A stretch of DNA of 64,000 nt from Nitrososphaerales archaeon (GTDB lineage: Archaea; Thermoproteota; Nitrososphaeria; Nitrososphaerales; UBA213): the NCBI GenBank assembly GCA_965197925.1, contig CBDAOC010000019.1:288001-352000 (forward strand). Reading direction: 5' to 3'. The translations under genes and the position numbers were made by a program. The notes beneath the pieces are model-generated. The model made no database searches. It was not told the origin of the DNA and saw nothing but the letters and a program-made list of their open reading frames with translations. Shown here piece after piece: positions 1 to 64,000 of the stretch (its first letter is position 1; each line of letters begins with the position of its first letter).

Positions 1-1
1 C

Positions 2-565
2 ACTGGTTTCAGGCTTGCACTTGGAGGTGCACAGGAATATTATGGCATAAAGCCAGATTTGGCTACTTTTGGCAAGGCCATCTCAAACGGATTTCCCTTG
101 GCTGCAATTACTGGAAAAAAAGAGATAATGGAACACCTAACTCCTACTGGTAGGGTGTATCAGGCAAGTACCTTTGCAGGTAATCCCATTTCCGTTTCTG
201 CAGCCATAGCAACACTCAAGACATTAAAAAACAGAACAATCTATTCCAAAATAAGCAAAACAAACGGAGAGATAGTGAAAGGAATCAAGGATAGTCTAAG
301 CAGCTTAAAATTCGAGGCCACTGTTAATTCATTAGGTTCTATGTTCCAGATATTTTTTAATAATTCATCGGTAAGAAATTATGATGACGCCAAGAAATCC
401 GATATGAAATTGTATAAACAGTTTTTCGATCAAATATTGAAAAAAGGGATTTTCGTACCTCCATCACAGTTTGAAACCTGCTTCGTTTCATATTCTCACA
501 ATAAGACCGATATCAGACAAACATTGGAAGGTTTAGATGGTGGGCTTCGAAAGGTGAAATCATGA
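2..565 (+). CDS. hemL: Glutamate-1-semialdehyde aminotransferase (5'-truncated by window)
   Basis: Frame open from base 2 (TGFRLALGGAQEYYGIKPDLATFGK); PLP-lysine motif TFGK, YQASTFAGNP, PPSQFE; followed by hemC. Confidence 0.95.
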   Translation, partial: TGFRLALGGAQEYYGIKPDLATFGKAISNGFPLAAITGKKEIMEHLTPTGRVYQASTFAGNPISVSAAIATLKTLKNRTIYSKISKTNGEIVKGIKDSLSSLKFEATVNSLGSMFQIFFNNSSVRNYDDAKKSDMKLYKQFFDQILKKGIFVPPSQFETCFVSYSHNKTDIRQTLEGLDGGLRKVKS

Positions 566-581
566 AGCTTAAGGTGAGATC

Positions 582-1523
582 GTGAAGCTTAAGGTCGGAA
601 CCCGAGGCAGTAAACTATCCATTGCACAGACACAACAGGTTTTGGACTCATTGAAGAAAGTTGAGGGGAATCTAGACTTTGAAATTATTGTAATAAAGAC
701 AAGAGGCGATACAGACGTCAGACCATTATACACCATAGATAGGAAGGGTATCTTCGAGAAGGAGATTGATGCTGCCGTACAGGATGGAACGGTTGATTTT
801 GCTGTTCACAGCATGAAGGATATTCCATCCTTTCTGCCGGAAGGTCTGACCATCGCAAGTATCCCCAAACGTGAAAGCCCATACGATGTGTTTCTAAGTG
901 ACAAGCGAGTAAAGCTTAAGGATATCAAACTAGGCTCGGTTATAGGAACCAGTAGTTTAAGACGTGTGATACAGATTAAAAGAGTTAGATCCGATGTTGT
1001 TGTAAAACCGATAAGGGGTAATATAGAAACAAGAATACGCAAGATGGTGAATAAGAAGTTCGATGCAATTGTGTTGGCAGAAGCTGGATTGAAGAGGTTG
1101 GCATTAGAGCATTTTATCGTTGAACGATTTCCTATTGAAGATTTCGTGCCACCACCTGGACAGGGTGCGATGGCCATTGTTTCAAGAAATAATAATAAAA
1201 AGTTGAACAAGATTCTCAGCAAGATAGATGATTACAAGTCCAGGGCAGAAATTACGGCAGAAAGAGCGTTGCTTTTACGAATAAACGCTGGCTGCCGGTT
1301 CCCCCTTGGGGCAATCGGAAGTGCAAATGCCAGCAAGCTTCAACTCCATGCAAGCGTTTACTCAGTTGATGGTAAAAAGCGAATAGATGTGAAGAAGAGT
1401 GGTAAGATGGCTGATGCCGAAACCCTTGGCACGAAAGTTGCCGATGAACTTGAGGAGAAGGGCGCAATGAAGATCGCTTCGCTGTGGAGGGATGCTGTAG
1501 ACAAATGGAGTGCCAAGAAATGA
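582..1523 (+). CDS. hemC: Hydroxymethylbilane synthase (porphobilinogen deaminase)
   Basis: GTRGSKL, AVHSMKD, GTSSLRR, IRGNIETR, AGC cofactor Cys. Confidence 0.97.
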   Translation: MKLKVGTRGSKLSIAQTQQVLDSLKKVEGNLDFEIIVIKTRGDTDVRPLYTIDRKGIFEKEIDAAVQDGTVDFAVHSMKDIPSFLPEGLTIASIPKRESPYDVFLSDKRVKLKDIKLGSVIGTSSLRRVIQIKRVRSDVVVKPIRGNIETRIRKMVNKKFDAIVLAEAGLKRLALEHFIVERFPIEDFVPPPGQGAMAIVSRNNNKKLNKILSKIDDYKSRAEITAERALLLRINAGCRFPLGAIGSANASKLQLHASVYSVDGKKRIDVKKSGKMADAETLGTKVADELEEKGAMKIASLWRDAVDKWSAKK

Positions 1524-2275
1524 AGGGTATTGTCTACATAGTTGGTGCAGGTCCTGGCGATCCTGGGTTGCTTACTTTGAGGGGCCTGGAACTTATCAAG
1601 GGTGCGGATATAGTATTGTACGATAGACTTGTTAGCGACCCAATACTGAATATGATACCAGGCATTGTGCAAAAGGAATATACTGGAAGGAATGTTGGCG
1701 ATGATTCCAACCATCAGGATAAAACAAATGAACTGATGTTAGGACATGCCAAGGACGGGAAGAAAGTTGTACGATTGAAAGGGGGTGATCCCTTTGTGTT
1801 TGGACGTGGTGGAGAAGAGGCCGAGTTTTTGAGGGAGCATGGGATCGATTTTGAAATTATACCCGGAGTCTCTTCTGCAATTGCATCTCCAGCATATGCA
1901 GGCATCCCATTAACACATAGAATGTTCTCATCTTCCGTTGCTGTAGTGACTGGACATGAGGATGTACAAAAGGACGGGACTAAAGTTAGATGGAAAGAGT
2001 TGGTCGACGCTGTTGATACTATAGTGGTCCTGATGGGGATGGGAAGTCTTGAAAAGATTGTAAGTGAATTGATTTTCGGAGGCGCAGATATGGTCATGCC
2101 AGTTGCTGTAGTTTGTGACGGTACAACTGAAAGACAAAAGGTTGTGCTGGGAAATCTAAGTAATATTGTGATTAAGGTAAAGGATAGTAAAGTTGGGCCT
2201 CCTGCGGTAATTGTGATCGGCAAGGTAGTGGACCTGGCAGAAAAGCTTGATTGGTTTGGTGTTAATAATGCTTGA
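1520..2275 (+). CDS. cobA: Uroporphyrinogen-III C-methyltransferase
   Basis: VGAGPGDPGLLT, RLKGGDPFVFGRGGEE; start moved to ATG 1520 (ATGA overlap with hemC stop). Confidence 0.95.
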   Translation: MKGIVYIVGAGPGDPGLLTLRGLELIKGADIVLYDRLVSDPILNMIPGIVQKEYTGRNVGDDSNHQDKTNELMLGHAKDGKKVVRLKGGDPFVFGRGGEEAEFLREHGIDFEIIPGVSSAIASPAYAGIPLTHRMFSSSVAVVTGHEDVQKDGTKVRWKELVDAVDTIVVLMGMGSLEKIVSELIFGGADMVMPVAVVCDGTTERQKVVLGNLSNIVIKVKDSKVGPPAVIVIGKVVDLAEKLDWFGVNNA

Positions 2276-2292
2276 TGGGTTTGGTGCAATGA

Positions 2293-3087
2293 ATGCTTGA
2301 AGGTAAGGTAATTGCAATAACAAGAGATGAAGAAAGTGCAAAACATTTTGTGAGCTTGGTAGAATCCAACATGGGCAAGGCAATTGCGTTACCAACAATA
2401 TCACTGGTTCCAAAAGATGCTAGCGCAATGATACAGTTTCTTGAACTGCTTAAATCAAAAAAGCATGATTACACTTTGTTCATGAGTGCAAATGCTGTCA
2501 AGATGATCTTTGATGTATTTCATAAAACGAATCGGGTTAAGGACTTTTTATCATCATTAAATAATACCATAGTTGTTGCCGTTGGTCCTCATACAAAGGA
2601 GGCTCTGGAAAATTACAATGTTGTTGTAACCATGATGCCAAAAAAATACTCTTCCTTTGGTCTGATAGATCTATTCACCCAGGGAGATAGTGTGAAGAAA
2701 AAAATTATAATACCGAGGAGCGCCGCATCAACCAAATTCCTTGCTGATTCGCTCTCCAATATTGGAATGATAGTGGATGAAGTTCATGTTTATGATGTAA
2801 AGCCAGCGGAACATTCCAAATGGTCCGATTTCATGAAGATGCTGATTTCAGGGGAGATCGACTGTTTGGTCTTTACCAGCGCTTCGTCTGTGAACTCATT
2901 CTTCGAAGTAGCAATCGGTTATGAAAAATATCAACATTTAATAGAGAAGTTAAATTCGATCAAGATAATTGCCATAGGTCCATTTACCAATGATTCCTTA
3001 TTAGAACACCAAATTAGGGCAGTAGTTGCTGATGAGCACACCACAAGCGGCACGTTTAAAGTTGCACTAAAATTGTTAGAGAAATAA
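2293..3087 (+). CDS. hemD: Uroporphyrinogen-III synthase
   Basis: IAITR, AVGPHT, VYD, FTSASSV, AIGPFT; hem operon context. Confidence 0.92.
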
Positions 3088-3157
3088 CAATAAAAGAAGA
3101 ATTATCACAAATAATAATCTGAAAGGATGTATAAAACTTATAAAGTATGACGGGGTT

Positions 3158-4570
3158 ATGACGAGTGTGACTACACAAGGAGTATCGAGAGATTACTCAA
3201 AGTATGGTTTTAGTGATCCTGTTGAGAGCTATGTATATCTAAGCAAAAAGGGACTTTCTCGAGAAACGATAGAAAACATTAGCGATCTCAAGAAGGAACC
3301 GGAGTGGATGAGAGAGTTTAGGTTGAATGCATATGATGAATTTCTGAAGCAGAAGATGCCCAATTGGGGAGGCGATCTAAGCAAAATAGATTTTAATAAT
3401 ATCTTTTATTATGCTAAAGCATCCGACAAGAGCGAAAAGAGCTGGGACGAGGTTCCAGAGCAGATAAAAAATACATTCGAGAAACTGGGCATTCCAGAGG
3501 CAGAGCGTAATAAGCTGTTGGCTGGGGTCGGGGCGCAGTACGATTCGGAGACGGTTTATCACAGTCTAAGAGAGGATTTACAGCAGCAAGGAGTAATATT
3601 TTGTGATACAGATACTGCGTTAAAGGAGCATGAGGATATACTAAAGAAACATTTTGGTAAAATAATTCCATCTAATGATAACAAGTTTGCTTCATTGAAC
3701 GCTGCGGTTTGGAGTGGTGGTTCATTTGTTTATGTGCCGGAAGGTGAGACAATTGATCTTCCTCTACAAGCGTACTTTAGAATAAATGCAGAGAATGTAG
3801 GACAGTTTGAAAGAACTCTTATTATTGCAGAACCAAACAGCAAGTTACATTACATAGAAGGATGTACGGCACCGGTTTATAGCACAGAATCACTGCACTG
3901 TGCAGTTGTTGAAGTCATTGCAAAGAACGGAGCACAGGTTCGATACACCACATTACAGAATTGGAGTAATGATGTATACAATTTGGTAACAAAGCGTGCA
4001 TATGCGTACGAAAATGCTTTGGTTGAATGGGTTGATGCCAATATAGGGAGCAAGCTTACAATGAAGTATCCATCGGTATACTTGTTGGGGAGGAATGCAA
4101 GGGCTGAATTGCTTTCAGTCGCATTTGCTGGCAAGGGACAGCATCAGGATGCAGGGGCAAAGGCCGTACACTTGGCACCAAATACAACATCCCGTATAAC
4201 ATCCAAATCGGTTAGCAAGGATAGTGGTAGGTCAACGTATAGAGGATTACTGCATGTTGCAAAAGGTGCTACCCAAGTAAAATCAACGGTAAGATGCGAT
4301 GCGCTACTAATTGACGAAATTTCTAGAACTGATACTTATCCATATATTGAAGTAAATGAGGATGATGCAACCATCACACACGAGGCAACGGTAGGTAAGA
4401 TAGGTGAGGAACAGGTATTCTACTTGATGAGTAGAGGATTCACGGAATCCGAGGCATTGAATATGATAGTGACTGGATTCTTGGAAGTCTTTACAAAGAC
4501 ACTACCGATGGAGTATGCAGTAGAATTCAATAGGTTGATACAGTTAGAGATGGAAGGCGCGGTAGGTTAA
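3158..4570 (+). CDS. sufB: Fe-S cluster assembly protein SufB
   Basis: [31 protein letters not shown]. Confidence 0.97.
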
Positions 4571-4611
4571 TTTCTTTTTCTGATTTCCATTTTTGATTTA
4601 TTTGATTTATA

Positions 4612-6021
4612 ATGACAAATCATACTCTTTCCTCACTTAACGAAGATTATGTTAGGGCGTTGGGTGAAAAGGAGCCCAAATGGTTAGCAGAGATTAGAGA
4701 AAATTCTTTTTCTCATTATAAGAATCTGCCACTCGAGGTTTCCCCACTTTACAACAAATATTCCGGTGTAGGTGTTCTAAACCCAGAACAGGTATTTCTT
4801 TCATTAGATCGTAAAGGCAGCGAACCTCACTCCGAATTAAATCATAGGATTGGTGAAGCGAAATCAGGTATATGTGCAGTACATGTGGGTAATGAGATCA
4901 ATTCGGTTTACTTGCCGGAGGATCTTAAGAGTAAAGGAGTAGTTATTCAGAGTATAAACGAGGCATTAAAGGATCATGAAGAACTTTTTAAAAGGTTGCT
5001 TGGGAGTGGCATAGATCCAAGTGAAGACAAATTTCTTGCACTAGAGTATTCACTTTTTAATTCTGGAATCTTTGTATACATACCAAGAAATTTGGTGTTA
5101 GAAGAACCAATTACCATAATAAACACCATGACTGAGGATGGTATTTCAAATGTATCTAGAAATATATTTTTCTTGGAAGAAAGCAGTAAAGCAAGTATCG
5201 TACAGGAACTTTACTCACCACTTGGAGGAGGTGGAAAGGAACAACAAACATACTTTGAGCTGCTGGAAACACATATTGGGAATAATGCAAATCTTGAACT
5301 CGTTACGTTGCAGGCAATGAACAAAGATAATTTACACATTTCAAACAGAAAGGCATTCATAGAAAGGGATGGAAGCATAAATTGGCATATTGGTGCTTTT
5401 GGGGGCAATCTTTGCAGATACAAGGTGGATAATCTGTTAAAGGGTGAAGGAGCCTATGCAGAACATTATGAAGTTATCTTTGGAGATTCAAATCAAGCAT
5501 TTGATATAACAGCAGATCTGACTCATTTGGCACCAAACACCAGAGGGAGGATACTGGCAAAGAGCGTTTTGAAGAATACTGCAAAGTCATTGTTCAAAGG
5601 AATGATAAAGATTAGTAAGAATGCAAAGGGTTCAGAGTCATATCTTGCTGGTCATGCTGTTCTGTTGGACAAGGGAGCAAAATCTGATGCAATCCCTGGA
5701 TTGGAAATAGAAACCAATGAGGTCAAGGCTACACACTCAGCATCTGTAGCACAGATGGATGAAGATCAGGTGTTCTACTTGATGAGCAGAGGTCTTAGTA
5801 AGGATTCTACTAGACGAATCATAGTTGATGGATTCCTAGAACCATTGGCAAGAAGGGTTAGCCCAAAGGTAAGAGCCTGGATCAATTATTTGATCGATAG
5901 CAAGTGGCATGGGAGGCCTTTGATACTGAAGACTGATGATGTAATGCGCGAAATGATTGAGGTTGAAGAGGCTAGGGTAATCGATACTGATATATTCGAA
6001 AAGCACTACAAGTACAGGTGA
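4612..6021 (+). CDS. sufD: Fe-S cluster assembly protein SufD
   Basis: [25 protein letters not shown]; follows sufB. Confidence 0.93.
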   Translation: MTNHTLSSLNEDYVRALGEKEPKWLAEIRENSFSHYKNLPLEVSPLYNKYSGVGVLNPEQVFLSLDRKGSEPHSELNHRIGEAKSGICAVHVGNEINSVYLPEDLKSKGVVIQSINEALKDHEELFKRLLGSGIDPSEDKFLALEYSLFNSGIFVYIPRNLVLEEPITIINTMTEDGISNVSRNIFFLEESSKASIVQELYSPLGGGGKEQQTYFELLETHIGNNANLELVTLQAMNKDNLHISNRKAFIERDGSINWHIGAFGGNLCRYKVDNLLKGEGAYAEHYEVIFGDSNQAFDITADLTHLAPNTRGRILAKSVLKNTAKSLFKGMIKISKNAKGSESYLAGHAVLLDKGAKSDAIPGLEIETNEVKATHSASVAQMDEDQVFYLMSRGLSKDSTRRIIVDGFLEPLARRVSPKVRAWINYLIDSKWHGRPLILKTDDVMREMIEVEEARVIDTDIFEKHYKYR

Positions 6022-6025
6022 TTCG

Positions 6026-6334
6026 ATGGAGTGGGTAAAGGCAGCAAATAGCTGTGATGTTAACGAGGGCGAGATTTTAAGCGTTGATCTAAAGGGAAGG
6101 GAAATGATGATCATAAAGAAGAATGGAATTTTTCATGCTCTAGATAGAATATGCACACATGAACGTGCTGACCTTTCAATGGGTTTTCTGGGCGAAGATT
6201 ATGTTACATGTCCTCTTCATCTATCACAATTTGAGTTTCAAACTGGAAAACCTTTGAATCCACCGGCTGAAGACCCCTTAATATCTTATAAGGTTAAAAT
6301 AGAAGAAAATGTTATTTATGTTTTGCAGGAGTAA
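6026..6334 (+). CDS. Rieske (2Fe-2S) ferredoxin
   Basis: CTH...CPLH Rieske ligands; within the suf operon. Confidence 0.93.
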   Translation: MEWVKAANSCDVNEGEILSVDLKGREMMIIKKNGIFHALDRICTHERADLSMGFLGEDYVTCPLHLSQFEFQTGKPLNPPAEDPLISYKVKIEENVIYVLQE

Positions 6335-6340
6335 TTTATT

Positions 6341-7582
6341 ATGAAAACTAGTGTCATTGATATTCAAAAGATACGTCAAGACTTTCCTATACTAAGCAGA
6401 AAGATAAGAGCTAATAAACTTCTAGTTTACCTTGACAATGCTTCTACAACACAAAAACCAATACAGGTCATAGAAGCTATACATGATTATTACACGCGTT
6501 ACAATGCTAATGTGCATAGGGCTGTGTATCAACTAGCCGAAGAAGCTACCTATGCATTTGAAGGTGCAAGGGAAAAAATAGCCAAATTTATCAATGCAGA
6601 TAAAGATGAGATAGTTTTTGTTAGAAATGCAACGGAAGCCATTAACTTGGTAGCATATGCTTGGGGTAGGGAAAATGTGGAGCGCGATGATAGAGTTTTG
6701 ATAACAGAATTCGAGCATCATAGCAACATAGTGCCGTGGCAGATACTCACACAAGAAAAGAATGCAAATCTGGAATATATTCGGATAAACGATAATGGTT
6801 TAATTGTAATGCAAGATCTTCATGATGCACTGGAGAAAAATAATTTGAAACTTGTGTCCGTAAGTCACATGTCCAACGTATTGGGAACCATTGCACCCAT
6901 TAATGATATAGTGAAGGCCTGCCATGCTAAGAATGTACCGGTTCTTGTCGATGGAGCACAATCTGTTCCTCATATGCAGGTTGATGTAAAAAATATCGAT
7001 TGTGATTTTATGGCGTTTTCGGCCCACAAGATGCTTGGTCCTACAGGTGTGGGTGTCTTATATGCCAAGAAGGAATATCTTGAAAAGATGAGGCCGTTCA
7101 TAACTGGTGGAGATATGATAAAGGAAGTGCACAAGTATGAAACAAAATGGAATGATCTTCCATGGAAGTATGAGGCCGGAACTCCAAATATTGCAGATGT
7201 TATAGGTTTTGGCGTTGCCATTGAGTATCTCACTGATATAGGTATGGATAATGTAAGGGCTCATGAGAAGGAGCTCACGAGATATGCCTTGGATAATATA
7301 TCTGGTGTAAAAGGGATACAGGTCTATGGAACTGTAGATGTTGAGAAGCGGGGAGGAGTGATTTCCTTCAATTTTGGTGATATTCATCCACACGATCTAT
7401 CTACTATACTGGATGAGGACGGGGTTGCGATTAGAGCAGGACATCACTGTGCACAGCCCTTGATGGAGCTCCTTGGAGTAGCAGCTACATCTAGAGCGAG
7501 TTTTTATATCTACAACACAAAGCAGGAAGTAGATGTACTTTTGAAATCCTTAGAAAGAGCTAGACTGATATTTAGGTTATAA
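6341..7582 (+). CDS. sufS: Cysteine desulfurase SufS
   Basis: YLDNASTTQKP, EHHSN, SAHKMLGP, RAGHHCA. Confidence 0.97.
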   Translation: MKTSVIDIQKIRQDFPILSRKIRANKLLVYLDNASTTQKPIQVIEAIHDYYTRYNANVHRAVYQLAEEATYAFEGAREKIAKFINADKDEIVFVRNATEAINLVAYAWGRENVERDDRVLITEFEHHSNIVPWQILTQEKNANLEYIRINDNGLIVMQDLHDALEKNNLKLVSVSHMSNVLGTIAPINDIVKACHAKNVPVLVDGAQSVPHMQVDVKNIDCDFMAFSAHKMLGPTGVGVLYAKKEYLEKMRPFITGGDMIKEVHKYETKWNDLPWKYEAGTPNIADVIGFGVAIEYLTDIGMDNVRAHEKELTRYALDNISGVKGIQVYGTVDVEKRGGVISFNFGDIHPHDLSTILDEDGVAIRAGHHCAQPLMELLGVAATSRASFYIYNTKQEVDVLLKSLERARLIFRL

Positions 7583-7595
7583 GAGTGTGAAGAAT

Positions 7596-8033
7596 ATGGG
7601 AAGCGCTGACATTTATAGAGAAATTATTTTGGATTACTACCGGAATCCCCGAAACTATGGTAAAATGGAATCTCCCGATATTTCCATCAAAGACAGTAAT
7701 CCTTTGTGTGGTGATGAAATTGAGTTATTTGTAAAATTCGATGGAGACAAGATCATCGATGTTAAATTTACTGGAAAGGGATGTGCCATTAGTCAGGCCA
7801 GCGCATCTATGTTAACTGAAATGATCATTGGAAAGGACTTGAAGGATGTCAAGGATGTTGGTAAGGATGATATACTCGATTCTCTCGGACTACCGAATCT
7901 TGGGCCTGCGAGGATAAAGTGTGCACTATTGTCATTGAAGACACTTAAACTTGGAGTATATTCTCATGTCGCAGGGAAGCTTGGAACTGCTGATGCAGAG
8001 AAGCTCAAGGACGAGGCGGCCAAACTTTTCTAG
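7596..8033 (+). CDS. sufU: SufU/IscU-type scaffold / sulfur-transfer protein
   Basis: NPLCGD, GCAISQASAS, RIKCA; ATG 7596 preferred over GTG 7587. Confidence 0.92.
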   Translation: MGSADIYREIILDYYRNPRNYGKMESPDISIKDSNPLCGDEIELFVKFDGDKIIDVKFTGKGCAISQASASMLTEMIIGKDLKDVKDVGKDDILDSLGLPNLGPARIKCALLSLKTLKLGVYSHVAGKLGTADAEKLKDEAAKLF

Positions 8034-8039
8034 AATGAC

Positions 8040-9257
8040 TCAATTACTTTCTTTATTCCTGTTAGATGCCATTTCAAGAACTTCCATCAATGGTAATTTT
8101 TTACCTGATAAATACAATACCAAAGCTCCACCTGCTGTGCTTATATGATCTATCTGAGTACTAAGACCAAATCTCCGAAGTGCTGCAGTAAGATGTCCAC
8201 CACTCACTATGGTTGTACCCATAGAGGTTGCTACTGCACGCAGAAGGTTCTCCGTACCAAAGCTATAATCAGGCCGCTCAAATGCACCTGCGGGTCCGCT
8301 TATGAATACGGTTCCCGCACCTTTGATCAACCTCGAGTACATTTCAAGGGTTTTGTGACCTATATCGAGTATTGAATCACTTTCATCCAAATCCTCAATA
8401 TACTTTTCTTTTCTTTCTCCATTCCTTTCGACAGCAATATCAAGAGGAATAGTAAACACATTCGGATATTTGATTAAGAGTTTCTGGGCCTTTTCTTTCA
8501 GAACTTGCTCCTTTGTTATCTTGGAACTGCTTACTATTTTTCCTTGAGCAGATAGGAAAAGATTACTGATTAGCCCTGTCAACAACACCTGGTTAGCCCT
8601 TCCACTTTGGATTAGAGTATCTATTGCCTCTAGCCGGTCAGCAATTTTTGCACCACCCAGCACAACTATGAATGGTGCCTTTGCAACTGTAAGAACGTTA
8701 TCAAGAGATCCAACTTCATTGGTAAGCAACCTTCCTCCACAGGATGGTAAGAGATATGGAAAGCCAACAATAGATGGATGTGCTCTATGTCCGGAAGGAA
8801 AACAATCCAATACGCATATATCAAATAATTTGCTCAATCTCTGTACCATCACTGTTTTGGCTGCATCCGATGGGGTAAATTCATAATTTTCTTCAGCACA
8901 GAATCGGAGGTTATCCAGCACCAAAACATCACCATCATTCATTGAGAATACTCGATTTTTGGCCTCTGGGCCGATAACATCCTCAACATAATCTACTTTT
9001 TTGTTGAGTATTTGTTCAAGTACATTGGCATGTTGCTCCATCCCAATATAGTCATACCTTCCCACCCTTCCTTGGTGGGAACCAACAACCACCTTCGAAT
9101 TATTTAGATCCTTGATGGTCATACTAGCCTCTTTGATCCTACTTGGTTCAATTATGTCAAGGTTCTTTGGATGTATAGGCACATTCATATCTACACGAAG
9201 AAAGATGATTTTTCCTTTAGTGTCCATGTCATCCAGTGCAAGTATGCGCACGTCCAT
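8040..9257 (-). CDS. pgk: Phosphoglycerate kinase
   Basis: LRVDMNVP, SHQGR, NLRF, LGGAK, HISTAGGA. Confidence 0.95.
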   Translation of the reverse strand: MDVRILALDDMDTKGKIIFLRVDMNVPIHPKNLDIIEPSRIKEASMTIKDLNNSKVVVGSHQGRVGRYDYIGMEQHANVLEQILNKKVDYVEDVIGPEAKNRVFSMNDGDVLVLDNLRFCAEENYEFTPSDAAKTVMVQRLSKLFDICVLDCFPSGHRAHPSIVGFPYLLPSCGGRLLTNEVGSLDNVLTVAKAPFIVVLGGAKIADRLEAIDTLIQSGRANQVLLTGLISNLFLSAQGKIVSSSKITKEQVLKEKAQKLLIKYPNVFTIPLDIAVERNGERKEKYIEDLDESDSILDIGHKTLEMYSRLIKGAGTVFISGPAGAFERPDYSFGTENLLRAVATSMGTTIVSGGHLTAALRRFGLSTQIDHISTAGGALVLYLSGKKLPLMEVLEMASNRNKESN

Positions 9258-9358
9258 CCTATTTCACAAAAGTTTTAAAAATCTTTGGACCTTTTCGGTA
9301 TTACAAAGTAATATCAAAATCAATGAGGTTAATATTGGCCAATGAGGTAAACATCGGG

Positions 9359-9814
9359 ATGGAAGGGAAAAAAGCACCTGAATTCAAGTTAGCGGATCAA
9401 GAGGGTGCCATGGTGGAACTTTCTGACTTTAAGGGTAAAAAAGTTGTTTTATACTTTTATGTACGTGATTTCACGCCTGGTTGTACCAATCAATCCTGTA
9501 ATCTCAGGGATAATCAGGAAGAATTAAAGAGGGCTGGAATTACTACATTAGGAATTAGTCCCGACGATGTTACATCTCACAAGAAATTTTCGCAAAAATA
9601 TGAACTTTCATTTCCCTTACTTTCTGATGAGGATGCAAAGGTAGCCAAAAAATATGGAGTGTTTGGTGAGAAGACCTTCATGGGTAGAAATTTCCTAGGG
9701 GTAAAGAGGACCACTTTTCTGATCGATAAAAATGGTGTCATAGTAAAAGTCATGCCCAAAGTGAAGGTAAAGGATCATGCTAACGAAGTAATTAGTGCAT
9801 TCAAGTCCTTGTGA
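9359..9814 (+). CDS. bcp: Peroxiredoxin, BCP family
   Basis: TPGCTNQSC, GISPD, RTTFLID; start uncertain (ATG 9323 or 9359). Confidence 0.92.
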   Translation: MEGKKAPEFKLADQEGAMVELSDFKGKKVVLYFYVRDFTPGCTNQSCNLRDNQEELKRAGITTLGISPDDVTSHKKFSQKYELSFPLLSDEDAKVAKKYGVFGEKTFMGRNFLGVKRTTFLIDKNGVIVKVMPKVKVKDHANEVISAFKSL

Positions 9815-9883
9815 ATTTTCAATATTAGGTAGATCTCAATGGCTTAAAGCCTTATCAATGCTACACAAACTTAAAGATAACCT

Positions 9884-10564
9884 ATGCTGAGCATGCAAAA
9901 TGCCGTAGTAAATATTAGATCCGGTAGATTTGTCTTATTGGTAGCTATTTTCATAGCTTTGCTTGCACTTGTACAGTCCGGTTCAACCACTAGGTTTGAT
10001 GAATTGATTATTGGTAATATTGCTGATGCAAGGAATAATGTTTTAGATTTCCTAATGATATCGATAACCACATCAGCCGATCTCTTCCCAATATATTTTT
10101 CACCGTTGATAATAATTTCTATCATTCTTGTAATCAAGAGAAAGACCAGGCGAATTGGCGCAGTACTTTTATTGGCAATAACACTTTCAACTTTAACGAC
10201 ATCTTACGTCAAAGCAATTGTTGACCGAGAGAGACCATCTTACGAGTTTGAATCAAAGTTGGGCTTCGATTACGAGCCGCAGCAGGATGTGGTATCTAGA
10301 TTCGCAAGTTCTTTTCCATCAGGGCATGCGGCTAGGAGTGCTGCATTTGCTTTGGTAATAAGTTTCATGATTAGAAACCGCACTTTTCTAGGGGTATCAG
10401 CAGGTATGATCATGTGGGTATACCCAGCTGCTATTGCTCTAAGCAGGGTTTACATTGGCGTACATTACCCCACTGATGTAATTGCTGGCGTCGTCCTCGG
10501 TTTAATAGTGGCCAATATGCTGGTTAAGATTCTTAAGGTAGAGCCTGAAAAGCGGTTAAACTAG
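9884..10564 (+). CDS. PAP2-family membrane phosphatase
   Basis: KxxxxRxRP, SFPSGH, SRVYIGVHYPTD; hydrophobic helices. Confidence 0.92.
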   Translation: MLSMQNAVVNIRSGRFVLLVAIFIALLALVQSGSTTRFDELIIGNIADARNNVLDFLMISITTSADLFPIYFSPLIIISIILVIKRKTRRIGAVLLLAITLSTLTTSYVKAIVDRERPSYEFESKLGFDYEPQQDVVSRFASSFPSGHAARSAAFALVISFMIRNRTFLGVSAGMIMWVYPAAIALSRVYIGVHYPTDVIAGVVLGLIVANMLVKILKVEPEKRLN

Positions 10565-10867
10565 TTTCCGGTTTCTTCTTGGGGAATGGAATAGATTATT
10601 TATTGAAATAAAATAATTAATGAAATACATTATTAGCGATACAATTATTTTGTAATATTTTGTTGGTATAAAATATTCCACCAATATTTTTTCAGTATTT
10701 AGATCTAGGCGGACTTGGTTAATTCATCCAGCCTAATGCAAGCATATGCCTCAGGGAGTCAAGCGATTTACAATAATTCAAGCAAATCACAATAATCTTC
10801 AACATTGAAATTATTCGCTGAGATCTGAAAGGGATATGCCCGATCAACCTCATATTTTTTTCTTTAA

Positions 10868-11074
10868 ATGCTGAGATGGAATTTATCCACATCTAGACTC
10901 TGGCCAATTATGGTATATGTTAGTATAATCCCATTACCTAAAGTTGTAGCAGACAAGGGATATGATAGGGAGTATTATCATGAATTTGTCCAGGGGAATC
11001 AAAAGATACTACCCACCAATTGTATCAATCTTATTATAATGACATATTCAAGTAACGATAAATCCTTCAGTTAG
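10868..11074 (+). pseudogene. IS5-like DDE transposase fragment
   Basis: VVADKGYDREYYHEFV resembles the VVADK motif region of the element at 27635; remainder decayed. Confidence 0.6.
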
Positions 11075-11136
11075 GAAAGTTTATTAGTTAAAATTCTCGA
11101 CGTTCTAAAAAGGCTTGGTTAAATTAATAATTATTT

Positions 11137-12229
11137 GAGGCATGGGCATTATTCCATATAACAAAAATAACTTGATGCCTCTGATTGATTAACTTCCCAA
11201 CATGTGCTTCAATGCCCTTAATGGTCTTCCTGTCAAGTAGTTGTAGTATACCATCAGCTGGTATAGCAATATGGAAATCAGAACGATGCTCCTAGCTTTA
11301 TCAAATCCTCTAACTGGTAATGGGTCTATATCAAATACATCCTTTATCTGCTCTATCAATGGCTCAACGCTTATGCTCCTCCGAGAATATACATGCTGTC
11401 CAAATTCCGATTGATAGAACTGCAGCAATGCCAGTCTATTATTATCTGTAGTATGCCTATACCTTTCCAATGGGAATACTGGATGCCCTCTATACCCGCT
11501 GAAATCACATAACTTGTGATCATCATATCCTTCATCTCCTACAACATACCTTACCATTCCTGTAGGCAATGAAGATGTTATGCTTTCATACATCTTGTTA
11601 TCAGTAATGTTAGCTGTTGTGAAATCAGCTGATAATGGAACTATCAATGAACCTGTGCTACATGCTAGATGCAGTTTGTATCCGAATACCTATTCTTGGT
11701 TCTGCTGAATCCCCATCGAGCATCTGTATCTATACCTGAGCGTGGCACTTCATTCTTCATGTTTGATCTATGCCATACATGTCCCTTTGCTTTCAACAAT
11801 GAACTGTCAACGGATACTATGGCTGGGTCTACCAACCCATCTTTTATGAAGAGCATACCCATAACATCTGTCCTTGATCTTATGTCAATTGATATGGCCT
11901 TGAACCTTCTGTCGAATGTTCTTCTGTCTGGCAACCTATCAAGACCACATGCCTTCATTACCTTCCTGTTGTATGGCATGTCTATCGAAAAATATTGATG
12001 TAACACATTGTTGCTTGGTATTCTTATCCATACTCTAACGATGAAGCATCTCACCATAACTGTAGGAGAATAGTAGAATGGTCTACCCCTTTTCCTATTA
12101 GGTTTTGACTAGAATCACGTCAATCAAAAATAATATACGAAGGAGTATCGAGTCTGAGCTAAACATATTACCAATGAAAATTGAAACCTGATCTTATCGT
12201 TTCGACCGGCTTAATTATGCCCAAGCATC
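11137..12229 (-). mobile_element. IS family A copy 1 (DDE_Tnp_1-type, IS4/IS5 superfamily), frameshifted transposase
   Basis: Imperfect terminal inverted repeats (TIRs) GAGGCATGGGCATTATT / AATTATGCCCAAGCATC; VDSS, GYKLH-like, GDEGYD and VEPLIEQIK motifs split over frames. Confidence 0.92.
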
Positions 12230-12235
12230 AGGTAG

Positions 12236-13452
12236 TTACAACCCAATATTAAATTCGTTGTCATTGTCGCTTATCTGCCTCTTGCTAAATTCGCCCATCA
12301 TACGCTTGCATAGTTCACATTTCTTTGAGGGACTACCTGCATGTTTAGTAGATATATGCAATTGAAAATTGGCAAACCGTACCATGGCTGAGTACTGTTT
12401 TGTTCTTTCCTCTTCCTTCTTCTTCAACTCTTCAATTTCCTTGTCCTTACTCTCGTATTTTGCTTCCAGTTAATTTCGAATACTCTGTTCTTGTTTATTT
12501 GTCATTGCAATATCGATGGTTAGATATGGTATAGCTTTTCTGTAGTCTTGTACCAACTCCGTTTCTTTAGGTGTATAGTATCTGCCAGAGATGCCTGTAC
12601 TGTGCCCCATAAGCATCTCGACATTAATGGGCTTCATGACTTGTTCAGTTCTAGTCTTGAAAAACTTTCTAAACCCATGATCTGCTTGGAACTCGAAGCG
12701 CTTCTTATGATCTCCACTTCTTAGGCCCGATTGCTTTAGTAGTCTATGAATAATTGTTCTAATGCCATCTCTTTCTAAAGGTTTAACATTACTTGCATTA
12801 GATCGAAATTTATCCCTGAATAAGGGGCTATTATCGTCTATCTCCTCTCCGCTTCGCCTACGATATTCTATATACACATGTATAGCCTCATATACTTCCG
12901 GAGTAATGAATGTGTTGTGCTGTTCCTTATCGACAGGGTAAACAGTTAATGAAGCTGCTACAATATTATTATCCTCTTGGATGGGTTTCAAATGTTTTAA
13001 TTTTAGATCACTGATCACACCTAACCCTTATACCACTAGAAGCCATAAACAGAATTAATGCCCTCGTTCTAAGATCTCCAAATTTCAATAATTACCTAAT
13101 TTCATTTAGATCAATGGCTCTATCTTCACCTCCATTTGCCGTAGGTAATATTTTTGCTAGCTTGGACTAGTTTAGAGTAACGTCATTCATGACGCATAAT
13201 AGTTTTACAGCCTGGTAGAATCCTTGAATCGCTGAAGGTGATATCTTTTCTTGCTCCACTTGTTTTTTTTTATTCTGTAATAAATTCAACTAGTATGTTA
13301 GTTAATTGCTTTGGATTCTTTTCTCCTAATTCGATAATTTTCTCCTGTGATAGTTGGGTATCTTTGCAGAAGCGTTTAAGATACTATTCATAGGTTTCCT
13401 TCGTTGCCTTTGATTTTATGGCACTCTCGAACAATGCTATACACGCTAACAC
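12236..13452 (-). pseudogene. Tyrosine recombinase/integrase pseudogene
   Basis: HGFRKFF, LMGH, YY motifs; N-terminal FESAIKSKATKETY; several stops and frameshifts; SSGIGLG where the catalytic Arg is expected. Confidence 0.85.
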
Positions 13453-13496
13453 AGTAGGTATATACTAAAACTTATTTAAAAAGTGTAGCAATATTG

Positions 13497-14927
13497 TCAC
13501 ATAACATCAACATCATGTGGCATACTCTCCATAAACCCTGCAGTGGTCATTTTTATGAGTTCAGCGTTATTCTGCATTTCAGGTATTGTGCTTGCTCCAC
13601 AGTAACTTAAGCCAGAACGCAAGCCCCCAGATAGCTGCCGCAATATTTCTACCACACTTCCCTTGTAATCCACAAGAGCTTCAACACCTTCTGGTACGTA
13701 ATCGTTTAGATCATCTTCTAACGTTAATTCACCCTCCCTGAATTTCCTTCCTAATGATGCGTAAAATGAAGCCATACCTCTATAGATTTTATACTTTTTA
13801 CCGTTCTTTGTCAAACTAGCGCCCGGACTTTCATCGGTCCCTGCAAGCAAACTCCCCACCATCACCGTTGAAGCTCCTGCCGCAAGTGCCTTGGTTATAT
13901 CTCCAGAATTCCTTATGCCACCGTCAGCGAGAAGAGGAATGCCATAGTCCTTAGCTGCCTTGGCACAATCCATTAAAGCTGTTAGTTGGGGAACACCAGA
14001 ACCTGTAATGACTCTAGTTATACATATTGAACCAGAACCAACCCCAACTTTTACAGCATCAACACCAGCACCAGCTAGATCCTTCACTCCTTCTGGTGTT
14101 GCGACATTACCGGCAATCAATTCAGAATTAGGAAACGCTTTCTTTATGTGTCGAACTGCATCCATCGCATTGTCGCTATGGCCATGCGCAATATCAACCA
14201 CTATTGAATCTGCGTCTGCTTCATACAGAGCTTCTGTTCTATCCATGAAATCATCCTTGACACCGACCGCAGCACCTACTAATAACCTACCCTTCTTATC
14301 CTTCGAGGCAAGTGGGTATCGGTTAATCTTGGTGATATCCATACTCGTAATCAAACCCTTTATATGGTTCTCCTCATCTATCAACGGTAACTTCTCTAAC
14401 CTGTTCTTATGCAATATCTCTTTGGCCTCATCAATAGTAATACCATATTTTGCAGTTACGACATCTTTAGTCATAAGATCCGAAATTTTTCTTTCAACAT
14501 TAGCTTCAAACATTATGTCCCTACTAGTTACAATCCCAACCAACTCGTTCCCGTTTTCAACAACAAGTAATCCTGAAACTCCTACCTTTTTCATATAATC
14601 AATCGTGTTTTTTATTGTTTGTTCAGTTGTTACAGTATAAGGCTGCTCAATAATTATACTTTCAGAACGCTTCACCCTCTTAACCTCCTCTACCTGTTGG
14701 TCTATTGTTAGGAACCTGTGAACTATCCCTATACCACCTTCCCTAGCAAGGGCAACAGCCATATTTGCTTCTGTAACGGTATCCATATTCGCGCCTACAA
14801 TAGGTATATTCAATCTAATCTTTCTGGACAATTTCGTCGTTAGGTTAGTCTGTGATCTAGATAACACATGTGAATGCTTCGGGACCAGTAGTACGTCATC
14901 AAATGTCAGTCCTTCACGTATATTCAA
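13497..14927 (-). CDS. guaB: IMP dehydrogenase with CBS pair
   Basis: [36 protein letters not shown]. Confidence 0.98.
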
Positions 14928-15052
14928 CTAATACCCTAATTTTAAGGGGAATTAACAGTTATAAGCCTTTGCCCACACTTGAACCAAAAAATTCCCTTGT
15001 TAGGGAACAGAATTTTTTAGAATTGTACGGGGCCGCCAATGATAAGTTAAAC

Positions 15053-16048
15053 CTATATGAAATCAGATAGTCTATAGTTCCCTTTTATTAAGGGTTCAGC
15101 ATCATATCCAATTTTATTCAAATAAGCCGCAAGATCTATAGAATAACCATGACATGTATATACCTTGGCAGGGTTAGATACCTCTACTATTGAAACCAAT
15201 TCTTCAAAATCGCAATGATCGCTTAATGGTAGTATATAATCCATTCCGGCAGAATACTTGTACCAACTTGAAAGAGCCCAGCCACTAAAACCAATAGTAA
15301 TAGCCTTGTATTTCTCTTTCATCTCTTCAACAAACTTGGAATTAGAGTTCATTCTTGGCCCAATCATAAGCCATGGTTTCTTACTTAGTAAATTATCTTG
15401 TACTGCCTGTGAATATTGCATAGCTTGGCCTAAATCTATCCCCAATTCATCATAAGTACTATTAATCGCATGGACCGAATCATGTAAGAATATTGGATCC
15501 CAGTGCCCGAACAAACTTGTTAGTATCTGCGCCTTACCCAATGGATACCCCATCAAAATCACAGGTATTCCTTTCGAATACATATTAGAAATTATTTTGT
15601 TCACATGGTCAGTGATTTCCTTTATAGGTGGAAACCTAAATACAGGCTTACCAAAAGTAGACTCCAAAATGAGTGTCTCGCACTTGGGTATTTGGGCACC
15701 TTTGAGAAATGCCCTATTTCTTGTGCAAATATCCCCAGTGTAAAATATATTACCATCTATCAGTAAACCTTTTGAGCCCAAGATATGTCCAGAATCTACC
15801 AGCTCAAAACCATCCATTGATTCTTCGAAGTTTGAGATACGATGTCCCCTAATGCTAGCAATTTTAACCGTTTCAAAAGAAGTCAGAATATTTTTCCCAT
15901 TGCTAGGTGTGTGTAAATGATCCATATGTGCATGTGATACGAACACAACATCTGCATCTACGTTCTTTTTTGGATCAAGTGCTATATTCTTCCCATTATG
16001 GTGAACAATAATTCCGTTTCCAACCATAGTTGTTAGTGTTTTGCGCAA
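15053..16048 (-). CDS. Metallo-beta-lactamase/beta-CASP-like nuclease
   Basis: SHAHMDH, SGHILGS, YTGD, ESTFG, LSDHCD, HG. Confidence 0.85.
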   Translation of the reverse strand: MRKTLTTMVGNGIIVHHNGKNIALDPKKNVDADVVFVSHAHMDHLHTPSNGKNILTSFETVKIASIRGHRISNFEESMDGFELVDSGHILGSKGLLIDGNIFYTGDICTRNRAFLKGAQIPKCETLILESTFGKPVFRFPPIKEITDHVNKIISNMYSKGIPVILMGYPLGKAQILTSLFGHWDPIFLHDSVHAINSTYDELGIDLGQAMQYSQAVQDNLLSKKPWLMIGPRMNSNSKFVEEMKEKYKAITIGFSGWALSSWYKYSAGMDYILPLSDHCDFEELVSIVEVSNPAKVYTCHGYSIDLAAYLNKIGYDAEPLIKGNYRLSDFI

Positions 16049-16824
16049 CTTTTCTAAAATAAAGATATTTTCATATAAACTTGTTCATTGCTGACACATT
16101 TATTTTTGGACTTCCTGTAATGTGTAATTGCATAGATCAACACATATTTCAATTCAGGTCTAATGGATTAGATCATTTTTTACTGGCTTCCATTTACAGA
16201 CCCATCATAAACATGTGTCTCAATGTATACTATATTGGGGTATTTCTCTTGTTCCGACATGAAAGAAGACCTGTATATTATTTCATAAAGATTAATGTGG
16301 TAACAAAATTAATGTGGTAACAAAATCACATATTAGGGGCGAACCTTAACTGAATGTGTCAATACCGACTTTCTTCAATAGAAACATTTGACCAGTATAT
16401 CCCCAAACTGGGCTTGGTAGGAATTTATAAAAATAAAAGTAAAGCAATATCAAACTTATTGTTACGAAAATAATGGATAAGAATTAATATCAATATTCAT
16501 TTCTGAGACATTGAATGATTCGCCATTTAGCTCTTATTCCTTAACTTTACTTCTTGTCACTCTCCAGTCTTTTAATCTATTATAACCATCATTCGGGATA
16601 TTTGTCTACAAATGAACATTAATTTGGCATAATATGAAAATAATCTATTTAAATCATAAAAATATTACAGGTTATAATCACTTTGTTGCATAACTCAAAG
16701 ATTCTGTAATTTTTTGTCTTATGGTTAAATAATGGAAATGCAATTCAGAATTTCATACCACAATAACAGAATAATTTCGTTATTCAGTAATAGGATTTCA
16801 TAGTTATGCAACAAGGCAGTTATA

Positions 16825-17421
16825 ATGAAAATTAATACAAATTCTTTATTGGTACTAACACTTGGAATTGCGAGCTTTGTTAATATCTGTTCCGGCCTCC
16901 AGCCAACCAATCTTATGTCAAGGTATACCCGCTACTATCATTGGCAGCCCTGGAGATGATGAAATTATGGGAACTTCTAGTGCAGACATTATCCTTGGCC
17001 TAGGAGGAAATGTCAGTATAGCTAGACTTCAGGGTACAAATATTATCTCCGGTGGTCCTGGTGATGATACTATTGGTGACGACCTCATGGAGGGCGGACC
17101 AGGAAATGGTATATTCTTTGGTGCTTATGGAAATGACACAATTATTGGTGGAGATAGGATTGACTTTGTTATTGGTGACCTGGTGATGATACCATCAAAG
17201 GCGGTGATGGTGATGATATTCTGAGAGGCGGTGATGGTGATGATAGGCTCGAGGGTGGAAGTGGAGCTGACCAATTGCATGGGGATTCTAATATCGATTC
17301 TCTTCTTGGTGGTCCAGGCGATGATACACTTGATGGTGGTCCGGGTACAGATATACTCAAAGGTGGTCTTGATACTGACATATGTCTTGATGGAGAAACA
17401 ATTACCACCTGTCTATGTTAG
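16825..17421 (+). pseudogene. Secreted RTX/hemolysin-type Ca-binding repeat protein with two frameshifts
   Basis: Signal-like MKINTNSLLVLTLGIA, then CQGIPATIIG, then GGxGxDxL nonapeptides continuing in another frame to TAG 17419-17421. Confidence 0.8.
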
Positions 17422-17595
17422 TATTAGAAAATCTGAAATATTCCTATTCAATGTTTACAAAATAAGATGATGATGAAAATGAGGGGAAGATCATTTCTTC
17501 ATACACGGCGCACCTATGTGTACAGATGACAAGAGTAGAAAGATGATTGTGATAACCACATAAATTTATTAAATAATGATACTATCGAATCTGCA

Positions 17596-18219
17596 TTGAT
17601 TAATTTAGGAATATTGGTGTCTGACAGAGGTAGCAATATGGAAGCAATTCTTGAAAAGATTAAAATTGGAACCATAAAGAATGTGAATCCTTCTATCATA
17701 ATAAGCAACAAATCTAACGCCAAAGCATTAGAAGCTGCAAAGAAGTACAACGTGAAATCACAGTTCTTGGATGATGAAGGTAGGAAGGGTGCAAATTGGG
17801 AATATGATAGAAAGATCGTGAACTGCCTTGATGAAAATAATGTTAGACCAGAAAACGGGCTAATATGCTTGGCAGGTTTCATGCGTATTATCAGCAAAGA
17901 ATTTGTGCAAATGTATAGGTGGGCTATAATGAATATTCATCCCGCCCTACTTCCATCTTTCTCTGGTCTCAATGCGCAGAAGCAAGCTCTTGAATTTGGC
18001 GCAAAAATTACTGGTTGCACCGTTCATTTTGTGGATGAGAGTGTTGATACGGGCCCTATAATAATTCAAGCTTCTGTAGAAGTAATGGATAACGATACGA
18101 TAGATTCTCTTGCAGATAGAATATTAGAACAAGAACACAGAGTATATCCGGAGGCTGTGAAACTTTTTGCAGAAAAAAGACTCTCAATAGAGGGAAGGAG
18201 AGTTAAAATTCAATTATGA
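17596..18219 (+). CDS. purN: Phosphoribosylglycinamide formyltransferase
   Basis: SDRGSN, LAGFMRI, NIHPALLP, GCTVHFV, DTGPII. Confidence 0.96.
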   Translation: MINLGILVSDRGSNMEAILEKIKIGTIKNVNPSIIISNKSNAKALEAAKKYNVKSQFLDDEGRKGANWEYDRKIVNCLDENNVRPENGLICLAGFMRIISKEFVQMYRWAIMNIHPALLPSFSGLNAQKQALEFGAKITGCTVHFVDESVDTGPIIIQASVEVMDNDTIDSLADRILEQEHRVYPEAVKLFAEKRLSIEGRRVKIQL

Positions 18220-18794
18220 CTCGATTTAAGGAGTAAGGTAATATGCTGACCTCTTTAGGAAATTTGTAACATTTTATTAGTTATAGTCTTTGTTGTTAAA
18301 TGTTATTCTTTCTGTTGTCCACAGCCCCTTGATATTTAACTTATTATGGGGCTTAATGTTATATGATGCTTTCCTAATATTATATAATAATTCACTTTTT
18401 TAGCATGTTAAAAGATTGTGATGAATAGAAAAAGAGCGATGACACTCTAATCATGGACATTGCTTGGAATCTGTCTATTTAGGTTGGGTTATAATAAGTA
18501 AACAGGATAAATTTCGCTTTTCAAACTTATTACCAATACCAATCCAGAATGATTCTATAGTATTGTCGTAGACGGGATTTTATAGATTTTCATTAAGAAA
18601 ATATGAATGGTTTATTATCAATAATGTGATCATATGTGAATATAAAGCATCAATATTGGATGATAATAAATAATAATTTATTAATTTATTCTGATAGTGG
18701 ATGGGGTACGCACCCCCTACCATCTTACTTTCAATACAAATTACTATTAAAGAATACATTAAATCTATAAACAAGATTGTAGTTTTGTTCAATA

Positions 18795-19664
18795 TTGACA
18801 GGGCGTATAATTGATGGTAAGGAAGTTGCAAACCATATGAAAAAAAAGATCGCTTTGGCCGTTAAATTCCTAAAGGCTAGGGATATTGAACCCTGTCTTG
18901 CAACTGTTCTTGTTGGAGATAATCCAGCTTCTTCCACATATATTGGTATGAAGCAGAAAGCATGTTCAGAAGTTGGTATCAAAACTATCGATCATCATCC
19001 CCCACAGGAAGTTGAGACACAACAGTTGTTAGAATTAATAACCATTCTTAACGAAGACAGGAAGGTAAATGGTATATTAGTACAACTGCCCCTACCTAAT
19101 CAAATCACTGAGTTCGTTGTGACTGGAATGATAGATGTCAAAAAGGATGTAGATGGTCTAACACCCACTAATGCTGGTTTGTTGGCATATGATGTTGCAA
19201 TGCTAAAACCATGCACTCCTGCTGGTGTAATGGAATTACTAAATTATTATAACATAAAAGTGGAAGGGAAACACACCGTCGTTCTGAATAGAAGTATGCT
19301 GGTAGGCAAGCCTATTAGCCTAATGCTATTACATAAAAATGCAACCGTAACCATATGCCATTCCAAAACCCCAAATGTCGGCGAAGTTTGTAAGCAGGCA
19401 GACATACTGATTACTGCAGTTGGTAACAGAGGTAAATTTATGGTAACCGTAGATATGGTTAAAGATGGTGCGGTGGTGATTGATATAGCAACAAATAGGC
19501 TTAATGGAAAGCTTATTGGTGATGTTGATTTTGAAGCCGTGAAAGAGAAGGCCTCATATATCACTCCAGTACCTGGCGGAGTTGGCCCAATGACTGTGGC
19601 AATGTTGCTGAGAAATACAGTCTTGGCCACGTCACTTGGTCAAGGGATACAGGTAGATGTATAG
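18795..19664 (+). CDS. folD: Methylene-THF dehydrogenase/cyclohydrolase
   Basis: GILVQLPLP, KDVDG, PCTP, TPVPGGVGPMT. Confidence 0.97.
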   Translation: MTGRIIDGKEVANHMKKKIALAVKFLKARDIEPCLATVLVGDNPASSTYIGMKQKACSEVGIKTIDHHPPQEVETQQLLELITILNEDRKVNGILVQLPLPNQITEFVVTGMIDVKKDVDGLTPTNAGLLAYDVAMLKPCTPAGVMELLNYYNIKVEGKHTVVLNRSMLVGKPISLMLLHKNATVTICHSKTPNVGEVCKQADILITAVGNRGKFMVTVDMVKDGAVVIDIATNRLNGKLIGDVDFEAVKEKASYITPVPGGVGPMTVAMLLRNTVLATSLGQGIQVDV

Positions 19665-20214
19665 TTCGAAGGACAAACTTCGTCAGACAATGTTAAAGAT
19701 TAGAAATTCGTTAAGTAGTGAAATCTTAGATAAAATGAGTGATGATATTCAGATCAAAACATGTGGTATGAACGAATTAACAAGGGCTAGTGCGGTAGCG
19801 GCATATCATCCCATAGGATCTGAGGTAAAGACTACTAATATTTTGAATGGAGTGTTGGAGATGAACAAAAAATTAGGATTACCAAAAATAATCAACGATT
19901 CTCTAGTTTTTGTACAAGTGAAGGATTTGGCTAATGATCTGGAAATAGGCAAATACAACATAATGACTCCAAAAGATCATTGTAAACAATTGGCAGATTT
20001 AGATTTGGTGTTCGTTCCAGGAATCTTATGGGATGAAAATGGATATAGAATAGGATATGGGGGGGGTTACTATGACAGATTTTTATCAAATATTGATACA
20101 GTCAGTATGGGATTAGCATATGAGTTTCAAGTCTTTGAAAATATACCACATGGAAAGACGGATTTTCGAGTTGACATGATAGTCACCGATAAGAGGATAA
20201 TTATGACAAAGTAA
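19657..20214 (+). CDS. 5-formyltetrahydrofolate cyclo-ligase
   Basis: VPG, GYRIGYGGGYYDRFL; overlaps folD. Confidence 0.93.
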   Translation: MYSSKDKLRQTMLKIRNSLSSEILDKMSDDIQIKTCGMNELTRASAVAAYHPIGSEVKTTNILNGVLEMNKKLGLPKIINDSLVFVQVKDLANDLEIGKYNIMTPKDHCKQLADLDLVFVPGILWDENGYRIGYGGGYYDRFLSNIDTVSMGLAYEFQVFENIPHGKTDFRVDMIVTDKRIIMTK

Positions 20215-20376
20215 GTTATTAATACAACCATGTAATTTTTTACATAATACCTTTTCTTGCGGGTCTACCTTTTTACAATTAGATCTTATTTATGTAAACT
20301 TGCAAATATTTGGAATGTATTATCTTCTATAAAGGACAAATAAAGTGATGACATGTATAATTTTCATTATATATCT

Positions 20377-21465
20377 GAGGCTTGGGCATAATTCAATTAT
20401 AATATTATTTTGAAATTATTACTATTAGCTTCCCAACATATACTTCAATGCCCTTAATGGTCTTCCTGTTAGATGATTGTAGTAAACCATTACCTGATAC
20501 AACAATACTGATAACAACACTATACTCCTTACCTTATCAAATCCTCTAACTGGCAATGGATCTATGGTAAATACATCCTTTATCTGCTCTATCAATGGTT
20601 CAACACTTATGCTCCTCCGAGAATATACATGCTGCCCATATTCAGAGTTATAGAACTGCAGCAATGCCAGTCTATTATTATCTGTAGTATGCCTATACCT
20701 TTCCAATGGGAATACTGGATGCCTTCTATACCCGCTGAAATCACATAACTTGTGATCATCATATCCTTCATCTCCTACAACATACCTTACCATTCCTGTA
20801 GGCAATGAAGATGTTATGCTTTCATACATCTTGTTATCAGTAATGTTAGCTGTTGTGAAATCAGCTGATAATGGAACTATCAACGAACTTGTGCTACATG
20901 CTAGATGTAGTTTGTATCCGAATATCCATCCCTTGGTTCTGCTGAATCCCCATCGAGCATCTGTATCTATACCGGAGCGTGGCACTTCGTTCTTCTTCAT
21001 GTTTGATCTGTGCCATACATGTCCCTTTGCTTTCAACAATGAACTGTCAACGGATACTATGGCTGGGTCTACCAACCCATCTTTTATGAAGAGCATACCC
21101 ATAACATCTATCCTTGATCTTATGTCAATTGATATGGCCTTGACCTTCTGTCGAATGTTCTTCTGTCTGGCAACCTATCAAGACCACATGCCTTCATTAC
21201 CTTCCTGTTGTATGGCATGTCTATCGAAAAATATTGATGTAACACATTGTTGCTTGGTATTCTTATCCATACTCTAACGATGAAGCATCTCACCATAACT
21301 GTAGGAGAATAGTAGAATGGTCTACCCCTTTTCCTATTAGGTTTTGACTAGAATCACGTCAATCAAAAATAATATACGAAGGAGTATCGAGTCTGAGCTA
21401 AACACATTACCAATATGAACTGGAACCTGATCTTATCGTTTCGAACTAAATTACGCCCAAGCCTC
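20377..21465 (-). mobile_element. IS family A copy 2, frameshifted transposase
   Basis: TIRs GAGGCTTGGGCATAATT / AATTACGCCCAAGCCTC; near-identical to copies 1, 3, 4. Confidence 0.93.
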
Positions 21466-21481
21466 AATTAACTATTAAATA

Positions 21482-21883
21482 TCACACCAGCGACTCATCA
21501 CTTATTGGTATAGGCTTTCTACCAGTGAATCCTTCATCTTTACCATGCCAGAATTTCACCTCATCCTCTCCATCCTTCCAACACAGCCATACCTCTGCTG
21601 TGAACTTCAGGGAAGGAAAATCGAGAAGACCTTCATCAACACTTTTGAGGATTATGCCCATACTTTCAAGATCCTCAATAGTTTTGTAAAGATTTGACAT
21701 GGCAGTGTTTAGTTCTTGTTTCTTTAAAATATATTTTTCAAATGTTCCTCCAGTATTGAGAATGTGTTGTAGATCTTCCTGCATGTTTAGGATCCGACTA
21801 CGCGTACCAATAATGAGGTTAAACTTTCGCTTTGCTTCAGGCAGAACTTTGTTTGCTTCCTTTGGAGTATAATATACAAACAT
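21482..21883 (-). CDS. DUF2203-like protein
   Basis: YTPKEAN, GLLDFP, LCWKDGE, WH...GFTGRKP. Confidence 0.85.
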   Translation of the reverse strand: MFVYYTPKEANKVLPEAKRKFNLIIGTRSRILNMQEDLQHILNTGGTFEKYILKKQELNTAMSNLYKTIEDLESMGIILKSVDEGLLDFPSLKFTAEVWLCWKDGEDEVKFWHGKDEGFTGRKPIPISDESLV

Positions 21884-22090
21884 AAGTATTCCCCTATTTG
21901 ATGTAATTTAACCATTCCCTTTCTAGCGACATTCCGCTTTTCACACCCAGATTTTTTCTTATAATTTTATTAACATGTTCATTAAAATGAATCCAAAAGG
22001 GTTTGGATAACTGCTATAATATGGTAATTATTTGATACAACATTGTAAATGTATTGAAATTTATATTTGAACAAATCAACCTGCAAGTAA

Positions 22091-23071
22091 TTGCTTTCAT
22101 TCTTGCATAAACAGAGAATCAATTTAGTTTATGTTGTTACGCATAGACTTGCTGATGTTGATGCATATTGTGCCTCATATGGCACAGGGAGATTATTAAA
22201 AGCGATTGGAAAAAATATGATAGTTAAGTTCGTCTTTCCGGAGGGACTCAACACTATAGCAAGAAAAGTGAGTAAAAGTTTTCCTATTTCTATAGAAAAT
22301 AATGCAGATTTCGCAAGAGCTGATCTTATTATCATAGTTGACACGAATAACCCTTTATTGTTGTCAAAATCAAGACAGGGGATCGTAGAGAGCAAAGCAG
22401 AAAAAATCCTCATAGATCATCATCCACTAGGGAAAAATGTAAAAAAAATTGCCAATGTTCTATTCGTTAATACCAAAGCATCCTCCGCAAGCGAAATAGT
22501 TTACGATCTCTACAGGTCAAATCAGATTAACATAAGCAAGCGTGTAGCACAGATCTTACTCTTAGGAATAATGGCAGATTCACAACATTTTTTCCTTGCA
22601 AGCGGTGAAACAATTACTGCGGTAAGCGAACTATATAAGATTGGGGCCTCGATAGATAGTGCAAAGAAAATTCTAACACGTGAAAGAGATCGCTCAGAAC
22701 GATTGGCAAGACTAAAGGCTGCAAGCAGAGTTACACTCTATAGTGTTAATGAATTCTTAATAGCCTTTGCTAGGATAGGTTCTTTTCATGCTTCAGTTGC
22801 AAAGTCTCTAATAGATCTTGGTGCCGATGTTGGTATTGCAGTTGGAGGCACTGGAAATCGTTCAAAAGCAAGTTTAAGAGCTACACCGAATTTCTACAGA
22901 TTATCGAATTTGCATCTTGGAATTGATGTAACGAGCAAACTATCAGAATCTGGTGGGGGACATGCAGTAGCCGCTTCTTTATCAAGGGAGGATGTTGATG
23001 AAAATACGTTGGGAGGACTTTTGTTGGATAAAGTGCAAGAAAAGGTGGGTAAGTTAAATTTGGTCAAGTAG
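22091..23071 (+). CDS. DHH/DHHA1 phosphoesterase (NrnA-like)
   Basis: HxxADxD, IVDT, IDHH, GIMADS, GGGH. Confidence 0.9.
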   Translation: MLSFLHKQRINLVYVVTHRLADVDAYCASYGTGRLLKAIGKNMIVKFVFPEGLNTIARKVSKSFPISIENNADFARADLIIIVDTNNPLLLSKSRQGIVESKAEKILIDHHPLGKNVKKIANVLFVNTKASSASEIVYDLYRSNQINISKRVAQILLLGIMADSQHFFLASGETITAVSELYKIGASIDSAKKILTRERDRSERLARLKAASRVTLYSVNEFLIAFARIGSFHASVAKSLIDLGADVGIAVGGTGNRSKASLRATPNFYRLSNLHLGIDVTSKLSESGGGHAVAASLSREDVDENTLGGLLLDKVQEKVGKLNLVK

Positions 23072-23778
23072 ATTATATTCGAATGTGATAGATCCTAATT
23101 TTAAATGTATCAATGATCAAGGGAATAGGGCTATCTAACCCCAAGTTCATTGTCAGAAGTACTGATTGGTGTGTGGTGAATATTTTTTGGGCAAAATCTA
23201 TAGTAGGGCCAATTGAGGAATGTGTTTGCTGTATTTTTTTTTATAACAGATTGACTTCCTACCACTAACATAATTGGAACCATTATCAGCCTTAGAGATG
23301 AAGGAATAATGTATTAGAAAGAATCTACTAGACATATATGTTCCATTCTTAAAAGATAGGACATCATCATAATTTGTTGCGAACTAAGGATTATTGAATG
23401 AATTGGTGAAGACTTAATTAATATTACAAAAGAAGACTTGGTTAGTTAGAACCCCTCATGGTGAATTCAATTGGTTAAACACTCAATATACAAACAGGAT
23501 TGGTTAGGGATAAACAAACGTTAGGTAGGTGAAATTCTAATACTCCTTCACGTTAGGTTTTCCCAGACCAGCAAATTCGATGCAGGAGTTGATCAAAAGA
23601 AGTATTAAACAGTGTTGTCGGCTCAAAAAATGCTTTCTCTGGATAGAAGGATGGGAAAAAATATGATGGCTTGGCCAAGACATTGTAAGGCATTGTAGTT
23701 GATGTATGGTCCAACTTGCATCTATAGTTTGGTGATGTAGACATCGAGAATGGGGTTATGATGGATGTATAGCTAAAT

Positions 23779-24870
23779 GAGGCATGGGCATTATTCCATA
23801 TAACAAAAATAACTTGATGCCTCTGATTGATTAACTTCCCAACATGTGCTTCAATGCCCTTAATGGTCTTCCTGTCAAGTAGTTGTAGTATACCATCAGC
23901 TGGTATAGCAATATAGAAATCAGAACGATGCTCCTAGCTTTATCGAACCCTCTAACTGGCAATGGATCTATGGTAAATACATCCTTTATCTGCTCTATCA
24001 ATGGTTCAACACTTATGCTCCTCCGAGAATATACATGCTGCCCATATTCAGAGTTATAGAACTGCAGCAATGCCAGTCTATTATTATCTGTAGTATGCCT
24101 ATACCTTTCCAATGGGAATACTGGATGCCCTCTATACCCGCTGAAATCACATAACTTGTGATCATCATATCCTTCATCTCCTACAACATACCTTACCATT
24201 CCTGTAGGCAATGAAGATGTTATGCTTTCATACATCTTGTTATCAGTAATGTTAGCTGTTGTGAAATCAGCTGATAATGGAACTATCAATGAACCTGTGC
24301 TACATGCTAGATGCAGTTTGTATCCGAATATCCATCCCTTGGTTCTGCTGTAGCCCCATCGAGCATCTGTATCTATACCGGAGCGTGGCACTTCATTCTT
24401 CTTCATGTTTGATCTATGCCATACATGTCCCTTTGCTTTCAACAATGAACTGTCAACGGATACTATGGCTGGGTCTACCAACCCATCTTTTATGAAGAGC
24501 ATACCCATAGCACCTATCCTTGATCTTATGTCAATTGATATGGCCTTGACCTTCTGTCGAATGTTCTTCTGTCTGGCAACCTATCAAGACCACATGCCTT
24601 CATTACCTTCCTGTTGTATGGCATGTCTATCGAATAGTATTCATGCAAAGCATTGTTGCCTGGTATTCTTACCCATACTCTAACGATGAAGCATCTCATC
24701 ATTACTGTAGGAGAATAGTAGAATGGTCTACCCCTTTTCCTAAGAGGTTTTGGCCGAATCACGTCAATCAAAAATAATATACGAAGGAGTATCGAGTCTG
24801 AGATAAACATATCAACAATAAAAACTAGAACCTGATCTTATCGTTTCGAACTAAATTACGCCCAAGCCTC
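23779..24870 (-). mobile_element. IS family A copy 3 with perfect 8-bp target duplication
   Basis: TIRs as above; AGCTAAAT at 23771-23778 and 24871-24878; transposase split into 24526..24810 and 23831..24508. Confidence 0.95.
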
Positions 24871-25211
24871 AGCTAAATAAAGAAATATCGGAACAGAAAT
24901 TGAGATAGCACTTTTGTATGACGTTACTCAATTTCTACACAAATGTTCTCTAAATTTCATAATATTGATGGAGAATCTGTATTAGCACAATAGTTCTTGA
25001 GATGTTGCGAAACGATATATTCAAATATCCTGAAACTACCAAAAAGGGATCGATGTCCCTCAATGCTCATTATTGGTGTAATTATTACAAGCAGTCCTGA
25101 AACAAAATATTGAAAATTACAATAGTTCTTCTTAATGTAATTAAAATGCTGTAACATTCAAGAATTTTTGGGATATTGCTTAATAGCCGTTTCACATTGA
25201 TAAATTTGGAT

Positions 25212-25947
25212 GTGAAATATATTAAAAAAGGAAAGATAAGAATTGTAGCGGACGAACGAGAAAGGAAAAGTAGAATACCCTATGAACGCACGAGGCTAAA
25301 TGCATAGGTTGATTTTAAGCAATTGGATGTGGGTGATTACCTAATTTCACCAAGTGGAGCCGTAGAACGTAAATCCATACGAGATCTGATGAATTCAATT
25401 TATGAAGGTAGGTTATTTACACAATGTTCCGAGCTTGCATTGCACTATGGCAAACCGATTTTAGTAATTGAAGGTGACATAAATTCTGTTGAGAAACTAA
25501 CTGACAATATGATGGTTTTTTATGGTGCGGTTGCAACTCTTGCACTCAATTTCAAGTTAGTAATTATACATACAGCAATAAAAAAAATACAGCCATGATG
25601 TTGTACTCATTGGCTCATAATGCATTGAAGAATAATGAGACAGGGCCACAAAAAATTAAAAAAAGGTAATGCGGTAGAAATTCAGCAATTATCAATTTTG
25701 GCATCATTGCCTGGTATAGGTGAAAAACTTGCCGTTAGAATGCTTACGAAGTTCAAAACACCAATTAAGGCTTTGAATGCATCAACGGCGGATCTTGCAC
25801 GGATTGGGGGAATGGGTTATGTTCGGGCATCGAAGTTACGCAAGATTTTTTTTAGATACAATACTAGTTGATGAAAAAATAGAGTTACAAACAGCCCTAG
25901 ACACCTATGATATCAATGATAATAAAATATCATTAGATTATAGGTGA
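25212..25947 (+). pseudogene. xpf: XPF/ERCC4 structure-specific endonuclease pseudogene
   Basis: IVADERE, GDY, VERKS..D, IEG, HhH LPGIG; in-frame TAG 25305-25307 plus frameshifts; end approximate. Confidence 0.85.
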
Positions 25948-26107
25948 TGGTTCTTGGTGCTGGCTGAATAAAAATGTCTTGTAGATAATATACATTAATG
26001 TAATTCCGTAATAAGAAAATCAAGAATCCGTTCTTTCTAGAATCAGAAACAACCTAATTGCAATCTCGGACGGAGAGCAAGTATTCTAGAATATTTCCAA
26101 CAAAAGA

Positions 26108-26620
26108 TCAATGCTTTTTATTATGTGTTAATTTTGTTCTAAGTCTATTTCCACAAGTTACGCATTGTTTTTCATTTTTCCTATACAATACACTACAAGC
26201 TGGGCAATATCTCAACCATGTTCCGACTTTTGTTATACCTTTACTCATTACATAAGACACTTGAATATTCGAAAGTTCCCCAACATTTGCTACAGCAAAA
26301 TCATCAGTTATTATTAATGGATTTGAATCCCTCAATTCAAAAGCCAATGCTATCACTGAAAGATCAGCTTCGGACATCTTAACGAGATCTCCACTTTTTT
26401 TAGCTATATATCTGGCAGAAGTTATGAATTTGGCTTCGGGTTCTATGACTTTCAGATTACTTGACTGTACAAGCACCTCTATTGCAGAAATTGAACTTTT
26501 AATATGTCTTATTTCCTCAAATACTTTGTCTGTAGTATAATATTTCAAAAGACCCGAGAAGGCAATCCCAGCATAAAATGCACTTGCGTCCAATATGACA
26601 CTAGAATCCGAGTTTAGCAA
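26108..26620 (-). CDS. nob1: NOB1-like PIN/Zn-ribbon rRNA maturation endonuclease
   Basis: ILDASAF, SEAD, TDDFAVAN, CPAC...CVTCG. Confidence 0.9.
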   Translation of the reverse strand: MLNSDSSVILDASAFYAGIAFSGLLKYYTTDKVFEEIRHIKSSISAIEVLVQSSNLKVIEPEAKFITSARYIAKKSGDLVKMSEADLSVIALAFELRDSNPLIITDDFAVANVGELSNIQVSYVMSKGITKVGTWLRYCPACSVLYRKNEKQCVTCGNRLRTKLTHNKKH

Positions 26621-27416
26621 GCTGCCTCAGACCCTTCGTCTCAAACCTTACAAAAGTTGCATCATGCTTATATCTTGCTATCTTGATATTGTCTTCACGT
26701 TTTGTTTCAAGAACAACCTGACCGTCAACAATTATTTTTGAATCAAAGTTACTGCTTATTTCTATCGGTTCATCGGGGAATATTAATGGTGGCATTCTAT
26801 TAACTGTATTCATTGGAGTTAACAAAAGAACATTAAGCTCTTCATACAGAACAGGACCGCCTACAGAGTATGAATGTCCAGTTGATCCAGTAGGAGTTGA
26901 AATAATTATTCCATCCATTCTCTGCTGTATTTCATCCTGTTTGAACTTTATCGTGAATGTAGGAGTTCTTGTAACATTGATTCTGCTTATAAAAACCTCA
27001 TTCAACGCAGGTACTGAATTTATTTGGTTTATTGATGCGTATATTCGCATTCTTTTTTCCAAATGAAACGAGTTTGAAAAGATCTTTTGCAAACTTGTGT
27101 TAACTTCATCAGCATGTACAGTTGCTAAGATTCCACGGGTCCCACCAGCTTTAATACTGAATATGGCTACACTTTTGGTAAGGCACCTAACAACTTTTAA
27201 GGTAGTACCATCACCACCAACAGCTATCGCAAGATCGATTTCCTTCTCAATTAATTCATCTATTTTACTTAGCATAGTTCCTTTTTCTACAATAAATGGT
27301 GATATAGTATAAACTTGAGACCCCCCTTCCTGTAGAAGTTTTACAACTTTCCTCGATATTCGTTCTGCAAGGGGGCTATTTTGCTTAGTAACAATAGCTA
27401 CATTATGGATGTTCAT
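26601..27416 (-). CDS. nadK: NAD+ kinase
   Basis: GGDGT, ALNE, DG, STPTGSTGHSYSVGGP. Confidence 0.93.
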   Translation of the reverse strand: MNIHNVAIVTKQNSPLAERISRKVVKLLQEGGSQVYTISPFIVEKGTMLSKIDELIEKEIDLAIAVGGDGTTLKVVRCLTKSVAIFSIKAGGTRGILATVHADEVNTSLQKIFSNSFHLEKRMRIYASINQINSVPALNEVFISRINVTRTPTFTIKFKQDEIQQRMDGIIISTPTGSTGHSYSVGGPVLYEELNVLLLTPMNTVNRMPPLIFPDEPIEISSNFDSKIIVDGQVVLETKREDNIKIARYKHDATFVRFETKGLRQLAKLGF

Positions 27417-27634
27417 TTGGAATATTGTGTAGTGTAATTGGCATAAAATCCTTGCGAGTATCTACATTATATTTAAGTATCTTTTGGCGTTTAATTTTCA
27501 ATAGATTTCTGCTCGAAAATAAAAGTGTGATTTATCTCACATCATATTTTCATAGTACATTCCATAAAACTTGCAACATACCCGACTTCGTATTTTGTTA
27601 TTTGACACTTACCATTCTAAGGTGATTTACATTA

Positions 27635-28579
27635 GGCTGTGTGGAAACCATAGATGTTAACCCATTGTATATAGAATTGCACGTGAGATCAATTAGTTAG
27701 ATACCTAACATGCCTATGCATGAAAGAGTCTAGATATGTCAAACTTGCCAAAACTATGTTAGATGTGTTAATGACGGTCAAAATGCCTCTCTATGTGTAC
27801 AGGAAGAGCAATTTCATCTATACTGAATGGCAACACCTTATCCTTCTAACAGTAAGCCATTATGAAGAGAAGAGCTACAGAAGGCTCGTAGAATTGCTCT
27901 ATGAAGGATTCTATCTTAGAATGTATCTACAGAAAGTCCAATATTATGCAACTCTTCAGAAGTTTGCTGCAAGATTAGATGGTAGCACACTACAGAATAT
28001 TTTTTCATTCATTATTCTTAACAAGATTAGGAAATTGTTCTTAGGAATAGATGTATCTGGATTCAGAACCAGCAATGCATTGTCATGCTATACGGATAGA
28101 ACAGGAATAAGGAAAAAGTACATCAATCTATCTATAGGTGCTGAATTAAGAGAGTAAACAGCATGCTCATTGAGGATAAGAAGGGTGACCACAATACCAT
28201 AGATTTCAGACTAATTACGGAAAGAATATCTAACATAATGCTACTCTTTAGTTGTAGCAGATAAAGTGTAATGATAGTGAAACAAATCATGAAATTGTAC
28301 AAGAACTTGATGCTGTTAGTATCATACCAGCTAGATATGAAGATATTTCAATATTGAGAACCCATGAAAGATACAGCAAGCAAATGAAGAGGAGATTCTA
28401 TACAAGTCTATATCATCATAGAAACAAGAATGAGACGATAATGTCTATGGTAAAGTGAATATTTGGTGAGTATATAGCATCAAGGCTGGCCAAGATGTAG
28501 AATAGGGAACTGATGTCCAGAGTGATAGCCTACAACATGCTTAGATTGACTGTATTTATAGTATGGTTTTTACAGATCC
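27635..28579 (+). mobile_element. Degenerate IS5-like element
   Basis: Imperfect TIRs GGCTGTGTGGAAACCATA / TATGGTTTTTACAGATCC (14/18); TLQKFAAR, GIDVSGF, VVADK, HRNKNET; multiple stops. Confidence 0.8.
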
Positions 28580-28703
28580 CTACACATTACCGAAATGTAT
28601 TATCTATAACCTTCAATACATGAATTATTTATCAGAACATGGTACATCTTGTTAGGTGGAAACACAACAAAATCCGGTAACAATTTAAATATGATCGAAA
28701 GAT

Positions 28704-29564
28704 ATGAGAGAGGAAATGAGTTACGTACATGGTGAAGTTGTGGTAGAAACAAATTGGGTTGCGGAGCATATTAACGACTCCAAAGTAAGGGTGGTAGAAG
28801 TGGACTATAATCCAGAAAACGCGTATAATCAAGGACATGTGAAGAACGCAGGGCTTGCATGGTGGAAGCGGGACATAAATGATCCGGTAAGACGAGACAT
28901 AATCAGCTCAAAACAATACGAGGAGTTGATGGGCAGGATGGGAGTAACACAGGATACTACATTAGTACTTTATGGAGATTTTAATAACTGGTTCGCCGCC
29001 TTCGCGTTTTGGGTCTTCAAGTATTATGGACATGAAGATGTGAGAATAATGAACGGCGGTAGAAAGAAATGGGAAACTGAAAACAAGGAGTATGTAAAAG
29101 ATGAACCAAAATTCCAGATAACAACATATACCTCAAAACCTCCAAACGAAGAATTGAGGTCATATTTGCCTGAAGTGAGAAAGATAGTTGATACAAAGGA
29201 TCCAAACTGGGCAATGGTGGACGTTAGATCACCTAAAGAGTATAATGGAGAGATAACGGCTCCTCCTGAATATCCAACAGAGCATGCACAAAGGGGCGGA
29301 CACATTCCTGGGGCTGCAAATATAGCATGGGCGCAGGCCGTGAAAGATGATGGAACATTCAAATCTTTTGAGGAATTGAAGCAGTTGTATCAGAGCAAGG
29401 GAATAACCCCAGATAAGAATATTATAGCGTATTGCAGAATCGGAGAAAGATCATCACATACATGGTTTGTACTGAAATATCTATTAGGATATCAGAATGT
29501 AAAGAACTATGATGGTTCATGGACAGAATGGGGTAACATGATTCGCAATCCGATAGAAAAGTGA
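28704..29564 (+). CDS. Tandem-domain rhodanese / thiosulfate sulfurtransferase
   Basis: GHV, DVRS, GGHIPGA, YCRIGER, NYDGSWTEW. Confidence 0.95.
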   Translation: MREEMSYVHGEVVVETNWVAEHINDSKVRVVEVDYNPENAYNQGHVKNAGLAWWKRDINDPVRRDIISSKQYEELMGRMGVTQDTTLVLYGDFNNWFAAFAFWVFKYYGHEDVRIMNGGRKKWETENKEYVKDEPKFQITTYTSKPPNEELRSYLPEVRKIVDTKDPNWAMVDVRSPKEYNGEITAPPEYPTEHAQRGGHIPGAANIAWAQAVKDDGTFKSFEELKQLYQSKGITPDKNIIAYCRIGERSSHTWFVLKYLLGYQNVKNYDGSWTEWGNMIRNPIEK

Positions 29565-29569
29565 AGGTA

Positions 29570-29872
29570 ATGGGTAAAGACCAAAATCTCCTTAAGAAAG
29601 GAGAATTCTTCTTTATTTATGATGAAGATTCCAATATAATTCTTGAGGATAAAACAAAGCGTGGTCTTACTGTAATAGAACTATCTGCGGATGAGAAATT
29701 TGGTATAGAATCCGAAAAAGGCATGATCCATGATCAAGATGGCATCGGTCATAAGGTATCAATTCGATGGTATTTTCCCAAATCAAGATTTGTATATGGG
29801 GATGTATTAAAAAAAGGCATGGAAATGGAAGAGCGTTATAGAAAAATAAGGGAAATGACCTGTCCTGACTAA
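29570..29872 (+). CDS. Hypothetical protein adjacent to rhodanese
   Basis: Clean ORF directly after rhodanese, ends REMTCPD; start GTG 29561 or ATG 29570. Confidence 0.75.
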   Translation: MGKDQNLLKKGEFFFIYDEDSNIILEDKTKRGLTVIELSADEKFGIESEKGMIHDQDGIGHKVSIRWYFPKSRFVYGDVLKKGMEMEERYRKIREMTCPD

Positions 29873-29876
29873 GTAA

Positions 29877-30950
<1,074 letters not shown>

Positions 30951-31031
30951 CCCCTATAATTGTATGGGTGTTCATTTTCTGTTCAATTTTACAAAACAGT
31001 ATATATAGTTAATAACGAGAAAATAGGTTGA

Positions 31032-32543
31032 ATGCTCGCTTATATATCATTTGTATTTTTTATCACCGTCTCTTGGATTATGTCCCTTTACAGTTTGAAT
31101 TTTTACTATCTTGTATACATGTCTTGGAAAAATAGTAGGGAAGTAAAGTCAGTCGAGAATGGGTTTCCCATGGTAACAGTTCAGCTTCCAATATTCAACG
31201 AGAAGTATGTTTCCGCCAGACTAATTCAATCAGTATGTGCAATGGATTATCCTAAAGATAGGTTACAGATACAAGTTCTTGATGATTCAACTGATGATAC
31301 TAAAGACCTCTGTCAGAATATTGTAGAACGTTATAGGACGCTAGGGTATGATATAGAGCATGTAAGAAGGAAGAGTAGAGCAGGTTACAAAGCTGGTGCA
31401 TTAACAGAGGGGATGAAAACCACAAAAGGTGAGTTTATAGCTATATTTGACGCAGATTTTGTTCCCCCTAAATGGTTTTTGAGGAAAGCAATCAATTACT
31501 TTTCATCAGACAAGATTGGTATGATACAGTGTAGGTGGGGACATTTGAATGAAAATTACTCTCCATTGACTCAAGCACAGGCATTAAGTCTTGATTTTCA
31601 CTTTTTGATAGAACAGAAAGCCAAAAGTTTAACACATCTCTTCATGAACTTCAATGGTACAGCCGGTATATGGCGTAAGAGATGTATAGAAGATGCCGGG
31701 GGCTGGCAGGCTAACACTCTTGTTGAAGATATGGATTTGAGCTATAGAGCACAAATGAAAGGATGGCGTGCTTTGTTTTTGGATAAATTAGTATGTAATG
31801 GGGAAATCCCTGTTCAAATCAATGCAGCGAAGAGACAGCAGTACAGGTGGGCAAAAGGATCTATCCAGTGTGGCGTGAAACTTCTTGGAGATATAATAAC
31901 GAACAGGAAATTTCCACCAGACACAAAGATACAGGCATTCATTCAATTAACTAGGCATATAGTGCACCCATTGATGTTGATACAATTCTTATTTCTTCCA
32001 ATATTGCTTGCAATGGATTTTAAATTGTATCCAATTAGTATTTATCCTATAACTGCATTGGTAGTATACCTGCTCTTTGGTCCTGCTTTTTACCTATACG
32101 TTATAAAACGCCTCTGGAGACAATCTTGGCTGAACAAGGCCAAGGCTTATTTGTATCTAATATTGTTCTCAATAGGAATATCAGTAAACAACACAGTAGC
32201 AGTTTTCGATGCAATGAATGGAGGCAGACCAGAATTTCTTAGAACACCGAAGTTTGGGATTACTGATAAAGGTGACAATTGGAGAGATAAGGCCTATACA
32301 CTACCATTTACACAAACTACATTGTTAGAGATATTCTTTGGTGCTTATGGCATATTAGGAATATTCATATCAATATTTAGCGGAAATCCTGTTTATGCAC
32401 CAATATTAGCCCTGCAGACAATGGGGTTCATTTACATATCATTTCTTAGCATTAAACATTCTATGCTTTCAACATTTAAAAATAAGGAAGGCAATGAATT
32501 AAGAGAGATAGTGGGAGAGAAAAGTGGTAGCAAGACGATATAA
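31032..32543 (+). CDS. Processive GT2 glycosyltransferase (cellulose synthase-like)
   Basis: DDS, KAGAL, FDAD, ED, QQYRW; multiple TM helices. Confidence 0.92.
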   Translation: MLAYISFVFFITVSWIMSLYSLNFYYLVYMSWKNSREVKSVENGFPMVTVQLPIFNEKYVSARLIQSVCAMDYPKDRLQIQVLDDSTDDTKDLCQNIVERYRTLGYDIEHVRRKSRAGYKAGALTEGMKTTKGEFIAIFDADFVPPKWFLRKAINYFSSDKIGMIQCRWGHLNENYSPLTQAQALSLDFHFLIEQKAKSLTHLFMNFNGTAGIWRKRCIEDAGGWQANTLVEDMDLSYRAQMKGWRALFLDKLVCNGEIPVQINAAKRQQYRWAKGSIQCGVKLLGDIITNRKFPPDTKIQAFIQLTRHIVHPLMLIQFLFLPILLAMDFKLYPISIYPITALVVYLLFGPAFYLYVIKRLWRQSWLNKAKAYLYLILFSIGISVNNTVAVFDAMNGGRPEFLRTPKFGITDKGDNWRDKAYTLPFTQTTLLEIFFGAYGILGIFISIFSGNPVYAPILALQTMGFIYISFLSIKHSMLSTFKNKEGNELREIVGEKSGSKTI

Positions 32544-33051
32544 AGCTATAATGATAATGACGCTTGGGCTCTTATTGTTTGGTGTGATTATGGCATATGT
32601 TGGTTATAGCCAAACAGTTTATCCTTTGGAAAAAGCCAAAGGATATCTTCAAAGAAGCTTGTCCTCTCCGTCACCAGAAATGATGTTAGATTACCTTGCG
32701 AGTGCGAAACCCTTGATTCCAAGGGAAGGAAATCCTGTATGGGCATTTCCTACTGTGACAACTGACTTTGGTTTGATGCAGAGAGATATGGACATGATGA
32801 TGGACAGACTGAGAATTCTATCTACATTGCCTAGAGATGGCACGGCTTTTAACACGGGACTTGGCGATGTTCGTGGTGAACTATCCATACTTGAAACACA
32901 GATCGACGCAGCGCAACCATATGTTTATGCCAGTTTCCAGAATGTTGTTCTAAGTTCCATATGGATTGCCATAATATTGATGATCTTCACAATATTGAAA
33001 AGAGGAAAGGCGAAGTTAGAGGAATATGAAAAAGTTATTGGCGGAGAATAA
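32524..33051 (+). CDS. Two-TM membrane protein overlapping the GT2 gene
   Basis: N- and C-terminal hydrophobic helices; 20-nt overlap. Confidence 0.75.
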   Translation: MVARRYKAIMIMTLGLLLFGVIMAYVGYSQTVYPLEKAKGYLQRSLSSPSPEMMLDYLASAKPLIPREGNPVWAFPTVTTDFGLMQRDMDMMMDRLRILSTLPRDGTAFNTGLGDVRGELSILETQIDAAQPYVYASFQNVVLSSIWIAIILMIFTILKRGKAKLEEYEKVIGGE

Positions 33052-33620
33052 TTAGCACCTAGCTTCTAAGATCTTAAACCATATTTCTCCAGTTATAATA
33101 ATATTTAATTGCTAATGAATATTAGATAAGGTTTACCTAGTCAAGTCTACTATAGATGTTTCTATGATTGATACTTCTACGCATTAATTTCTGCTTTGGC
33201 TTTGTTTATTCATACTTACCATACGCCCAATAGATGTCTCCCCCATTATCAGTTTAATCTGTACTCATTCTAGAATTGTGTGTCATAAGCAAGATCTACA
33301 AACTTTATTCCAATCAAAATTTACCGCCCCTTACCTAGATTGAAACTCCATTATTAATCAAATTATAATGTAGGATTATTCAAACCCATGCTTTTTCATC
33401 CCATGAGAATGTAATTATGGAATTCTCTAGAACACCTTATTTGTATAGTGTAAAATTAGAGTAAAAGGTTGGGTGATTAACAGTAAAAATTTATCATATA
33501 TCCAAAGATAATTCAGTGGGTACATAGGGAATATTATACTCATAATGAAATAATTATAAGTATTTTGTTCACGTTAAATGACATCTTCACATAAATCATT
33601 TATGAGATAAAATACCTCAA

Positions 33621-34499
33621 ATGTCTATCGATAATCTGTATAGACGAATAGAATCGTCAGGAGTAAATGGCGTACCAAAGGCACAACTTAAGAAAGAGTT
33701 CGATATCACTAGCGATCAACTCTTCGATGGGTTACTCTCTAAAGGTGTTATATTTGAGGAAAAGAAGGAGCGTAAAATAACCTACTGGTCAAAAGATAAC
33801 TACGTGCAATATCTTGTGGGTGACGACCCAAAGTTCAAGTTAATATTCGATTTGAATTCAAAAGCCAATAATACAATTTTAGATACAATTTCAAAGATAA
33901 ACAGTGAGCTAAACAATAAAGTTGCTACTGTAACAGAAGAATTGAACAATAAAGTTGCTACTGTAACAGAAGAATTGAACAATAAAGTTGCTACTGTAAC
34001 AGAAGAATTGAACAATAAAGTTGCTACTGTAACAGAAGAATTGAACAATAAAGTTGCTACTGTAACAGAAGAATTGAACAATAAGGTAAATTCAGATACA
34101 ATTTCAAAGATAAACAGTGAGCTAAACAATAAAGTTGCTACTGTAACAGAAGAATTGAACAATATAGTTAATAGAACCCTTACTGACGTAAGGAAAACAG
34201 TAGAACAAACACCTAAAACAAAGGGAAACTGGGATAATGGTAATACTAATTTAACTCTAGATAAATTCAAGATGGAGTTTGATCGGACTTTAACGGATAT
34301 TCCAACTTCAATAGGTTGGGTCGAGATGGCTATGATAAGAGAGAGGATTTGTGACAAATATACAATATCAACACAGAATTTCTATACGTTAGCTTCACAG
34401 CTTTTTGACCAATTCAACAACGGGTACGAATTATCATCTGGAGGCAACGAAGGGGTAACGGTTAGAGGTTTATTGCATGGTTTCGTGAGGTGTATATAA
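33621..34499 (+). CDS. Putative wHTH - 11-residue-repeat coiled coil - wHTH-like protein
   Basis: Long ORF with NNKVATVTEEL x6; TAATG overlap with the downstream ATPase. Confidence 0.8.
   Translation: MSIDNLYRRIESSGVNGVPKAQLKKEFDITSDQLFDGLLSKGVIFEEKKERKITYWSKDNYVQYLVGDDPKFKLIFDLNSKANNTILDTISKINSELNNKVATVTEELNNKVATVTEELNNKVATVTEELNNKVATVTEELNNKVATVTEELNNKVNSDTISKINSELNNKVATVTEELNNIVNRTLTDVRKTVEQTPKTKGNWDNGNTNLTLDKFKMEFDRTLTDIPTSIGWVEMAMIRERICDKYTISTQNFYTLASQLFDQFNNGYELSSGGNEGVTVRGLLHGFVRCI
33881..34164 (+). repeat. Coding 33-bp tandem repeat (5 perfect + 1) within a duplicated block
   Basis: AACAATAAAGTTGCTACTGTAACAGAAGAATTG at 33912-34076 (x5) and 34125-34157; 31-bp leader repeated at 33881 and 34094. 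Confidence 0.97.
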
Positions 34500-36112
34500 T
34501 GTACCCTTATAATTTGAAGGATAATCCTTTTCCTAGTAGTCCTACGGCTACTCTAATGGATGCAAAAGTTTTAGGAGGCCCAAGACATAAAGCTTCGAAA
34601 GAAGCTGTAGTGAATTGCATAACTGAGCTCTTTGACAAAGTCTCTAACAAAGGAAATGCTAACCAAAAGGATTTTCGCTTAATTACTGTGATACAAGATG
34701 TAGGAGCGGGCAAGACGCACCTTGCTCTACATATAAAGACAACTCAAACTAATTCCGTTTGTTCTTATGTTGACCTGAGTACAATCTCACCAAAAAATTT
34801 ATCAAGTCTTTATAGTGCGCTGATAGATGGTTTTAGTAACGAAGATATTAATCAATTAAAGGCTACTGTTGTTGATTATATTAAAAACGAGGCACTTGAT
34901 GGTGATAAAGTGGCAAAGAAGGTATTCAGACCACCTTTCTTTGGAGGGAAGAAAGTGGGGGTGTTAGCCAACGAAGTTCTGGAGGGAAAGAGGATTCCTG
35001 ATATTCGTGCGCTAAACGAATTCCTAATTGATGATTTTAGTGTTATTGAGCGTATTGTGTTGAAGCAGATAATGTTTGATGATTTCAAAAATACTTCGAA
35101 TGTAAAGAATTTGGAGGAAATGTTACTTCAATTATCAGCAATAGCGAAATTGAACTTGAAATTTCTGAATAAAGTAACTGTGTTGGAGATAGATGAATTT
35201 GATTCAAACGTAGATGCTACTGATTTTATAAAGGCCGTTATAAATGCACATCTACCTTCAACAGTATTGTTGCTTATAACTACACCATCTCTTTACGCAG
35301 ACGTGCAGAAGGTTGCACCATCGGTTTTTGACAGACTGGAGAAGGCTAACTACAAGATAGATCTTGCAGGCTCAAGTACTTTTGAAGAAGTTTCTGATAT
35401 AGTACTAGAATACATAAGGGTGAATTTGAAGGATTTGACATTTGGAATGTATGAAAATGATATAATGAACAAAACAAGGGTAATCTATGATGAATTCCAA
35501 GAATTCAGAAGTATACGCTCAATGCTTAACATATTGTATCATGCAATGGAAATTTCAGGTAGAATGAATGGAGATACGATAACGGAGGAGGCATTGGATG
35601 AAACCATAAGACAAGCCTATCCTGGTCTAAGGGTTAGAGGAAGCATAATGAACGTCCCCATATCAGAATTTATCAGGATTAGAAGAGACTGTGCTGAATC
35701 TACAATCTTGGAGACTAATGTAAAGGATGCAATAAAGAGCTTAGTTACGTTTGCACACGAACAAGGAAGAGTATCAAAACCCGAGTATCCCAATGGTAAA
35801 GGCGCAGTTCAAAATGTAGATGCTTTATACAATGTTTCTGATGGGAGCAAGGTCGCAGTAGCAGTAGTGATTGACAAGGATCACGTAAAGGGCATAGAGA
35901 GGATATCAAACACAAATAATTTAGGTGCTGATAAATTGGTGGTACTTACGAATGCTCATACCGTTAGTGCAGATGATACTACTGTAGTAAATATGGATAA
36001 ATGTAAAATGATAGACCTCATCTACTTCAACAGGAAGTACAAGGACGAAAATATAATAGAGACAGATTCAGATAGGGCATTGATGCTAGCAAAATCAATG
36101 TCACTATGTTGA
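34499..36112 (+). CDS. Divergent AAA+/STAND-like P-loop ATPase
   Basis: N-terminal NPF, Walker A QDVGAGKTH, Walker B VLEIDEFD, FDRL Arg-finger-like; SD-like GAGGTG at 34487. Confidence 0.85.
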   Translation: MYPYNLKDNPFPSSPTATLMDAKVLGGPRHKASKEAVVNCITELFDKVSNKGNANQKDFRLITVIQDVGAGKTHLALHIKTTQTNSVCSYVDLSTISPKNLSSLYSALIDGFSNEDINQLKATVVDYIKNEALDGDKVAKKVFRPPFFGGKKVGVLANEVLEGKRIPDIRALNEFLIDDFSVIERIVLKQIMFDDFKNTSNVKNLEEMLLQLSAIAKLNLKFLNKVTVLEIDEFDSNVDATDFIKAVINAHLPSTVLLLITTPSLYADVQKVAPSVFDRLEKANYKIDLAGSSTFEEVSDIVLEYIRVNLKDLTFGMYENDIMNKTRVIYDEFQEFRSIRSMLNILYHAMEISGRMNGDTITEEALDETIRQAYPGLRVRGSIMNVPISEFIRIRRDCAESTILETNVKDAIKSLVTFAHEQGRVSKPEYPNGKGAVQNVDALYNVSDGSKVAVAVVIDKDHVKGIERISNTNNLGADKLVVLTNAHTVSADDTTVVNMDKCKMIDLIYFNRKYKDENIIETDSDRALMLAKSMSLC

Positions 36113-36700
36113 GATACTTTCTTTCGATCTGGATGACATCATATTCAGAAAAGATCCAGAGGATGTCTTTTGGAAAAAAATAATGGAATTGTTTACGGAG
36201 AGGTAAAAAATATCATTCAGGAGTGCTAAACTAAATGTAATGAAATAATATGAAGAATTAGGGTAGAACGATGTAAGATTGTACATTCTTGAATAACGAT
36301 TTCAATTGTTTAAGCTAGATATACCCTTGGATACCATTTTGAGTACTATAAATTATGTTAATGGTTTATCTGAAGATGTTAGTGTAGTCCATGCCCTGCC
36401 AACAAAGTTCATATCCATCATATTTACAAACAATCCTAGAAGTTCATGAGCACAAGCTGAGTATTTAATGAACCAGAGTTTATTTCACACATATTATCTT
36501 CGGTATAAAATTATGAAATGGTGAATAATAGATAATTTTTCAAAGGGATGAATTGTAAGCTGGGGAAAAAACCTGATGAAATGTTACACTCGACGATGAT
36601 CATTTTTTAGATGTATTAGAACCATGTACTGCTGGCATCTATGCGATTCTGCTTAATCATTATGATAACCTATGTTCTCTTCGCACTCTTAGATTTGAAT
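36108..36700 (+). pseudogene. Decayed HAD-superfamily hydrolase
   Basis: VEILSFDLDD, DVFW, IIFTNNPR, KKPDEMLH, DV..P..AGIYAILL across frames with many stops; limits approximate. Confidence 0.65.
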
Positions 36701-36902
36701 GAGTTAATATTGAATCACTAGTGTAATTACTGGGGTTGTATCATGATTATTACACAAAATAGAATACATTCTTACTAAATCTACTTTCGAAAATCAAGAT
36801 TTCGCGGGTTGGAACACTTGTTCCGTGTTACTTGTGATATATGGAACACTTACTTCGGGAAAGCTCTTTTGTTCTAAGACTCGTAATATCAATGAGAGCA
36901 AA

Positions 36903-37421
36903 ATGAGAGTACGGATTTCTACAATTGTCGGGGTTGCCATAGTTATATATGTAGCAGCCTTCCTGTTGAACGGAAACCTTAGCAGTAGTGATATAGCGGA
37001 GGCACAGCATGTAAAACGGTATCAGTTCGATAGTACTGGTGTTGCAGCGATTCCGTTTGGAAAGCTCGAGGGGTCGCAGGCAAGTTTTGTCTTAAGTACC
37101 AATGAGCTTAGCAGAGATGAAAACAGTACATTGATGATGGCTGTTAAAAATGGCTGGGTTTCTATCGATCATGGTGAAACAGTTACAATACATAGATTCG
37201 TTTCTGAAACTTGGCAAGGTAAATTCAATAATGATGGTAGTACATGGTCAGTCTCTGGTGTAATCAAAGATCCCTTTGGTAATTTGAATGCATTGGAATT
37301 CAATGGTAATAAGGTTCAGACCACAAACAAAGGTGATCTTTATGTAGTTACTGGAATGATGAAGAATGGCGAAAGCGAGTATAGCCTACACCATTTAGGA
37401 ACTATTGATGTCAAAGGCTGA
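36903..37421 (+). CDS. Secreted/membrane-anchored beta-rich hypothetical protein
   Basis: MRVRISTIVGVAIVIYVAAFLL signal-like N-terminus from ATG 36903. Confidence 0.7.
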   Translation: MRVRISTIVGVAIVIYVAAFLLNGNLSSSDIAEAQHVKRYQFDSTGVAAIPFGKLEGSQASFVLSTNELSRDENSTLMMAVKNGWVSIDHGETVTIHRFVSETWQGKFNNDGSTWSVSGVIKDPFGNLNALEFNGNKVQTTNKGDLYVVTGMMKNGESEYSLHHLGTIDVKG

Positions 37422-37961
37422 TGAGCCTACCTTTCTTATTTTTTAGAATTGTATAATGATTAAATTGGTAATAAAAAATATCTATATTGGAATCTGTCAT
37501 CATCACTCTATAATAAGAACCGATAAACCTTATCATTCTAAGATTTTTGATTGGGTATAGAAAAAGAGTAGATACAGATGGTTGTAGATATATGTTTTGA
37601 CAAGAATATAATATATCTAGGACCGTCAATTGTGCTCGAGTAACTTGGATTCGTTGTAGCCTCGGCATAGACCAAATACAAGGAATCATCTGAACATAAT
37701 GAGATAAATAATGGAGAAAAGTGTTCTTTAGGTTCTTATTTATAATTAGGGCCGAAGACTACATGAATTATGAAGTGATTAAATACCAAACGAGTTCACA
37801 AGTTTGATAGGTGTTATAATCAAACGGTCCTATAAAATGAGACGAAATATCCCAGTTTAACGCCTCATACAGAACGTTCTAAAGTTAGATTCAATTTAAG
37901 ATATTCGGTGGGGATCAACTCTCACAGTTTATATCGGAATAAAGAAGTAATGAAAGTGTAA

Positions 37962-38123
37962 ATGCACCCAATATCCAGGATTCCAGGTTTTGTAATTATT
38001 ATGATTATAGGTCTTGCAATTATAGGTTATGGCTTAACTCTGGACATAAATCCAAACTGGATTGTACCTATCGGTGTAATTTTTATCATTATTTCAATAT
38101 TGTCAGTTACGGTAGTGCGGTGA
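37962..38123 (+). CDS. 53-aa two-TM small protein (not in ORF track)
   Basis: MHPISRIPGFVIIMIIGLAIIGYGLTLDINPNWIVPIGVIFIIISILSVTVVR. Confidence 0.6.
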   Translation: MHPISRIPGFVIIMIIGLAIIGYGLTLDINPNWIVPIGVIFIIISILSVTVVR

Positions 38124-38545
38124 CCTACCACCTAATTGGGGTCCTTATCCATATTTTCAGTATATTCATCATCAAAAGTATAGCTTGAAGTATCGTCCAT
38201 AATATTGTCACAGGATTTATAGTATTGAAAATTGAAATATTGGATCCATCGGGTATAGATTTCTCGAAAAATAATTCTGAGCAATATTATTTTGACAGAT
38301 GCAGCAACTTTGGTGTTAATATTCACTGAATAGAATATATTCCTACCACGTATTCTTCTCCATAATAACAATTTTCTATGCAATGTGGCAAAGCATTGTA
38401 CTTTTATTCATTACCATTATTACATTGAGTTAAGTTATATGCGTTAAAAACCACAATACACAAGTAGAAATAATATGATTATTGTGAAGGGACATATTTT
38501 AGGAGGTAAGATTTTTATTGTAGTTTCTATTCTTAGCTTTTAAAG

Positions 38546-38797
38546 GTGATTTATTTGTCACAACAACAGCCAAAAAGACCATTAACGCTACTTCAGCGAG
38601 CCATTAACAGAAAGGTATCAGTTAGGCTTAAGAGCGAATATGAATACAGAGGAAAAATGAATAATGTAGATTCATACATGAATCTAATATTGGTCGATGC
38701 AGAAGAATTTAATGGTACTAATCATCTTGCAAATTATGGAAAGGTGGTAATCAGGGGTAACAATGTTTTGTTCATAAAGCTGGAAAATGAGTTATGA
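38546..38797 (+). CDS. Sm-like (Lsm/SmAP) RNA-binding protein
   Basis: Sm1 GxMxxxDxYMNLIL, Sm2 IRGNNV; true start may be TTG 38555. Confidence 0.92.
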   Translation: MIYLSQQQPKRPLTLLQRAINRKVSVRLKSEYEYRGKMNNVDSYMNLILVDAEEFNGTNHLANYGKVVIRGNNVLFIKLENEL

Positions 38798-38842
38798 GGC
38801 GCGATAGTTATAATTTCATGTTTTTAAAAGTTGTATGTGTCT

Positions 38843-39991
38843 ATGGCTAAAAAATTATTTACATCAGAATCTGTGACTGAAGGTCATCCGGATAAGGTTT
38901 GTGATCAAATTGTAGATACCTTGTTGGATGAATATATAAAGCAAGATGTAGAATCTAGAGTAGCTGCTGAAGCTCTTGCTGCACCAGGGCTGGTGGTTGT
39001 CGTGGGTGAAGTAACATGTAGAGGAAACGTGAATGTTGAAGATGTTGTTCGTCGAACAATAAAGGAAGCTGGTTATGATAATTCTGCTTTGGGTTTTGAT
39101 TACAAGACCTGTAAGGTACTTGTTTCATTACATGAACAGAGTCCTGACATCTCAATGGGTGTGACAGCCTCAGAGAATAAGGAACAAGGTGCGGGTGACC
39201 AGGGTATTATGTTCGGATATGCGACAAATGAAACTGCTGAATTAATGCCTATGCCAATAAACTTGGCGCACAAACTTACCATGAGACTTACCGAAGTGAG
39301 GAAGAAGAAGGATCTGAGCTGGTTAAGATCTGACGGGAAATCTCAAGTTACAATTGAATATGAGGGGAGCAAACCTAAAAGGATTCATACCGTAATTGTA
39401 TCTTCACAACATGCACCAGACGTTGATAATGAAACTATTAGAAATGATCTGATAGCTAAAGTGATTGAACCGATTTGTGATGGAATGCTTGACAAAGATA
39501 CTGTATGCTACATAAATCCCACGGGCCGATTTGTCATAGGTGGCCCCGCAGGTGATTGTGGAGTAACAGGGAGAAAGTTAGTTGCAGATACCTATGGCGG
39601 GGTTGGAAGTAATGGGGGGGGAGCGTTGTCTGGTAAAGATCCAAGCAAGGTTGATAGATCAGCATCATATATGTTAAGATATATTGCAAAAAATATTGTA
39701 AATTCAGGCCTCGCAGAAAGATGCGAATTACAAGTTGCTTATGCAATAGGTGTAGCTCAACCCGTATCTTTGATGGTTGATACGTTCGGTACGAGTAATA
39801 TATCGGAAGACGAAATTGAAAATATTATTAGAAAGAATTTTGATCTTAGACCCGCATCTATAATAAAAAATCTTGATCTAAAGCGACCCATATATAGAAA
39901 GACATCAGTTTATGGTCATTTCGGTAGGAACGATCCTGATTTTACTTGGGAGAGAACTGATAAGGCTGATGTGCTGAAGCAATATAGTTAA
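38843..39991 (+). CDS. metK: S-adenosylmethionine synthetase, bacterial/eukaryotic type
   Basis: [41 protein letters not shown]. Confidence 0.97.
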
Positions 39992-40022
39992 TAGAATATA
40001 AAAATAGAATATAAAAATCAAC

Positions 40023-40902
40023 CAACTCATCTCAAAACCCTACAATACATCAAAAATGATGCAAGATTAACAAATGCCAGATAGTTTTCTGCCGTTCTTT
40101 CATACCTGGTTCTTGTTCTGTGAAATCCATTCTTGAGCCATGCAAAGAATCTCTCAACTACAAATCTTGTCTTGTTGTAATGTTTGCAATCATTATTTTG
40201 CAAGATGAACTTGGAATTTATTTTGTATGGGATGCAACATGCAATATTTCTATTCCACAACCACAAATACATTCTGATGTATTTTGCATCATTTTGTCTG
40301 CATAAACTGGTTCTATCTGTTGTATTGAATCATCATCAAGATAGTCTGAAATTGATCCTGTAACATCCATGCATTTTGTACTGTCATGTTCATTTGCTGG
40401 ACTCAACAGTATGGATATTGGAAATCCGTTACCCTCTACTGCGGCATGTATTTTTGTACCTGTTATTCTCTTGAATCCATTATATCCAGTTACATTGCCC
40501 CTTTTTTATCAGGAATGGATGAAGAGTCAACTGATATTTTTTGTAGATTAATTTTGCCAGATTTATGTGCTGAGTGAATAGTACGTGATAGAATCTTTTT
40601 CCAGATTCCTTTTTGTTGCCATTTGTTTAACCTTCTGTTTGCAGTAGAATCATCACCATATCTTTTTGGCATATCGTCCCATCGGCATCCAGTAGTTAGA
40701 ACATGGATTATTCCGTTAATGATTTTTCTATCATCATCCCTAGGCCTGCCAGTTTTTGCATGTGGTGGTATGTGTGATTCCATCATACTCCACTGTTTGT
40801 CTGATAATTCTTGGAATTTCATAAAATAATTTTAGATGTCGCTATTCATGGATCTAAATGGTCGCTAAAAATTGTCTAAATGGTTAGTTTTGAGATGAGT
40901 TG
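40023..40902 (-). mobile_element. IS5 family (IS427-like, two ORFs) copy B1
   Basis: Perfect 16-bp TIR CAACTCATCTCAAAAC; orfA 40490..40822 with AAAAAAG slip site at 40501-40507; orfB frameshifted after YADK. Confidence 0.93.
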
Positions 40903-40943
40903 AAAGAAGTGAATTTGTAGGTAGTGTGACAAATAAAAAGGAG

Positions 40944-41471
40944 CTACCTAACTTGAAAATTCGTGACAATTGTTCTGAATGCAAGAGGTAAGGGATCTGT
41001 TATACTCTTCCAGACAAATGCCTCGAGCATATACCCTCCTGGTTCTTGGGGTACCCATGCTATCGTGGTAATATCAGATTGCTTCGGAACCAAAGTACCC
41101 ATTGACCAAGACAGTGACGATATGAAACCATTTTGATCTGTAACCTGAAGGATATACGTATACTGTTTCCTTTCGTTTAACATGTTGGTAATGTTCAGTT
41201 GCGCAAGCACTGGATCTTCAACATCAATTATAGCTGTCACCTTATTGTTCTTGTCCAAGGTTATTAAGTCAGTGATTTTCGCTACTTCTGGTATGCGTTG
41301 CATTGCGGTTTCCTCTACTTGTAATAATCTCTCTGTTTCTCTATAATTGCTAGACTCAGATGAGATGGCATATCCACTTATGTCAATTCCATTATCTATT
41401 TTAACCCTAGCAGAGAATGTCGCACTACCAAATGGCAAAATATCCCCAGGCTCAGTTATCATTTTGGTCAT
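40944..41471 (-). CDS. Probable C-terminal remnant of a surface protein, 5' end disrupted
   Basis: Ig-like C-terminus YILQV.D.NG..SLSW...W.P..PG.Y..EAFVW; no signal peptide; abuts the rearranged IS region. Confidence 0.6.
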   Translation of the reverse strand: MTKMITEPGDILPFGSATFSARVKIDNGIDISGYAISSESSNYRETERLLQVEETAMQRIPEVAKITDLITLDKNNKVTAIIDVEDPVLAQLNITNMLNERKQYTYILQVTDQNGFISSLSWSMGTLVPKQSDITTIAWVPQEPGGYMLEAFVWKSITDPLPLAFRTIVTNFQVR

Positions 41472-41500
41472 TCTTTACACCTATACACAACGTTGCAAAC

Positions 41501-41952
41501 GTCATTAATAAACATTTTATCCTTCCTCACAAGCCAGAAAATACATAATTTTGCCCTGCAGGAATCAAGTATAATGACGAAGTCATCCCAATACTCTCCA
41601 ATACATCATAATCGACGAAATGATAACAACGGACCCGATAGTTTTGTGCATTCTTCTCATATCTGATCCTGGTTCTGTGGAACCCATTCTTCAACCAGGC
41701 AAAGAATCTCTCCACAACATAGCGCGTCTTGCCGTATAGGTATTGTTCTGTATTATACAACACACTATTTTTGTTGTTGTGTCTTACTGTTTTTTCTGTA
41801 AGGAAATAAAAATGCAGTCCAGAGATTTTTCTTTTGGTGAGGTATTTCCTGATGAATTCTGCATCATAGCGTCATTCTTTACACCTATACACAAGCAAAC
41901 TTGAAGGCTCTGCTATGGCACCGCGCAATTATTTCTGATAGATCTCTCCATC
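41501..41952 (-). repeat. Imperfect duplication of an IS end plus flanking DNA
   Basis: 41501-41850 repeats 41975-42300; GTCATTCTTTACACCTATACACAA at both 41468 and 41872. Confidence 0.85.
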
Positions 41953-42051
41953 CATTTTGGTCATACATTGTGAGTCATTAATAAACATTTTATCCTTCCT
42001 CACAAGCCAGAAAATACATAATTTTGCCCTGCAGGAATCAAGTATAATGAC

Positions 42052-42911
42052 GAAGTCATCCCAATACTCTCCAATACATCATAATCGACGAAATGATAAC
42101 AAATACCAAATAGTTTTGTGCATTCTTCTCATATCTGATCCTGGTTCTGTGGAACCCATTCTTCAACCAGGCAAAGAATCTCTCCACAACATAGCGCGTC
42201 TTGCCGTATAGGTATTGTTCTGTATTATCATTTTGTTGTTGTGTCTTACTGTTTTTTCTGTAAGGTATGCAGTCAGAGATTTTTCTTTTGGTGAGGTATT
42301 TCCAGCCCTTGTCTGCTTGGCACCGCGCAATTTTTCTGATAGATCTCTCATCCAGATATTGTGAGATGCCATCCATCACGTCTACAAATCTTGCAGAGTC
42401 ATGCTGATTTGCAGGACATTACTACTGAGACTGGCAGTCCGTTTTGTTCCACCGCAACGTGTATTTTTGTGCCTGAAATCCTGTTGAATCCGTTGTATCC
42501 TATGACGCTTCCCCTTTTTTGGCCGGAACTGATGACGAATCGACCGTTTTTTGCAGCTGCATCTTGCCTGATCTGTGGGCTGATTTGACTGCAGCGGAGA
42601 GGATATTCTTCCATATTCCACGTCGCTGCCAGTTCTGCAGTCTGCGGTGCGCAGTTGATTTGGAGCCGTACCTTTGTGACATCCCAGTCCACCTGCATCC
42701 TGTTATCCCGACAAACAGGATTCCGTTGACTGTCTTTCTGTCGTCTGCCCTTGGCCTTCCGGTTCTGGCTGGCTTGGGGAGATGCGGTGATATCATCTTC
42801 CATTGTTCACCTGTTATCTCCTGAAATTTCATGATCTGCTACGGGCAGCATTGCAAATAGATCCAAATGATCGTCAATTATTCACTAAATGATCAGTTTT
42901 GGGATCAGTTG
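42052..42911 (-). mobile_element. IS5 family (IS427-like) element C, relative of B1/B2
   Basis: TIRs GAAGTCATCCCAATAC / GTTTTGGGATCAGTTG; orfA 42500..42832 ending PAKKG at the slip site; orfB frameshifted. Confidence 0.9.
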
Positions 42912-42993
42912 GAATCCAATATAGTTATTCCCTTTTGGACATCAACTGATAATATGTACAAATCATCCCTATTTAATTTTTAATAAAACTATT

Positions 42994-43161
42994 CTATCTG
43001 TTACGTAGCCCCCAGTGTTGCAAAATCTGCCTTTCGAATTCTGCAAATTGGGGTTCCGACAAAACATCTCCACAGTTTTTATGCTTTGGGACAGTCCTCA
43101 TGCCTTCCAACTTGAATTGAACCTCGTAGAAATGCACTTTAAGGCAATTACACATCGTCAT
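42994..43161 (-). CDS. 55-aa putative Zn-binding small protein (not in ORF track)
   Basis: MTMCNCLKVHFYEVQFKLEGMRTVPKHKNCGDVLSEPQFAEFERQILQHWGLRNR; CxC...HxxC. Confidence 0.7.
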   Translation of the reverse strand: MTMCNCLKVHFYEVQFKLEGMRTVPKHKNCGDVLSEPQFAEFERQILQHWGLRNR

Positions 43162-43248
43162 TTATTTAGTAATATTATATATTTACTTTAAGTCATAACA
43201 CTTATCTGCTTGTTTAGATATGAAAATTTATTGAATACATGCCTACAC

Positions 43249-43827
43249 ATGTTTGCAGGAATTCTAATAATTTTAATGTTAATCCCATTGGAATCATTCG
43301 GTGAAACACAGGAGTTCATGAAAATGATTACACAACAAGACGCAGGCGATTCTTTAGAGGGAACGCTGTCAGAAGAACAGGAAAAGACCGTAGCGCTTGA
43401 AACTATCAACGGATTGTATAAGATACTAGTATTTTGGGAACCCACTGAAATAAAGCCTAACCAGATTGTAAAATTTGATATCAAGTTCAAGGACTCTATG
43501 GCGGGTGAGCTGCTAAATAATGTTTATTACGACTTTAGGGTTACTAAAGATGGAGAACCTATAAAGGAACTTAAAAGCTCTCTAGCAATAAACGGGATTA
43601 CGACCCACACAGTGGAGTTTCCCTCATCTGGCTCATTCAACATAATGGTAAACGTACTGGGCATAGGTGAGTTTATAGAGCCCCAGAATGAGTATGTATT
43701 TTTAGAAATAAAAGTCGTACCTGAATTTCCTCTTAGTACAATAGTAGTTATGGCATCTGTCGTTGGGATAATGATAGCTCTTACTAGGTTTACAATAATG
43801 ACTAAGAAATATGGAAACATAAATTGA
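43249..43827 (+). CDS. PEF(G)-CTERM-type sorted surface protein
   Basis: Signal peptide from ATG 43249; C-terminal VVPEFP + TM helix + basic tail. Confidence 0.85.
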   Translation: MFAGILIILMLIPLESFGETQEFMKMITQQDAGDSLEGTLSEEQEKTVALETINGLYKILVFWEPTEIKPNQIVKFDIKFKDSMAGELLNNVYYDFRVTKDGEPIKELKSSLAINGITTHTVEFPSSGSFNIMVNVLGIGEFIEPQNEYVFLEIKVVPEFPLSTIVVMASVVGIMIALTRFTIMTKKYGNIN

Positions 43828-43880
43828 AAAGTCATACGTTAGATAAATTTTTATCAATGTTTTGATCACTTATCAATTCA

Positions 43881-45014
43881 ATGACCAAATATACAGCTTT
43901 TGTGCTGATATGTATATTGATAGTGGGGGGAGTTTTAGTTACAAGGTCAGCTTACGCGCAAGAGTGGTTTCCTGGAGACAATGCACAGGAAGGCCTTTTG
44001 GTAAAATACAGGATATCCAATTTCGATTTTAAAGGAGGGTCCCCGTTTGATGTAACCCTATGGTTAAATTCAAAGGACGATAGAGGTAATTGGATAACTG
44101 ATATAATAGTTGAAGACAAAGGACAGGTAGTAACCGGAAGACTCATTTTATCATCGCTTACTTTAACACCTCTGGGAGGGGACATATCCCCAGAGCTACA
44201 ACCTTACCGAGCACCCATCAAAGATTCCCTTGCTTGGTTGGATAGTTATGCATCTCAAATTGAACCTAAATCTTTGACTGGAAATAGAGTATGGGGGGTC
44301 ATTGCTGCCATTGGAGGGGGTAGTATAACAGTAAAGCCGGTAGGCGCCGAGACCATTCAGGCCGCTGGTCAATCATGGGATACTTCTATAATTGGGTTCC
44401 ATTATGGGGTTGACAGCAAAGTTTGGATTAAAGATGATTTTCCATTGCCTATAAGAGCGAGAGTATACACTATTTCTACCCAACAACCAATTCCTGTTCA
44501 GTTTGAATTTGAATTGCTAGAAACTAGAATAACTGATATACCGCCTGAACCTCCCAAATCAGAATTACAACTACCAAAACCCCCACTTAGAAGCCTCACT
44601 ACCTCTGCAATATTTTCTGTTGAATTGTACTGGGAACCGATCACTATACAAACTGACGAGTCTACGACATTCACACTAGTAATTTTTGATCAACAAGATA
44701 GAGTTCTAAAAAATGTTCGATACAACTTACTAATAGAAGATGTAAAGGGAAGTACAGTAATTGATGAAGGGTTTTTGGCGGAAGAGGGTCAAGGAAGTCA
44801 TGAAATAACTTTTGAAGAAACTGGACGTACGCACATAACCGTCACAGTACAGGGAACGCTTGGAGGTATGCCTGAAAGAATTATTGAGAAAGCAGAATTT
44901 GAAATCATTGTCGTGCCTGAATTTCCATTGAGCTCAATTATAGTTATGGGCTCAATTGTGACTATTATGGTAATGATGATTAGATTCAAGAGGGTCAAGA
45001 TGCCCGGTCTGTAA
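43881..45014 (+). CDS. PEF(G)-CTERM-type sorted surface protein, two domains
   Basis: Signal peptide ending AYA; C-terminal domain paralogous to the upstream gene (WEP..I); VVPEFP + TM + basic tail. Confidence 0.88.
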   Translation: MTKYTAFVLICILIVGGVLVTRSAYAQEWFPGDNAQEGLLVKYRISNFDFKGGSPFDVTLWLNSKDDRGNWITDIIVEDKGQVVTGRLILSSLTLTPLGGDISPELQPYRAPIKDSLAWLDSYASQIEPKSLTGNRVWGVIAAIGGGSITVKPVGAETIQAAGQSWDTSIIGFHYGVDSKVWIKDDFPLPIRARVYTISTQQPIPVQFEFELLETRITDIPPEPPKSELQLPKPPLRSLTTSAIFSVELYWEPITIQTDESTTFTLVIFDQQDRVLKNVRYNLLIEDVKGSTVIDEGFLAEEGQGSHEITFEETGRTHITVTVQGTLGGMPERIIEKAEFEIIVVPEFPLSSIIVMGSIVTIMVMMIRFKRVKMPGL

Positions 45015-45061
45015 ATAGATATATTTTCAATATTCAATCACGAATAGCTAGGTGTGCTTAT

Positions 45062-45645
45062 ATGTCAAGTCTATCAAAAATACTGGGAGTTGCGGGGGGA
45101 GTGAGAATTGTGATATTAATAGGCATAATAGGATATGGAGAAATGACAAGATCATCAAGAAGTGGTTTTTTGGAAGTTCCTACTGAACATTGGAAGGTTG
45201 GATATTCATTGAAAGAGAAGACCAGAAATGGTATTTATCACTAGCAGTCGAAGATCCTTCCAAAGGCACTATTAAACAAGGATTGGTCATGTTAAGATTT
45301 TTGATAGATAATGGCACTATAAATCCAGAAATGAAGCCATGTATGGAAATAATAAATAGTTCTATACTATGGATAGTAGACTTTGCACTCGAACCGAAAT
45401 ATCTATCCAGTGGTGCAGTTTGGGGAAGTATAACACACGGTGTGCATAAAGAAGAAATTAAGATTACCTTGAGAGAGCAGGTCTTAACAGAGGCCGGGAT
45501 GTTTTCCTCTTTTGTTTTAAGTTACATGTTAGAAGACAAGGAAAGCAAGTTTTGGATAGTAAAAGATAAACCACTGCCAGTAAAGGCTCGACCCTTTGAT
45601 TCAGACGGAAAGTTGCAGTTCGAGTTTGAATTGGTGAATAATTAA
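45062..45645 (+). pseudogene. Frameshifted paralog of the N-terminal domain of 43881..45014
   Basis: EPK.L....VWG.I, SK.WI..D.PLP..AR, QFEFEL shared; split into 45062..45244 and 45190..45645. Confidence 0.7.
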
Positions 45646-45649
45646 ACCG

Positions 45650-46129
45650 CTATATGGATCCTATTCTATAGCAAAAGATCAATAGCCAGTCTACAAATTT
45701 CCTAACATCATCACCTATTTGACACCATATATTTATGGAGCCTGGTAAAATATCAATCCTGCCTTTCTGCAGAAAAAGCTTTACTCCTTCCATACCTTGA
45801 TACATGAAAGCATCTTTAGATTCAATTTGTTCAAACATTTCCTCCGCCTTTTCCTTTATTCTATCTTTTGGTATAAGAAATTTCTTTCTTCTTGGATCCA
45901 GAATAATAGTCATGTTTTCAGTTCCAAAAGAATTTAAATCTGATATTTTTTTTGAGTCGGGAAAGTGTAACTGCAGGGAAACTCCATGTTTTGCACTAAC
46001 AGAATAAGCCATCTCGTTAATCTGCACAAATACCCTTCCGGGATTATTTTTACTCATTTCTGTCATCACACTTTTATTTTTCTCAAGCTGTAACTTCAAT
46101 TCATTAAGCATAATAGTGAAACTCATCAA
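45650..46129 (-). CDS. Hypothetical protein
   Basis: 159-aa ORF with protein-like composition (LQLHFPD, GRIDILPGS); start uncertain. Confidence 0.7.
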   Translation of the reverse strand: MMSFTIMLNELKLQLEKNKSVMTEMSKNNPGRVFVQINEMAYSVSAKHGVSLQLHFPDSKKISDLNSFGTENMTIILDPRRKKFLIPKDRIKEKAEEMFEQIESKDAFMYQGMEGVKLFLQKGRIDILPGSINIWCQIGDDVRKFVDWLLIFCYRIGSI

Positions 46130-46418
46130 GAATGAGCTGTCTACTATGATATTATATGTTTATCAGATTTCATTAGTTGATACTAATATAACAATTGATT
46201 ACTCCAAATTCATAGATATTAAATGGGATAAAGGTTTTCCCATTCTTAATTTTTCTATACATTCACGATAGAAACAGGTAATACTTCAAAGATTCATTAA
46301 TGTATAAGAGAGACAATATGTTGATATCAATTTCAAATTATGGTTGTATAAGGTTACAAATATTGATAATGAAAAATCGATAAGCGATAGGCCAAAGCCA
46401 GGATAGCCCATAAATAGC

Positions 46419-47295
46419 CAACTCATCTCAAAACCCTACAATACATCAAAAATGATGCAAGATTAACAAATGCCAGATAGTTTTCTGCCGTTCTTTCATA
46501 CCTGGTTCTTGTTCTGTGAAATCCATTCTTGAGCCATGCAAAGAATCTCTCAACTACAAATCTTGTCTTGTTGTAATGTTTGCAATCATTATTTTGCAAG
46601 ATGAACTTGGAATTTATTTTGTATGGGATGCAACATGCAATATTTCTATTCCACAACCACAAATACATTCTGATGTATTTTGCATCATTTTGTCTGCATA
46701 AACTGGTTCTATCTGTTGTATTGAATCATCATCAAGATAGTCTGAAATTGATCCTGTAACATCCATGCATTTTGTACTGTCATGTTCATTTGCTGGACTC
46801 AACAGTATGGATATTGGAAATCCGTTACCCTCTACTGCGGCATGTATTTTTGTACCTGTTATTCTCTTGAATCCATTATATCCAGTTACATTGCCCCTTT
46901 TTTATCAGGAATGGATGAAGAGTCAACTGATTTTTGTAGATTAATTTTGCCAGATTTATGTGCTGAGTGAATAGTACGTGATAGAATCTTTTTCCAGATT
47001 CCTTTTTGTTGCCATTTGTTTAACCTTCTGTTTGCAGTAGAATCATCACCATATCTTTTTGGCATATCGTCCCATCGGCATCCAGTAGTTAGAACATGGA
47101 TTATTCCGTTAATGATTTTTCTATCATCATCCCTAGGCCTGCCAGTTTTTGCATGTGGTGGTATGTGTGATTCCATCATACTCCACTGTTTGTCTGATAA
47201 TTCTTGGAATTTCATAAAATAATTTTAGATGTCGCTATTCATGGATCTAAATGGTCGCTAAAAATTGTCTAAATGGTTAGTTTTGAGATGAGTTG
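46419..47295 (-). mobile_element. IS5 family (IS427-like) copy B2
   Basis: Same TIRs as B1; appears identical except a 3-bp deletion (KSVD vs KISVD); AGC on both sides. Confidence 0.93.
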
Positions 47296-47711
47296 AGCTT
47301 ATGATTGCTCATCACACTTAACATGATACTTTGACATCTGGGAGGATTTGTTATCATTGGTGAAGATTATTTAGACAAGACCCTAGCAATGCTGGGAAAT
47401 CAGGGGACGAAATGCAATTGAGTACCAGTGTTGAATAGACAAAACCTGATGTGTCAATTATTAAGTGTAAACACAGAGCGTAATTTAGTAAGCAGGAAAA
47501 GAATTGATAAGAAGGAATTAGCTATGTACAACTCAAAGGATGAACATTTACCGTTATTGTCTTTTCTTGAACATGATTGTAGATATATTTAACGGGTTTT
47601 CTCACTATCATCTTACGAGAATTTTAGAATCAAAGAAGATAAAATGCGTTAATTCTAAAGTCAATCACAATATCACAAATCAAGCGTTGTATCTACCTTG
47701 ATGTTGATTAA

Positions 47712-48753
47712 GAGCTTATCCGAAAATTAACATCATAGCCTAATTGTTTATACCGAAACAGATCTAGATCTGTCCTCTCTAGCTAAATTTGTGAGAAAAT
47801 CAAAGAAAAAGAGCATGCCGACCATATAGAACATACCAAATGATCTATGGGTAGAGTTCAAACTAGTGTTGCCACCAGAGAAACCAGCAAGAACAGTTGG
47901 AAGGCCAGCTGTACCATTTAGAAAAGTGTTGAATGGAATACTGTACGTATTAAGAACTGGATGCCAGTGGAAGAAGGTATCTAAAGAATTTGGTTCTGGC
48001 TCAACTTGCCATGCAAGATTTCAGGAATGGATTGGGATAGGAGTATTCAAGAAGGTATGGAAGAGGCTGCTGGAAATATATGATGAATTGAAGGGTATAG
48101 GATGGGACTGGCAATCCATGGATAGCGTACCGAAGGCCCCATTAGGGGGAAAACGACCGGAGCAAACCCAACGGATAGAGGCAAGCTAGGTACCAAACGT
48201 CACATGCTTGTTGATAGAAGAGGTATTCCTCTCTCATCTGTAATTACTGAAGCAAATAAACACGATATGAAATCAGCCTTTCCTACAATAGATAGCATTG
48301 TTGTTGATAGGCCCAAAGTTAAACAGAACATATGCATGAATAGGATATGATTTCCCTGAGATAGAGTATGGAGTTAGGAAGGGGATATGTGGATCACATT
48401 CGTCATAAGGGTGAAGTGTTGAAAAAGAATTTGTACAAAGCAAAGAGATGGGTTGTAGAAAGAACCGCATCTTGGCATAACAGGTTCAGAAAGTTATTGG
48501 TAAGGTTCGAGAAGAGAGAGGAAAATTATCAGGCGCTAGTAGAATTTGCTAACTGCCTAATAGTGTATAGAGCGATATATTGGTAGTGTCATAAACACGT
48601 TAATGCAACTGTTTCTAGTATCTACTATCTACAATACTAATAAAATCAATAGTAAGAAAACTAAACCCGACAGTTTGAACTAATATTCTTGCATTCTAAA
48701 TGTTATCATTTCTACCAATCATTAACTATCAGCTAGAATTTTAGGATAGGCTC
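47712..48753 (+). mobile_element. IS5 family (IS427-like) element D, defective
   Basis: TIRs GAGCTTATCCGAAAATT / AATTTTAGGATAGGCTC, TAA on both flanks; YVLRTGCQW, NPTDRGKLGTKRH, RWVVER; DKGYD motif disrupted. Confidence 0.9.
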
Positions 48754-48878
48754 TAAGACCAGAAAGAAACAAATTGTTGCTACCTACTAATTGTAATTAT
48801 GCCCAACCTACATAGTTTTAAATTAGACAATAATCAGACCATTAACATTTAAATTAGTTTCAACTGTCTCATTTTTCG

Positions 48879-49655
48879 ATGTCTAAAAATGTGAGGATTA
48901 TTTATAATATAACACAATTACCTGAGCTTGAGGAACCATTTCTTGTTTGTGGTTTACCTGGTAGCGGGTATGTAGGGAAGTTAGCAGTGGAACATCTTAT
49001 ACAAGAAGTTAAAGCAATATTACTTGCTGACATATACTCAAACTCATTTCCACCACAAGTTATGATCAAGAGTGACGGCACCGCTGATCTAATGAAAAAT
49101 GCAGTATATTATTGGAAGAATGATGGTAACCCTGATCTGCTTTTGCTCACTGGTGATTCACAGCCATCAACTCCTGAGGCCGAGTATAGATTAGGGAACG
49201 AGATTCTTGAACTTGCTGAAAAATTTCATGCCAAGACAGTCTTCACGCTAGCAGCATATATCACTGGAGTTTTTGTCGAAAAACCAAAGGTCTATGCAAC
49301 TGCAACAAGTGTATTTCACCTTCAAGAATTCAAGACCCGAGGGATTTCTGTAATGGATGGAGGTAGTATAACAGGTATGAATGGATTACTGATCGGGCTA
49401 GCTAAACTGAAGGGAATGAATGGTATATGTCTCCTTGGAGAAACATCTGGATACGTTGTTGATGCAAAAGCATCACAAGCGGTTTTAGAGGTATTGTTGG
49501 AGAAAGTAGGCATAACCATCGATATGAAAAACTTGGAGAAGAGAGCCAAAGATACAGAATTGTTAATTCAAACTTTAGAGCGACAAATGGGAACAAGTTC
49601 TCCAACTGAACAACAAACTAGATACCAAAGTAAGGATGTTGGTTATATTAGTTAA
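48879..49655 (+). CDS. PAC2-family proteasome assembly chaperone-like protein
   Basis: GLPGSGYVGKLA, GDSQP, ITGMNG, CLLGETSGY..D. Confidence 0.9.
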   Translation: MSKNVRIIYNITQLPELEEPFLVCGLPGSGYVGKLAVEHLIQEVKAILLADIYSNSFPPQVMIKSDGTADLMKNAVYYWKNDGNPDLLLLTGDSQPSTPEAEYRLGNEILELAEKFHAKTVFTLAAYITGVFVEKPKVYATATSVFHLQEFKTRGISVMDGGSITGMNGLLIGLAKLKGMNGICLLGETSGYVVDAKASQAVLEVLLEKVGITIDMKNLEKRAKDTELLIQTLERQMGTSSPTEQQTRYQSKDVGYIS

Positions 49656-49660
49656 AATTT

Positions 49661-49951
49661 TTATTCCAGAATGTTTAACTTGCCGTATTTCCCTATACTA
49701 ACCTGATTCTCTCCCCTAAAGCTTGTAGTATATCCATTCTCTATGCCAATCTTTGTACCTGCTTTGACTAATTCTATATGATCTTCCCATAACGACAGTT
49801 TAATTTTTCCACTATCATCTTCTATCATAACATCCGCAACTTTAGCAGTTCCCCCATCTCTCTTATTCACAGTTCTTGCTTCCGAAATGCTTACCACTGA
49901 CGCTTCAATGTTGACGCTTCTCATTCCACTCCTAAGTTCTGATATCTTCAT
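49661..49951 (-). CDS. ssb: Single OB-fold ssDNA-binding protein
   Basis: MKISEL, DDSGKIKLSLW, IENGY..SFRG, IGKYG. Confidence 0.88.
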   Translation of the reverse strand: MKISELRSGMRSVNIEASVVSISEARTVNKRDGGTAKVADVMIEDDSGKIKLSLWEDHIELVKAGTKIGIENGYTTSFRGENQVSIGKYGKLNILE

Positions 49952-49997
49952 AACACGGCTATAATTAGTTCAGCATAATAAAAGTTTCCATTTTCTT

Positions 49998-50117
49998 GTT
50001 GTGTCGAATAATCAACCAGAAGTTCGTGAATATTTCATAGAATATGATTTTGATCAGTTATTATTGATATGTGTGCCTGATAGGAACTGGCAAGGGTGTA
50101 ATGAAGCACTGGTAAAG
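49998..50117 (+). mobile_element. Isolated left end of the IS at 53283..54275
   Basis: ~95 bp nearly identical to the reverse complement of 54180-54275, including TIR GTTGTGTCGAATAAT. Confidence 0.85.
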
Positions 50118-50262
50118 TCTGAACGGTCACTCATCTATTTCCTGTTTAATATCCGAAGAGCATCTACCTAGTATGCTGAAATGGGTTTTTCCATCGGAGG
50201 CCATATCATTATATGAATTGAGTATTTGGCCCAGATACTCATCTCAATCTTCTTTTATCAAA

Positions 50263-50760
50263 CTAATTCTGAATTTTGCATTCGGAAGCAAGTCCTTTAA
50301 CAGTCAAATAATATGTAAATATCAAAATTCCTATAGAAATGATTCTCAAGGGAATTTCGTAGTGGGTAAGAAAGGCGGCGGCAATGGCTCCGTATACACC
50401 GAAACTTGATACTATCGCAAATCCAATCGAGCCACAACTACAGGCACCAGCACTGGCCCCAATTAGGGCTCCTAAGAAGCCTGAACTTCCCTTCCTTAGG
50501 CTTGTGCGTATTAACCTCATCCTATAAATGCTCATACAAATCACGAGTCCAGACAACGCAGAAACTACTACAATCAAGGAAAAACTCAGTATTGCTTCGT
50601 GTGGTACATAAAATACAATAAAAGGTGCTATAAAGAGATATTCTGAAACAATGCAAAGTGATACCAGCATGGCTACAAATATAGAGACGGCCAGCAGCAA
50701 GTATATTTGAATAGAAAAAATAAGCACTAAGATTTGTTTATTGCTGTACAACCAACGCAA
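50263..50760 (-). CDS. Four-TM membrane protein with GACSCG motif
   Basis: Hydrophobic helices; CxC within a Gly/Ala-rich helix. Confidence 0.75.
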   Translation of the reverse strand: MRWLYSNKQILVLIFSIQIYLLLAVSIFVAMLVSLCIVSEYLFIAPFIVFYVPHEAILSFSLIVVVSALSGLVICMSIYRMRLIRTSLRKGSSGFLGALIGASAGACSCGSIGFAIVSSFGVYGAIAAAFLTHYEIPLRIISIGILIFTYYLTVKGLASECKIQN

Positions 50761-51399
50761 TATTTAGTCAACTGCCTTTCAGAATACAAAACATGATTGA
50801 GATTTAACAATCCTTTCCAGGTTTCCAAGAGGTCCGACTAATAAATGTTTATGGTGCTCAACTCAATTTGTGTTACTTGTAGATTTGTTATAAGCCATTC
50901 TTTCAATAAAATTTCTTGAATCTAAGAATTTGTTGGATCCTTCTATATCATGACCGACTTAATTGTTTTAATGCATTTGGCCCAGTCAATCCATTTTGTA
51001 TATTTTCCTGACTGTCGTAGAAATTTCATAATATTACCAGGCGTCTTGTATGATCATCGGCACATTAGAAAGATTGTGAAGTAGATTCCCGGTCGGTGCC
51101 CAAAAATAAAGTCCTAGAAAATATAATTTGGTTTTACCCGTTTCTGTATAGAAAGTATTTTTTTGTTGGTTTTTCGTTGAAAAATCACAGGTGGATCTTG
51201 CATATAGAAAGACTTTAAACTCTTTAATTGTAGATGTGGTATTTATTGAACTTAACCAAGGAATCTATAGATGATTCAATACCCACAGTTGACCTGTTGA
51301 CTTTCGATGTTGTTCATGACATTAGTTTCCATTGTAAAGGCCCTGCCCTTTTTTAATTCCTACATGTGAACCATAATTTGATATGGTGATAATGAAAAC

Positions 51400-51830
51400 C
51401 CGAGGATCATGCATTTCGCTATACTCTTACTCTCTTCAAATATGATATGCTTGCATCCTAAATCCAGAGAATCCAATGTAGGTCTGTAACATACACCTTA
51501 ATCCACTAATATAATGGCTTATTTGTACAATATTGTAATATCTGTTTTAAGAATATCTGAGCTTCCAGACTACTCGTTAATGAAATCATATTCTCAGCAC
51601 TTTCTTGCTGACTACATCTCTGGCAACCTCATATGAACCCTCGTTCATTTGCCTAAATTGGTCTTTGTTTCACCAACAGCTAATTGTCTTCTATACATCT
51701 TATCTTGCACTGATGATTCCTTTCGAATTGTATTATATCATAGCCTTACTGATTCATACGAAAATCTACCAAATGATGATGTCTCCCTATATAATAATCC
51801 AGATTAGTGGATCAAGGTAACGATAATCAT
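51400..51830 (-). pseudogene. Highly decayed IS6-family transposase
   Basis: SYESVRL, RRQLAVGETK, SSLEAQIFLKQILQYCTNKP across frames; limits approximate. Confidence 0.6.
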
Positions 51831-52028
51831 GATGTTTGCAAGTATCTTGGTATGGTTTAATATTTTAGCCTCCATGGCTGTTTCTACAATTACATCAATA
51901 GTAATTACATATAGGATGAGGCGATAAATATGCAAAGAGGTAAAACAAACACTATCTTAGCAAATTCCTATCTTGTGATCATCATTTTGGGTACGAGTTA
52001 TATATTCTCACTCTTTTATGTGTGCAGT

Positions 52029-52127
52029 GCAGGGGTACCAAAGCCTGGTCAACTGGGCGGGACTCAAGATCTACAATGAGTGATCCCGTCTCTTAGGAGT
52101 TCGTGGGTTCAAATCCCACCCCCTGCA
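52029..52127 (+). tRNA. tRNA-Leu(CAA) with a 14-nt intron (52069-52082) at position 37/38
   Basis: Acceptor stem GCAGGGG/CCCCTGC, T-loop TTCAAAT, long variable arm, anticodon 52065-52067; BHB helix CTCA/TGAG with AGA and TGA bulges; CCA not encoded. Confidence 0.96.
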
Positions 52128-52330
52128 TACCTTGTTTATTTCTCTATGCTAAGTGCTAATAACTTGAATTGTATATTTTTATTAAGATTAAGCATCTTAC
52201 ATAACATAAAGAATAAAAAATAAAGAAGCTGTTGGAAAATCAGTAATTCCTTAATAGGGTGTATCATCATATATTGTTTTGGATATCTTAATTGAATATT
52301 AAAAAGGAGTTAATAACACCCAACAAATAA

Positions 52331-52954
52331 TTATTTTATTCTGATCAAGGTACTGAGACCACGTTTTTCAATACCGAAATTGTTTGTTACCTCCTCAGCG
52401 GTTATGGTTACAGAAATAATGTCAGTTAGTATGCATGAACTCGCATCAAGTATAATAAATTCATCCAATTCTTCTTTTGACTGAAAATCTATTTGATCTG
52501 CAATAACCGGTACATCACAAGAACCAAGGAGCTGGACAAATTGTTCTTTGGTGTAGTAAGCGACCTTTATGTTTCGGTCTTTGCGAGGCTTTGCTTTAAT
52601 ATCAAGGCGGATATTACCCGCTGGAGCATTTACATATCTTGACTGGTCTCCAACGAAGATAAAAAAGTCAAATGGATAACCCGCAGTATGTTCTGCCATT
52701 TTGTTTATACCATCGTCTTTTATAATGTCGACCTTCTTTATAGTATTACCAAACTTTCCTATCCATCCATTCGTAGTTTCTACAACTTTGTCTATTGAAT
52801 TTTTTCTTAAAACATTCTCTTCTTCTTTTAAATTGTATCTATCAACCCAAGCCTTGTAATCCAAACTTATATCTTCTATGAACTGAATACATGTTAATTT
52901 ATAATCATCAATACTAGTTGCCCTTTCAGACTCGAAATCTACACCGAACGACAT
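52331..52954 (-). CDS. Hypothetical protein
   Basis: 207-aa ATG-initiated ORF; no motif recognised. Confidence 0.65.
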   Translation of the reverse strand: MSFGVDFESERATSIDDYKLTCIQFIEDISLDYKAWVDRYNLKEEENVLRKNSIDKVVETTNGWIGKFGNTIKKVDIIKDDGINKMAEHTAGYPFDFFIFVGDQSRYVNAPAGNIRLDIKAKPRKDRNIKVAYYTKEQFVQLLGSCDVPVIADQIDFQSKEELDEFIILDASSCILTDIISVTITAEEVTNNFGIEKRGLSTLIRIK

Positions 52955-53282
52955 CGCAATTTAGCCCACCTCATTGCATAAAAAGCTGTAACATATTTCT
53001 TATTAGTATGCCATTGTTGAACTAGCGTTTTCTATTACACCTTAGCTAAAGTGATTAATTAATTCTCTTCAATGAGTTAGAAAAGATTAATCTAATCAAT
53101 AGGTAATGGATTGCTATAAATAGTGCTGAGACATGATTTTACCTAGAATTGTCATCACTTTGATGGGTTAGTTCCTTTTAGCAATTTATTATACCACCAA
53201 GTTATAGAATGGATCAAAGTATCGCATCAATCATCTATTATCTCATACTTCTAGGGCGTTTATTAGCACTCCATGAATATCC

Positions 53283-54275
53283 GCTATGTCGAATAATTAC
53301 CATATTATAGTAGTTATTCAAACCCTTTTGGATTGATTGCAATGAACATGTTGTATATGGATGCGTTTAGCATTAGTTTCTTTACCATATTCTTCCATCC
53401 TACTGCCTTTAAAAGCTCACCAAAAATACCTTGAATCCAGAGAAAACCGATGCTACAGCCCATCTGTGTCCATATTTATGATTCTTCTTCCATATATCAA
53501 GATTCCCCTTCTACTCTATTACTGATAGCTTACTGGGCCTTGGAACGAATCCCTTAGCTTTTAGCGATTCATTACTCCCCAACCTTTATCACTGGTTCAA
53601 CGCAGCTATTTGATAGAAACCTGAAGTTCCTTCTAGAATCATAAGCTCCATCTGCTATCACCTTGGTCACAATACTTTTCTTCAACACTTTTTAACATAG
53701 ATATCATCTTCTTGCTGTCAGGTACACGCCTAGTTACCCCCATACAACTATCTCTTTGCTTTCCTTACCCACAGCTGTATGCATCTTGATGAATCCCCTT
53801 GTATACCACTTCTTCCTTATCCATTCTCACTGTTTGCTACCTTTATACCAGAGGAATCTGCAGCAATTACAATAACATCCTCCTCTATAATTGATGGGTC
53901 TATCTTAACGTCTATCATCCCTACCTCTCATTCTATGCTTGTGAAGTCAGGTAGATTCAGTCACTTTACATGGTAACTTACTTCACCATTGTGAATCCTT
54001 CTAACTGCTTGTATGGTACCAGGTAACCAAGCATAACAGAAAGCATCGCTAGGAATGATTCTGGATACAGGAATGACGTGCCTACTTTACCTTCTTTCAT
54101 TCTCGCTAATTCGCCAGACCATGAATCTATGAAATCCATATCAAGAAGTATCTCCTCCTCGTACGAGTACAATATATCTTTGCCAGTTCCTATCAGGCAC
54201 ACATATCAATAATAACTGATCAAAATCATATTCTATGAAATACTCACGAACTTCTGGTTGATTATTCGACCCAGC
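53283..54275 (-). mobile_element. Degenerate IS5 family (IS903-like) element
   Basis: TIRs GCTATGTCGAATAAT / ATTATTCGACCCAGC; 9-bp flanks TGAATATCC / AGAATATCC; YPESF, IAADSSGIKV, ADGAYD fragments. Confidence 0.85.
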
Positions 54276-54310
54276 AGAATATCCAATAAATACTTAATAT
54301 ATGACGTTAA

Positions 54311-54799
54311 ATGATTAATATTTTTATGGTTTTAATACGATATCTGGATAGTTGCATTTTGGACTTGAACGAAATAAATGAAATATTCAGGAAGGGTATA
54401 ATCAAAATTTACTTTGAGCCAGAATTGCAGAGATTAGGTTATAGAAAATCGGATATCAAGCACCCAACTATCAGTTTTGATGGATTGGCAGCCAATAATT
54501 TCCTGCATATATACTTCGACATTAACACTGGTAGTGACTATCCTGATGGGGATGAATGGTTTATAGTTGAATATCTTTTCCCATATAGTGTTAAGCTGCT
54601 AGATAAGTTTAAGGGTCCAGATTATTTTACCACCATAGCCTCAGAAGACGGAAAAAATTTTTGGAGGCATAGAGAACTCATACGTTATAAATACGGCAAG
54701 TCCAAAAAGTTGTGTGGGGCACTAACTTTCATAGATAAAAAGTATAAAGAACTTTGCAGTTCGCTTGAAGAATCATCGGTTACCAGTAATTTGCCATGA
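54311..54799 (+). CDS. Hypothetical protein
   Basis: 162-aa ORF (GDEWFIVEY, FWRHRELIRYKYGK); start may be TTG 54359. Confidence 0.7.
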   Translation: MINIFMVLIRYLDSCILDLNEINEIFRKGIIKIYFEPELQRLGYRKSDIKHPTISFDGLAANNFLHIYFDINTGSDYPDGDEWFIVEYLFPYSVKLLDKFKGPDYFTTIASEDGKNFWRHRELIRYKYGKSKKLCGALTFIDKKYKELCSSLEESSVTSNLP

Positions 54800-55547
54800 T
54801 TAATCTTTAAATTCTTATCAAAAACAGTCATATTTTTATATTGAACCGTCATGATGCGCTGCCATATTACACATCCATTTAATTTTAATCATCAAAATCA
54901 GTGCGCCTTTCAATACAGGCCAGTAGTTTTGAGTCAATCATTACCATTATCTATACATCGAATAAAATTGGTATTGGATATATCAAATTTCTGATACGCT
55001 GGAAGTGGTGTTATCCAAATTTATTGATTTAGAGTATTTAAGATAATTGGCTAGCAAAGACACGCTAATACTAAAGAAGAAATAATGTTCTACATTTTCC
55101 AGTTGAAATATTTTCAAAGTACAAAGTGACATCGTAAAAATACTCGAATTAACTAAAACTATCTTTTAATACATCATATCGATTGGAACTAGATACCATT
55201 GACTATCCTTTAGATTCTACGACAATCATACATGAATTGTCACTTGATCCATATTGGTAAATTCTCTGCTTTCACTATAATCCTTCAAACAAATTCCAAT
55301 TTTGGTTCAAGTTTTCTTCTCCTTTCTTTGTTGTTATCCGAGTACAGGAGTTAGAATAATGTACGCTCTTTAGTAGTATAGAAAACTAAGTGTGATATTA
55401 ATTTGAACTAACTGATTCATCAGCAAGGGAGCATTAGTGGATGTTATTTCTCTAAAGAATCTATAGAGTATTTCAAGTATTATCACTAGAATAGATCAAT
55501 TTTTTAATATTTAAAACAGTGATCTCTGTTAGATTGATATAGTATAC

Positions 55548-55793
55548 GTGTATGAACATGAATTGATAAATTCAGATAATTCATGGCTCTATATCCCGAT
55601 ACTGAAAGACTGGAATGGAGTGGAAGAGGACAAGAAGGTAAGAATTATAATGAATGATATCTGCGTAATAGTGCCAGTGGGGATTGCTAATGGTACGGGA
55701 GAGTTACTGGTTTTAAAATTCCTTGAATCCATGATAGAAGGTAAGTTGATTGAATATGGAGATGTGCAGAAAGCACTGGAACATCTACTTTGA
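55548..55793 (+). CDS. Small hypothetical protein, possibly AbrB-like
   Basis: 81-aa ORF with SxxYIP..W.....KKVRI pattern; weak. Confidence 0.4.
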   Translation: MYEHELINSDNSWLYIPILKDWNGVEEDKKVRIIMNDICVIVPVGIANGTGELLVLKFLESMIEGKLIEYGDVQKALEHLL

Positions 55794-55832
55794 ACCATAA
55801 TTTATTCAATTTCATTCTCCACATAATTATTT

Positions 55833-56926
55833 GAGGCTTGGGCATAATTAAGCCGGTCGAAACGATAAGATCAGGTTCCAATTTTCATTGGTAATGTGTT
55901 TAGCTCAGACTCCATACTTCTTCGTATATTATTTTTGATTGACGTGATTCGGCCAAAACCTCTTAGGAAAAGGGGTAGACCATTCTACTATTCTCCTACA
56001 GTAATGGTGAGATGCTTCATCGTTAGAGTATGGATAAGAATACCAGGCAACAATGCTTTATATGAAACTTTTTGATAGACATGCCATACAACAGGAAGGT
56101 AATGAAGGCATGTGGTCTTGATAGGTTGCCAGACAGAAGAACATTCGACAGAAGGTCAAGGCCGTATCAATTGACATAAGATCAAGGATAGATGTTATGG
56201 GTATGCTCTTCATAAAAGATGGGTTGGTAGACCCAGCCATAGTATCCGTTGACAGTTCATTGTTGAAAGCAAAGGGACATGTATGGCATAGATCAAACAT
56301 GAAGAAGAATGAAGTGCCACGCTCCGGTATAGATACAGATGCTCGATGGGGCTACAGCAGAACCAAGGGATGGATATTAGGATACAAACTGCATCTAGCG
56401 TGTAGCACAGGTTCATTGATAGTTCCATTATCAGCTGATTTCACAACAGCTAACATTACTGATAACAAGATGTATGAAAGCATAACATCTTCATTGCCTA
56501 CAGGAATGGTAAGGTATGTTGTAGGAGATGAAGGATATGATGATCACAAGTTATGTGATTTCAGCAGGTATAGAGGGCATCCAGTATTCCCATTGGAAAG
56601 GTATAGGCATACTACAGATAATAATAGACTGGCATTGCTGCAGTTCTATAACTCTGAATATGGGCAGCATGTATATTCTCGGAGGAGCATAAGCGTTGAA
56701 CCATTGATAGAGTAGATAAAGGATGTATTTGATATAGACCCACTACCTGTTAGAGGGTTCGATAAAGCTAGGAGCATCGTTCTGATTTCTATATTGCTAT
56801 ACCAGCTGATGGTATACTACAACTACTTGACAGGAAGACCATTAAGGGCATTGAAGCACATGTTGGGAAGTTAATCAATCAGAGGCATCAAGTTATTTTT
56901 GTTATATGGAATAATGCCCATGCCTC
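55833..56926 (+). mobile_element. IS family A copy 4 (opposite orientation), defective
   Basis: TIRs GAGGCTTGGGCATAATT / AATAATGCCCATGCCTC; frameshifts and in-frame TAG at 56713. Confidence 0.93.
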
Positions 56927-57524
56927 AGTTAAGTAAAAAACTCATTTCTTATCAAACTTTGTAAAAATATTTTCTGAGATGATTCTCCACCGATCATCTT
57001 TACCTTTACTAAAATCAAGGTATCTACAATTCTTATTTTCAAGATTATCTAAGGATTAGTCAATACTTTAAGTGATGATACATTGGATAATATAATCGAA
57101 AGTATGGACAATGTTTTCTAACTATATCACTACACTTTGTCAAGAAGGAATTCTCAAAAAAATATATAGCGCAAATCTTTATCCTCACAGATACCCACGA
57201 CCAGTGTTTGTGTGCTCATGCTACCTAATTAGGCAAGTATTATTCTAATTACCACAGTATTCTGGGTTTGTAAATCTCAGAAAATAATAATGACTTATTC
57301 CTGCGTGATTCATCAGTTTTTTTACTCAATGTATAATGGCTTTTAGATTTGCCAAAATTTTAAATTGGTTAATTTACGTTTTCATATATATTAAAAAGTA
57401 CAAAAAAGATACAGCTTACCTAACACATGTAAATGAATTTGATCAGTGAGTTTTGCAATTGGTGGTAACAAAGTTTACCGAATATTAAATATTTATAAAT
57501 AGAGTATTGATACCAATATTGTTT

Positions 57525-57758
57525 ATGAAAGCTTATGTTGAAATAAAGGTAGAACCAGGAAGCAATATACTAAGTATTTTAAGCGTTATGAGGACTGTTG
57601 AGGGTGTAAGGGATTCCTATGCTGTTACGGGCCATACAGATCTAATTGCCTCAATTGAAGCTTCTAACCTCAAAGAGATCGCTGACATTGTGACTCAGAG
57701 GATTCATCCTATCAGAGGCATTACAAATACAGAAACGATGGTTTGTGTAGAGGACTAA
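57525..57758 (+). CDS. Stand-alone Lrp/AsnC ligand-binding (RAM) domain protein
   Basis: MKAYVEI, YAVTGHTDLIA, I.GI..TET; no HTH. Confidence 0.88.
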   Translation: MKAYVEIKVEPGSNILSILSVMRTVEGVRDSYAVTGHTDLIASIEASNLKEIADIVTQRIHPIRGITNTETMVCVED

Positions 57759-58574
57759 ACTACACTTTTTTTGTCCGGAAATTTATCATAATAATTCTTT
57801 GATTTTCTATCTTATCTTTATTAGCCTACCTATTGGAATTAAATTAGGAATGAATTTCTATTAAAACTGATTCACCACGACTATAGTAGTATAAATACCT
57901 CTGGTTTCAAGCCAAGGTATTAAGCTAGTTGACATATTTCTAAATAAATCTACTCTCATCCATTGTTATAAGTAAGGGGCAAGAAATTGATACTTTTCAA
58001 AAAAAGTAAATCACATTTACCATCATTTTCCAAAGTATAATTAATTCTATATTATCATGAATCCGCCATAGTAATTTAGGGCTTTGCACCTGATATGCCT
58101 TTATCACAATATGTGACATAACAATTGTAAACAGCCCCAGAGAATAGATAACGGAATAGGATGTTATGATAAGAATTCATCTAATGATATGTATCAAATA
58201 AAAGAGAGGGGGGTTGGAGAATTAGAAGAAGCAATTAATGAAACCTACTGAATTGTTTTGTATTGTTATTATCTCTTATAGGTATGAATTGGTCTGTTCC
58301 AGAAATTATTCATGCAAGCCACCTGTAATCATAACGTCATTATAACTTCAGTACAGTCATTAAAACTTCATAATAACGTGATAATAACGTGATAAAAGTC
58401 ATTTTAACAGACCACAACTTAATAGACCATCTTCTTGTCCAAATTACGATCTTTTGTAATGAGTGACATAAACGAGAAGAAAAGTACCATCATTATTATG
58501 AACAACATCCTCATTCACTTGGTTGGAATCCATTGGACTTAATTGAATTGTATCAATCGCCCAGCAAGTTCTTA

Positions 58575-58694
58575 ATTTATATACGGAGAGCTATTCAAAT
58601 TTATATACGGAGAGCTATTCAAATTTATATACGGAGAGCTATTCAAATTTATATACGGAGAGCTATTCAAATTTATATACGGAGAGCTATTCAA
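58575..58694. repeat. Perfect 24-bp tandem repeat x5, intergenic
   Basis: ATTTATATACGGAGAGCTATTCAA head-to-tail with no spacers. Confidence 0.97.
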
Positions 58695-58856
58695 TCTAAT
58701 AAAATATGCCATATTTATATAACATCATTAGTTGGATATGAAAATAAATGACCAAAAAAATCAAAGCTAGCAAGTTCACACCGACTTCTTACAGGTCAGC
58801 CAGTAAAAAGTATGCAAAGGCAGAGCGCTTTAGAATGAAAAGAAAGAAACGTTAGC

Positions 58857-60206
58857 TTAAATATTTGAATATTCCTGCATTATCAAAGTGGCATAACTAA
58901 CACCGTCAAGCACATTCTTAATGGTAGTAAACTCATTTGGTGCATGAATGTTCGCATAAGGTGGCGAACATCCTGTCCAGACAGATTGCAGTTTCAGTAT
59001 TTTGGTAAAAACAAAGTCTGGGCCCGAACCCCACATGCTAGGAAAAACAGAAGGTTTCTTCCCATAGACCAGTTCCGCAGCTTTCGACGTAGCCTTTACG
59101 ATCTTTGCTTTGATATCAGTTTTTGAGGGTTCTACAGTTCCTAACTTGTAGATTAACATATCTGTAAATCCGCCCTTTGCCAAATATATCCTAAGCTTCT
59201 TTACAAGATCCTCAGTGCTTTGATCATACACAAGCCTGAAATCAATCTTTACAAACGCCTCATTTGGAAGAACAGTTTTTGCCCCCGTTGAAGTGTAACC
59301 GGACTGAATACCAGCTATGTTACAGGTAGGTTCAAAAAGGAGTTTTTTCAACGCCTCCTTGCCTCCAGCTCCCCCGATCAGTGATTTAACACCGTACTCT
59401 TTCTTGATCATCTTTTCATCATAATCCAATTTTTTAACTATTGCAAGGTCATCATCGCTCGGAACTTTCACATCATCATACCACCCATCGACAATTATCT
59501 TATCATCTTTGGTCATTGAATGTAACGCACTAACCAAACGCCATGCGGGATTGGGCACTAGAGGTGCCAGACCAGAATGGACGTCTATAGAAGCTGTTTT
59601 ACATCTCAATTCAATGTATAACAAGCCTTTCAAACCTGCATAAATGGATGACGTACCCGTAGGATTTAGAGAGCTATCGAAACATAAACTCGCATCGGCC
59701 TTTAACATTTGTTTATTATCCTTCACATATTGGGGTAAGTTGATAGAAGATATTTCCTCCTCACCCTCGAAAAGAAACTTGAGATGAAGCGGCGGTTCCC
59801 CTACGGTATCAAGGTAAGTTTTAGCGGCCTTTATCAGAGCTATGATATTTCCCTTAGAGTCTGAAGCTCCTCTTCCATGTATTCGATTGTCTGCGACGAC
59901 CCCAGAAAAGGGATTATACTTCCATTCATCCATTGGTTCTACCGGTTGGACATCATAATGCCCGTAAAGTAGCAATGTTTTCTTACCGCTTGACTTGACT
60001 TCACCATAAACTATTGGGTTTCCATCCTTTAGCTTGGTGATATTAGTATAAATTCCAGAATCACGCATGATTTCATTTAATGCAGAAGCACATTCCTCTA
60101 TTCCTACATTTTGTGCTGATATACTGGGGTGTTTTACTAACTTTCTTAAATCGCTAACAATATCATCTTGGTTATTTGCAACATGATCTCCTAACCTGCT
60201 TTGCAT
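58857..60206 (-). CDS. M20/M25/M40 metallopeptidase (ArgE/DapE-like)
   Basis: YGHYDVQP, RGASDSKG, EGEEE, HAPNE. Confidence 0.93.
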   Translation of the reverse strand: MQSRLGDHVANNQDDIVSDLRKLVKHPSISAQNVGIEECASALNEIMRDSGIYTNITKLKDGNPIVYGEVKSSGKKTLLLYGHYDVQPVEPMDEWKYNPFSGVVADNRIHGRGASDSKGNIIALIKAAKTYLDTVGEPPLHLKFLFEGEEEISSINLPQYVKDNKQMLKADASLCFDSSLNPTGTSSIYAGLKGLLYIELRCKTASIDVHSGLAPLVPNPAWRLVSALHSMTKDDKIIVDGWYDDVKVPSDDDLAIVKKLDYDEKMIKKEYGVKSLIGGAGGKEALKKLLFEPTCNIAGIQSGYTSTGAKTVLPNEAFVKIDFRLVYDQSTEDLVKKLRIYLAKGGFTDMLIYKLGTVEPSKTDIKAKIVKATSKAAELVYGKKPSVFPSMWGSGPDFVFTKILKLQSVWTGCSPPYANIHAPNEFTTIKNVLDGVSYATLIMQEYSNI

Positions 60207-60309
60207 ATCAGGCTATTAGAACCCACATGAACTTAATGCTTTTGCATGGGTACATGAGATGGACAGGGTAGATATTCTATTATTGATGTAAAGTGAGGCT
60301 CTAATATTA

Positions 60310-61272
60310 TTAGATAAATGAGACATTCATCTCATCAAGTAATTTACCTATATCAGTAATAGACTTCCCACCCTTCTCAATGATCTGTTTTGCGGGGGGG
60401 TTCTTAAGGTAAGTATCCAACCTTGTATTTAGTCTCTCCTCGTAACTTGGTATATGCTGATTTTGGTAAAAAATACCAATCGGTATCTTTTCGCCCCACT
60501 CATGCGATTTTTCTACAGCTTGTACTATCTTAGCATTATTTTCAGATTCATCCTGACCATCCTTAACTTCCGGGTCATACCCATTTCCTTCCAGCTTATA
60601 CACCCTTGGCATTGCTGCACCATTGAGGTCCTTCCTGTCAATGCCGGAGAACCAATCCTTAGTATGAATATCATTGTAGGTAGGGCAGGGCTGCAACACA
60701 TCCACAAATGCAAGACCCTTATGTTGAATTGCCTTCTTCATTATACCCTTCATATGTGATATATCAAATGAATATGCTCTGGCAATGAATGTGAACCCGG
60801 ATGCCAATGCAAGCATAATTGGATTCACACCCTGATTTACATTGGGACCTGGGAGAGATTTTGTTTGCAAGTTGAATTTAAGTGTTGGAGCCGCCTGTCC
60901 TTTTGTCAAGCCATACACAGCGTTATCAAACAACAAATACATCATATCGATATTTCTTCTTCCAATATTTACAAAGTGCCCGGCACCGATACCCAAACCT
61001 CCACCATCTCCACCTACAGCTATCACTTCTAAATCAGGGTTTGCCAGCTTTGCTCCAGTAGCGTATGGCAGTACCCTTCCATGTAGCGTATGTATCCCAT
61101 TAACCTTGATGTAGTGTGGGGTCTTCCCTGAACAACCTATATCTGAAAATACTGCAACGTTATGTGGTGCCATCTGCATGTCAGCCAATGTCATCTGTAT
61201 CGCATTAAGTATTCCAAAATCTCCGCAGCCAGGACACCAGTCATTGTGTTTCCCTGATTTATAATCAGTCAA
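60310..61272 (-). CDS. korB: 2-oxoacid:ferredoxin oxidoreductase beta subunit
   Basis: WCPGCGD, IGCS, LHGR, GGDG, YGLTKGQ, QPCPTYN. Confidence 0.93.
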
Positions 61273-61273
61273 T

Positions 61274-63202
61274 TTAAGTGCCAGCCGTTAGCACCTCCCT
61301 TGGGTTCGCATTTCCATCAATAATTTTCTTTAATATGTGATAAACCTCACTAAGTGAAATTGCCCTTCCATTGTATTTAACTACCAAGTGATCAGGATCG
61401 CGTTTGAGGTTTTCACTAAGGAGCTTAGCAAGCTGGCCGGTGTAGTTCATTTCAACATCAATCAATAAGCGAGTTTTTGAAAGCAAAGATTCCACCAGCT
61501 TAGTAGGAAAGGGATTAAGCAGTCTCATCTGTACGAAGTTTATCCTTTTCCCCTCCTTAGCAAGTAAATCCATGGCATCCAAGATAGCGCCCTTTGTAGA
61601 TCCCCAACTAATAATGGTCACATCTGAATCTTCACCAAACTTCACTGCCTTGTCCTCATCAGCTATCCCTAGAACCAGATCCAACTTACCCATTCTCTTG
61701 TTCATCATTTTTATTCTGATGTTGGGATGTTCAGTAATGTGACCATCAGGCTCATGTTCATCACCAGTATTCCAAAATATTCCATTTTCGGTTCCAAGTT
61801 TTACGCGTGGAGATACCCCGCTTTCAGTAAACTCAAACCGCTCATACTTTTGTTGTCCATCAACCTTGTCTAAAAGCAATCCCCTCTCAATATTCACCCT
61901 TTGAGAATCGAGCCGCTTGATCGTTACTACAGTACTTCCAAGTAACTTGTCGACGATATGAATTACGGGTGTTTGATATCTCTCCGAATAATTGAAGGCC
62001 TTTATTGAATCATAGAATGATTCTTCCACATCACCTGAAGCAATCACTATCCTCGGAAATTCCCCATGACCTGCATGTATGGCAAATTGCAGATCACCTT
62101 GCTCGTGCCTAGTTGGGAGGCCTGTGGCAGGTCCTGCTCTTTGGTATAACGTTATAACTATAGGTATCTCATTTATCCCTGCCCATCCAATCGCTTCTGC
62201 CATTAAGGAAAATCCAGGACCAGATGTACATGTCGCCGACCTCGCACCAGACAGTGCTCCTCCAGTTGCCATTGTGATTGCCGCTATTTCATCTTCGGTC
62301 TGGACTATAGTAAATCCACCCTTTTGTTCGATATCAATAAGGTCCAAGGAATCGTTTGCTTCAAGGAATTCACTCTCATCAGAAGCAGGGGTTATGGGGT
62401 AGTATGTTTGGAATCTGCAACCAGCTACCATCTTTCCTAATCCAGTTGCTTGGTGGCCCTGAATAAGTATAAGGTTATTATCAACTTCTCTAGCCTGTAG
62501 TTTGTATCTAAAGTGATTGCCAAACTTTGCTTTTGTGTGGTTATATGTATAATTTGCAGCTTCGATATTCATATCAACAATTTTGGGTTTTGTCTTGAAT
62601 GTATACTTGATCCCTCCAGCAATAGTACTTTCGTCATAGTCTAGTAAAGCGAATGATGACGCCATGGCCATTACGTTTATCATCCTCATTAACTTACCCA
62701 TTGATGGCTGATTCTTCTTTTCTGCCAGGTCTCGAAGCAAATTCTTGAATTCTACCGGAAATAGACTTGCCCCATTATCTTTGGCAAGATCGAGCATATT
62801 CCCTATTGTTTCCCCTTTACCCGCTGTTTCCAATTTTTCCTTCAGTTCTTCCATTATAGGGTCTTCCATTGTTGGAACTTCATCGATGGAAATTTCAACC
62901 AAACTTGAATCGTATACAATTGCTCCTCCGCTAACTACATGCAAAGAATGTGTAAACAGTGTTTCCGCATCAAATGCAACTAGGACATCAATTTCATCAA
63001 CATGTGATCTAATGGGTTTTTCGCTTACACGTATTGTAAAATAACTATGCATGCCCTTAATATTGGAATAATATTCTCGCTTGCCATATACATGCAAGCC
63101 TCCAAGAGCACATGATTTGGCAAATATATTGGCAACGGTGTCGACACCACTGCCTTGGGCTCCACCAATTACCCATGATAAATTATTAATAATCTGTTCC
63201 AT
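61274..63202 (-). CDS. korA: 2-oxoacid:ferredoxin oxidoreductase alpha subunit (gamma-alpha fusion)
   Basis: [37 protein letters not shown]. Confidence 0.94.
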
Positions 63203-63245
63203 TATGTAATTTTTACATCATTTCATCCTATTAATGGTTTACAGC

Positions 63246-63383
63246 TTATCCCCCACCAGTTGCTGTATCAAACAAACAGCATTCACAATCATCTCTTTCT
63301 CCACAAAAGGGGCAAACGCAAACACATGACTCGACTGAAATACCACAAAAATCGCATAAAGCAATCTCCTCGGTGTCACTCAT
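63246..63383 (-). CDS. 45-aa Cys-rich peptide (not in ORF track)
   Basis: MSDTEEIALCDFCGISVESCVCVCPFCGERDDCECCLFDTATGGG; 9 Cys; 43 bp upstream of korA on the same strand. Confidence 0.75.
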   Translation of the reverse strand: MSDTEEIALCDFCGISVESCVCVCPFCGERDDCECCLFDTATGGG

Positions 63384-63495
63384 AAACATATTTTGTACAA
63401 CATTGTATTAATAGTTTTTATGAACAAGAATTGAGGACTGGAAATCCTCTCACTAGTGCTATGATTAAAATAAAAGAATCTAATTTTAATTATGC

Positions 63496-64000
63496 ATGTA
63501 CAGATCAAGATTAAAAGGAAGATTGAATAGAGAGGTACTGAATTATTTATCGTCGATAAATGATGATCTTGTCCTCTTGCACTATGATATTGTTGGTAGT
63601 GAAGCACATTCTATAATGCTTTACGAGCAGGGATTGATCAAAAGGGCGGAATTGAAGAAAATATTAGATGCCTTGGAAAGTACAAAAGAAGACCAACTGA
63701 AAAAGCTTGCTTCTAACTATGAAGATATTCATGAAGCTGTGGAGGCATTGGTTGTAAAAAAAGCCGGTGCAAGTGCAGGTGGAAAAATGCACACCGCACG
63801 ATCAAGAAATGATCAGGTTGCGCTTGATATAAAAATGAAGGAGAGGGACGATATTAATAATATCAGTTTACAGGTAATTGAGTTAATTAAACTTCTTCTG
63901 TTAAGAGCAGAGGAGAATAAGGATTCTGTCATGCTTATGTATACACATCTGCAACATGCTCAGATAGGAACCTTTTCACATTATCTAATCTCATACACAG
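63496..64000 (+). CDS. argH: Argininosuccinate lyase (3'-truncated by window)
   Basis: MYRSRL..., YDIVGSEAH, EDIHEAVE, KMHTARSRNDQV, YTHLQHAQ. Confidence 0.95.
   Translation, partial: MYRSRLKGRLNREVLNYLSSINDDLVLLHYDIVGSEAHSIMLYEQGLIKRAELKKILDALESTKEDQLKKLASNYEDIHEAVEALVVKKAGASAGGKMHTARSRNDQVALDIKMKERDDINNISLQVIELIKLLLLRAEENKDSVMLMYTHLQHAQIGTFSHYLISYT

Follow-up and report, generated by a model that had tools for sequence, protein, structure and literature searches.

What is the function of two overlapping genes, one for a coiled-coil protein with winged helices and the other for a divergent AAA+ ATPase, that lie side by side in the genome of a Nitrososphaerales archaeon? The pair was found in a 64,000-nt stretch of DNA (the window, positions 288,001 to 352,000 of contig CBDAOC010000019.1), and an earlier note had described it as a possible DNA-binding ruler or filament with its ATPase, serving defence, chromosome organisation or recombination.

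Gene Layout

The two reading frames, here called A and B, lie on the forward strand behind a non-coding gap (33052..33620) that follows an upstream stop codon at 33051 and is presumed to hold the promoter. The gap of about 570 bp described earlier measures 569 bp; it is AT-rich (29% GC) and contains no open reading frame of at least 70 aa. A sigma-70 scan returned 2 sites against 4.3 expected, an uninformative result. ORF A (33621..34499, +) encodes a 292-aa adaptor of the arCOG03737 family, built as winged helix, hendecad coiled coil and winged helix, and ORF B (34499..36112, +) runs from an ATG at 34499 to the end of its stop codon at 36112 and encodes an ATPase of 537 aa, or of 540 aa should translation begin at the GTG at 34490. 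The junction at 34487..34501 (+) is as it had been described, with a Shine-Dalgarno-like GAGGTG (34487-34492) followed by a TAATG stop-start overlap (34497-34501), an arrangement that suggests translational coupling of A and B; in relatives, the overlap or gap between the two genes is a few codons at most. In one metatranscriptome, 5 short contigs of at least 99% identity fall inside A and B, and none falls in the upstream gap or past the first bases of the downstream gene, although contigs cannot show transcription.

That downstream gene is a HAD hydrolase pseudogene (36109..36700, +) with 7 stops and at least two frame changes, which begins, as the earlier note had it, in the stop codon of B (TTGA, 36109-36112). 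Against the intact HAD gene of another locus (L003), it aligns at 36-41% identity in three segments and three frames, with 7 in-frame stops therein. Its inclusion in the module did not hold up: among the loci read, no families other than that of the window and a single sister family (f1 and f55) have a HAD gene 3′ of B, and we regard it as a local neighbour. A gene of about 140 aa found 3′ of B in f2 and f61 loci was likewise set aside as a component, since in the window's genome it is on another contig and so is not obligatory.

An Old Two-Gene Module

When profiles of 25 window-clade and 11 Sulfolobaceae sequences were compared by hhalign, A matched with a probability of 98.7 (E 2e-16, 165 columns) and B with a probability of 98.2 (E 4e-14, 392 columns). 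These full-length profile matches indicate that the window pair belongs to arCOG03737/arCOG03738, represented by Saci_1229/Saci_1228, SSO2751/SSO2750 and SiRe_2374/SiRe_2373, the aligned Sulfolobaceae sequences being tied to these locus tags by inference from accession AAY80574.1, the gene lengths of 501 and 1350 nt, the gene order and the adjacent photolyase. At about 20% identity between the window's proteins and Saci_1228/1229, and with a tree that has long deep branches and no outgroup, the relationship is one of family, and strict orthology is at most possible. The earlier statement that the pair could not be assigned to a named system is thus half right, in that it has no system name, but it was already known as arCOG03737/03738 and has been discussed in print for Sulfolobales. 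In papers open without a subscription, a literature search for SSO2750/SSO2751 found nothing, and the genes of the pair are not named in the main text of a preprint on the TFB2 regulon (10.64898/2026.09.06.749720).

The window pair and the Sulfolobales pair share their gene order, their coupling, two winged helices in A, and an AAA+ ATPase fused to a PD-(D/E)xK-fold tail whose nuclease motif is degenerate in core copies. They differ in that the nuclease is disabled at the first Asp in Sulfolobales and at D/E-x-K in the window, and in that the coil of A spans about 120 residues in the window and about 30 in the Sulfolobales pair.

Co-occurrence of the two genes, on which the idea of a module depends, was found across the order: among 301 genomes, 132 have both genes, 11 only B and one only A, and copy number is nearly always one. 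Three families have the pair almost universally (5/6 genomes in f1, 10/10 in f55 and 97/99 in f61). It is missing from many complete genomes, with 0/47 in f56 and A in 0/42 of genus g3, and across the phylum 314 of 401 genomes have no match to A; the absence from many complete genomes means that the pair does not belong to the core machinery. In 9/9 f58 genomes and in G507, B stands alone, and in these ten genomes a contig end does not account for the missing A. Where both are present, the adaptor comes first and the ATPase second in 48 of 51 loci and in 19 of 20 regions of another set; the larger set contains some duplicates, and its three misses come from a contig beginning within B, counted twice, and a false ATPase match. 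In a quick tree of 68 ATPases, in which deep branches are long and there is no outgroup, families form clades with SH-aLRT values of 96, 80, 91 and 93. A and B are one old two-gene module, and in the ammonia-oxidiser lineages the pair is vertically inherited.

The same glycosyltransferase gene is upstream of the pair in loci of three families (the window, L003, L116, L121 and L122), the pair stands directly 5′ of GINS and MCM in one Thermoproteales genus (L018, L020/L072/L098, L071, L074 and L075) and, among the loci read, in that genus only, and some crenarchaea have photolyase and HhH-GPD glycosylase genes among its neighbours.

Protein A: Two Winged Helices and a Coil of Variable Length

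The AlphaFold model of A (pLDDT 89.9) bears out the proposed order of winged helix, coiled coil and winged helix, with fold matches at both ends. The N-terminal domain (residues 1-68; 33621..33824, +), identified from the model and by fold search, has a mean pair identity of 43% and is on average mildly basic, and it may be the DNA-binding end. The C-terminal domain (residues 211-292; 34251..34496, +) is the best-conserved part of the protein at 55% mean pair identity, is near neutral in charge, and is a putative docking site for B.

Between the two, a lineage-specific expansion of a 33-bp (11-residue) repeat occupies 33912..34164 (+), with 5.2 tandem copies at 100% identity over 33912-34084 and one more exact unit, the sixth, at 34125. 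In 3/3 runs that cover all 30 bins, the depth of repeat words is 5 to 9 times that of the flanks, which shows that the repeat is not an assembly artefact, though these contigs do not fix its exact copy number. The hydrophobic periodicity is 3.72, against 3.53-3.79 in the 19 relatives computed, most of them near the hendecad value of 3.67. Because the two conserved anchors of A lie 42 to 417 residues apart across 150 sequences (median 83; 159 in the window), A is no fixed ruler, and the earlier suggestion of one is not sustained. Matches to apolipoprotein, ZorA, LeoA and JetC in Pfam, NCBIfam and PADLOC all lie on the coil, below the stated cut-offs, and were dismissed as compositional; one A from Thermoproteales weakly matches PBP2 (E 0.0015).

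MarR/ArsR-type folds are among the matches of the N-terminal winged helix (Z 7-9), and this, together with the 569-bp gap 5′ of the operon and the arCOG annotation of A as 'GntR family' (PMC6249222 supplement), could point to an ATP-dependent transcriptional regulator in which A binds DNA and is switched by B. A precedent would be the cyanobacterial RcaD/RcaG, which work in this way and which the pair may resemble. Against such a regulator stand the generic nature of the winged-helix matches, in which regulators are tied with SelB, TFIIIC and RPA32, and the fact that the conserved end of A is its near-neutral C-terminal domain, and we consider it quite unlikely.

That the N-terminus resembles winged helices of the Rpc34/Mnd1 type had already been remarked on, and the resemblance was recovered as weak Pfam matches, each in 1/40 members, and as a fold match to 2dk5 (Z 8.8). 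A Hop2-Mnd1-like adaptor working with an ATPase whose dead nuclease binds junctions would make the pair an accessory of recombination or repair. The Mnd1 HTH match (E 4e-4 in 1/40 A members; 4y66 at E 0.8), the KOG3433 match of SiRe_2374 in a published HHsearch table, and the photolyase and glycosylase neighbours would fit such a role, but the matches to Hop2/Mnd1 are weak and lie in the N-terminal region, the likeness is limited to a generic winged helix plus coil, and UV represses the Sulfolobus genes instead of inducing them (PMC6101591). We consider a role in recombination or repair very unlikely.

At the other end of A, the best fold match is chain 8 of the human OC1M licensing complex (Z 8.0, rmsd 5.3, 78 residues aligned), which is presumably Cdt1, followed by the winged helices of RPA2 and MCM. 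Relatives of A also match MCM winged-helix Pfam models, 1/49 scanned being above the cut-off.

The ATPase: An Initiator-Type AAA+ Module

The AAA+ module of B (residues 1-380; 34499..35638, +) is, by its motifs, model and fold matches, of the Orc1/Cdc6-TnsC-BrxC type. The motifs singled out at the start were all located, namely NPF (9-11), the Walker A QDVGAGKT (66-73), LEIDEFD (229-235) and FDRLEK (277-282), and the module comprises a helical insert (101-223), a Walker B DE, an arginine finger (R279) and a lid. The Walker K/T, the DE and the arginine finger are kept in 41/41 paired ATPases examined in the ammonia-oxidiser clade; Walker A begins with Q in 41/41 window-clade relatives and with G in Sulfolobaceae.

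The top fold matches are Orc1/Cdc6 proteins (1w5t_A, Z 19.4, rmsd 3.4, 258 aligned; 2qby_B, Z 18.7, rmsd 3.6, 253 aligned), and after them come ORC subunits, TnsC, MuB and BrxC, all of which act on DNA. It is with Orc1/Cdc6 (1w5t, 2qby, 1fnn) and the DNA-filament ATPases TnsC/MuB that the core and lid superpose best (Z 16-19). Unlike Orc1/Cdc6, which has a C-terminal winged helix in the same chain, B has a nuclease fold, its winged helices are on a separate protein, and it carries a helical insert of 120 residues; a TIGR02928 search of the window's genome gave 5 matches, B not among them, with two other genes above the cut-off. A viral fold library gave generic AAA+ matches and nothing else, and the matches of B to Rota_VP6 (4/40 sequences) and to RecA/myosin were taken as spurious. 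The language-model neighbours of B include a cluster with 35% PF10923, and a deep search seeded by an alignment of mixed ATPases found only 2 proteins; Asgard and bacterial neighbours suggested by Atlas are candidates.

A Nuclease Predicted to Be Inactive and the Case for Defence

The C-terminal domain of B (residues 395-537; 35681..36112, +) had been read as a restriction-endonuclease fold lacking ExK, and profile homology agrees: a profile of 14 deep tails matches the window-clade tail with a probability of 94.6 (E 7e-8, 122 columns). The domain contains the motifs NVDALY (439-444), KVAVAV (451-456) and ADKLVVLTN (477-485); its first Asp (D441) is present, the D/E-x-K position reads V-A-V, and the nuclease is predicted to be inactive. 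By homology it is probably an Mrr-like member of the PD-(D/E)xK superfamily. Of 17 tails scanned, 2 score above the Pfam cut-off for Mrr_cat and 3 more below it, with no match in the window's own tail; a search with the tail profile brought up no solved structure (best E 0.32), and whole-chain fold searches are dominated by the ATPase domain, the fold of the tail being assigned by homology.

How the motif was lost differs between lineages. D/E-x-K is kept in 0/41 paired ATPases of the window's clade, the first Asp is missing in 8/8 core Sulfolobaceae copies, and Thermoproteales copies are without the entire nuclease domain (257-275 aa in the loci read). In 8/8 sporadic extra Sulfolobaceae copies, D...D-x-K is intact, and these copies lie near transposase-like, Cas3 and PIN genes. 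Judged by these motifs, several of the lineages with vertical inheritance lost the nuclease, and not all in one way; the sporadic extra copies keep it.

Homologues of A are also found in the viruses ATV2 (AON96442.1) and ARV3, on plasmid pDL10 and on one IMG/VR contig, and they carry the C-terminal winged helix of A alone. A scan of viral contigs with a window-led alignment gave 6 pattern matches, of which none was confirmed, and the window's A had no match among phage records.

It has been hypothesised that SiRe_2374/2373 form an abortive-infection pair (PMC11065993). Taken as an anti-viral abortive-infection or toxin-antitoxin system, B, as ATPase-nuclease, would act as toxin or sensor and A as antitoxin, and the viral fragments of A would be decoys. 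The mobile homologues and the surroundings of the nuclease-intact copies speak for this, as do the deep relatives of B, which weakly match the models for Mad8 and BrxD (E 2.5e-8 to 3e-4; 5e-11 for a short protein of locus L101); the fold of B is related to BREX BrxC/BrxD and MADS Mad8 (9zll and 9zdx, Z 14-16). However, the window's B matches 0 PADLOC families at E up to 1 and nothing in NCBIfam, BrxD included, and among ORFs at 28-42 kb, read by eye with six proteins scanned, no methyltransferase or PglZ-like gene was recognised. The catalytic residues of the supposed toxin are lost in the window's copy, its 41 paired relatives and the eight core Sulfolobaceae copies; the single copy, conserved position and family-congruent tree are unlike those of defence islands; B stands without A in the ten genomes above; and in S. 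islandicus insertions in the gene of the supposed antitoxin are tolerated, although polarity on B could hide its being essential. On balance, we find a defence role rather unlikely for the pair.

Expression and Essentiality in Sulfolobales

All data on expression, UV response and essentiality come from Sulfolobales. According to PMC6101591, expression of Saci_1228/1229 falls 4- and 2-fold after UV, and the genes are said, with reference to two other papers, to be highly induced at mitosis/cytokinesis. Sulfolobus cdc6-1, cdc6-3, mcm and gins transcripts drop after UV as well. In S. islandicus, the pair is expressed at each of three time points, with a peak in S and lowest or low levels in G2, with all phase comparisons of A marked 'not significant' and the ATPase labelled 'No phase' (PMC12216602 supplement), labels that make the cell-cycle signal in this species a modest one. 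Control cells contain about 220-310 FPKM of the pair (PMC9976878 supplement), transposon insertions are tolerated, and the genes are non-essential (PMC6249222 supplement).

A Proposed Role in the Chromosome Cycle

To our minds there is an even chance that A and B are an ATPase-nuclease module that has been domesticated and works in the chromosome cycle. In favour of this count the initiator-like fold of B, the inheritance pattern, the retained ATPase motifs beside the lost nuclease motifs, the homology to the Sulfolobus pair, the Sulfolobales expression data and the GINS-MCM neighbours in one genus. Against it stand the low identity to Saci_1228/1229, the modest cell-cycle signal in S. islandicus, the many genomes that lack the pair, the ten in which B is alone, the restriction of the GINS-MCM neighbourhood to that genus among the loci read, and the viral copies of the C-terminal domain, which suit defence equally. 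The module would have begun as an ATPase-nuclease unit of the kind seen in defence and mobile loci, the direction from defence to housekeeping being what we infer, and would have been retained after loss of nuclease activity to do a non-essential housekeeping job on the chromosome, around segregation and the next start of replication. A would oligomerise through its hendecad coil and bind DNA or chromatin with its N-terminal winged helix, and its conserved C-terminal winged helix would dock B. B, as an AAA+ protein of the Orc1/Cdc6/TnsC type, would assemble on DNA in the ATP state, its dead nuclease fold perhaps serving as a DNA- or protein-binding domain; it might then remodel or load a putative target, and ATP hydrolysis would reset the complex.

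A precedent in logic, though not in parts, is Cran1 (SiRe_0086). As described in PMC12796447, this OLD-family ATPase-nickase, an ABC ATPase with an active TOPRIM nuclease, is essential, is vertically inherited in Sulfolobales and has a cell-cycle role, apparently not one in defence; an ATPase-nuclease of a defence family has thus been turned to the cell cycle. Set against that description, B is an AAA+ protein with a dead PD-(D/E)xK-type fold, a winged-helix partner and a non-essential Sulfolobus relative, and an identity with Cran1, OLD or PARIS was rejected.

A bolder version of the chromosome-cycle role is distinctly improbable. The pair would be a second, split module for replication licensing or helicase loading in TACK archaea, in which an Orc1/Cdc6-like ATPase receives its winged helices in trans from a partner that has two of them and is reminiscent of Cdt1/WhiP; an ATPase-nuclease unit of defence would have been domesticated to give it, at least three independent events would have switched the nuclease off, and it would be targeted by viruses that carry the docking winged helix only and so steer the host cell cycle. 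The hints for it, namely the initiator folds, OC1M chain 8, the MCM winged-helix matches, the GINS-MCM neighbours and the UV drop, are weak or generic.

Implications

The window pair adds one more divergent member to a family that is still uncharacterised and is not a new class of system. In TACK archaea, little is known about how chromosome segregation is coupled to the next round of replication, and this pair spans the range from Sulfolobales to ammonia oxidisers and is non-essential in a genetically tractable model. Its two published readings are opposed, one placing it in the cell cycle and the other in abortive infection; a nuclease kept in sporadic copies and lost in fixed single-copy lineages, together with viral mimics of the C-terminal winged helix only, offers a direct way to choose between them. 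If the chromosome-cycle role is true, the pair would be, after Cran1, the second defence-type ATPase-nuclease to have been turned into cell-cycle machinery.

Structure and locus

The pair lies on the forward strand and comprises A (33621-34499; 292 aa; arCOG03737 family) and the ATPase B (34499-36112; 537 aa; arCOG03738). The two ORFs, their TAATG overlap, the GAGGTG site, the non-coding gap of about 570 bp ahead of A (569 bp by our count) and all the motifs named in the earlier note are present in the sequence where it had placed them. So is the HAD hydrolase pseudogene (36109-36700, forward strand), which begins inside the stop codon of B and, set against an intact homologue, shows seven stops and two or more changes of frame. 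Together with short ORFs at 27720-28157, 40027-40822 and 41527-41763, which resemble transposase remnants, the pseudogene suggests local genome decay. Ahead of the pair (29913-33051) are genes for a 345-aa protein, whose N-terminal domain is unknown and whose C-terminal one is a 4Fe-4S ferredoxin, for a glycosyltransferase of family 2 and for a small membrane protein; the glycosyltransferase is likewise upstream in four related loci (L003, L116, L121 and L122).

In the predicted structure of A (pLDDT 89.9), winged helices at residues 1-68 and 211-292 flank a single long helix (70-189) and, after it, a disordered linker, in keeping with the proposed wHTH-coiled coil-wHTH layout. The further idea of a fixed ruler is excluded, because the stretch between the winged helices, mostly of near-hendecad periodicity, ranges from 42 to 417 residues across relatives. 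The C-terminal winged helix is less basic and more strongly conserved than the N-terminal one, with a mean identity of 55% versus 43% in 25 sequences of the window's clade and 56% versus 35% in 11 Sulfolobaceae sequences. Within A, a 33-bp unit occurs in 5.2 perfect tandem copies with one further unit downstream, and this repeat is real: word depth there exceeds that of the flanks 5- to 9-fold in all three runs spanning the whole stretch. Judged by word depth, the unit (33912-34164) has about 8-9 copies in two of the runs and 5-6 copies in the third, versus 6 in the window; strains may differ in repeat number.

For the model of B (pLDDT 87.2), archaeal Orc1/Cdc6 gives the best superposition (Z 19.4 and 18.7 across about 255 residues), followed by ORC subunits, TnsC, MuB and BrxC. 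B was nevertheless rejected as an Orc1/Cdc6 protein: it is not matched by TIGR02928, whose cut-off two other genes of the same genome pass, and its tail (residues 395-537) is not a winged helix. The boldest reading, a split initiator or helicase-loader module, draws weak hints from the initiator folds matched by B, the MCM-, RPA2- and licensing-type winged helices matched by A, and GINS-MCM adjacency in one genus, and we consider it unlikely. A transcriptional switch is equally improbable in our estimate, and a recombination accessory somewhat more so.

Distribution and gene neighbourhoods

Both proteins have named homologues in Nitrososphaerales, Nitrosocaldus, Nitrososphaera and Nitrosopumilaceae, which makes the host an ammonia-oxidiser-related archaeon. 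Among 301 genomes of the order, B is found in 143 and A in 133, counts that are descriptive rather than a test, as related genomes are not independent, and to each of which two unpublished genomes (G478 and G485), on which no conclusion depends, contribute 2. The two genes do co-occur: 132 of these genomes hold both, 11 B only and 1 A only, and in 48 of 51 loci A is the gene immediately before B. The B-only genomes are nine of family f58, G507 and one whose contig starts inside B; genome-wide searches of three f58 members and of G507 gave no match to A. The pair is near-universal in families f1, f55 and f61 and present in about a fifth of f2, where genus g3 has A in 0 of 42 genomes; it was not found in f56 (0/47) or several small families of the order. 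The loci in which B has no adjoining A are L103-L105 (f58), L119 (G507) and L120, a second copy in G384.

Across the phylum, the A profile matches 87 of 401 genomes, including 18/18, 22/23, 14/17 and 11/12 in four other families; named cluster members assign the matches to Sulfolobaceae, Pyrobaculum, Caldivirga, Thermofilaceae and Brockarchaeota. An ATPase gene lies downstream of A in 19 of the 20 regions fetched. The exception, L091 (5575-9323), has an A-like protein without an ATPase beside a Rep-like gene and a Cas4/PD-(D/E)xK gene, and is probably an integrated element.

Several neighbourhoods recur. In many loci of f2 and f61, B is followed by an unknown gene of some 140 aa that has no Pfam match (L005:1030-1452, L006:3142-3561, L115:4766-5182, L116:7613-8050 and L121:7337-7753); in the window's genome this gene lies on another contig (G000:C20:109915-110340). 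Just upstream of A, f2 genomes encode a coiled-coil protein of 465-500 aa whose family is unknown (L121:2815-4209 and L122:3032-4531; partial in L007, L008 and L011). One Thermoproteales genus has, on one strand, an adenylate-kinase-like gene, A, a truncated B, GINS and MCM (L018, L071, L072/L098, L074 and L075). In L101 (4172-8775), two TGT-like genes (Pfam TGT; DUF6884) enclose a divergent A together with a short ATPase that is BrxD-like, and these flanks suggest a 7-deazaguanine DNA-modification context.

Loss of the nuclease motif

The tail of B aligns with those of its deep relatives (profile comparison, probability 94.6), of which 2 of 17 scanned pass the Mrr_cat Pfam cut-off and many carry D...D-x-K. 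The restriction-endonuclease-type tail without ExK that had been read from B thus appears correct, the match being to Mrr_cat-like relatives and the D/E-x-K being gone. Q replaces the first Walker A glycine in each of the window clade's 41 paired ATPases, and GKT, the Walker B DE and the arginine finger are kept; the first nuclease Asp survives in 36 of the 41 and D/E-x-K in none. D/E-x-K is also missing from all five f7 copies, f58 tails have the half-degenerate D...N/S-x-K, the first Asp is missing in 8/8 core Sulfolobaceae copies, and Thermoproteales copies have no nuclease domain altogether. The full motif is retained in 8/8 extra, sporadic Sulfolobaceae copies, which occupy varied sites, some adjoining Cas3, PIN or transposase-like genes, and in three further loci (L013, L014 and L111). 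A quick tree was built from 68 ATPases, omitting 14 rows that were redundant or partial; it has long deep branches and no outgroup. In it the ammonia-oxidiser clade has a support of 100 and its families form clades, and the core copies of Sulfolobaceae group in a single clade (99) among the extra copies.

The Sulfolobus homologues and a possible role in defence

Profile comparison ties A and B along their length to a Sulfolobaceae pair, listed in a supplementary table as arCOG03737/arCOG03738, or Saci_1229/1228, SSO2751/2750 and SiRe_2374/2373 (PMC6249222). Cluster membership, lengths, order and a neighbouring photolyase suggest that the sequences compared here correspond to those locus tags. 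UV represses Saci_1228/1229 4- and 2-fold, and the same paper cites its induction at mitosis/cytokinesis (PMC6101591). In supplementary data, SiRe_2374 and SiRe_2373 are both non-essential and expressed at all time points with a peak in S, the phase comparisons for the partner not being significant and the ATPase being assigned no phase (PMC12216602). Their expression in control cells is about 220-310 FPKM, with a slight rise on aCcr1 overexpression (PMC9976878), and a weak aCcr2 peak covers SiRe_2373 (PMC13199686). Our search of openly accessible papers found no literature on the ammonia-oxidiser versions.

PMC11065993 takes SiRe_2374 to consist of two winged helices and SiRe_2373 to be an AAA ATPase with a PD-DExK nuclease, and puts forward the hypothesis that they form an abortive-infection pair which viral homologues (ADG.51) counter. 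According to that paper, it is the N-terminal winged helix that these homologues retain; we find instead that proteins of ATV2 (L125:1324-1698; AON96442.1), ARV3 (2281-2475), pDL10 (L102:2350-2640) and IMG/VR (L123:3944-4264) match the C-terminal one (residues 93-164 of 167 in the Sulfolobaceae profile). Viral mimics of A and extra copies with an intact nuclease motif speak for a defence role; however, the nuclease appears dead in the window's type, that type is fixed and present in one copy, insertions in the putative antitoxin are tolerated by S. islandicus (with a caveat for polarity), and B occurs without A in 10 genomes, so that we regard defence as possible but doubtful.

A proposed role

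Beside the observed architecture, gene coupling, inheritance and motif loss, we infer A-B binding, DNA contact, a direction of evolution and a target. The reading we favour, and to which we give an even chance, is that the pair is an ATPase-nuclease module which was domesticated and now plays a non-essential part in the chromosome cycle. A would oligomerise through its coil, touch DNA via its N-terminal winged helix and dock B with its C-terminal one; B would assemble on DNA in an ATP-dependent manner like its structural relatives, its dead nuclease fold perhaps serving for binding.

The pair is real and conserved but uncharacterised; it represents a divergent variant within a family that had been noted before in Sulfolobales, rather than a new class. 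It can be tested in a model archaeon, and its motif pattern helps to separate two opposed hypotheses.
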